Below are positions 1 through 32,000 of a DNA stretch of 32,000 nt, piece by piece (the first letter of the stretch is position 1; every line of letters begins with the position of its first letter). The position numbers and the translations under genes were made by a program. Below the pieces are notes generated by a model. The model did no database searches, was not told the DNA's origin, and saw only the letters and a list, made by a program, of their open reading frames with translations. The stretch comes from Nostoc punctiforme PCC 73102 (GTDB taxonomy: Bacteria; Cyanobacteriota; Cyanobacteriia; Cyanobacteriales; Nostocaceae), in contig NC_010628.1 in the NCBI RefSeq assembly GCF_000020025.1, positions 4,590,001-4,622,000 of the forward strand. The letters run 5' to 3'.

Positions 1-618
1 AGCAAATACTTCAATTGGTTCATCTTGAAATAGATAACGTACAGCATTAATGCAGTAAATGCCGATATCATAGAGCGTGCCACCACCAGTTACATTACGT
101 AAACGAATATTGCCTTCTTCTACTTGTTGACTAAAAACCGAGTTAAAAACACGTGGTTCACCAATTTGCTTCGAGCGGATAATTTCGACTGCTTGTAAAT
201 TGGCTTCTTCTAAATGTAAGCGATAGGCAATCATCAGCTTGACATTATTATCATTGGCAGCTTTAATCATTGCCTCACACTCTTCTTCTGTCACTGCCAT
301 TGGCTTTTCACACAACACATGAATTGCCTGATTAGCAGCCCGCACAGTGTAGTCACAATGCAAGTGATTGGGCAAAGCAATATAAACTGCATCAATCTCG
401 CCGCTTGCCAAACAGTCCTCATACTCCTCATAGGAGTAAGTATGCTCTATTCCATACTTTTTGCTCAGTTCTTCGCTTTTAATGGGGTCATCTGAAACCA
501 GTGCCACTAATTCTGAGTTTTTGGCGTGGACAAAGGAAGGTAAGGCGGCTTCTTGAGCAAACCAACCTAAACCAACAACAGCATAACGAATTTTGCGCTT
601 ACCATTTGTAGCAGTCAT
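1..618 (-). CDS. Gfo/Idh/MocA family NAD(P)-dependent oxidoreductase (3' part runs off the left edge of the window)
   Basis: Minus-strand frame opens at the ATG at 616-618. It reads MTATNGKRKIRYAVVGLGWFAQEAALPSF (Rossmann N-terminus) and later AIHVLCEKPMAVTEEECEAM (the family's EKP motif). No stop occurs before position 1, which is why it is absent from the ORF track. Confidence 0.8.
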   Translation of the reverse strand, partial: MTATNGKRKIRYAVVGLGWFAQEAALPSFVHAKNSELVALVSDDPIKSEELSKKYGIEHTYSYEEYEDCLASGEIDAVYIALPNHLHCDYTVRAANQAIHVLCEKPMAVTEEECEAMIKAANDNNVKLMIAYRLHLEEANLQAVEIIRSKQIGEPRVFNSVFSQQVEEGNIRLRNVTGGGTLYDIGIYCINAVRYLFQDEPIEVFA

Positions 619-716
619 TTTTCTCCTCTCTGATAAAGGAATATTTTGCTAAATGCACCAATTACCTTTGAATTAGGACTAACTGTTTATACAAATACTG
701 AGAAGAAATTAGGTTC

Positions 717-1205
717 CTACATTGCTAATGCAGCTTCTACATTTGACACCAACTTAGCTTTGGTTTCCTGAAACTCCTGTCCCAATTCAGTTAGCTCTTT
801 ATCACTCATACATTCGCGCACAGCATTAAAAATTTCGCTTTCTTCTTCTTCTGCATGATGCTCAAATGTTTCCTTCAATTCGCTCATTTTTTCTTTAAAC
901 TCAGGATCGGTAGGTTTAAACGCCTTAATCTCTTCTAAAATAACTGAAACTTCTTCATGCTCTTCTTCAGCTTCTTCAACATATTGTTCAGTTTCTTCGT
1001 ATTCTCGCAAAGCTGGGTAGAAAACTAATTCTTCAGTTCTAGCATGTAATATCAACGCTACATAAATTTGATTGAATTGTTCAACTAATTTTGCACCCTT
1101 AGCTTTTTCTACTTCTGTAAAAAGCTTTTCAACTTGACGATGCTCTGCTTCAATTAATGCCAAAATGCCTGTTGCTTTATCTTTATTAGCTTTAGTTCTA
1201 GCCAT
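717..1205 (-). CDS. Hemerythrin (HHE cation-binding) domain protein
   Basis: 162-aa ORF with spaced His/Glu ligand motifs (EAEH, ILHARTEE, EEEHEE, FEHHAEEEE) in a predicted helical, acidic protein. Confidence 0.75.
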   Translation of the reverse strand: MARTKANKDKATGILALIEAEHRQVEKLFTEVEKAKGAKLVEQFNQIYVALILHARTEELVFYPALREYEETEQYVEEAEEEHEEVSVILEEIKAFKPTDPEFKEKMSELKETFEHHAEEEESEIFNAVRECMSDKELTELGQEFQETKAKLVSNVEAALAM

Positions 1206-1723
1206 TTCTTTTCCCCTTATTAATTAGAGATTTATAGGGCTGAGAATTTGGAGGTTGATGAATGAGAACTCGTATATTCTCAATGAATTGCTAAATTAAA
1301 ACCTCATTCTTTCAGTAAGCTTTAGTTTAGACTTAAGGAATATTTCCGCTATTGCAACCTAACTGAAATTCATAACCTCAGCATGATGGATACAGAGTAT
1401 GTAGCGTTAGCAGCCCAAGAATACGGCTCAATCATCAACCATACGACCTGTGAACGCCCAAAAAGTGGCTATGGCAGTAAGATGATGAATGCGATCGATG
1501 CCTGCGACGGTCACTGAGCGCAGCCGTAAAGCCTGCGGCATAGCTACGCTTAACGCGGAGCGTCTCGTAGAGAAGTGCGGGCTACGCCTACGCCTCTGAA
1601 CTTGTAGATGGTGCATGGGAAATGTCAGCTTTGCCTGATGGACAAGTGCAAGTCACACTGAGTTGGCGTTTACCCTCAGTCGAGCTGGCTAAATTAAAAA
1701 AATAGTAGGAGTTCGGCTAGTCT

Positions 1724-2239
1724 ATGGTAAAACCAATAATCCAATCAGCAACTCAAACTTTATACAACGAAGATTATTACCTCTGGCTGAGGACAACTAT
1801 CAATCAACTTCGTGCTGGACAGTTTTCTGCTGTTGATTTAGATAATTTGTTAGAAGAATTAGAAACTATGGGTAGAAGGGAGAAGCGAGCAATTGAAAGT
1901 TTATTAATTAAGCTTCTTCAATATCTACTAAAACTCAAGTGTTGGGATGAAGAGCGAGAACGTAATCTAGGACATTGGAAAGGGGAAATCAGGACTTTTC
2001 GTAGAGAGATTAAAAAAGCTCTAAAAGATAGTCTTAGCTTAAAACCTTACATCTTAGAAATATTTGATGAATGTTATCAAGATGCAAGGAAAGAAGCAAG
2101 CGATGCCTACGGCGGTAAACTACGCTCTAAACTCCTACTTGACATATTCCTCTCTATACCCATTAGCTCTTTAGAACAAATCTTAGATGAAAACTGGTTT
2201 CCTGAATATAACCATAATCATTACGGTAAACCCGATTAA
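1724..2239 (+). CDS. DUF29 family protein
   Basis: The N-terminus LYNEDYYLWLRTTINQLRAGQFSAVDLDNLLEELETMGRREKRA and the C-terminus LEQILDENWFPE are the typical cyanobacterial DUF29 pattern. The segment DAYGGKLRS looks repeat-derived. Confidence 0.8.
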   Translation: MVKPIIQSATQTLYNEDYYLWLRTTINQLRAGQFSAVDLDNLLEELETMGRREKRAIESLLIKLLQYLLKLKCWDEERERNLGHWKGEIRTFRREIKKALKDSLSLKPYILEIFDECYQDARKEASDAYGGKLRSKLLLDIFLSIPISSLEQILDENWFPEYNHNHYGKPD

Positions 2240-2279
2240 AATGAATACGCAACTTGGGTTTCCATAGGAGTATGAAGCC

Positions 2280-2942
2280 GTGCAGCCGGACTTAATAGGC
2301 TTGGAAATTAGTAAGGGGGAACTAAGACGTTTGACTGGGTTTGATCCAGAAGACGTTTTTAGACCTTCTGTTCTGCGAGATGGCAAAAAGCGATTAGGGT
2401 TTTTTATCAATGAAATGCTGGTAACGCTGGCGCTAACGCCAATAATTGTGGGCTTTGTTTATGCGTTTATTATTCTGCCAACAATTGGTTCTTCAATTCG
2501 ACTAGGAATTCTTTTACTAATTTTAGTGCCAATGCCGATATTAGTAGGGCGATGGCTGTGGCGACAATTAACCTGTCCCGAAGGACTGACAATACTTTTA
2601 GATGAAGTTGATAAATATCATGACCTGGTTGCTGCTATAGATATTAATGACCAATTGGCAGCATCAGGGAACGTAGAAAGCAGTATCCATGACCGAGATA
2701 AAGTCACCGCCGCCTTACAACTAATTAGAGAAGATTTAGTCCGCGCTCTGAAAACGGAACGAATTTTGCGAGATAATAAAAAATTGCTTGCTAATAACCA
2801 AGAGTTATTTGTGAATAATTTAGCCAGTCTGCAAGCTTTACAAGTTAGTAGTCAAGCAGGCGAATATGCTCAACTGCTAAATCAATCATTGCAAATTGCG
2901 ATCGATGTGCAAGCAGAAATCAGAAAATTGCACAAAGGCTAA
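2280..2942 (+). CDS. Hypothetical membrane protein (two predicted TM helices followed by a helical C-terminal region)
   Basis: ORF-track frame. The 2280 start is GTG, and the ATG at 2415 (MLVTLALTPIIVGFVYAFIILP...) is a more plausible start. I recognise no family. Confidence 0.45.
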   Translation: MQPDLIGLEISKGELRRLTGFDPEDVFRPSVLRDGKKRLGFFINEMLVTLALTPIIVGFVYAFIILPTIGSSIRLGILLLILVPMPILVGRWLWRQLTCPEGLTILLDEVDKYHDLVAAIDINDQLAASGNVESSIHDRDKVTAALQLIREDLVRALKTERILRDNKKLLANNQELFVNNLASLQALQVSSQAGEYAQLLNQSLQIAIDVQAEIRKLHKG

Positions 2943-2961
2943 GTGGATGTTTGTCAACCTT

Positions 2962-3105
2962 GGGCGACTAGAAGTCGCGGCTACACAGACTTGTGTTGAG
3001 CGGAGTCGAAATACAAAACCTGCCTCCGCAGGTTATAAAACCATTGATTTTGCATTAGTCCACGGAGGTGGACAATGCTAGTGTAGTAGCGACTTCTAGT
3101 CGCCC
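2962..3105. repeat. MITE-like element / long hairpin with terminal inverted repeats
   Basis: GGGCGACTAGAAGTCGC at 2962-2978 is the exact reverse complement of GCGACTTCTAGTCGCCC at 3089-3105, with further imperfect pairing (GGCTACAC / GTGTAGTA). It lies in the intergenic gap before the 3143 gene. The ORFs crossing it (2896-3081, 2981-3205) look like repeat translations. Confidence 0.6.
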
Positions 3106-3142
3106 AATACTTTCCCACAAAACAATCGCCCCGTTGACCTAA

Positions 3143-4465
3143 ATGAGCAACAAACCAAAAATAATTGTCCTGGATGATGACCCTACAGGTTCTCAAACAG
3201 TCCACAGCTGCTTGCTGCTAATGCACTGGGATGTGGACACTTTACGCAGTGGATTACAGGACGATTCGCCGATTTTCTTTGTACTGACTAACACTAGATC
3301 GCTAACGCCAGAGTCAGCTACATCTGTCACCAAAGAAGTTTGCCAAAATCTAAAAATCGCTTTGAATGCTGAAGGAATTGACGATTTTTTGATTGTCAGC
3401 CGTTCTGATTCTACTTTGCGGGGGCATTATCCCATCGAAACTGATGCGATCGCACAAGAACTTGGCCCCTTTGATGCTCATTTTCTTGTTCCAGCCTTTT
3501 TTGAAGGTGGGCGTATCACCCGCGACAGCGTGCATTACTTGATGATTGGCGGTGTACCCACCCCAGTCCATGAAACCGAATTTGCCCGTGATTCAGTCTT
3601 CAGCTACCATCACAGTTACTTACCCAAGTACGTCGAAGAAAAGACTCAAGGACGCATTAGTGCTGAAGCTGTAGAAAGGTTTCTCCTAGCTGATATTCGC
3701 GCTGGTAGTTTAGAACGCTTGTTACAACTGAGTGGTAATCAGTGCGCTGTCGTCGATGGTGAAACTCAAGACGATCTCAACCGCTTTGCAGTAGATATAT
3801 TAGCAGCAGCAAGTCAAGGGAAACGCTTTCTGTTTCGTAGTGGCGCAAGTATTTTAACGGCTTTAGCCGCTTTACCACCCCAACCCATTGCTGCCGAAAA
3901 CATGGCGCAATACGTGCGCCAGGGCAAACCAGGTGCGGTTATTGTTGGTTCCCATGTGAAAAAGACCACTCAGCAGTTAGAGGCGCTATTGCAAATAGAG
4001 GGAACAGTGGGAATTGAAGTAAATGTCGCGCGATTACTTGATGATGCAAATCAATCTGCGGTTCTGCTAACTGAAATCAAAGAAAGTACACAGGCGGCAC
4101 ACGAAGCGGGTAAAACACCAGTGGTTTATACTAGCCGTCAGGAAATGAGTTTTAAAGATGTCAACACCCGATTGGAGTTTGGGGCTAAAGTTTCAAGTTT
4201 ATTGATGGATATTGTGCGGGGTTTACCATCCGATATAGGATTCTTAATCAGCAAGGGTGGCATTACCTCAAATGATGTCTTGAGTACTGGACTAACCTTA
4301 ACTTCAGCCCGCTTACTCGGTCAAATTTTAGCTGGTTGTTCAATGGTGTTAACCCCATCCGATCATCCCCAGTTTCCTGATTTGCCTGTGGTGCTGTTTC
4401 CAGGTAACGTTGGTGATGCTGATGCCTTGGGGACAATTTATCAGAGGTTGACTAAACAATCTTGA
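3143..4465 (+). CDS. Four-carbon acid sugar kinase family protein (DUF1537-type)
   Basis: 440 aa. The N-terminus KIIVLDDDPTGSQT and the C-terminal SKGGITSND region match my recollection of the family architecture. Confidence 0.7.
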   Translation: MSNKPKIIVLDDDPTGSQTVHSCLLLMHWDVDTLRSGLQDDSPIFFVLTNTRSLTPESATSVTKEVCQNLKIALNAEGIDDFLIVSRSDSTLRGHYPIETDAIAQELGPFDAHFLVPAFFEGGRITRDSVHYLMIGGVPTPVHETEFARDSVFSYHHSYLPKYVEEKTQGRISAEAVERFLLADIRAGSLERLLQLSGNQCAVVDGETQDDLNRFAVDILAAASQGKRFLFRSGASILTALAALPPQPIAAENMAQYVRQGKPGAVIVGSHVKKTTQQLEALLQIEGTVGIEVNVARLLDDANQSAVLLTEIKESTQAAHEAGKTPVVYTSRQEMSFKDVNTRLEFGAKVSSLLMDIVRGLPSDIGFLISKGGITSNDVLSTGLTLTSARLLGQILAGCSMVLTPSDHPQFPDLPVVLFPGNVGDADALGTIYQRLTKQS

Positions 4466-4737
4466 GTGTTGAGTGAAGATAATGATAATTCCGAACTACT
4501 GCCTTTCTGCTAGAAGATAATTTTTTACGTAGATGCGGATTGGCTACTCTAAAAGTTCTCTAAAGGAGTACCCACAGGGTATCGCAAGGAACGCAAAGTG
4601 AAGATACAAGTAATCTTATGGCGGAAAGGGAGTAATCTATGCTCCGCACTTTCTGGTCTGATCGTGTTGTTAGATTTTCCAACTGATCTAATATTGGTAA
4701 TGATTCGGAGTGTCCCTTGTCTTTTGGCTAGTACTGC

Positions 4738-5826
4738 ATGACTTCTGATTCTGCAATTCCCAATCTAAAGTCAAATTCTGCACTTCCTAATGCAGAATCA
4801 AACTCTATCCTTTCGGAGGTAGAGGTAAATCCTACTGTTTCTGATGTAGAGTCAGATCCTATCCCCCCTGATGCGGAGTTAAGATCCGTCCTCCTTTATT
4901 TAAAATCAAATACTATCGTTGGGGATGTAGAGTCTAATGCTGCTAACCCAGACTTAGAGTCTAATCCTGTTAACTCAGATTTAGAGCCAAATCCTGCTAA
5001 CCCAGATGTAGAGTCTAATACTGATGTCGCATCAGATTTTATCTTGACTGATTCAAATCCAAATGAGTCAGCAATATCAGGGTATCGCGTAAATGATAAT
5101 ACTCAAGTCCAGTTAAGAAGTAAGGAGGGACGACTGTTATTAATTTTGCCCCCGGAATCTCAAGTATCTGCCTCAGAACTCAGTTGGTCTGATATTTGGC
5201 AACAAATCAGGCAACGTTTGAATGCAGGCGATCGCTTCCGAATAGCAAATACACCCGTACATTTAATGGCACAAGACCGCCTAGTAGATGCCAGGCAACT
5301 CCAAGAACTCGCCGAGGCTTTAAGTGAAGTCCAACTGCGGCTAATATCTGTCTCAACGAGTCGTCGGCAAACTGCGATCGCAGCCGTAACATCTGGGTAT
5401 TCTGTAGAACAATTGCAGCTTGTAACTTCCCTGAATACAGGGTCAGAAGCTACAGCTACACCCCAGGCAGATGCCCTCTATCTAGAAACAACAGTCCGCT
5501 CTGGAGTAGAAATTCGTCATCCTGGTACAGTAATTATCTTGGGAGATGTAAACCCAGGTGGTATTGTAATTGCAGATGGAGATATTATCATCTGGGGTCG
5601 TTTACGTGGAATTGCTCATGCTGGGGCCGGAGGCAATCGTGAGTGTCTGATAATGGCTTTGCAAATGGAACCTACCCAATTGCGGATCGCAGATGCTGTA
5701 GCTAGGGCACCAGAAAAATTACCGACGCAATTTTCTCCAGAAGTGGCACATATTATGCCCCAAGGGATTCGCATCGCTAGGGCTAGTGATTTTTCTAGAA
5801 ACCAATTTACTAAGAGCAATCAGTAG
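4738..5826 (+). CDS. minC: Septum site-determining protein MinC with a repeat-containing N-terminal extension
   Basis: The C-terminal beta-helix domain (VRSGVEIRHPGTVIILGDVNPGGIVIADGDIIIWGRLRGIAHAGAGGN...LRIAD) is characteristic of MinC. It sits directly upstream of minD and minE. Confidence 0.85.
   Translation: MTSDSAIPNLKSNSALPNAESNSILSEVEVNPTVSDVESDPIPPDAELRSVLLYLKSNTIVGDVESNAANPDLESNPVNSDLEPNPANPDVESNTDVASDFILTDSNPNESAISGYRVNDNTQVQLRSKEGRLLLILPPESQVSASELSWSDIWQQIRQRLNAGDRFRIANTPVHLMAQDRLVDARQLQELAEALSEVQLRLISVSTSRRQTAIAAVTSGYSVEQLQLVTSLNTGSEATATPQADALYLETTVRSGVEIRHPGTVIILGDVNPGGIVIADGDIIIWGRLRGIAHAGAGGNRECLIMALQMEPTQLRIADAVARAPEKLPTQFSPEVAHIMPQGIRIARASDFSRNQFTKSNQ
4762..5031 (+). repeat. 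Ten tandem 27-nt (nonapeptide) repeats inside the minC 5' region
   Basis: Residues 9-98 parse without gaps into 9-aa units: NLKSNSALP, NAESNSILS, EVEVNPTVS, DVESDPIPP, DAELRSVLL, YLKSNTIVG, DVESNAANP, DLESNPVNS, DLEPNPANP, DVESNTDVA. The last four units are clearly similar at the DNA level. Confidence 0.75.
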
Positions 5827-6043
5827 CCCTGAATATTTACTTAAAAAATGAAGAATATGAAGGATGAAATATAGCGGTTTTTATGTAGATGGAATACACT
5901 ACTTTAATCCCTTTCCCCTAGCAAAGTGGATTTCATTCCACCGAGCGTAGATGCGGAGAGGCTTGTCGCCAGACACCGCAATAAAAAAATATTTATCCTC
6001 GCCCGAATCAGGGAGACCAGATATTTCTTCATACTTGATACGA

Positions 6044-6064
6044 TACTTCATACTTTATACTTCA
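6044..6064. repeat. Heptamer tandem repeat (TACTTCA TACTTTA TACTTCA)
   Basis: Three contiguous 7-nt units in the minC-minD spacer, with a degenerate unit (TACTTGA) just upstream at 6032-6038. Confidence 0.6.
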
Positions 6065-6111
6065 ATTTACGGTTTTATATTTCCTGAACCCTCATTGACC
6101 GCATTTCTATC

Positions 6112-6918
6112 ATGACTCGCATTATAGTGATTACCTCCGGTAAAGGAGGAGTGGGTAAAACCACAGTTTCAGCAAATCTGGGCATGGCTTTAGCCAAAAT
6201 GGGTCGTCAAGTTGCCTTGGTTGATGCGGATTTTGGTCTGAGAAATTTGGATTTGCTGCTAGGGCTGGAGAACCGCATTGTCTATACTGCGGTGGAAGTC
6301 TTGGCCAGAGAGTGTCGCTTAGAACAAGCCTTGGTGAAAGATAAACGCCAACCCAATCTTGTACTCCTACCGGCAGCCCAAAATCGTTCCAAAGATGCAG
6401 TCACACCGGAACAGATGAAGTTACTGGTCAATGCTCTAGCGCAAAAGTATCAGTACGTGATCATTGATAGCCCCGCCGGTATTGAAAATGGGTTTAAAAA
6501 TGCGATCGGCCCGGCCAAAGAAGCACTAGTTGTCAGCACGCCAGAAATTTCCTCAGTTCGTGATGCCGACCGGGTAGTGGGGTTACTTGAAGCACAAGGT
6601 ATCAAGCGTGTTCATTTAATAATTAACCGCATCAGACCCGCAATGGTGCAGGCAAATGATATGATGTCAGTGCAAGATGTTCAGGAACTTCTCGCCATTC
6701 CCCTGATCGGGGTAATCCCTGACGACGAGCGTGTTATTGTATCTACCAATCGCGGCGAACCCTTAGTGTTAGCGGAAAATCCTTCTTTAGCCGCCACAGC
6801 CTTTGAGAACATTGCTCGTAGATTAGAAGGAGAAAGTGTCGAATTTCTGGAGATCGACTCATCCCAAGACAGCATCTTCGCCCGTCTACGAAGGTTGTTG
6901 TGGACAAAGATTGTTTAA
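6112..6918 (+). CDS. minD: Septum site-determining ATPase MinD
   Basis: Deviant Walker A motif SGKGGVGKTT, DADFGLRNLDLLLGLE, and 268 aa located between minC and minE. Confidence 0.95.
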   Translation: MTRIIVITSGKGGVGKTTVSANLGMALAKMGRQVALVDADFGLRNLDLLLGLENRIVYTAVEVLARECRLEQALVKDKRQPNLVLLPAAQNRSKDAVTPEQMKLLVNALAQKYQYVIIDSPAGIENGFKNAIGPAKEALVVSTPEISSVRDADRVVGLLEAQGIKRVHLIINRIRPAMVQANDMMSVQDVQELLAIPLIGVIPDDERVIVSTNRGEPLVLAENPSLAATAFENIARRLEGESVEFLEIDSSQDSIFARLRRLLWTKIV

Positions 6919-6954
6919 CTTACTTTTCTAGTCTCCGCGCCAGACCTATTCGTA

Positions 6955-7245
6955 ATGATTGAACTTCTAGAAAAACTTTTTTCTCGCGGCCCTGATAGCA
7001 GTCGAACTCAAGTTAAACGTCGCCTGCAATTGGTGATTGCTCACGATCGCGCTGATTTAGATCCTCAAACGTTGGAAAAAATGCGGAAAGAAATCCTAGA
7101 TGTAGTCTGTCGCTATGTCGAAATTGAGACAGAGGGCTTGGAGTTCTCCTTAGAAAGCAACCAACGAACCACAGCTTTAATTGCTAATTTGCCCATCCGT
7201 AGGGTGAAAGGGGCTATACCTGAATGGGAAAGGGGTGATAAATAA
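6955..7245 (+). CDS. minE: Cell division topological specificity factor MinE
   Basis: 96 aa. The [13 protein letters not shown] motif and its position 37 nt downstream of minD support the call. Confidence 0.9.
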
Positions 7246-7318
7246 GTCTTTATAGTTTTAGTCTTAAGTATTTTTATTGCAATTGTAACGAGTTGTCCCA
7301 AGTTTTGGATTAAATAAA

Positions 7319-7363
7319 CTCCTATATTGACACCCACCCAAACGTGTCAATATAGGAGTTTTG
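7319..7363 (+). terminator. Rho-independent terminator candidate after minE
   Basis: CTCCTATATTGACAC (7319-7333) pairs perfectly with GTGTCAATATAGGAG (7344-7358), with a 10-nt loop, followed by TTTTG. Confidence 0.65.
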
Positions 7364-7401
7364 AGTATAGAAAGTACTCATTAAAATGAGAATCGGGATA
7401 T

Positions 7402-7440
7402 AAAAAAATCTCCCGTTGTCGTCACTGCTGACAACGGGAG
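7402..7440 (-). terminator. Rho-independent terminator candidate for the minus-strand gene 7461-8783
   Basis: CTCCCGTTGTC / GACAACGGGAG stem (7410-7440), followed on the minus strand by a run of seven T (7402-7408). Confidence 0.65.
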
Positions 7441-7460
7441 TAGATAAATTATTCTATAAA

Positions 7461-8783
7461 TTATCGGTAAGCAACTTGTGGCCCTGCCCAAATCTCTGTA
7501 ACTTTTTTGCCAAAAGTAATCGGCTGATCTTCGTCTGTTGTGGGTACAGTCTTGCCATCATTAGCAACTTGCATTAGCGGCCAGTTTTCATCACCCAATT
7601 CACCTGCACGGAATAGTACATGATCTGGTTGCTTTTTACTCCAACCTAACAAGACGGCAATTTTCTCATGCTCATCTTGCTCATTAGCAGGAGCAACTAT
7701 ATTAGCGTGATTTTTTTGCCGATCCCAAATCACTGCACTATCAGTAGAATCGCCTGTGTTAAATATCCCTTCAAACTTGCGTGCTAAAAAGCGATCGCCT
7801 TTTTCCGACCAGCTAACCGGAACTAATACCCCAATTTGACCGTTCGGATTAGCCTCTTCTGACGAAGAACCCTTTAGAGCTTTTACTTTTAATAAAGGAT
7901 CGCTAACTGGAGTAGTTGAAGCCATTACCCACAACTTCTTCGTGTGCATATCTTGGACAAACAGAACGCTAGTAACACGGCTGTTGTACATTTCGGGTTT
8001 TACTTCTAGTTGCACGCGACTATAAACAGCATATTTACCATCTGGAGAAACCACGGGTACGCTACGGTAGTGACGAACTCCAGAACCACCGTTAGAACCA
8101 ATTGCTTCTTGAGTCGCTGTAATCCATTTCCAAGGAATAGGATGAGGACTACCTATGGGATCTATTTGTTCTGCTTGGGACTCATCACGTGGTTCAGAAA
8201 CAGGTATTTCTGTTGCTGTAGTTGGTTGTGACTCTCTAAGAGTTGGCGCTACTTGAGTTGCTGTCAATGATTTAGTAAAAGACTTTTCTCTAGAGAGAGA
8301 TTTTTCTTGTCCTTTCAAAGACTTGATATTAGCAGCTTTGAGCTTTTGTACTAGATTAAGCTGACTAACAGGAACATCTGTTAATGGTGCAAGTTCAACT
8401 GCTGCCAAAGTATCAGGAACAGTTAAATCGTTGTTTAACCCATAACTATCTGCTTGAGCAAAAGACTCAATTTTATCTGCTGGTAATACTTGCGGTTCCT
8501 GGACAGCAGGACTTTGTGTGGGTACAGAGTCAAATTTTTCTGTTAAAGAGTCGATTTGATCTGTTTTCGATATTTCAGCTATCTCAGGTTCCCCAACTAC
8601 AGCTATTTCCTTTGATACAGAGTCAGAATCTCCAACCTTCGAAGTTAGTTTAGCTACTTCGGATTTTACAGGGAACGAGTGAGCCGATGCCCCTAGCAAG
8701 GGTGCGATCAGTATCACAACGACAACGTAATTGAGAAATGGTTGCGCGCGGAACCATCCTGACAGCAAAAGGGGTTTAAGCAT
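7461..8783 (-). CDS. Hypothetical secreted or membrane-anchored protein
   Basis: 440-aa ORF with an N-terminal hydrophobic signal/anchor (FLNYVVVVILIAPLLGASAHS). A Ser/Thr/Pro/Glu-rich low-complexity region follows, then a ~230-aa C-terminal domain containing SPDGKYAVYS. I recognise no family. Confidence 0.6.
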   Translation of the reverse strand: MLKPLLLSGWFRAQPFLNYVVVVILIAPLLGASAHSFPVKSEVAKLTSKVGDSDSVSKEIAVVGEPEIAEISKTDQIDSLTEKFDSVPTQSPAVQEPQVLPADKIESFAQADSYGLNNDLTVPDTLAAVELAPLTDVPVSQLNLVQKLKAANIKSLKGQEKSLSREKSFTKSLTATQVAPTLRESQPTTATEIPVSEPRDESQAEQIDPIGSPHPIPWKWITATQEAIGSNGGSGVRHYRSVPVVSPDGKYAVYSRVQLEVKPEMYNSRVTSVLFVQDMHTKKLWVMASTTPVSDPLLKVKALKGSSSEEANPNGQIGVLVPVSWSEKGDRFLARKFEGIFNTGDSTDSAVIWDRQKNHANIVAPANEQDEHEKIAVLLGWSKKQPDHVLFRAGELGDENWPLMQVANDGKTVPTTDEDQPITFGKKVTEIWAGPQVAYR

Positions 8784-9647
8784 TTGTAGACTCTCTAGAG
8801 GGGTGGTTGCTATGTGAGAAGCAATACCTATGCAGCAATGGGGCAGGCAGTAATTATATGTATAACAAGAAACTAAAAACTTTGACGAGATATTTCCTTC
8901 AAAGTTCGCTGAGTCTTATAAAAATTAAGTATCATTGTCTACACCTTTTATTACTCAGGTACTGAATATTTTTTTGCAAAAGTATGCGAGTATAGTAAAC
9001 ACGCTGAGAACTCAGTAATTACTACACGATATATAATCCTGCTGTTGATATCCCCGACAATACCAAAAACAGATATTAGTCAAGGGATATTCAAGTTATA
9101 TTTGAGGCGATAACGCTGGCAACAAAAAATGAGATAACTTAAATTATTGGGGATCGTACTAGTTGTAGCTAGTACACAATCAACAAGTCAGGTTACACAC
9201 TAAATATAACAGCGCAAACCCTCACAATGGTATACGTGAGGTGTTACGTGAAAAGCTGGGGAATGCAGACGCATAATAAATCATACTCAGAAAATACTGC
9301 TGTCAGCAACCCAAATTTATAAATTGCAATCTCAACTACAAAATAGCTAGAAGACGCAATAGTTTTTTACAAACCCAACTGCATTTAATGCCAATTTGGG
9401 GTAAACCTTCGGGAACACAACAAAACTAACTTGGTAGATGCTCTAGCGGCTCGTGACGAGACACCACTAAACGAAGAGGGTTTACTAAAGGCAGATGCAG
9501 CTTATATTAGCTGTTACACTTGTCAAGTTAACTATGTAAGTTAATCAAACAGCCTTTTCGTTTCACTCAATACAAAAATATTGTACCACCAAACAGCCAA
9601 GATTATTTACCATTAACTAATGACTAACGATTAACAAGTAATTATTA

Positions 9648-10679
9648 ATGAAAATTGTATTTTTTGGTACACCACAGTTTGCTGTACCCACGTTGGAAAA
9701 GTTATTGAATCATTCAAAATTTGATGTGTTGGCAGTTGTCACTCAACCAGATAAACGCCGGGAGCGTGGAAATAAACTTACTCCTTCACCAGTAAAAGCG
9801 ATCGCTACTGCCCACAACTTAGCAGTATGGCAACCCGAACGGGTAAAAAAGGACACTGAGATTTTAACCAAACTCAAAGAATTAAACGCAGATGTGTTTG
9901 TTGTTGTCGCTTATGGACAGATTTTATCGTCAAAAATATTAAAGATGCCCAAGTTGGGCTGTATTAATGTGCATGGCTCGATTTTACCTAAATATCGTGG
10001 TGCAGCGCCGATTCAGTGGTGTTTGTATAACGGTGAGAAGGAAACGGGGATCACAACCATGTTAATGGATGTGGGGATGGATACCGGGCCAATGCTAGAA
10101 ATAGCCACTACACCCATCGGATTACTGGATAATACTCAAGATTTAGCTGAAAGACTAGCTGCGATCGGTGGGGATTTATTGGTGGAAACTTTGTTGAAGT
10201 TGGAACGCCAGGAAATTCAACCAATACCCCAAGATAATTTATCAGCTACTTATGCACCTCTAATTCAAAAAGAAAATTATGGTTTGGATTGGTCAAAAAG
10301 CGCGATGCAATTACACAATCAAATTAGAGGCTTTTACCCTAACTGTACCGCTACCTTTCGTAACAATTTGTTGAAAATCATCGCTTCGGTTCCCCTTGCT
10401 TCTGTAGGTGATGTCTGGCGACAAGCCGCTCCGCGTCTAGGCAATTTTCCACCAGAATTACAAGAATTAATTGATAAATTGCCTGATTTGTCAAATGTAT
10501 CAAACAAACCAGGAGTTGTAGTAAACATTACCAAAGGCATTGGAGCGATCGTCCAAACTGGGGAAGGTTTGTTGCTGTTGCGAGAGGTTCAGCTAGCTGG
10601 GAAACGTCCCCAGTCGGGATGGGATTTTGTGAATGGTACCCGCTTAACTGTGGGAGAAGTTTTTGGTGCGGGTAGTTGA
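9648..10679 (+). CDS. fmt: Methionyl-tRNA formyltransferase
   Basis: [20 protein letters not shown] and [16 protein letters not shown] are the formyltransferase motifs, and the C-terminal domain ([23 protein letters not shown]) fits. An insertion of ~35 aa precedes the last beta-domain. Confidence 0.9.
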
Positions 10680-10735
10680 CCGGGATGGAGGAGATAAAAG
10701 AGATTATGGAGAATAACTTTTAGCTCCTAACTCCT

Positions 10736-10760
10736 GTACAGATGCGATTAATCGCGTCTC
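10736..10760. repeat. Small dispersed hairpin repeat (GTAGAGACG...CGTCTCTAC family, copy A, inverted orientation)
   Basis: GTACAGATGCGATTAATCGCGTCTC. Its reverse complement GAGACGCGATTAATCGCATCTGTAC closely matches copy C at 27287-27312. It lies between the convergent genes fmt and 10763-11116, 3 nt from the latter's stop codon. Confidence 0.65.
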
Positions 10761-10762
10761 TC

Positions 10763-11116
10763 CTAAGACTTTTCATAAAAACGGCAAGATTCGCAAGGGC
10801 CATCTGGGTTGACTGCACAGCGAATGAGTTCTGAATGAGCATTGTAAGAGCAGGTGGCATCGCCAACTACCCAGCGTCCACCTACCAAACTTTTTTCAGA
10901 TGGCCGTTTAGCCGACTGCACATAAATAGCAATATTATGTAAACGGTAGCGCCCAGCTTTGAGTTGGTATTTATGGCGGCGTTCTAAAACCGCATAAGTT
11001 TTACCTTCAAAATCGAGATAATTTCCGGGTTGGGGTGTCCAATCAAGTTGCACTTTACCGAGTGACTCACGCGGATGCGTCAGAATCACCTCGGTTTGTA
11101 AAGAGTCTGGCTCCAT
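10763..11116 (-). CDS. Conserved cyanobacterial hypothetical protein (possibly DUF6464-like)
   Basis: 117-aa ORF with a C-terminal Cys pattern (GDATCSYNAH...IRCAVNPDGPCESCRFYE). The family name is from memory only. Confidence 0.5.
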   Translation of the reverse strand: MEPDSLQTEVILTHPRESLGKVQLDWTPQPGNYLDFEGKTYAVLERRHKYQLKAGRYRLHNIAIYVQSAKRPSEKSLVGGRWVVGDATCSYNAHSELIRCAVNPDGPCESCRFYEKS

Positions 11117-11223
11117 AAGCTTATGTGATTTGATTTACATTAGAAGGATGGTATAGCAATAGCTTTCTTTAGCTTACCGAATTTAGATTACAATTAATGA
11201 TTAGCTCTTCACGTACCTACGGA

Positions 11224-12735
11224 TTACGGCAACCAAAAGTCAGGTAGGATAGATTTGCCCAAGTCACGTAGAGTTTGGTTGAGCGATCGCGCCACTTGGA
11301 TATGTGCTTCATCCTCTTCTACAGGTAAAATCTCGGCTGGCTGACCTTCTCCTAAATAAGACACGACCAAATTCGCCGCCTCCAAACCAGTAACATAAGC
11401 CTTTTCCTGTGACCAGGAACCATGACGGTTCACAACCCAATCCCCACTCATAAACACATTTTCAAAACTTGTCTTCGCGGGCAACATATAACGATAGCTA
11501 CCAGGTGCAAAGTGAGTCACCGCCTGAGATAGCCGAATTACACTGCTATCAACGATCTTTGCCTCCCCAAAGGCAGGTACACAAGTTGCTAAATAACTCT
11601 GAACTATTGCTAAAATCTCTTCATCACTCAAACTGAGAAACTGATTCGCGTGATAAAAATCAGCTTCAATCACCGTTCCTGGCTCATCCCGATACTCGTC
11701 ATGTAAGGCATTCAAATCAAAAAACGTCCAACCTGTACTTGCGTCGAATCCAAAGCAGGCATTAGAGGGACGTGGAATATCAATTTTGCGGTCAAACCAT
11801 AGCCGCGTTGCTAAAACATCAATCCCTCCTAAATTGCTCAAATTACGGAATTCTTCATGACTTTGTAAACTAGGGCTATTTGAGACAATTTTCTTCATCC
11901 CCGTTATGCCAACTGCAAAAATCACGGCATCTGCATCAAAAATTTCATCACCGCAAACCACACCTTTGGCGCGATGATTGCTATCAACAATTAAGTCTGT
12001 AACTCGGCGCTTGGGTAGCACTCGCGCACCAGCTTTTTCAATCTGTTCCACCCAAGGACGAAATATCTTTTCTCCAACAGTTCCCCGACACCAAACTACA
12101 TCAAAATCAGGTTGATGAGCCAGAATAAAAAAGTAAAGCATCCCTAAAGTTGCTGCGGCCGAACATTGTTCACCAGGGGCAAACAAGCCCACTAATAACA
12201 TTGGTTCAAAAGCCTCGCGGTAAAGCCGTGCAGAAACATTAAAGTTTTTGAACAATTCCCTAGCAGTTACAAAGTCATAACGCCGCCAAGCATCATCAGA
12301 ATTATCAAAATCAACAACAGCATACAGTAAAGGCAGGGCGCTCAGACGGTCAATTAGTGGCAATCGTTTAAACTGAGTATATAGAAAAGTTCCTAGTGGG
12401 GATGGGAGTCGCGGTAAGTCTTGAAAAATCGGTGATTCAACTTCCAAGCCTGCTGGCGAATATTGCGAAGAACGAGTCCAAGTAGTAAAAGGATTAATTT
12501 CTAATTGATTAATTAAGGAAAAAATATTTTTGTAAGGATACCAAAAGCCATGAATGCCAGCTTCAACAGATTTTCCGGCGGCTGTTTGCCAACCTGCCAC
12601 CAATCCACCTGGATAGGGGCCTGCTTCTAGAAGGGTCACATCATAGCCTTGTTTTGCCAAATGGTAGGTTGCTCCTAAACCAGCCCAACCAGCGCCTACA
12701 ACTACCACCCGTTTTTGTTGCGATCCTTCTACCAT
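11224..12735 (-). CDS. FAD-dependent oxidoreductase of the amine oxidase / phytoene desaturase superfamily
   Basis: The N-terminus VVVVGAGWAGLGATYHLAKQGYDVTLLEAGPYPGG is a GxGxxG dinucleotide fold. The 503-aa length is also typical. The substrate cannot be assigned from sequence. Confidence 0.75.
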   Translation of the reverse strand: MVEGSQQKRVVVVGAGWAGLGATYHLAKQGYDVTLLEAGPYPGGLVAGWQTAAGKSVEAGIHGFWYPYKNIFSLINQLEINPFTTWTRSSQYSPAGLEVESPIFQDLPRLPSPLGTFLYTQFKRLPLIDRLSALPLLYAVVDFDNSDDAWRRYDFVTARELFKNFNVSARLYREAFEPMLLVGLFAPGEQCSAAATLGMLYFFILAHQPDFDVVWCRGTVGEKIFRPWVEQIEKAGARVLPKRRVTDLIVDSNHRAKGVVCGDEIFDADAVIFAVGITGMKKIVSNSPSLQSHEEFRNLSNLGGIDVLATRLWFDRKIDIPRPSNACFGFDASTGWTFFDLNALHDEYRDEPGTVIEADFYHANQFLSLSDEEILAIVQSYLATCVPAFGEAKIVDSSVIRLSQAVTHFAPGSYRYMLPAKTSFENVFMSGDWVVNRHGSWSQEKAYVTGLEAANLVVSYLGEGQPAEILPVEEDEAHIQVARSLNQTLRDLGKSILPDFWLP

Positions 12736-12916
12736 ACCAGCCTCCGATTGTTGCTGTCCATCAACTAATGTATACGAACTTGTGTTCCGATCGGATGACA
12801 GGTTGTTACTATAAGGCTTTTCTTTGGGATGCAGTTCAGTAAAAATGCCTTGCGGTTAATGCTGAGTTAAGAGTATAACAGAAAACAGACTTGACTATTC
12901 ATGAGGAATAATCCTA

Positions 12917-13819
12917 ATGACTCAATTAGCAAATACAAAATTCAGTTTAAATGACTTTGAATTACGAGATGGTATTTATTTTCCTAGTGACTATGAACAA
13001 TTGAATAATACTCAACATAAAAAAACATGGGATGCAATTGGTAAAACATATTATGGTTCCCAAAAAATTGAAAAACTTGCAGATACGTCTCCCATCAAAC
13101 AAGATTACACTTTACTAACTGGTACACCTGGAGGTACTTGGAACAAATTTCCATTGAATAAATCTGTTGGCTCTATTCTAGAGATTGGTTCTGGTTATGG
13201 TCGCGCACCTTTGCATCTCTCGAAAGCGAAAAATCTGAGATGTGAAAAATATTATGGAATTGATATTTCTGAACCTTTGTTGCGGCGGTTAATTAAGGTT
13301 AAACAAGAATATAATTTTTTCCCAGAAGCTGAATTTAACTTGATTTGCACTTCTGCTGAAATATTGCCTTTAGAAGATAATTCTATAGATTTGGTAATTT
13401 CTAACTGTGTCTTTATGCACATCCCAGATGCACAATTAAGAAGTTTATTGGCTGATATATCTCGTGTGTTAAAGCCTGGTGGTATTTTTGTTTTTAATCA
13501 TTCCTTCCATAACAAGTCTTGTCCTTCTCATATTATCCATAATTTTGTGAGAAAGCTGAACCCATTTGTGAGAAATCCAGTTTATCTCAAGCAATATTCA
13601 TCTGCTGAAATTAATGAGATGTTAGCGAGTGCTGGCATCCAAACGAAGTGTCCACAATACATTGTGGAACCAACAGAAGAGTATGCAATTTTGCCGGAAA
13701 CCATTAAAGGGATTCCGGTACCTTTTGCTAAAGCTATCAACAGAAGTCTCAAGCCATCAGATGCTCTAAAAGAAACTTTGGCTTATGGTTTTAGTGCCTA
13801 CAGTAGTCAACTGGACTAA
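12917..13819 (+). CDS. Class I SAM-dependent methyltransferase
   Basis: Motif I ILEIGSGYGR, YYGIDIS, and LKPGGIFVF. The gene is markedly AT-rich; a 75-nt sample gave ~28% G+C. Confidence 0.7.
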   Translation: MTQLANTKFSLNDFELRDGIYFPSDYEQLNNTQHKKTWDAIGKTYYGSQKIEKLADTSPIKQDYTLLTGTPGGTWNKFPLNKSVGSILEIGSGYGRAPLHLSKAKNLRCEKYYGIDISEPLLRRLIKVKQEYNFFPEAEFNLICTSAEILPLEDNSIDLVISNCVFMHIPDAQLRSLLADISRVLKPGGIFVFNHSFHNKSCPSHIIHNFVRKLNPFVRNPVYLKQYSSAEINEMLASAGIQTKCPQYIVEPTEEYAILPETIKGIPVPFAKAINRSLKPSDALKETLAYGFSAYSSQLD

Positions 13820-13867
13820 TTAAGAGACTCTCTAATTGTCACAATTAACTGAATACAAATAATCTCC

Positions 13868-13898
13868 AAAAGCACAACAATGTTGTGCTTTTGTTTTT
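13868..13898 (+). terminator. Rho-independent terminator after the methyltransferase gene
   Basis: AAAAGCACAAC (13868-13878), loop AAT, GTTGTGCTTTT (13882-13892), then GTTTTT. Confidence 0.65.
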
Positions 13899-13961
13899 AC
13901 AAGAAATGCTCATAAACTTTTATTTTTTGTTTTGAGTCCGAGCATTTTAGCAGACGAATTT

Positions 13962-14729
13962 TTACTGGTATCTAGGAACATCTGTACTTTTAAATATGGT
14001 TAGAAAAGTAATACACTTAAATTGACCAATAGATGGAAGGCTACATATTTTTGCTCCACAAGCAAAATATGCTTGTAAAATATGCGGAATTTCAACATTA
14101 TTATATGATCTAGGACATTGTTGAGGTAATTCTATAATAAATTCTGAGTTTGGATAAACCAAAATATTTGGATGCATCAAGTTATTTTGCTGAAAATAAT
14201 TATAAGCACAACGAGCTTGTAGAGGACTTTGTGTTTTAAATGTTACACGTCCCAAAAAATATTGGTTTCCACTCCAGACAAGATAATTCGCTAGACCCTT
14301 CCAGAGTAATAAAAGTGCCTGAATATTACGGTATTCTTTTGCTATACATGCACGCCCAAGTTCTACAGTTTCCTGAAGTATAGAATCAGGAATGTCATTA
14401 ATATTAAAATATTTAGCAGCACTAAATCCCAAAGCTTGAGAAGCCATTGTATAAGATTGCATTCGGTAATTCCCAACTATTTTACCAGTTGGCTTAAAGA
14501 TGAGTATCAAATGATGACAAACCGTATCGAATTCATCTTGATCTATCTGGGTAAAGTTAGAATCAGAATATTTCAAGCCTAGTTCGATATTAAAAATTTC
14601 AAAGCGCAACCGAAAAACAGATTCTAATTCTTCTTTAGTAGACGCAAGCCGGAGAATATACTTTTCGGTTTCAATTACTGGGAAATATTTGAGGAGACAG
14701 TCAGATATTAGTGGATATTTAGTGTTCAT
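13962..14729 (-). CDS. GNAT-fold N-acyltransferase, OlsB / N-acyl amino acid synthase-like (Acetyltransf_5-type)
   Basis: 255 aa. VFRLRFEIFNIELGLKY...DEFDTVCHHLILIFKPTGKIVGNYRMQ and the later ELGRACIAKEYRN resemble the lyso-ornithine-lipid / N-acyl amino acid synthase branch of GNATs. A sample of the gene gave ~31% G+C. Confidence 0.6.
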   Translation of the reverse strand: MNTKYPLISDCLLKYFPVIETEKYILRLASTKEELESVFRLRFEIFNIELGLKYSDSNFTQIDQDEFDTVCHHLILIFKPTGKIVGNYRMQSYTMASQALGFSAAKYFNINDIPDSILQETVELGRACIAKEYRNIQALLLLWKGLANYLVWSGNQYFLGRVTFKTQSPLQARCAYNYFQQNNLMHPNILVYPNSEFIIELPQQCPRSYNNVEIPHILQAYFACGAKICSLPSIGQFKCITFLTIFKSTDVPRYQ

Positions 14730-14912
14730 TCTAGAGTTATTTGTTAATAAATAATCATTGTATACTCACAATTTTTATTGCTTATTTAGCATTACATGAC
14801 GATACATTTTTAATTGAGTTAATAAAAATATTTTATATATAAATTTTTTTAAAGAAGTAAAAAAGAACAATATTTTTAAGACATAATTACAGGATTTTTG
14901 TCTTTAAAAAGA

Positions 14913-14953
14913 CTAGTAATTACTATTTAACAAGATTAAATAGTAATTACTAG
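14913..14953. promoter_or_regulatory. Perfect 18-bp inverted repeat (candidate operator) in a divergent AT-rich promoter region
   Basis: CTAGTAATTACTATTTAA (14913-14930), spacer CAAGA, then TTAAATAGTAATTACTAG (14936-14953). It lies between the divergent GNAT gene (start 14729) and modBC (start 15283). Confidence 0.4.
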
Positions 14954-15282
14954 ATAATCCATAAAGATAATATGAAGTTTTATTTGATGTGAATCAGCTA
15001 TTTATTTTTGATATGCATTAATCGAGTTTAAGGATAAGCCTAATCGAGCGGGGGAAGAGTGAAAACTTACAACTGAGAGGTTGACACTCTCCATGATGAT
15101 GTTTTGATAAGTACAACTTCTACCCCGACACTTCATACTCGACCGAACGAGAATCTTGTTTAAAGTTTGGATAGTTTTTGGGATTTTCTTGATTGTGATG
15201 TTGTTTACCAACTTTTTCCAACATATTGAAGCTAAAGTTGGTAAATTATGGATTAGTTGAGCTAGTTCTTCCCCAGACAACT

Positions 15283-17118
15283 ATGCAATTGGATTTATCG
15301 CCTCTTTGGATATCACTCAAAACTTCATTACTTGCTACATTTATCACCTTCTTCTTGGGTATCGCTGCTGCCTACTGGATGCTAGGATATCGTGGCAAAG
15401 GTAAATCGTTGATTGAGGGTATCTTTATTGCGCCCCTGATTTTACCGCCTACAGTTGTTGGTTTCTTGCTGCTGCTATTGTTTGGCAAAAATGGCCCTGT
15501 AGGGAAACTCATGCAGCCTTTTGACTTCACCATCGTCTTTACTTGGTATGGGGCTGCGATCGCAGCCACAGTAGTTTCTTTCCCTTTAATGTATAAAACT
15601 GCACTAGGAGCCTTTGAACAAATAGATGGCAACTTGCTGCGAGTAGCTAGAACCCTTGGTGCAACCGAAACTACAATCTTTTGGCGCATCAGTTTACCCC
15701 TAGCGCTACCCGGCATTGTCGCTGCCACCATGCTCGCTTTTGCCCGTGCTTTGGGAGAATTCGGCGCAACCTTAATGCTCGCTGGTAATATTCCCGGACA
15801 AACGCAAACAATCCCAATGGCAATTTATTTTGCTGTGGAAGCGGGAGCAATGAACGAGGCGTGGTTTTGGGCGATCGCAATTATGGTGATTTCTCTATCT
15901 GGAATAATTGGGGTTAACTTCTGGCAAGAATTGAGGGAAAAGAAGAGGGGAGCAGGGAGCAGGCTTGCCGTGAGCGTAGCCGAACGGGAGCAGGGAGCAG
16001 GGGAGGCAGGGGGAGAAAATCTTTATACTCCGCACTCTAGATTTGAATTTGGTGGATTGTTTGTCAACATTGAAAAAATCCTGACTAGCTTTGATTTAAA
16101 AGTTGCTTTTACTTCTGATGAGCAACCTTTGGGATTATTAGGGAGTTCTGGAGCAGGTAAGAGCATGATTTTGCGCTGCCTTGCGGGGATAGAAACACCC
16201 TCTAGTGGACGCATAGTTTTAAATGACAGAGTACTGTTTGACTCAGAACAAGGAATTAATCTACCCAGCCGCGATCGCCGTATTGGTTTTTTAGTGCAGA
16301 ATTATGCTCTGTTTCCCCATTTGAGTGTGGCGCAAAATATTGCTTTCGGCTTGCCCAAAAAACTATCGGCTGGAAGTATTAGGGTACAGGTAGAGGAGCA
16401 ACTAATAGCAATGCAGTTGCAGGGATTAGGCGATCGCTATCCACACCAACTTTCTGGAGGTCAACAACAACGGGTAGCCTTGGCAAGAGCATTGGCAAGT
16501 CAACCGGAAGCATTGCTTTTAGATGAGCCGTTCTCGGCACTTGACACCCATTTACGTAGTCAATTAGAGCAGCAAATGACAGAAACTCTTGCTGACTACC
16601 AAGGCGTGACTCTATTTGTCACCCATAATATGGAAGAAGCTTATCGAATTTGTCCGAATCTATTAGTATTGGAGCATGGTAGAGCCGTTCATCATGGCAG
16701 CAAATACGATATTTTCCAGCATCCTGCTACCGTTAGTGTCGCTCAACTTACTGGATGTAAAAACTTCTCCCGTGCTGTTCTCCAGTCATCACAAAAGGTA
16801 GAAGCGATTGATTGGGGTTGTACTCTTCAAGTCATTGAACCAGTCATGAGTGAATTATCCCACATCGGTATTCGTGCCCATCAGTTCATTTTTACCAACG
16901 ACTCATCACAGGAAAATACCTTTCCCTGCTGGATAGTACGAACAAGTGAAACGCCCCACCGAATGACATTATTTCTTAAACTACATTCTGCTGGTAAGAA
17001 TTCTCAAGATTACCATTTGCAAGCTGAAGTCTTCAAAGAAAAATGGGTGACTATGAAAGATCAACCTTTTCCTTGGTATGTGCGTTTAGATCCTCTGCGC
17101 TTGATTTTGATGGAGTGA
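15283..17118 (+). CDS. modBC: Fused molybdate ABC transporter permease/ATPase ModB-ModC
   Basis: The N-terminal half is a ModB-type permease (EAA loop ARTLGATETTIFWRISLPLALPG). The C-terminal half is an ABC ATPase with Walker A GSSGAGKS, signature LSGGQQQRVALARAL, Walker B LLLDEPFSALD and a TOBE-like tail. The ORF track starts at a TTG at 15226; the ATG at 15283 (MQLDLSPLWISLK) fits ModB N-termini better. Confidence 0.9.
   Translation: MQLDLSPLWISLKTSLLATFITFFLGIAAAYWMLGYRGKGKSLIEGIFIAPLILPPTVVGFLLLLLFGKNGPVGKLMQPFDFTIVFTWYGAAIAATVVSFPLMYKTALGAFEQIDGNLLRVARTLGATETTIFWRISLPLALPGIVAATMLAFARALGEFGATLMLAGNIPGQTQTIPMAIYFAVEAGAMNEAWFWAIAIMVISLSGIIGVNFWQELREKKRGAGSRLAVSVAEREQGAGEAGGENLYTPHSRFEFGGLFVNIEKILTSFDLKVAFTSDEQPLGLLGSSGAGKSMILRCLAGIETPSSGRIVLNDRVLFDSEQGINLPSRDRRIGFLVQNYALFPHLSVAQNIAFGLPKKLSAGSIRVQVEEQLIAMQLQGLGDRYPHQLSGGQQQRVALARALASQPEALLLDEPFSALDTHLRSQLEQQMTETLADYQGVTLFVTHNMEEAYRICPNLLVLEHGRAVHHGSKYDIFQHPATVSVAQLTGCKNFSRAVLQSSQKVEAIDWGCTLQVIEPVMSELSHIGIRAHQFIFTNDSSQENTFPCWIVRTSETPHRMTLFLKLHSAGKNSQDYHLQAEVFKEKWVTMKDQPFPWYVRLDPLRLILME
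15947..16003 (+). repeat. Repeat-derived linker between the ModB and ModC domains
   Basis: GGGGAGCAGGGAGCAGG (15947-15963) and GGGAGCAGGGAGCAGGG (15987-16003) are GGGAGCA heptamer repeats. They flank CTTGCCGTGAGCGTAGCCGAAC. The whole segment is translated as GAGSRLAVSVAEREQGAGEAGG. Confidence 0.6.
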
Positions 17119-17166
17119 ACGCAGAAATATACGGGACATGGCAAATTATTCAAAATCATCTTACTT

Positions 17167-17201
17167 CAAGCGCCCAGACCCCAAAGAGTCTGAGCGCTTG
17201 A
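17167..17201. terminator. Hairpin between convergent genes modBC and 17240-17614 (possible bidirectional terminator)
   Basis: TCAAGCGCCCAGAC (17167-17180) pairs with GTCTGAGCGCTTGA (17188-17201) with one mismatch. There is no strong T-tract on either side. Confidence 0.4.
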
Positions 17202-17239
17202 ATATTAGGTTGCAGAGAGACTTCTGCTAGTTAGGAGAA

Positions 17240-17614
17240 TTAAGCAGGCATCATCTGCATACTTCTGCAAGACTCTGCACACTTACGGCAAGCAGCAGCA
17301 CATTCCATCATTTTCATGTCATCGCTCATCATCTCACACGCCATTGCAGTGCGATCGCACATTTCAGCACAGAGCATACAAGTGCGTTCCATGAACTCAG
17401 AACCACTCATCATCATATTCATGCACATCATGCACATTTCAGAGCAATCGCGCATCATGCTCATCATGCTCATCATGTCCTTGTTCATCTGCATACCACC
17501 TTTGGCCATGCAGTAAGTCATGGTTTCCATGCACATTTTATGACAGTCCATACAAACTTCCATACAAGCTTGCATTTCGGCAGTCATGGTTTCATTCATC
17601 ATCATCATCATCAT
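17240..17614 (-). CDS. Met/Cys-rich four-helix-bundle metal-binding protein, DUF326 / Csp3 (YhjQ)-like
   Basis: 124 aa with 41 Met and 16 Cys (hand count). Cys spacing is C-x3-C-x2-C-x3-C-x6-C (CMEVCMDCHKMCMETMTYC), and the C-terminus CRKCAESCRSM parallels B. subtilis YhjQ (...CAEQCRSM). There is an AAGAGG Shine-Dalgarno sequence upstream and no signal peptide. The ORF begins with six consecutive ATG codons. Confidence 0.75.
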   Translation of the reverse strand: MMMMMMNETMTAEMQACMEVCMDCHKMCMETMTYCMAKGGMQMNKDMMSMMSMMRDCSEMCMMCMNMMMSGSEFMERTCMLCAEMCDRTAMACEMMSDDMKMMECAAACRKCAESCRSMQMMPA

Positions 17615-18150
17615 AGGAAGTACCTCTTGATTTTTTGATGCATAAAGAGTTGTCCTTGTAAGGACTACTCACAACATTAATCCTATCCTTTGAAAGAGTC
17701 AATGGGAGTTTTTTGTCCAGAATTTATAAGCCTACTATCCCGATATAATTACCGGAAATTTGGGCAAATCCTACAGAAGTTTGGTGCTATTTTTTTGGTT
17801 ATTCTTACATATTAAGGTTTAGAAACTCTCATTGTGGAGTGGGGTTTATTGAGCAAGTCAACTTTTATATCAGCAAGCAAAAGTTAGAGCTATAATCTAG
17901 ATTGGAACTAATGTCATGATTTCTTGACAAGTGCTTTTTTAGAAACATTTATTAATTTATATTAAGCCAGTATTTATTAGCTCTAATGAATATTTTTTGT
18001 ATTTTCATCGACTTCATTTCAATAAAAAAATCTTAGTATTAAGTAAGCCAGTCTAATAAAATCAAAATGTGTGAAGAAAGGTAAAGAAAGCTAAAACTCT
18101 TCTTCCCTTGCCCTGTCTTATCCCACTGGTAGTTATTTACGCCAACCTAC

Positions 18151-19215
18151 TTATTCTTTCCGCTGTTGCTCCAACCACTGTAAAATCCGATTCCATGCCC
18201 ACCAAGGATCGGAGTCTTGTACTTGACGCTGGCAGTCTTTGCTGCTCAAATAGCCAACATGACCACCGTACTGAGTGAGTAATAAATCTATTGCGGAATT
18301 GCGATCGCAAGCTTCCTTTAATTCCGGTATGATGGCTGGGTCAAAAAGTGGGTCATCAGCAGCATATAAAATCAAAGTCGGTTTTGAGATTTGCGGCAAT
18401 ATTTGTAAAGCACTACTAGCTTGGTAATATGCTTCTACAGAAGAAAAACCTAATCGGTTAATTACCAGTTCGTTATCAAAACCCCAAATACTATTCGCCC
18501 GTTCAATCGATGCTGGGTCAATGCTTCCAGGATGAGCATCATGAATTCGCCATGCTAGTTTTTTTAAATTCTGGGCAATCCCTGCTTCCAAATATCGACC
18601 AAAGGGTTTTGTAACTAGATAAGATAGCGATCGCTCCGAATCCAAACTCGGACAAATCACCATACCACCGCCAATATCGCTGTCTTCTAGTCCTAAATCT
18701 TCATACTCCCTAATTACCTCACCAGCCACCTTCACTGCCCATAGTGCCAATTGCCCTCCCAAAGAAAACCCTGTAAACCAAAATTTCTCAGGACATCCCA
18801 TTGCCTTAGCTGCGGCGGCGATGCGAACAAAATCTTCCCCCTCATACAAACCATCAGAGGTGAGAGTTGGCGACAATTCGGCAGTTTTCCCGTGGGCCCG
18901 CCAATCAAACAACACTACAGCGTATCCTTGAGCGTAGGCTTTACGCCCTAGCACCCTCAAAAACCATTCTGTTTTTAACTCTCCGGTAATGCCGTAAGTG
19001 CCAATAATAGTGCTATGGGCATTTTCCGGGATGGCAACCAAGCCAAAAATTGGCACACCTTGGCCACCAACAAAGATTTTCTCGTGATAAGACGGTTCTG
19101 GGTCTTTAGTAGTATTTTGCCAGTGACGTTTTCCCCACAAAGCAGTGTATACAGTCATCATCACACCGTTTTGTAAAAACCAAGACGGATTGTAGGGGGG
19201 AGTATAACACATCAT
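18151..19215 (-). CDS. Alpha/beta-fold hydrolase (YheT-like)
   Basis: 354 aa. Nucleophile elbow GFSLGG, with candidate Asp (AADDPLF) and His (GGHVGY) residues for the triad. Confidence 0.75.
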   Translation of the reverse strand: MMCYTPPYNPSWFLQNGVMMTVYTALWGKRHWQNTTKDPEPSYHEKIFVGGQGVPIFGLVAIPENAHSTIIGTYGITGELKTEWFLRVLGRKAYAQGYAVVLFDWRAHGKTAELSPTLTSDGLYEGEDFVRIAAAAKAMGCPEKFWFTGFSLGGQLALWAVKVAGEVIREYEDLGLEDSDIGGGMVICPSLDSERSLSYLVTKPFGRYLEAGIAQNLKKLAWRIHDAHPGSIDPASIERANSIWGFDNELVINRLGFSSVEAYYQASSALQILPQISKPTLILYAADDPLFDPAIIPELKEACDRNSAIDLLLTQYGGHVGYLSSKDCQRQVQDSDPWWAWNRILQWLEQQRKE

Positions 19216-19371
19216 AGACTATAAGATTTCATGTAATTGAGTCTTGATTTCACAGTCATTTAATCTTAATATTTATGTAAGATTTAAAAACTTTTTTAGA
19301 ATCGTTTCAAAAATCTTTGTATCTATCAAAGGTTGTTAATTATCCTTAATAAGTAGTAATAATTTTTAAGA

Positions 19372-20115
19372 ATGCCGAGGATTCTTGTCATAGACGATGA
19401 CCCAGCGATTTCAGAACTAGTTGCCGTCAACTTGGAAATGGCTGGCTACGATGTTAGTCAAGCTGAAGACGGCATCAAAGGTCAAGCGCTGGCTCTCCAG
19501 CTTCAACCAGACTTGATCATGCTCGATTTAATGTTGCCCAGAGTAGATGGGTTTACAGTTTGCCAACGTCTGCGCCGCGACGATCGCACCTCTGAGATTC
19601 CCGTGTTAATGTTGACGGCTTTGAGCCAAACTCAGGACAAGGTGGAAGGCTTCAATGCTGGCGCAGATGACTACCTCACCAAGCCTTTTGAAGTTGAAGA
19701 ACTGCTGGCGCGGGTGCGGGCACTTTTGCGACGTACTGACCGCATTCCCCAAGCCGCAAAGCATAGTGAGATTCTGAACTATGGATCATTAACCCTTGTT
19801 CCCGAAAGATTTGAGGCAATATGGTTCAATGACACGGTGAAATTGACTCATTTGGAATTTGAGCTACTTCACTGCTTACTACAACGCCACGGTCAAACAG
19901 TTTCTCCTAGCGAAATCCTCAGAGAAGTTTGGGGCTATGATCCCGATGATGACATAGAAACGATTCGAGTCCATATTCGCCACTTGAGAACCAAGCTAGA
20001 ACCAGATCCCCGCCACCCCCGCTATATCAAGACAGTGTATGGTGCTGGATACTGTCTTGAGTTACCCGGTATCCCTCCATCAATTGAAGGGGCTTCAGTA
20101 ACAGTCGTTGAATGA
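19372..20115 (+). CDS. rpaA: OmpR-family response regulator RpaA (circadian clock output regulator)
   Basis: From memory it is near-identical over its length to Synechococcus RpaA: [63 protein letters not shown], and the w[35 protein letters not shown]. Confidence 0.9.
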
Positions 20116-20219
20116 AATCACGCTAAATTCTCTTAACTAAGCCATCACTTAAGCAAGAACTCTCAGCAACTCTTATTCCTTACCGCTTAGTTAAGGTTAT
20201 TGGTGGGATTTCCTGGTGT

Positions 20220-20248
20220 GTAGAGATGTTGCAATACAACGTCTCTAC
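20220..20248. repeat. Small dispersed hairpin repeat (GTAGAGA-G...CGTCTCTAC family, copy B)
   Basis: GTAGAGATGTTG, loop CAATA, CAACGTCTCTAC: a 12-bp stem with one G-U pair. It overlaps the stop codon of the small minus-strand ORF and lies between convergent genes. Confidence 0.65.
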
Positions 20249-20454
20249 AAGGGATACTGCCTAATTTCAGTTGGCGGACGTTTAATTTCTCCCTCGCAGT
20301 AACCCAGTTCGTACATACTAGCAGCTTGAGAATCTTGTTCTGGTGGCACTTTGGCTTTTCCAGCCCAGACATCAGATTTTCCTAAGTTAAACCAATCTTC
20401 ATTAGTCATCTCTGAACCGAATGTGTTCTCCGTTGTTTTTGTCATTTTAGGCAT
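20245..20454 (-). CDS. Small hypothetical protein (66-69 aa) downstream of the photolyase-like gene
   Basis: The ORF is preceded by CAGGAGG. The second ATG (20445) has the better SD spacing (9 nt). It lies 45 nt downstream of the 20500 stop on the same strand and ends in a hairpin repeat. I recognise no family. Confidence 0.5.
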   Translation of the reverse strand: MPKMTKTTENTFGSEMTNEDWFNLGKSDVWAGKAKVPPEQDSQAASMYELGYCEGEIKRPPTEIRQYPL

Positions 20455-20499
20455 CCTCCTGTACTGGTAAATGACTGGCTTTGAACACCTTGCGATACA

Positions 20500-22011
20500 C
20501 TACGACTGAACGTGCCAATCTTGGGCTTGTTGACGGATAGACTGTAATTCTTCAGGAGACATTTTATCCAAATTTTTTAAAATAAAACTCATCCTTCCTT
20601 GAGATTCTAGTTGTTGGCGATGTCTGTCAAGAAAATCCCAATAGAAGAAGTTGAACGGACAAGCATTTTCACCAACACGCTCCTTATGGTTATAAACACA
20701 ACTTTTGCAATAGTCACTCATTTTATTTATATAGTTAGCAGAAGCAGCATAGGGTTTAGATGCCAACACACCTCCATCAGCAAATAAACCCATACCAATG
20801 ACATTTGTCTGCATTACCCAGTCATAAGCATCAATAAATACTGCGTGGAACCAGTTTTCTACAGATTGTGGTGAAAGTCCGGCAATCAAAGCAAAATTAC
20901 TCAACACCATTAGCCGTTGAATATGATGAGCGTAGCCAGTGCGTTCCACTTGCGTAAGAATCTGATGTAGACAATTCATTTCAGTTCTACCTGTCCAGAA
21001 AAAATCGGGTAGTGGTTGCGTGTGATTAAACCAATTTTTATTTGAGTAATCTGCATCTACATAGTGATAGATGCCGTGCATATATTCTCGCCAACCCAAC
21101 ACCTGACGAATGAAACCTTCCACACTATTTAAAGGCAATTGCTGTTGAAAGTATGCTTGTTGTACGGCTTGAATTACCTCCATTGGTTGGAGTAATCCAA
21201 TATTCAAATAAGGAGAAAGTAGCGCGTGCCACATTGTTTCTTCTCCCGTTACCATTGCATCTTGGTAGGGGCCAAAATGCGGTAGACGATTTTGAATAAA
21301 CCAGTCTAATACTTGAAGTGCTTGTTGACGATTTATCCCCCAGCGAAAAGGTTTTATTTCTCCATAAGTTGGGCAAGTGAGAGAATTAACTTGAGCAATC
21401 ACATCAAGAGTAATTTCATCTGATTCAAACCATTGTGTAGGTGGTGTATTTAATTTACCTTTGGGTGGTTGACGATTTTCTTTATCTAAATTCCACTTTC
21501 CGCCGACTGGTTTATCCTTCTCCATTAAAATTTGGAACCGTCGCCTTCCTTCCCGATAAAAGTCTTCCATTAATAGGCGCTTACGACCTGATGCCCAATT
21601 ATTGAATTCTTCTGTACTCCACAAAAAATGATTGTTAGGAATCAAAGTGATTGTGCAAAGAAGTTCTAAACTTTGAATTATTTGGGTGAACGGTAGATCA
21701 TTCGGTGTCATCACCCGCAACTGAGTAATTTGATTTTCCTTAATCCATTCTTGGAGTGGTGTTTCAAAATCTTCAGCTATTTTGTATGTTACTGAATATT
21801 TTAGTTGTCGCAACTCTTGGGCAAAATGCCTCATTGCCGACCAAAGTAAGACTAGCTTTTGCCGATGGTAAGGTCTGACTTGAACATGACGCAGTGACTC
21901 GATCAAAATTACAGGTACGTTTTCCTGATGCAAACAACTTTGTAAAGCTGCTTGTTTTACCCAAAGTTGGTCGCCTAATACCCATACTCCAATTGTCATT
22001 GTTAGTACCAC
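20500..22011 (-). CDS. Cryptochrome/photolyase family protein of the FeS-BCP / CryPro type (PhrB/CryB-like, putative (6-4) photolyase)
   Basis: ~500 aa. It shows the photolyase-related (COG3046-like) pattern WREYMHGIY and a C-terminal Cys cluster (MNCLHQ..., DYCKSCVYNHKERVGENACPFNFFYWDF) consistent with the four [4Fe-4S] ligands of this subfamily. The 22011 start is GTG; the ATG at 21999 (MTIGVWVLGDQLW) is more likely. Confidence 0.8.
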   Translation of the reverse strand: MVLTMTIGVWVLGDQLWVKQAALQSCLHQENVPVILIESLRHVQVRPYHRQKLVLLWSAMRHFAQELRQLKYSVTYKIAEDFETPLQEWIKENQITQLRVMTPNDLPFTQIIQSLELLCTITLIPNNHFLWSTEEFNNWASGRKRLLMEDFYREGRRRFQILMEKDKPVGGKWNLDKENRQPPKGKLNTPPTQWFESDEITLDVIAQVNSLTCPTYGEIKPFRWGINRQQALQVLDWFIQNRLPHFGPYQDAMVTGEETMWHALLSPYLNIGLLQPMEVIQAVQQAYFQQQLPLNSVEGFIRQVLGWREYMHGIYHYVDADYSNKNWFNHTQPLPDFFWTGRTEMNCLHQILTQVERTGYAHHIQRLMVLSNFALIAGLSPQSVENWFHAVFIDAYDWVMQTNVIGMGLFADGGVLASKPYAASANYINKMSDYCKSCVYNHKERVGENACPFNFFYWDFLDRHRQQLESQGRMSFILKNLDKMSPEELQSIRQQAQDWHVQS

Positions 22012-22022
22012 TAATACCCATA

Positions 22023-22057
22023 CCTACAGATAAACATAGATAGTGCTTATCTGTAGG
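22023..22057. repeat. Inverted repeat between the DUF62 gene and the photolyase-like gene
   Basis: CCTACAGATAA (22023-22033) pairs perfectly with TTATCTGTAGG (22047-22057), with a 13-nt loop. There is no T-tract, so a terminator role is uncertain. Confidence 0.4.
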
Positions 22058-22081
22058 GTGTGGTGGAGGAGTAGATTTAAT

Positions 22082-22873
22082 TTAGGCAATTCGAGTTACT
22101 TGCTGATTCACACGGGGACGGCCAAAACGCTCCCAAGCACTCCCTCCTCGCAGAAACAATTCTAAAAAGCGCAATGGTTCCCCAGAATCGCCTGTTGGCC
22201 AACCGGAACTACCTGGAGCAAAGGCTAAAGTTCCTTCAGATACCTTGAAGCTGCCATCAGAATATACTGCATCACTAACCACATCTCCAATCCGAATCAC
22301 AATCTTGCTTTGAGGCTCCAAGTTAAGTGTATGGGCCCCAATAGTTGTTTTGATGTTGCCATAGCCATCAATCCAGGCAATTCGATCTGGTGGAACATCG
22401 GGGATTTGCTCACTCTTAAGACTATCTCCCAGAAGGCTAAAATCTTCATTCATAATGGCCGCCGCTGCTGGAGGAAAGACATCCCGTGAGCGAAACTGCG
22501 AACCACCACGAGAAACGTTCACTACTCGCAACTCTTTTGTATAGTCTTTGATAAAGGAGAGGGTGTAGCCCGCATTTACACCTACTACTTTTACACCATT
22601 AGATAAAAGGGCATAAGTTAAACCTTCACCTTCATTGTCTCGACGGGCTTCAGGATCATCCTGACGAGGGGCACAGTTGTGATAAATTAGGCGATCGCTA
22701 GGGCCAGGGTTGAGTCCTAGTTGGGCAATCCAGAATCCCGTTGCTAAGGTACTGAATGCTGGAACCGAAAGCAAATGAATTTGGGCATGGGGAAAAGCCA
22801 TCAGCAGACGTTGTGTGACTTCTGTAAATGCCGGATCTCCTGTACCGTAGTCTGCAATGACACAAATAAACAT
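22082..22873 (-). CDS. SAM hydrolase / SAM-dependent halogenase family protein (DUF62), divergent member
   Basis: 263 aa. IADYGTGDPAFTEV matches TDFGxxDxYVGxMK. SQFRSRDVFPPAAAA matches STFHGRDIFGPAGA. IDGYGNIKTTI matches IDxFGNxITNI. GTLAFAPGSSG...LELFLRGGSAWERFG matches the family C-terminus. A strong SD (AAGGAGG) lies upstream. Confidence 0.7.
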   Translation of the reverse strand: MFICVIADYGTGDPAFTEVTQRLLMAFPHAQIHLLSVPAFSTLATGFWIAQLGLNPGPSDRLIYHNCAPRQDDPEARRDNEGEGLTYALLSNGVKVVGVNAGYTLSFIKDYTKELRVVNVSRGGSQFRSRDVFPPAAAAIMNEDFSLLGDSLKSEQIPDVPPDRIAWIDGYGNIKTTIGAHTLNLEPQSKIVIRIGDVVSDAVYSDGSFKVSEGTLAFAPGSSGWPTGDSGEPLRFLELFLRGGSAWERFGRPRVNQQVTRIA

Positions 22874-23096
22874 TCTGCTCCTCCTTCCTTAGCAAGTAAT
22901 TTGCAATCAATGGTTAGGCAATAGGTGGTTTTAAACGCCCCACAGGCCCTGCCTCATCAGTAGTTTAGGTGCGATCTCAACTATATACAAGATTTCTACA
23001 TAACATTGAGCGTAATTTTCCACTAACAAAATGCTGGAATCACCAACCTAGATTAATTACATCAGTCATCATGTGATTACAGGTTGAAATAAGCAG

Positions 23097-24053
23097 TTGT
23101 CTGTTCATTTCACTCCTATTAATAACGTTAAAGTCTTAGTCAACGCAATGAAAACAATCACCTCACTTTTTAGCGAAGAACGCAACCAACTCCAGACAGA
23201 TATTGATAACACAACCAACATCGAGGAGATAGTTAAGTTGGTTCAGAATCGACTTGATAATCTCGAAAGAATTTACATTGAAAAGCTTAATTTAGCTCAA
23301 GTTCGTCTAGCTTCATTTTTCCTAGATACCCTGCGGCAGTCCATCGCCACTCTCGCTGCGGCTAACTATTCTCAAATTGCTCCAACAGAACAAAAGCAAT
23401 TTACTAACCCAAGTACAAACCTTTTTTCCACCAGATTAATCCTGAAACTGCTAAAAGGACTAATTTATATCGGCATCTTAGGTTCGTTATTCTCTTTAAC
23501 TAAAACTACCCCAGGTGCGTGGATGGCTATCTTACTAACCTCTATACTTCTAGGGGTAGAAGTTGTGCTTCAACTCGACTTAAATAATCAGCGAAATTCT
23601 ATATCTTCAGAGCTATTGGAATTACCTAAACCTCTGCTCCGGGTTGATAGTAAGGTATTTTTAGATCATCTTGGTGATGCTCTCAACACTATCGACCTAG
23701 CAGTAGCTAGAGTAGAAGAATGGAATAAACATGAAGGCGATCTAGCAATAGAAGAACTGCCAGAGTTATTAAATTTTCTGCAAAGGCTAATGGGCGCATC
23801 TAAACTTGATAAACCCCAAATGGCTTATGAACTTGCAAAACTTCTGCCACAGATTTTAATGTCTCAGGGAATTAACACTCAAATTTACCGACCAAATGAC
23901 CCTCACAGCGATCGCAATTATTTTGACTTTGAGCCAAGTATCGACCCTGATACCAAAGATCACGTAACTCTAACTCCGGCTTTGTTGAAAGGCGATCGCT
24001 TGATTCGGCGCGGTAGAGTAATTGAGCCAGCATATTCCGCTTCTAGAGAATAA
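23097..24053 (+). CDS. Membrane-inserted coiled-coil protein with a GrpE-like C-terminal half
   Basis: The track start is a TTG; the ATG at 23148 (MKTITSLFSEERNQ) is more likely. There is a hydrophobic hairpin at aa 113-160 (nt 23433-23576). FLDHLGDALNTIDLA and the C-terminus QGINTQIYRPNDPH...YFDFEP...VTLTPALLKGDRLIRRGRVIEPA parallel GrpE motifs. The stop is 14 nt before the Hsp70-like gene. Confidence 0.5.
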   Translation: MSVHFTPINNVKVLVNAMKTITSLFSEERNQLQTDIDNTTNIEEIVKLVQNRLDNLERIYIEKLNLAQVRLASFFLDTLRQSIATLAAANYSQIAPTEQKQFTNPSTNLFSTRLILKLLKGLIYIGILGSLFSLTKTTPGAWMAILLTSILLGVEVVLQLDLNNQRNSISSELLELPKPLLRVDSKVFLDHLGDALNTIDLAVARVEEWNKHEGDLAIEELPELLNFLQRLMGASKLDKPQMAYELAKLLPQILMSQGINTQIYRPNDPHSDRNYFDFEPSIDPDTKDHVTLTPALLKGDRLIRRGRVIEPAYSASRE

Positions 24054-24067
24054 TAGACAATAAGGGT

Positions 24068-25990
24068 ATGGAAATTTTAGAAACAATCGGTTTTGATTTG
24101 GGGCACGGTGAAACGGCTGTAGCTAAAGCGATCGTGGAAAGCATCGACCCCCCCCAGATGTTGGAGATTAACAACAAGAAGAACCAAATTACAGCCCTTG
24201 GTTGGCATCCTAAACTCGGTTATCTAGTCGGCGAACAAGCATTAATTCAAGCTGGCGTTACCCAACTGACAATTTCATTCAAGCAAAAACCCAACAACGA
24301 TCCCAAATATCGGGAAACAATTAGCACTTTTGTAGCAACCTACTACCGCCTTTTGAAAGAAAGTAAACAACTGGAAGGTGGGGAAAGTAGCTATTTTTAC
24401 ATTGGTTGCCCTTCAGGATGGTCAGTTAGCGATCGCACCGAATACCAAAAGCTACTTCAAGAAGCTGGCATTCCCCAACTAAATGTTGTACCCGAATCGC
24501 GGGCTGCTTTCATGCAAGCCAAGGAAGCCGGGAAACTGGAGTATGACAAACTTGTTGCATCGGTGCTAATTGTCGATATTGGTTCTTCAACCACAGATTT
24601 TACTCTGGTTAAGAGCTTAGAAGAGATCCCCATAGATTTCGGGAGTAATACTTTAGGTGCATCTCTAATTGACAAAGCTATTTTTGCCCGGACTCTTGCC
24701 AACCACGAGCAAAAAGCATTACTCGAAAAAGTATTTCAGGAATATCCCCATCACCAAGCTCGTTGTGAACTTGCTTGCCGTAAAGCTAAAGAAGATTACT
24801 TTTCTAATGAACAGCTATACAGCGATCCTGAATCCTTTGCGCGTGGCTTCGAGTCGATTAACGAACAGATTTATTTTATTCCTCAAGTCAATAAATTGCT
24901 GATGGAGGAAATTTTAAACCAGCCCTTACCAGAACTGGGACATCATAGTTGGGTGCGATCGTTTACCGACTCTTTAACCGAGGCAAAAGAAAAGCTAGAA
25001 AAACTTGGAATCGTGCCGAAACTTCTGCTGATGACTGGCGGTGCATCTCGCATGAAGTTTACGCACTTGCTTTGCCAGGAAATGTTTCCCGAACCAGAAA
25101 CGCTGCTTCGCCCCGATCCAGAACCGGAACGGTGTATCGCACTGGGATTAGCACGAGTAGGACGATGGGATCTGCGTGCTGCTGCTTTTAAGGAAGAAGT
25201 CAACAAACTATTTACCTCGAATACGCTTAAAGGTTTGATTGAAAAGCATATCCCGGAGTTAATCGAATCATTAACTAAGCCTTTGACAGATGGCTTGATT
25301 GTCAACGCAGTTAAACCAGCTTTAAAAGATTGGCAAAAAAACAAAATACGGACTTTAGCAGATTTGGAAACATCTTTAATTAGTCGGGCAGAACAGTGGC
25401 TCAAAAGCGAGATTGCTGTGCAGATAATTAATCATCAATGCGCTTCTTGGTTTAGCAATAAAATCCAACCCGATTTAGCCGCACAAACCGATCCAATCTG
25501 TCGAAAGTTTCAGATACCTAGAAGCAGCTTAAGGTTCCAGGATAGTATTGACCCAAATTTTGTTAATCCAGAGTTACGGATTGGAGATGCTATTCTGGCT
25601 GAGACAGTGGGCTTTATTGTCAATATAGTAATTGGTGGAGGTACTGTAGCTAGCATCATCACTCTCATACTAACTGGACATTTAACCTGGCCTATTGCAT
25701 TAGTATACGGGGCTTCGGTGATGGCGGCAGGAATGGAGCTAAATCGCAAGAGTGTTCAAGAAGTAATCAAGACAAATGTGGATGTACCTAGTTGGGTTCG
25801 TTCTAGTTTTTTGAGTGATAAAAAAATCGAGGATATGTGTGAGCAAATAAAGCCTGAGTTAGAGAAAGTTCTTCAAGAACAATTGACAGCAGATCGAGAA
25901 GCTTTTGATAAACTGATTAGTAAAGTTGAGCAAGGGCTTCAAAAAACCCTTTCCACCAAAGTTCAATCTTGCATAATTCTGATCCAATAA
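24068..25990 (+). CDS. Hsp70-family (actin-fold) ATPase lacking a substrate-binding domain, with a C-terminal transmembrane hairpin
   Basis: All Hsp70 NBD motifs occur in order: IGFDLGHGETAVA, NVVPESRAAFMQA, VLIVDIGSSTTDFTLV, RCELACRKAKEDYFS, LLLMTGGASRMKF, PERCIALGLARVG. After ~aa 366 the sequence is helical, followed by a hydrophobic hairpin at aa 514-556 (nt 25607-25735) and a charged tail. Confidence 0.8.
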   Translation: MEILETIGFDLGHGETAVAKAIVESIDPPQMLEINNKKNQITALGWHPKLGYLVGEQALIQAGVTQLTISFKQKPNNDPKYRETISTFVATYYRLLKESKQLEGGESSYFYIGCPSGWSVSDRTEYQKLLQEAGIPQLNVVPESRAAFMQAKEAGKLEYDKLVASVLIVDIGSSTTDFTLVKSLEEIPIDFGSNTLGASLIDKAIFARTLANHEQKALLEKVFQEYPHHQARCELACRKAKEDYFSNEQLYSDPESFARGFESINEQIYFIPQVNKLLMEEILNQPLPELGHHSWVRSFTDSLTEAKEKLEKLGIVPKLLLMTGGASRMKFTHLLCQEMFPEPETLLRPDPEPERCIALGLARVGRWDLRAAAFKEEVNKLFTSNTLKGLIEKHIPELIESLTKPLTDGLIVNAVKPALKDWQKNKIRTLADLETSLISRAEQWLKSEIAVQIINHQCASWFSNKIQPDLAAQTDPICRKFQIPRSSLRFQDSIDPNFVNPELRIGDAILAETVGFIVNIVIGGGTVASIITLILTGHLTWPIALVYGASVMAAGMELNRKSVQEVIKTNVDVPSWVRSSFLSDKKIEDMCEQIKPELEKVLQEQLTADREAFDKLISKVEQGLQKTLSTKVQSCIILIQ

Positions 25991-26124
25991 CGGTAATATA
26001 TAGCAGTAAATATAGTTTTTATAAATTGTTATTGCATCGCCTAAGTGTGGCGAGGGTAGAGTCAGAGTTATAAGGCTAACCCTTTTAAAGTGACTGCTAA
26101 AATAAGATTGTTTTTCTCAGCGCC

Positions 26125-26177
26125 CTCTGTGCCTCTGCGGTTTAAAAGTAAATTTATTTAACCGCAGAGGCACAGAG
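26125..26177. repeat. Nostoc-type dispersed inverted repeat (hairpin)
   Basis: CTCTGTGCCTCTGCGGTT (26125-26142) is the exact reverse complement of AACCGCAGAGGCACAGAG (26160-26177), with a 17-nt AT-rich loop. It lies ~135 nt downstream of the Hsp70-like gene. Confidence 0.65.
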
Positions 26178-26383
26178 AACACAGAGAGAAGAGGTTAAAG
26201 AAGAATTGATAGACTAAAATTCCGCGGCGAATTTGTTGGGTTTCACTTCGTACCACTGCGGAGAAACAAGCTACAGCTCAACTACAATTATCTTTAATTG
26301 AACAGGATTATTTTATAACAAAAAAAGAGACTAAATTAGAAACACAAGTCAGTGACTTAAATATATAAATTACTTAAAAGTCA

Positions 26384-27208
26384 ATGATTCAAACAATAAT
26401 TGCTTTTCTCATAATTGGGCTAATTCTCACAGGGATTTTAATCAATCCCGTTCTAGTAAAAAGGCGAAGAAACCGTCTCAAATACCGTCCTTTTCCTCCA
26501 CTGTGGAATGCGATTATTGAGAATAATCTTCCTATTTATTTGTATCTCTCTCCCAATGAGATAAGACGGCTTCAGGGACATATTCAAGTATTTTTAGCAG
26601 AAAAACAATTTATTGGCTGTAGAGGATTACAGGTGACAGAGGAAATGAAACTGAGCATTGCATCTGTCGCCTGTTTAGTTTTATTAAATGAACGTGGGCA
26701 ATACTTCCCTAGACTTCGTTCAATTCTGGTGTATCCCAATGCTTATTTTGTTAAAGAAACGACTTCCATTGGAAAATATGTTGTTGAAGAAAGGCGTGTG
26801 GCCAGACTAGGAGAATCGTGGACAAATGACCAATTAGTACTGTCTTGGGAACAGGTGAAACACGACATTGATAACTGGAGCGATGGACGTAACGTTGTGC
26901 TTCATGAATTTGCCCATCAATTGGATCAAGAAGATGGTAAAGCTGAAGGAGTTCCGATACTGCAAAGCAACTCAGACTATACTATATGGGCGAAGGTGAT
27001 GACAGAAGAATATCAGCAACTTTGTAATGATGTTCTACAAGGCGCAAAGACGGTAATGCATAGCTATGGCGCAACGAATCCCGCAGAATTTTTCGCCGTA
27101 GCGACTGAGACATTCTTTGAAAAACCGCACCAATTGTTGTCTAAGCATCCGGCACTTTATGAGCAACTGCAACGTTACTATCAATTAGACCCTGGGCAAT
27201 GGGTATAA
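26384..27208 (+). CDS. Zinc metallopeptidase, MtfA / peptidase M90-like, with an N-terminal TM helix
   Basis: HExxH in VVLHEFAHQLD, the downstream NPAEFFAVATETFF motif typical of MtfA-like proteins, and an N-terminal IIAFLIIGLILTGILINPVLV anchor. Confidence 0.8.
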   Translation: MIQTIIAFLIIGLILTGILINPVLVKRRRNRLKYRPFPPLWNAIIENNLPIYLYLSPNEIRRLQGHIQVFLAEKQFIGCRGLQVTEEMKLSIASVACLVLLNERGQYFPRLRSILVYPNAYFVKETTSIGKYVVEERRVARLGESWTNDQLVLSWEQVKHDIDNWSDGRNVVLHEFAHQLDQEDGKAEGVPILQSNSDYTIWAKVMTEEYQQLCNDVLQGAKTVMHSYGATNPAEFFAVATETFFEKPHQLLSKHPALYEQLQRYYQLDPGQWV

Positions 27209-27286
27209 ACTAAATAAATAGGCAAAAATCACATTATGTCCCAATACGCTTGGGTTAAACGCTACTTGTACAAAATTGTGGGTTTT

Positions 27287-27312
27287 GAGACGCGATAAAT
27301 CGCCGTCTCTAC
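27287..27312. repeat. Small dispersed hairpin repeat (GTAGAGACG...CGTCTCTAC family, copy C)
   Basis: GAGACGCGATAAATCGCCGTCTCTAC, located between the convergent M90 peptidase and EVE-domain genes. Confidence 0.65.
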
Positions 27313-27381
27313 AAGTGTTTTGGTCTTATCTGAAATGTATTGCATTATGGCCAGTTAATCAACCTTCCTTTAAAAATATTT

Positions 27382-27404
27382 TACGAATTACGAATTACGA
27401 ATTA
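27382..27404. repeat. Heptamer tandem repeat (TACGAAT x3 plus a partial unit)
   Basis: TACGAATTACGAATTACGAATTA. The stop codon of the EVE-domain gene (minus strand) lies inside the repeat. Confidence 0.7.
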
Positions 27405-27865
27405 TTTAAACTATGACTTTTCATCGCCAGAATCTTCAAAGCCACTGCTTCAGGAACGGGCATAACTGATAATCGATTTCCTTGTCTCACTAACATTAAG
27501 TCTTCATCGCTAAACTTTTCTTTGAGTATTGATAGCAAGATTGGGTTTGAAAAAGTCTCAATGAATTCTACCACAACTGTTTGCCACCGAGGGGATTCGG
27601 AAGTCGATTTTGGGTCGTAGTATTTACTTTCTGGCTCAAACTGACTTGGGTCAGCAATATCTTTTTTGACCACACGCATTAAACCTGCAATACCAGGAAA
27701 ATTAGTGTTTGAATGATAGAAAAAAGCTAAGTCTCCTTCCTCCATTTGGCGCAAAAAGTTACGAGCTTGATAGTTGCGAACACCGTCCCAGATAGTCTGG
27801 CTTTGCTGTTGAAGGTCAACAATGCTATAGGCTTCTGGCTCTGATTTCATTAGCCAATAATTCAT
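27395..27865 (-). CDS. EVE (PUA-like) domain protein
   Basis: MNYWLMKSEPEAYSIVDL...WDGVRNYQARNFLRQMEEGDLAFFYHSN is the canonical EVE-domain N-terminus. 156 aa. Confidence 0.85.
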   Translation of the reverse strand: MNYWLMKSEPEAYSIVDLQQQSQTIWDGVRNYQARNFLRQMEEGDLAFFYHSNTNFPGIAGLMRVVKKDIADPSQFEPESKYYDPKSTSESPRWQTVVVEFIETFSNPILLSILKEKFSDEDLMLVRQGNRLSVMPVPEAVALKILAMKSHSLNNS

Positions 27866-27969
27866 TTATACAGGTTATGAATATACAAATAACAAGGGTT
27901 TTTAAGACAAGGGATTTTATCCCTTGTCTGAGATAGTACCTGGATTTACGCCGTTCTGTACCAGTGAAT

Positions 27970-28638
27970 TTAACTACGGTAAGCTAGAACGGCATAAAAT
28001 GGATCTCCTCCAGCTGCACCCAACCACTGAAATAAATTCGGTAATGTTGACTTATGAGCTATAACTTCTGCGGTTGTAAATCCTGGAACTGAGGCGAAGT
28101 AAGCTTTGACTAATTCTACTCGCTGTGGTTCTGAAGCTTCGCGCCAAGCTTGAATTGCTTTTTCAAAAAACATCCGGTTAGAAAAGCTGATAATTGCGAC
28201 ACCACCGGGTTTCAAGATGCGGTAAATTTCGGAAAATATTGCTTCTGGATATTGCACATACTGCACAGATACGCAATTGAGAACAGCATCAAAATCTTCA
28301 TCTGGTAAAGGTAGCTGCGGATTTTCGTTAAGATTTTGCACAAAATAATGATTTAAGCGGGGATTTCGTGCTAATTCCTCAGCGTTGAGTCCGTGTCCTT
28401 CCACATGGTCAAACTGCATCTCTTCTGGTAGATGGGACACCCAACTGCTCATCATATCAAGAATGCGGGTGTCTTGTACTGAGCGTAGCCGAAGTATGGG
28501 TTTGAGGCGATCGCGGTATAAATCCGTTAGCTGTTGAATAAATCCTTCATCCACATGGGTGACGAAGCGGGGATAGGCATAGAATAGCTTATCGTCCTTG
28601 TCGTCTAATTTCAGGCGTTGATTCGGTCTTAATTGCAT
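27970..28638 (-). CDS. Class I SAM-dependent methyltransferase (type 11-like)
   Basis: 222 aa. ILDMMSSWVSHLP, DAVLNCVSVQY and LKPGGVAIISFSN. It contains a probable 27-nt repeat-derived in-frame segment (ILRLRSVQD). Confidence 0.75.
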   Translation of the reverse strand: MQLRPNQRLKLDDKDDKLFYAYPRFVTHVDEGFIQQLTDLYRDRLKPILRLRSVQDTRILDMMSSWVSHLPEEMQFDHVEGHGLNAEELARNPRLNHYFVQNLNENPQLPLPDEDFDAVLNCVSVQYVQYPEAIFSEIYRILKPGGVAIISFSNRMFFEKAIQAWREASEPQRVELVKAYFASVPGFTTAEVIAHKSTLPNLFQWLGAAGGDPFYAVLAYRS

Positions 28639-28774
28639 AAATCTCTGTTTTGGAGTACTTTTTTCAAAAAATGCGGCAATTTCAGGTATTGTTCAAAAAA
28701 CACTATGTAACATATTTTAATAACAGCAAGATACATAAACGAGTCTAAATAGCAGCATTAATTTTATCAATTCA

Positions 28775-30433
28775 ATGTTTTATAAATTACATATCTTGCG
28801 GCATATTTGGCGACAAACGCGCCTAGTGGGATTATTACCATATTTGAGTTTGTTACTTTGGATACTTCCCTTATTATTATTTACTTCTGGGCACAATAGC
28901 CTGATGGCACATGATGAAGCGCTTTACGCTTCACGTGCGCGTCTGATGTTTGATTCTGGTAATTGGATAACTCCTTGGACAACGGCACATCATAAAACCC
29001 CTGGCCCTTATTGGTTAATTGCCAGTTTCTACAAGCTGTTTGGTATGAGTGATACTAGTGCGCGTCTTCCTAGTATGATTGCTAGTATTTTTAGCTTATG
29101 GCTTGTGTATGAAATCGGCAAAATTATGCTAGGCAAAAAATTAGCTTGGCTTGCTGCTGCAATTTTAAGTGTGGAATTTCTCTGGCTGCAATACTCTCGC
29201 TTAAGTACACCTGATATACCGATGGTTCTATTGGTACTTTTAGCTATTTTGTCTTTAATAAAAACAGAATCATATCCTAAATATCGCTATTTTTGGAGTT
29301 TTATCGCTGGTTTAAGTTTAGGTTTAGGCTTCTTAGTCAGAAGCTTTATGATTTTTTTGCCAATCATCGCTTTATTCCCTTATTTAATTTGGGAACATCG
29401 CCGTCATCATCATCTTACTAACCCATTTTTGTATTTAGGCTTTTTTGTAGGTTTAATCCCTACCTGTCTTTGGCTGTATTTAAGCTGGCTGCACTACGGA
29501 AATCAGAGTTTTGAAGAGTTGCTCAAGTTTGTTATGCAGCTAGGTTCTGAAAATAATTATAGAAACGATCGGCTGTTTTATTTATGGAATATTCTTTTAA
29601 AAGCGTTTCCTTGGGCTTTTTTCGGAGTTTTAGGTTTATTTTTGACTCTACGTCGTCCTATTCCTCGTTATCAGTTAATATTAGTTGGCTTTCCACTTAT
29701 CTTATTTTGTGAGCTTAGTCTTTTTAGCACTCGTCTCCCTCATTATAGTCTTTGCCTTTATCCATTTATAGCTTTGTTCGCATCTGTGGGTTTAACCTGG
29801 TTAGGTAGTATTTACCAGGCAGGAATTACCCCCCCATTACCTCTTGAAAAAGATAAAATAAATATATTAAGCCTTTTTGCCAAAAACAATCTTCCTCGGA
29901 ATCTCAGTTATGGCTTTGGTGGGTTAGGTTTTTTACTTGTTATAGCGAGTATTGGCATTTTTAGTTGGGGTAGTTTTGATTTTCGCAAGTATGCAACTAT
30001 TGGCTTGGCTATGGGCTTGGGTTGGTTAATTTTACCTGTAGTGTGGATTAGTCGTTACCACTTTGGCAAGAAGTTTCTCACAGCGCGTTATTGGATTGCA
30101 GGTTGGCTAATTCCCTGTTGGCTAGCTTTGGCGACGATTGGTAGCATCGGTCTGTTAAGTGACTATAACCATGTTTTGAAAACTTTTTTACAACAAAGTG
30201 CGATCGCTTCAACTCTCCAATCTCATCCTACCTACTATGTGGAAATAGACCAGAAAACCGAAGTATTATTTGAGTTCTATCTTCCTATTCATGCCCAGCA
30301 AGTAGCCTCTATTTCGCAAATACCAGCTTTGAGCTATGCTTGGATCTATAGTGACCAATCCCCTAAATTATCTAGACCTCACCGTATTCTCGGCACTGTC
30401 AAAGAGTACCAGTTGATCCAATTTCTTCCCTAA
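28775..30433 (+). CDS. Glycosyltransferase family 39 (ArnT / PMT-like) integral membrane protein
   Basis: 552 aa and polytopic. The first-loop motif MAHDEALYASRA (DE motif) and the subsequent TPWT...HKTPGPYW are typical of ArnT-like enzymes. Confidence 0.8.
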   Translation: MFYKLHILRHIWRQTRLVGLLPYLSLLLWILPLLLFTSGHNSLMAHDEALYASRARLMFDSGNWITPWTTAHHKTPGPYWLIASFYKLFGMSDTSARLPSMIASIFSLWLVYEIGKIMLGKKLAWLAAAILSVEFLWLQYSRLSTPDIPMVLLVLLAILSLIKTESYPKYRYFWSFIAGLSLGLGFLVRSFMIFLPIIALFPYLIWEHRRHHHLTNPFLYLGFFVGLIPTCLWLYLSWLHYGNQSFEELLKFVMQLGSENNYRNDRLFYLWNILLKAFPWAFFGVLGLFLTLRRPIPRYQLILVGFPLILFCELSLFSTRLPHYSLCLYPFIALFASVGLTWLGSIYQAGITPPLPLEKDKINILSLFAKNNLPRNLSYGFGGLGFLLVIASIGIFSWGSFDFRKYATIGLAMGLGWLILPVVWISRYHFGKKFLTARYWIAGWLIPCWLALATIGSIGLLSDYNHVLKTFLQQSAIASTLQSHPTYYVEIDQKTEVLFEFYLPIHAQQVASISQIPALSYAWIYSDQSPKLSRPHRILGTVKEYQLIQFLP

Positions 30434-30488
30434 GATAGATGCAAAGCACCTATTGCTAAAAAATGTTGATTTATATACTATAGACAAT

Positions 30489-30503
30489 AGTACGCATACT
30501 AAG
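30489..30503. promoter_or_regulatory. Candidate MarR operator, copy 1 (AGTACGCATACTAAG)
   Basis: It lies 12 nt upstream of the marR-family start codon. Its core TAGTA-CGCA-TACTA has 5-bp inverted arms. The same core recurs twice downstream of the gene. Confidence 0.45.
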
Positions 30504-30514
30504 TATTTTGCTAA

Positions 30515-30982
30515 ATGGTTTCTACATCTAATCATTCCCCAGCTTTAGAGTCGTGGCAGCAAAATCTGGCACCATACAATTTGGGCTACAGAATCAAATT
30601 AGTCTCACAATTGCTCAGTCGCAAGTTTACAGATAAGCTAGAACCCTTTGGACTTACACCATTTCACTGGTTGGTGTTGTGCTGTTTGTGGCAAGAAGAT
30701 GGTTTACCTACTTCTAGTATTGGAGACAAACTCAAACAAGTAGGAGGAACTTTAACAGGCGTACTAGATCGGATGGAAGAACGTGGTTTGGTGCGTCGAG
30801 AACGCGACACTCACGATCGCCGCATCTGGCGGATCTGGCTAACGGATGCAGGTAAAGAACTAGAAACTATCTTACCCCCAATCGCCGCCGCAGTCAGGGA
30901 TGAAGCAATGGACGGTATTTCTTTTGCTGATCGAGAACTATTTTCCCAAATCTTGAATCGGGCGATCGCTAACCTCTCCTAA
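30515..30982 (+). CDS. MarR family transcriptional regulator
   Basis: 155 aa. Winged-HTH region LTGVLDRMEERGLVRRERDTHDRRIWRIWLTDAG. Confidence 0.85.
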   Translation: MVSTSNHSPALESWQQNLAPYNLGYRIKLVSQLLSRKFTDKLEPFGLTPFHWLVLCCLWQEDGLPTSSIGDKLKQVGGTLTGVLDRMEERGLVRRERDTHDRRIWRIWLTDAGKELETILPPIAAAVRDEAMDGISFADRELFSQILNRAIANLS

Positions 30983-31041
30983 AGATGATCCCATAATCAC
31001 CCGACCGGGGGAAGTGTTGTAAAGATTTGTTTTGAGATAAT

Positions 31042-31095
31042 ATTACGCATACTAAGGAAATAAGATTTTTTTCAGGAAATACTACGCATTCTAAA
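31042..31095. promoter_or_regulatory. Candidate MarR operators, copies 2 and 3
   Basis: ATTACGCATACTAAG (31042-31056) and ACTACGCATTCTAAA (31081-31095) lie in the 157-nt gap between the marR-family gene and the HlyD-family gene. Confidence 0.45.
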
Positions 31096-31139
31096 TAAAC
31101 GACTATCAATCAAATCATCGAACAAGCGAGTTAAGAATC

Positions 31140-32000
31140 ATGAAAACCAATACATTTAACGGACGCAACCAAAACAAAACCATAGTTATAGAAAAAGAAT
31201 TGATTCCTAATTCAGAGGCTTTAAAAGCTGTAACCGCAGAAGCACCTGTTGTAACTCCTGAGATTGAGAAAGAAGTTCCACCGAAGCGGAAAAAACCGAC
31301 TGGTTTGATTTTGGCAGGAATAGGTGTGGGTGCGATCGTCGCAGGTACTTTTGGTTATAACTATTGGCAATACGCCTCCACCCACCAGGAAACAGACAAC
31401 GCCACTGTTGCGGGAAATATTCACCAAGTTAGTAGCCGAATTCCCGGAACTGTAAGTCAGGTGCTTGTGAATGATAACCAATTGGTGCAACCGGGACAGT
31501 TGTTAGTGAAATTAGATCCACGAGACTATGAAAGTAAGGTACAGCAAGCACAAGCAGCCTTAGAAAATGCGCGTGGACAGGCCCAAGCAGCCCAAGCAAA
31601 TATTGCTTTAACTTCACAAACCACCACTGGTAAGACAACTCAAGCACAGGGAGATGTTAGCGGTGCGGTAGCAGCAATTTCCACAGCCCAAGCAGCAGTA
31701 CAAGAAGCCCAAGCTGGGATACCAGCCGCGCAAGCTGAAGTCAGATTAGCCGAAGCAGGGATTCCCGCCGCCCAAGCCCAGGTAGCGCAAGCAAATGCGA
31801 ATTTGGAAAATGCCCAAGCAGATTACAATCGCTACAACGAATTGTATAAAAACGGTGCGATCGCTCGTCAGCAGCTAGACGCAGCCAAGGCCGCTTTTAA
31901 TGTGGCTACGGCACAAAGAAACGCTGCTGTTCAGGGAGTAGAACAAGCTCAAGCCAAGTTAGCTTCTGCGAGAGTTGGTGTTGCCAAAGCCCAGTCTCAG
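31140..32000 (+). CDS. HlyD-family (EmrA-like) efflux pump periplasmic adaptor, 3' end beyond the window
   Basis: The frame opens at the ATG at 31140 and stays open to the window edge (287 codons), so it is absent from the ORF track. It has a TM anchor (LILAGIGVGAIVAGTF), TDNATVAGNIHQVSSRIPGTVSQVLVNDNQLVQPGQLLVKLDPRDY (the EmrA/HlyD barrel-sandwich motif), then an Ala/Gln-rich coiled coil. Confidence 0.85.
   Translation, partial: MKTNTFNGRNQNKTIVIEKELIPNSEALKAVTAEAPVVTPEIEKEVPPKRKKPTGLILAGIGVGAIVAGTFGYNYWQYASTHQETDNATVAGNIHQVSSRIPGTVSQVLVNDNQLVQPGQLLVKLDPRDYESKVQQAQAALENARGQAQAAQANIALTSQTTTGKTTQAQGDVSGAVAAISTAQAAVQEAQAGIPAAQAEVRLAEAGIPAAQAQVAQANANLENAQADYNRYNELYKNGAIARQQLDAAKAAFNVATAQRNAAVQGVEQAQAKLASARVGVAKAQSQ

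Follow-up and report, generated by a model that had tools for sequence, protein, structure and literature searches.

To our knowledge, nearly all known Hsp70-type ATPases are chaperones, which depend on a client-binding domain, a J-protein, and an exchange factor. The gene pair studied here, A and B of Nostoc punctiforme PCC 73102, is like dnaK and grpE in that the gene of an ATPase is tightly paired with a smaller one encoding a partly helical partner, and B is like DnaK in that its residues 1-367 are an Hsp70-type nucleotide-binding domain (NBD) with the same catalytic residues. Unlike DnaK, however, B lacks the interdomain linker, the beta-sandwich client-binding domain, and the lid; no J-protein accompanies the pair, partner A has no detectable homology to GrpE, and both proteins carry predicted membrane hairpins.

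Bacterial dynamin-like pairs, among them BDLP1/2 of N. punctiforme, LeoA-LeoBC (Eleos), and DynA, have roles in phage defence, membrane remodelling, and keeping membranes intact (Millman et al. 2022 preprint). As in these systems, A and B are two adjacent genes, and the predicted build of B resembles that of a dynamin-like protein, with an NTPase head, a helical stalk, a hydrophobic Gly-rich tip, and return (putatively GED-like) helices. The head of B is nevertheless an Hsp70-type ATPase and not a dynamin GTPase, and A lacks an NTPase domain and is no dynamin-like protein. In cyanobacteria, dynamin-like genes of the "chaperone clade" are followed downstream by a gene encoding a DnaK domain (Jilly et al. 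2018, PMC5827413). This clade is a reported case in which Hsp70-like proteins are linked genomically to dynamin-type membrane machinery, but its upstream gene encodes a full dynamin-like GTPase, whereas here it encodes the 301-residue A.

NTP-dependent conflict systems of multicellular prokaryotes include MoxR-vWA ternary systems, EAD adaptors, and caspase-Pepco/EACC1 systems (Kaur et al. 2020, PMC7159879; Evans et al. 2025, PMC12642450). The HSP70 components in both studies are canonical DnaK-like proteins, either ~50% identical to DnaK or accompanied by GrpE and DnaJ, and the B family is divergent and distinct from them. Relatives of B are like conflict systems in being fused to TIR, caspase/CHAT, or kinase domains or in carrying EAD9-like adaptors, and their neighbours are those of conflict systems as well (MoxR-vWA, CHAT, SIR2-STALD, and Trypco1/Pepco genes), but the Nostoc pair itself has neither an effector domain nor such neighbours. 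B also shares the ASKHA fold with ParM and MreB, and some family members are automatically named "ParM," but B is far less similar to these proteins than to Hsp70 NBDs.

Organization and conservation of the gene pair

The window, a 32-kb stretch of N. punctiforme DNA, holds both genes on the + strand. The ORF list and the sequence confirmed two same-strand reading frames 14 nt apart, at positions 23097-24053 and 24068-25990. Gene B (24068..25990, +; ACC82054.1, WP_012410025.1, UniProt B2J2Y7) encodes a 640-residue Hsp70-type ATPase with a helical, putatively membrane-binding tail. The longest A frame (23097-24053, +) opens with a TTG at 23097, but translation almost certainly begins at the ATG at 23148, because the N-terminal motif MKT..LFS.ER is kept in 78/78 syntenic loci and the N. 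punctiforme entry WP_041565505.1, an exact match to A, also has 301 residues. Of the length of 301-318 residues given in the initial annotation, the lower value is thus almost certainly the right one. Gene A accordingly spans 23148..24053 (+) and encodes the predicted membrane-anchored partner of B. The spacer (24054..24067, +) from the TAA stop codon of A at 24051-24053 to the ATG of B is purine-rich (TAGACAATAAGGGT), and neither a promoter nor a terminator signal exceeded chance there. Across 78 genome loci the spacer has a median of 14 nt and a range of -13 to 387.

The gene immediately upstream of B belongs to the A family in 78 of 80 genome loci and in 73 of 80 metagenome loci, Binatia and Methanothrix included, so the order A-B is kept in most loci and the proposal of a dedicated pair is borne out. 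Because the pair is conserved in more than 150 loci, A and B are real genes and not chance ORFs. Clustered at 50% identity, the B family comprises at least 1259 clusters, mostly full length, of which 357 have E<1e-30. In the databases, homologs of A fall into about 700 clusters, all from cyanobacteria and labelled "hypothetical" throughout, and the partners of distant B homologs are A-like with hhalign probabilities of 85-99.8%. The pair is widespread in filamentous, thylakoid-bearing cyanobacteria, with 65-99% identity across cyanobacterial orders, and occurs in Binatia and in the archaeon Methanothrix; hardly any viral contigs contain it. Methanothrix has a tandem-NBD form of B, which hints that the NBD heads act in pairs. 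The Binatia locus of the pair abuts a DGR-like cassette.

In Nostoc the neighbouring genes are ordinary and the flanks are retained within the genus, a setting more in keeping with a housekeeping role than with a mobile defence island. No effector domain was found in A or B, and no effector genes were found among the neighbours in the window. The HPD tripeptide of J-domains is absent from every ORF of at least 60 residues in the 32-kb window, in line with the earlier observation that no J-domain protein is nearby, although one may be encoded elsewhere in the genome. A search of the literature found no characterised or studied example of the pair, as had been supposed.

The head of protein B

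Residues 1-367 of B (24068..25168, +) were assigned to the Hsp70-type NBD by three approaches, which support the ordered set of NBD motifs noted initially, with Hsp70-type phosphate-1, phosphate-2, and adenosine motifs. In a search of the B family profile against the PDB, the best 60 matches were all Hsp70 NBDs, with E values down to 4e-13. Alignment with E. coli DnaK by hhalign gave a probability of 98% (E 3e-13) and placed residues 4-367 of B on residues 2-381 of DnaK. In this alignment the catalytic residues of B and DnaK pair one to one (D10/D8, K72/K70, E143/E171, and D170-T175-D177/D194-T199-D201), and they are kept throughout the family. The AF2 model of B has a pLDDT of 85 overall and of about 90 in the NBD. 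A Foldseek search with this model, a check suggested by the initial annotation, returned the NBDs of DnaK, Hsc70, and BiP (E 1e-15, TM 0.62-0.70), and the 50 best structural matches were all Hsp70. The Pfam HSP70 model PF00012 did not match the single B sequence even at E<=1, leaving its gathering threshold unmet, and the relatives P0264, P0307, and P0346 do pass that threshold. Judged from profiles and model, the head of B is a genuine Hsp70-type NBD with a complete catalytic set.

The tail of protein B

The alignment with DnaK ends at DnaK residue 381, the end of the NBD, and residues 353-640 of B are all helical in the AF2 model; the interdomain linker, beta-sandwich substrate-binding domain, and lid are absent, as first described. 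An outbound helical stalk (residues 368-490; 25169..25537, +) is modelled as long helices at 353-383, 386-423, 430-445, and 448-480 with pLDDT 82-95, and its residue W422 is invariant in the family alignment. It is followed by a Gly-rich hydrophobic hairpin (residues 507-556; 25586..25735, +), recognised by Kyte-Doolittle analysis and forming a putative membrane paddle or hairpin. A hydrophobic span stands at this position in 38 of 38 relatives, with a median of 52 residues, 0-5 charges, and a Gly content of 8-29%. The pLDDT of the hairpin is low, as expected for a segment unpacked on the protein. Residues 557-640 (25736..25987, +) comprise return helices, modelled at 556-638 with pLDDT 72-87, and a conserved C-terminal end with the family consensus AD.A.LLI[RK].

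Profile searches with the tail (residues 353-640) against Pfam and the PDB yielded zero matches, and no Hsp70 chain was among the results. The PADLOC model of LeoBC, a dynamin-like protein from the phage-defence system Eleos, matched the tail in 12 of 38 relatives of B (best E 9e-11), although hydrophobic segments can inflate the HMM scores of such PADLOC matches. The LeoBC match spans about residues 450-638 of B, taking in the hairpin and the return helices, and model positions 399-558 of 601. The PADLOC models PDC-M61B and PDC-M09A also match. B of the window itself reaches no better than E 0.016 for PDC-M09A, short of significance, and is not matched by LeoBC, so that its link to LeoBC is made by family transitivity. 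These profile matches suggest that the B tail resembles the membrane-binding end of the dynamin-like LeoBC, a likeness that had previously been missed. A sequence search with the B-tail profile found no solved dynamin-like protein, and no dynamin-type GTPase (extended P-loop) was found near B in any ORF across 177 loci.

Protein A

The N-terminal region of A (residues 1-77; 23148..23378, +) is helical and heptad-like, and its AF2 helices at 4-21, 25-44, and 49-77 (pLDDT about 64-84) are the sole confident part of a model that is otherwise poor (pLDDT 55.6 overall, below 50 in the C-terminal domain). Residues 96-145 (23433..23582, +), where Kyte-Doolittle windows exceed 1.5, form a predicted hydrophobic helical hairpin with the sequence RLILKLLKGLIYIGILGSLFSL-TKTTPGA-WMAILLTSILLGVEVVLQL. 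In cyanobacterial, Binatia, and other partners this hairpin recurs as a hydrophobic stretch of ~49 residues in which the turn reads P-G-x-W. The hydrophobic hairpins reported earlier for both proteins are thus conserved across the A and B families.

The most conserved domain of A, which holds most of the invariant columns, is formed by residues 240-295 (23865..24032, +). It has the pattern GI..QIY...YFDFEPSID...VT.TPALLKGDRLLRRGRVIEPA, is retained in the Binatia and Methanothrix partners, and is presumed to be a B-binding or output domain. It is also the segment that had been likened to the GrpE beta-domain. A PADLOC search with the A family gave no match.

Sister branches that carry effector modules and lack A

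In the B homologs that have no A, the N-terminus is of a TIR, caspase/CHAT, kinase, or EAD9-like type, and the genes lie in defence-type neighbourhoods. TIR fusions make up 9/10 of the class of ~800 residues. A TIR-fused homolog adjoins SIR2-STALD and a ThsB-like TIR, a caspase/CHAT-fused one adjoins Trypco1/Pepco, and a kinase-fused one adjoins MoxR-vWA and CHAT genes; where the N-terminus is EAD9-like, the neighbour is a TIR-EAD9. The B family is clearly linked to conflict systems, a point that had likewise escaped notice.

Discussion

The best explanation of the locus, to which a probability of roughly 45% is assigned with the dynamin-like build and the switch role included, is that A and B are a dedicated two-protein ATP-driven machine at the cytoplasmic face of the membrane. 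By binding and hydrolysing ATP, the head of B would alter the conformation of the stalk at the membrane, and the ATP cycle would probably also change the self-association of B there. A would be anchored in the membrane by its own hairpin and would bind B via its conserved C-terminal domain, serving as partner or output of the switch and not as a nucleotide-exchange factor. Because sister branches in defence neighbourhoods have effector modules in place of A, the shared task of the scaffold would most likely be to detect, or react to, a disturbance at the membrane, such as envelope stress or phage damage, and to convert it into an output. In the case of A-B this output would be exerted on the membrane itself, by sealing, remodelling, or permeabilisation.

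Two alternatives stay closer to the chaperone world. In the model put forward initially, the Hsp70-type head of B is reset by A, acting as a GrpE-like nucleotide-exchange factor tethered to the membrane. The pairing is indeed tight and ancient, the gross features of A (N-terminal helices, a helical middle, a small strand-containing C-terminus) are those of GrpE, and a permissive hhalign path between A and GrpE is colinear with the three motifs on which the model was built. Yet all homology tests against GrpE failed. PF01025 matched neither A nor 30 diverse A homologs, the A profile retrieved no GrpE chain from the PDB at E<=10, and hhalign gave probabilities of 0.3-1% against both E. coli GrpE and a ten-species GrpE alignment. 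The C-terminal "beta-domain pattern" aligned with GrpE over 11 columns with a score of 16.2, against 10.6+-2.3 for shuffles, and in the control for this test GrpE against GrpE gave 99.9%; the short match RLLRRGRVI/RVLRPAMV lies slightly above shuffles, 4 of 200 of which equal it. The GrpE-like strings are present in A, but their likeness to GrpE is only at chance level. Foldseek with the poor A model (pLDDT 55.6) gave a best E of 0.67, with no GrpE among the matches. In addition, effector-fused B homologs without A keep the NBD motifs equally well, an indirect argument that the NBD cycle can run without A. From these comparisons A is probably not a GrpE-like exchange factor, and a small chance is left to that model. 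A specialised membrane-protein chaperone, in which the helical tail or hairpin binds thylakoid or septal clients in place of the beta-sandwich, would suit the intact Hsp70-type ATPase, the predicted position of B at the membrane, and the spread of the pair among thylakoid-bearing filamentous cyanobacteria. It is very unlikely given the missing linker, client-binding domain, and lid, the lack of a J-protein in the window, the occurrence of the same pair in the thylakoid-free Binatia and Methanothrix, and the TIR and caspase fusions, which are hard to reconcile with a folding role.

The remaining two alternatives assign B a different kind of action. As an abortive-infection or toxin switch, B would sense infection and free A or its own hairpin, so that the membrane is permeabilised and the cell killed. 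The mutual exclusion of A with TIR, caspase, and EAD modules among relatives is the pattern expected of an effector, the tail of the B family resembles LeoBC, PDC-M61B, and PDC-M09A of PADLOC, the Binatia locus lies beside the DGR-like cassette, and protease-activated membrane pore effectors are common in conflict systems (PMC12642450). The A family has no PADLOC match, however, the Nostoc pair is inherited with its ordinary flanking genes, its 65-99% identity across cyanobacterial orders is unlike that of patchy defence genes, and it is nearly absent from viral contigs; this reading is considered unlikely. The least probable proposal is a membrane-anchored actin-like filament of the ParM/MreB type, polymerised by B with A as anchor or adaptor. 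It draws on the ASKHA fold, on faint matches of B below cut-off (ParM_N E 0.006, MreB-like_C E 0.039, and also BeeR), on database entries named ParM, and on sub-threshold MreB_Mbl matches of relatives. Against it, the profile E value for Hsp70 NBDs is 4e-13, compared with 0.12-0.49 for MreB and ParM (phmmer of B against the PDB gave Hsc70 0.0019, MreB 0.12, and ParM 0.49), the 50 best structural matches are Hsp70 without exception, and B retains the catalytic Lys and Glu specific to Hsp70.

If the reading as an ATP-driven membrane machine holds, A-B might found a new class, an "Hsp70-headed dynamin analogue" whose stalk and paddle are powered by an Hsp70-type ATPase and not by a GTPase. Still doubtful as a whole, this wider proposal would have the class extend from archaea to cyanobacteria, its scaffold repeatedly plugged into TIR, caspase, or kinase immune effectors, and A as the native membrane-acting output. 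A large family has kept the Hsp70 engine, dropped all chaperone parts, and gained a putatively dynamin-like membrane tail and a dedicated membrane partner, and N. punctiforme PCC 73102, a model organism amenable to genetics, carries the pair. If true, the proposal would mean a second, independent route to a nucleotide-driven membrane machine and a new scaffold for prokaryotic immunity, and both ideas are directly testable.

Gene pair and conservation

In Nostoc punctiforme PCC 73102, the pair consists of two plus-strand ORFs separated by 14 nt: A at 23097-24053 and B at 24068-25990. B (640 aa) is identical to ACC82054.1, WP_012410025.1 and UniProt B2J2Y7, and A is identical to WP_041565505.1. 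The arrangement in the initial annotation stands, with a correction to the start of A. The longest reading begins at 23097, but the true start is most likely ATG 23148, giving 301 aa, because the N-terminal MKT..LFS.ER is kept in all syntenic homologs and database lengths are 298-302 aa. Scans for promoter and terminator signals gave none above chance. Besides the pair, no ORF of the window is kin to A, B or DnaK, and the HPD tripeptide is absent from every window ORF, in line with the earlier remark that no J-domain protein lies nearby. In the literature library searched, neither the protein accessions nor topic queries led to a paper on the family.

The gene neighbourhood was compared at 80 genome loci with B proteins 65-99% identical (Nostocales, Oscillatoriales, Coleofasciculaceae, Chroococcidiopsidaceae and others). 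A homolog of A lies directly upstream of B on the same strand in 78 of them, with a median spacer of 14 nt; one exception is a contig end and the other carries a minus-strand ORF in the upstream region. Other neighbours are conserved among close Nostoc only. In a broad metagenome sample A precedes B in 73/80 loci, and the seven exceptions are two loci lacking upstream sequence, the locus already noted with a minus-strand ORF in place of A, three with an ~85-aa helical N-terminal extension on B and one caspase-CHAT fusion. At 50% identity the B family falls into at least 1259 clusters, and it ranges much more widely than cyanobacteria, with members in Candidatus Binatia, Saprospiraceae, Xenococcaceae and Methanothrix. 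Distant B homologs (29-38% identity) keep an A-family gene upstream, as seen in two metagenome cases (hhalign probabilities of 95% and 85%), in Binatia (98.6%) and in Methanothrix (99.8%). A search of 2.9 million viral contigs, bearing on a phage origin, gave two distant loci alone. A-B is a conserved pair, dedicated as had been proposed, and a real, widespread, uncharacterised two-gene module.

Some individual loci and other parts of the window deserve mention. In Pelatocladus (locus L041, the same as L133), a 471-aa minus-strand ORF at 735-2147 sits in the place of A, possibly as an insertion; this is the sole locus with full upstream sequence that has neither A nor an N-terminal extension. 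The Binatia pair (L099) is followed on the opposite strand by a set resembling a diversity-generating retroelement (5858-9914), made up of RVT_1 reverse transcriptase, bAvd and FGE-sulfatase proteins. In Methanothrix (L101, 4001-10129) the B homolog has tandem nucleotide-binding domains (NBDs), the first of them degenerate (SAITN for SSTTD, GEASRM for GGASRM), and a 937-aa DUF87/HerA-like ATPase gene lies 15 nt downstream. Elsewhere in the window, the plus-strand ORF at 4738-5826 (362 aa) has an N-terminal part of many short SN(P/A)..SD(L/V)E-type repeats, and that at 6112-6918 (+), opening with MTRIIVITSGKGGVGKTT, encodes a MinD/ParA-type deviant Walker A ATPase with no evident tie to A-B. 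Positions 13001-15000 have a GC content of 0.29-0.35, against 0.39-0.46 on either side, and may be foreign DNA; the ORFs there are 12917-13819 (+) and 13962-14729 (-). Met and Cys are exceptionally abundant in a 124-aa ORF at 17240-17614 (-) (MMMMMMNETMTAEMQACMEVCMDCHKMCMETMTYCMAKGG...), which resembles a Cys-rich helical metal-binding protein.

B has an Hsp70-type head and a helical hairpin tail

As a single sequence, B reached no threshold in Pfam or NCBIfam and gave only faint ParM, MreB-like, BeeR and YegD matches, so that the automated names 'Hsp70 family protein' and 'ParM' rest on little. A family profile was built from 38 diverse members (30-73% identity), and its top 60 PDB matches are exclusively Hsp70 NBDs (BiP at 4e-13, Hsc70, DnaK). 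With hhalign (probability 98%, E 3e-13), B 4-367 aligned to residues 2-381 of E. coli DnaK, ending at the junction of NBD and linker. The catalytic positions correspond one to one (D10/D8, K72/K70, E143/E171 and D170-T175-D177/D194-T199-D201), the GG adenosine motif also maps, and all these residues are invariant or nearly so across the family alignment. The confident AF2 model of B (mean pLDDT 85, pTM 0.79) retrieved the NBDs of DnaK, Hsc70 and BiP with Foldseek at E ~1e-15 and TM scores of 0.62-0.70 normalised to the target.

Past residue ~352 the model is all-helical. Long helices reach ~480 at high confidence, a hydrophobic hairpin at 507-553 is a low-confidence stretch, and return helices run to the C terminus with pLDDT 72-87. 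The linker, beta-sandwich and lid are absent from the model, and a tail-only profile gave zero matches in PDB and Pfam. The hydrophobic span occurs at the same position in 38/38 relatives (median 52 residues, 0-5 charged, 8-29% glycine). The initial annotation had described an Hsp70 NBD with its full motifs, expected to be found by Foldseek, no client-binding domain, and hydrophobic hairpins in both proteins; all of this was borne out, the hairpin of A lying at residues 96-145.

In PADLOC, 12/38 relatives of B matched the LeoBC model (best E 9e-11), over B ~450-638 and model positions 399-558 of 601. PDC-M61B was matched by 7/38 relatives and two PDC-M09A models by up to 6/38 (4 and 2 members); the window B itself reached PDC-M09A at E 0.016 at best, the LeoBC matches coming from relatives. 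At the sequence level, these PADLOC matches are the sole informative ones for the tail. The Leo operon includes LeoBC as its dynamin-like component, and a homologous two-gene dynamin system guards B. subtilis from jumbo phages (Millman et al. 2022 preprint). Lacking a GTPase, B is not a dynamin-like protein; on present evidence its tail may nevertheless operate like that of one. None of 177 loci examined has a dynamin-type GTPase gene near B. A DnaK-domain gene is reported downstream of some cyanobacterial dynamin-like genes (PMC5827413); it may or may not belong to the B family.

A is a hairpin protein with a conserved C terminus

A has ~700 database clusters, cyanobacterial throughout and all named 'hypothetical'. 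A helical N-terminal region is followed by the hydrophobic hairpin (~49 residues; turn motif P-G-x-W), a middle part that is helical and a highly conserved C-terminal segment, GI..QIY...YFDFEPSID...VT.TPALLKGDRLLRRGRVIEPA. No family was matched in Pfam, NCBIfam, PADLOC or PDB. The AF2 model (124 sequences; pLDDT 55.6, below 50 in the C-terminal domain) is too poor for fold assignment, and Foldseek found nothing with it. A relationship to Pepco (PF24393) was dismissed as noise, 3/30 homologs of A matching weakly and below threshold. A paralogous relationship to the B tail was also rejected (hhalign 1.6%), a P-G-x-W-like hairpin turn alone being in common. The turns read T-P-G-A-W at A 119-125 (window 23502-23522) and, at B 536-541 (window 25673-25690), G-H-L-T-W-P in the window protein and G-P-x-G-W in the family consensus.

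Sister branches carry immune effectors in place of A

N-terminal extensions are present in 19 of the best 150 B representatives, and in sister branches of the family A is replaced by immune effectors. Of the ten homologs tested from the ~800-aa class, nine are TIR fusions, and one TIR-B fusion neighbours SIR2-STALD and ThsB-like TIR genes. A caspase/CHAT-B fusion adjoins a Trypco1/Pepco gene and a TrwC relaxase. In a Xenococcaceae cyanobacterium (L104, 1-9898), a Ser/Thr-kinase-B fusion directly follows MoxR-type AAA_5 and vWA genes and precedes two CHAT-domain genes, one with FHA and TPR; MoxR-vWA 'ternary' conflict systems are arranged in this way. At locus L110 the gene at 2523-3356, upstream of an extended B, encodes TIR_2 and EAD9. 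At L111 the extension itself matches EAD9 weakly, and a downstream gene (5995-6510) that matched no Pfam family opens with a similar helical motif. No A partner stands beside the fused homologs in any context examined, and all extended homologs tested are without A; in the fused homologs the NBD motifs are retained. Two literature candidates for kinship, EACC1-DnaK fusions and the HSP70 components of DO-GTPase systems, were set aside, since the HSP70 components described for conflict systems are canonical DnaK-like proteins of another family, unlike the divergent B.

Proposed mechanism and alternatives

The initial annotation took A for a GrpE-like exchange factor, and this proposal failed every test of homology. 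PF01025 was found neither in A nor in 30 diverse homologs, and the A-family profile retrieved no GrpE chain at E<=10 from a PDB that includes GrpE structures. With hhalign, A scored 0.3% against E. coli GrpE and at most 1% against a ten-species GrpE alignment, also with a broader profile that took in Binatia, Methanothrix and metagenome partners. The best local alignment of the C-terminal 80 residues with the GrpE C terminus spans 11 columns (GDRLLRRGRVI / NxRVLRPAMV) and scored 16.2 against 10.6+-2.3 for column shuffles, 4/200 of which did as well; the GrpE-GrpE positive control gave 99.9%. A permissive path does run through the three motifs first noticed, and they are colinear, so that as a pattern A does resemble GrpE, though without statistical weight. 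The effector-fused homologs keep their NBD motifs and evidently work without A. The nucleotide cycle therefore probably does not depend on A, whose behaviour is more that of an alternative module, an output or a partner. An exchange-factor role for A is improbable.

Of the readings that start from the head, a membrane-protein chaperone has the engine of Hsp70 chaperones in its favour; the client-binding domain, linker and lid were looked for in B and a J partner in the window, and all are lacking. B does not belong to the Hsp70 chaperones, and this reading is very improbable. An actin-like filament would accord with the faint ParM and MreB-like matches; B as ParM or MreB was rejected, that similarity being below the one to Hsp70, and a filament is the least probable alternative. 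A defence pair in which a toxin is switched is unlikely, though less so.

The preferred reading, held at a probability of about 45%, is an ATP-driven membrane machine of two proteins with A as the partner. Its established parts are the intact Hsp70-type ATPase head, the helical hairpin tail and the dedicated, hairpin-anchored partner. Both proteins would be seated in the membrane with every soluble part in the cytoplasm. Through its ATP cycle, the head would alter the conformation of the stalk or the self-association of B, and the tandem-NBD form of Methanothrix suggests that heads act in pairs. A would bind B via its conserved C-terminal domain, and the pair may answer a membrane-linked disturbance and then act on the membrane. 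By analogy with DynA or BDLP, the role could be membrane repair or remodelling; it could also be regulated permeabilisation in the sense of abortive infection. Within Nostoc, the ordinary genes around the pair and its vertical inheritance speak for a housekeeping or stress role. The contexts of the sister branches speak for immunity. That A-B stands for a class of its own among ATP-driven membrane or immune machines is a tentative and somewhat doubtful proposition. The pair would put an Hsp70-type ATPase with a putatively dynamin-like tail to a membrane-bound use other than that of a chaperone.
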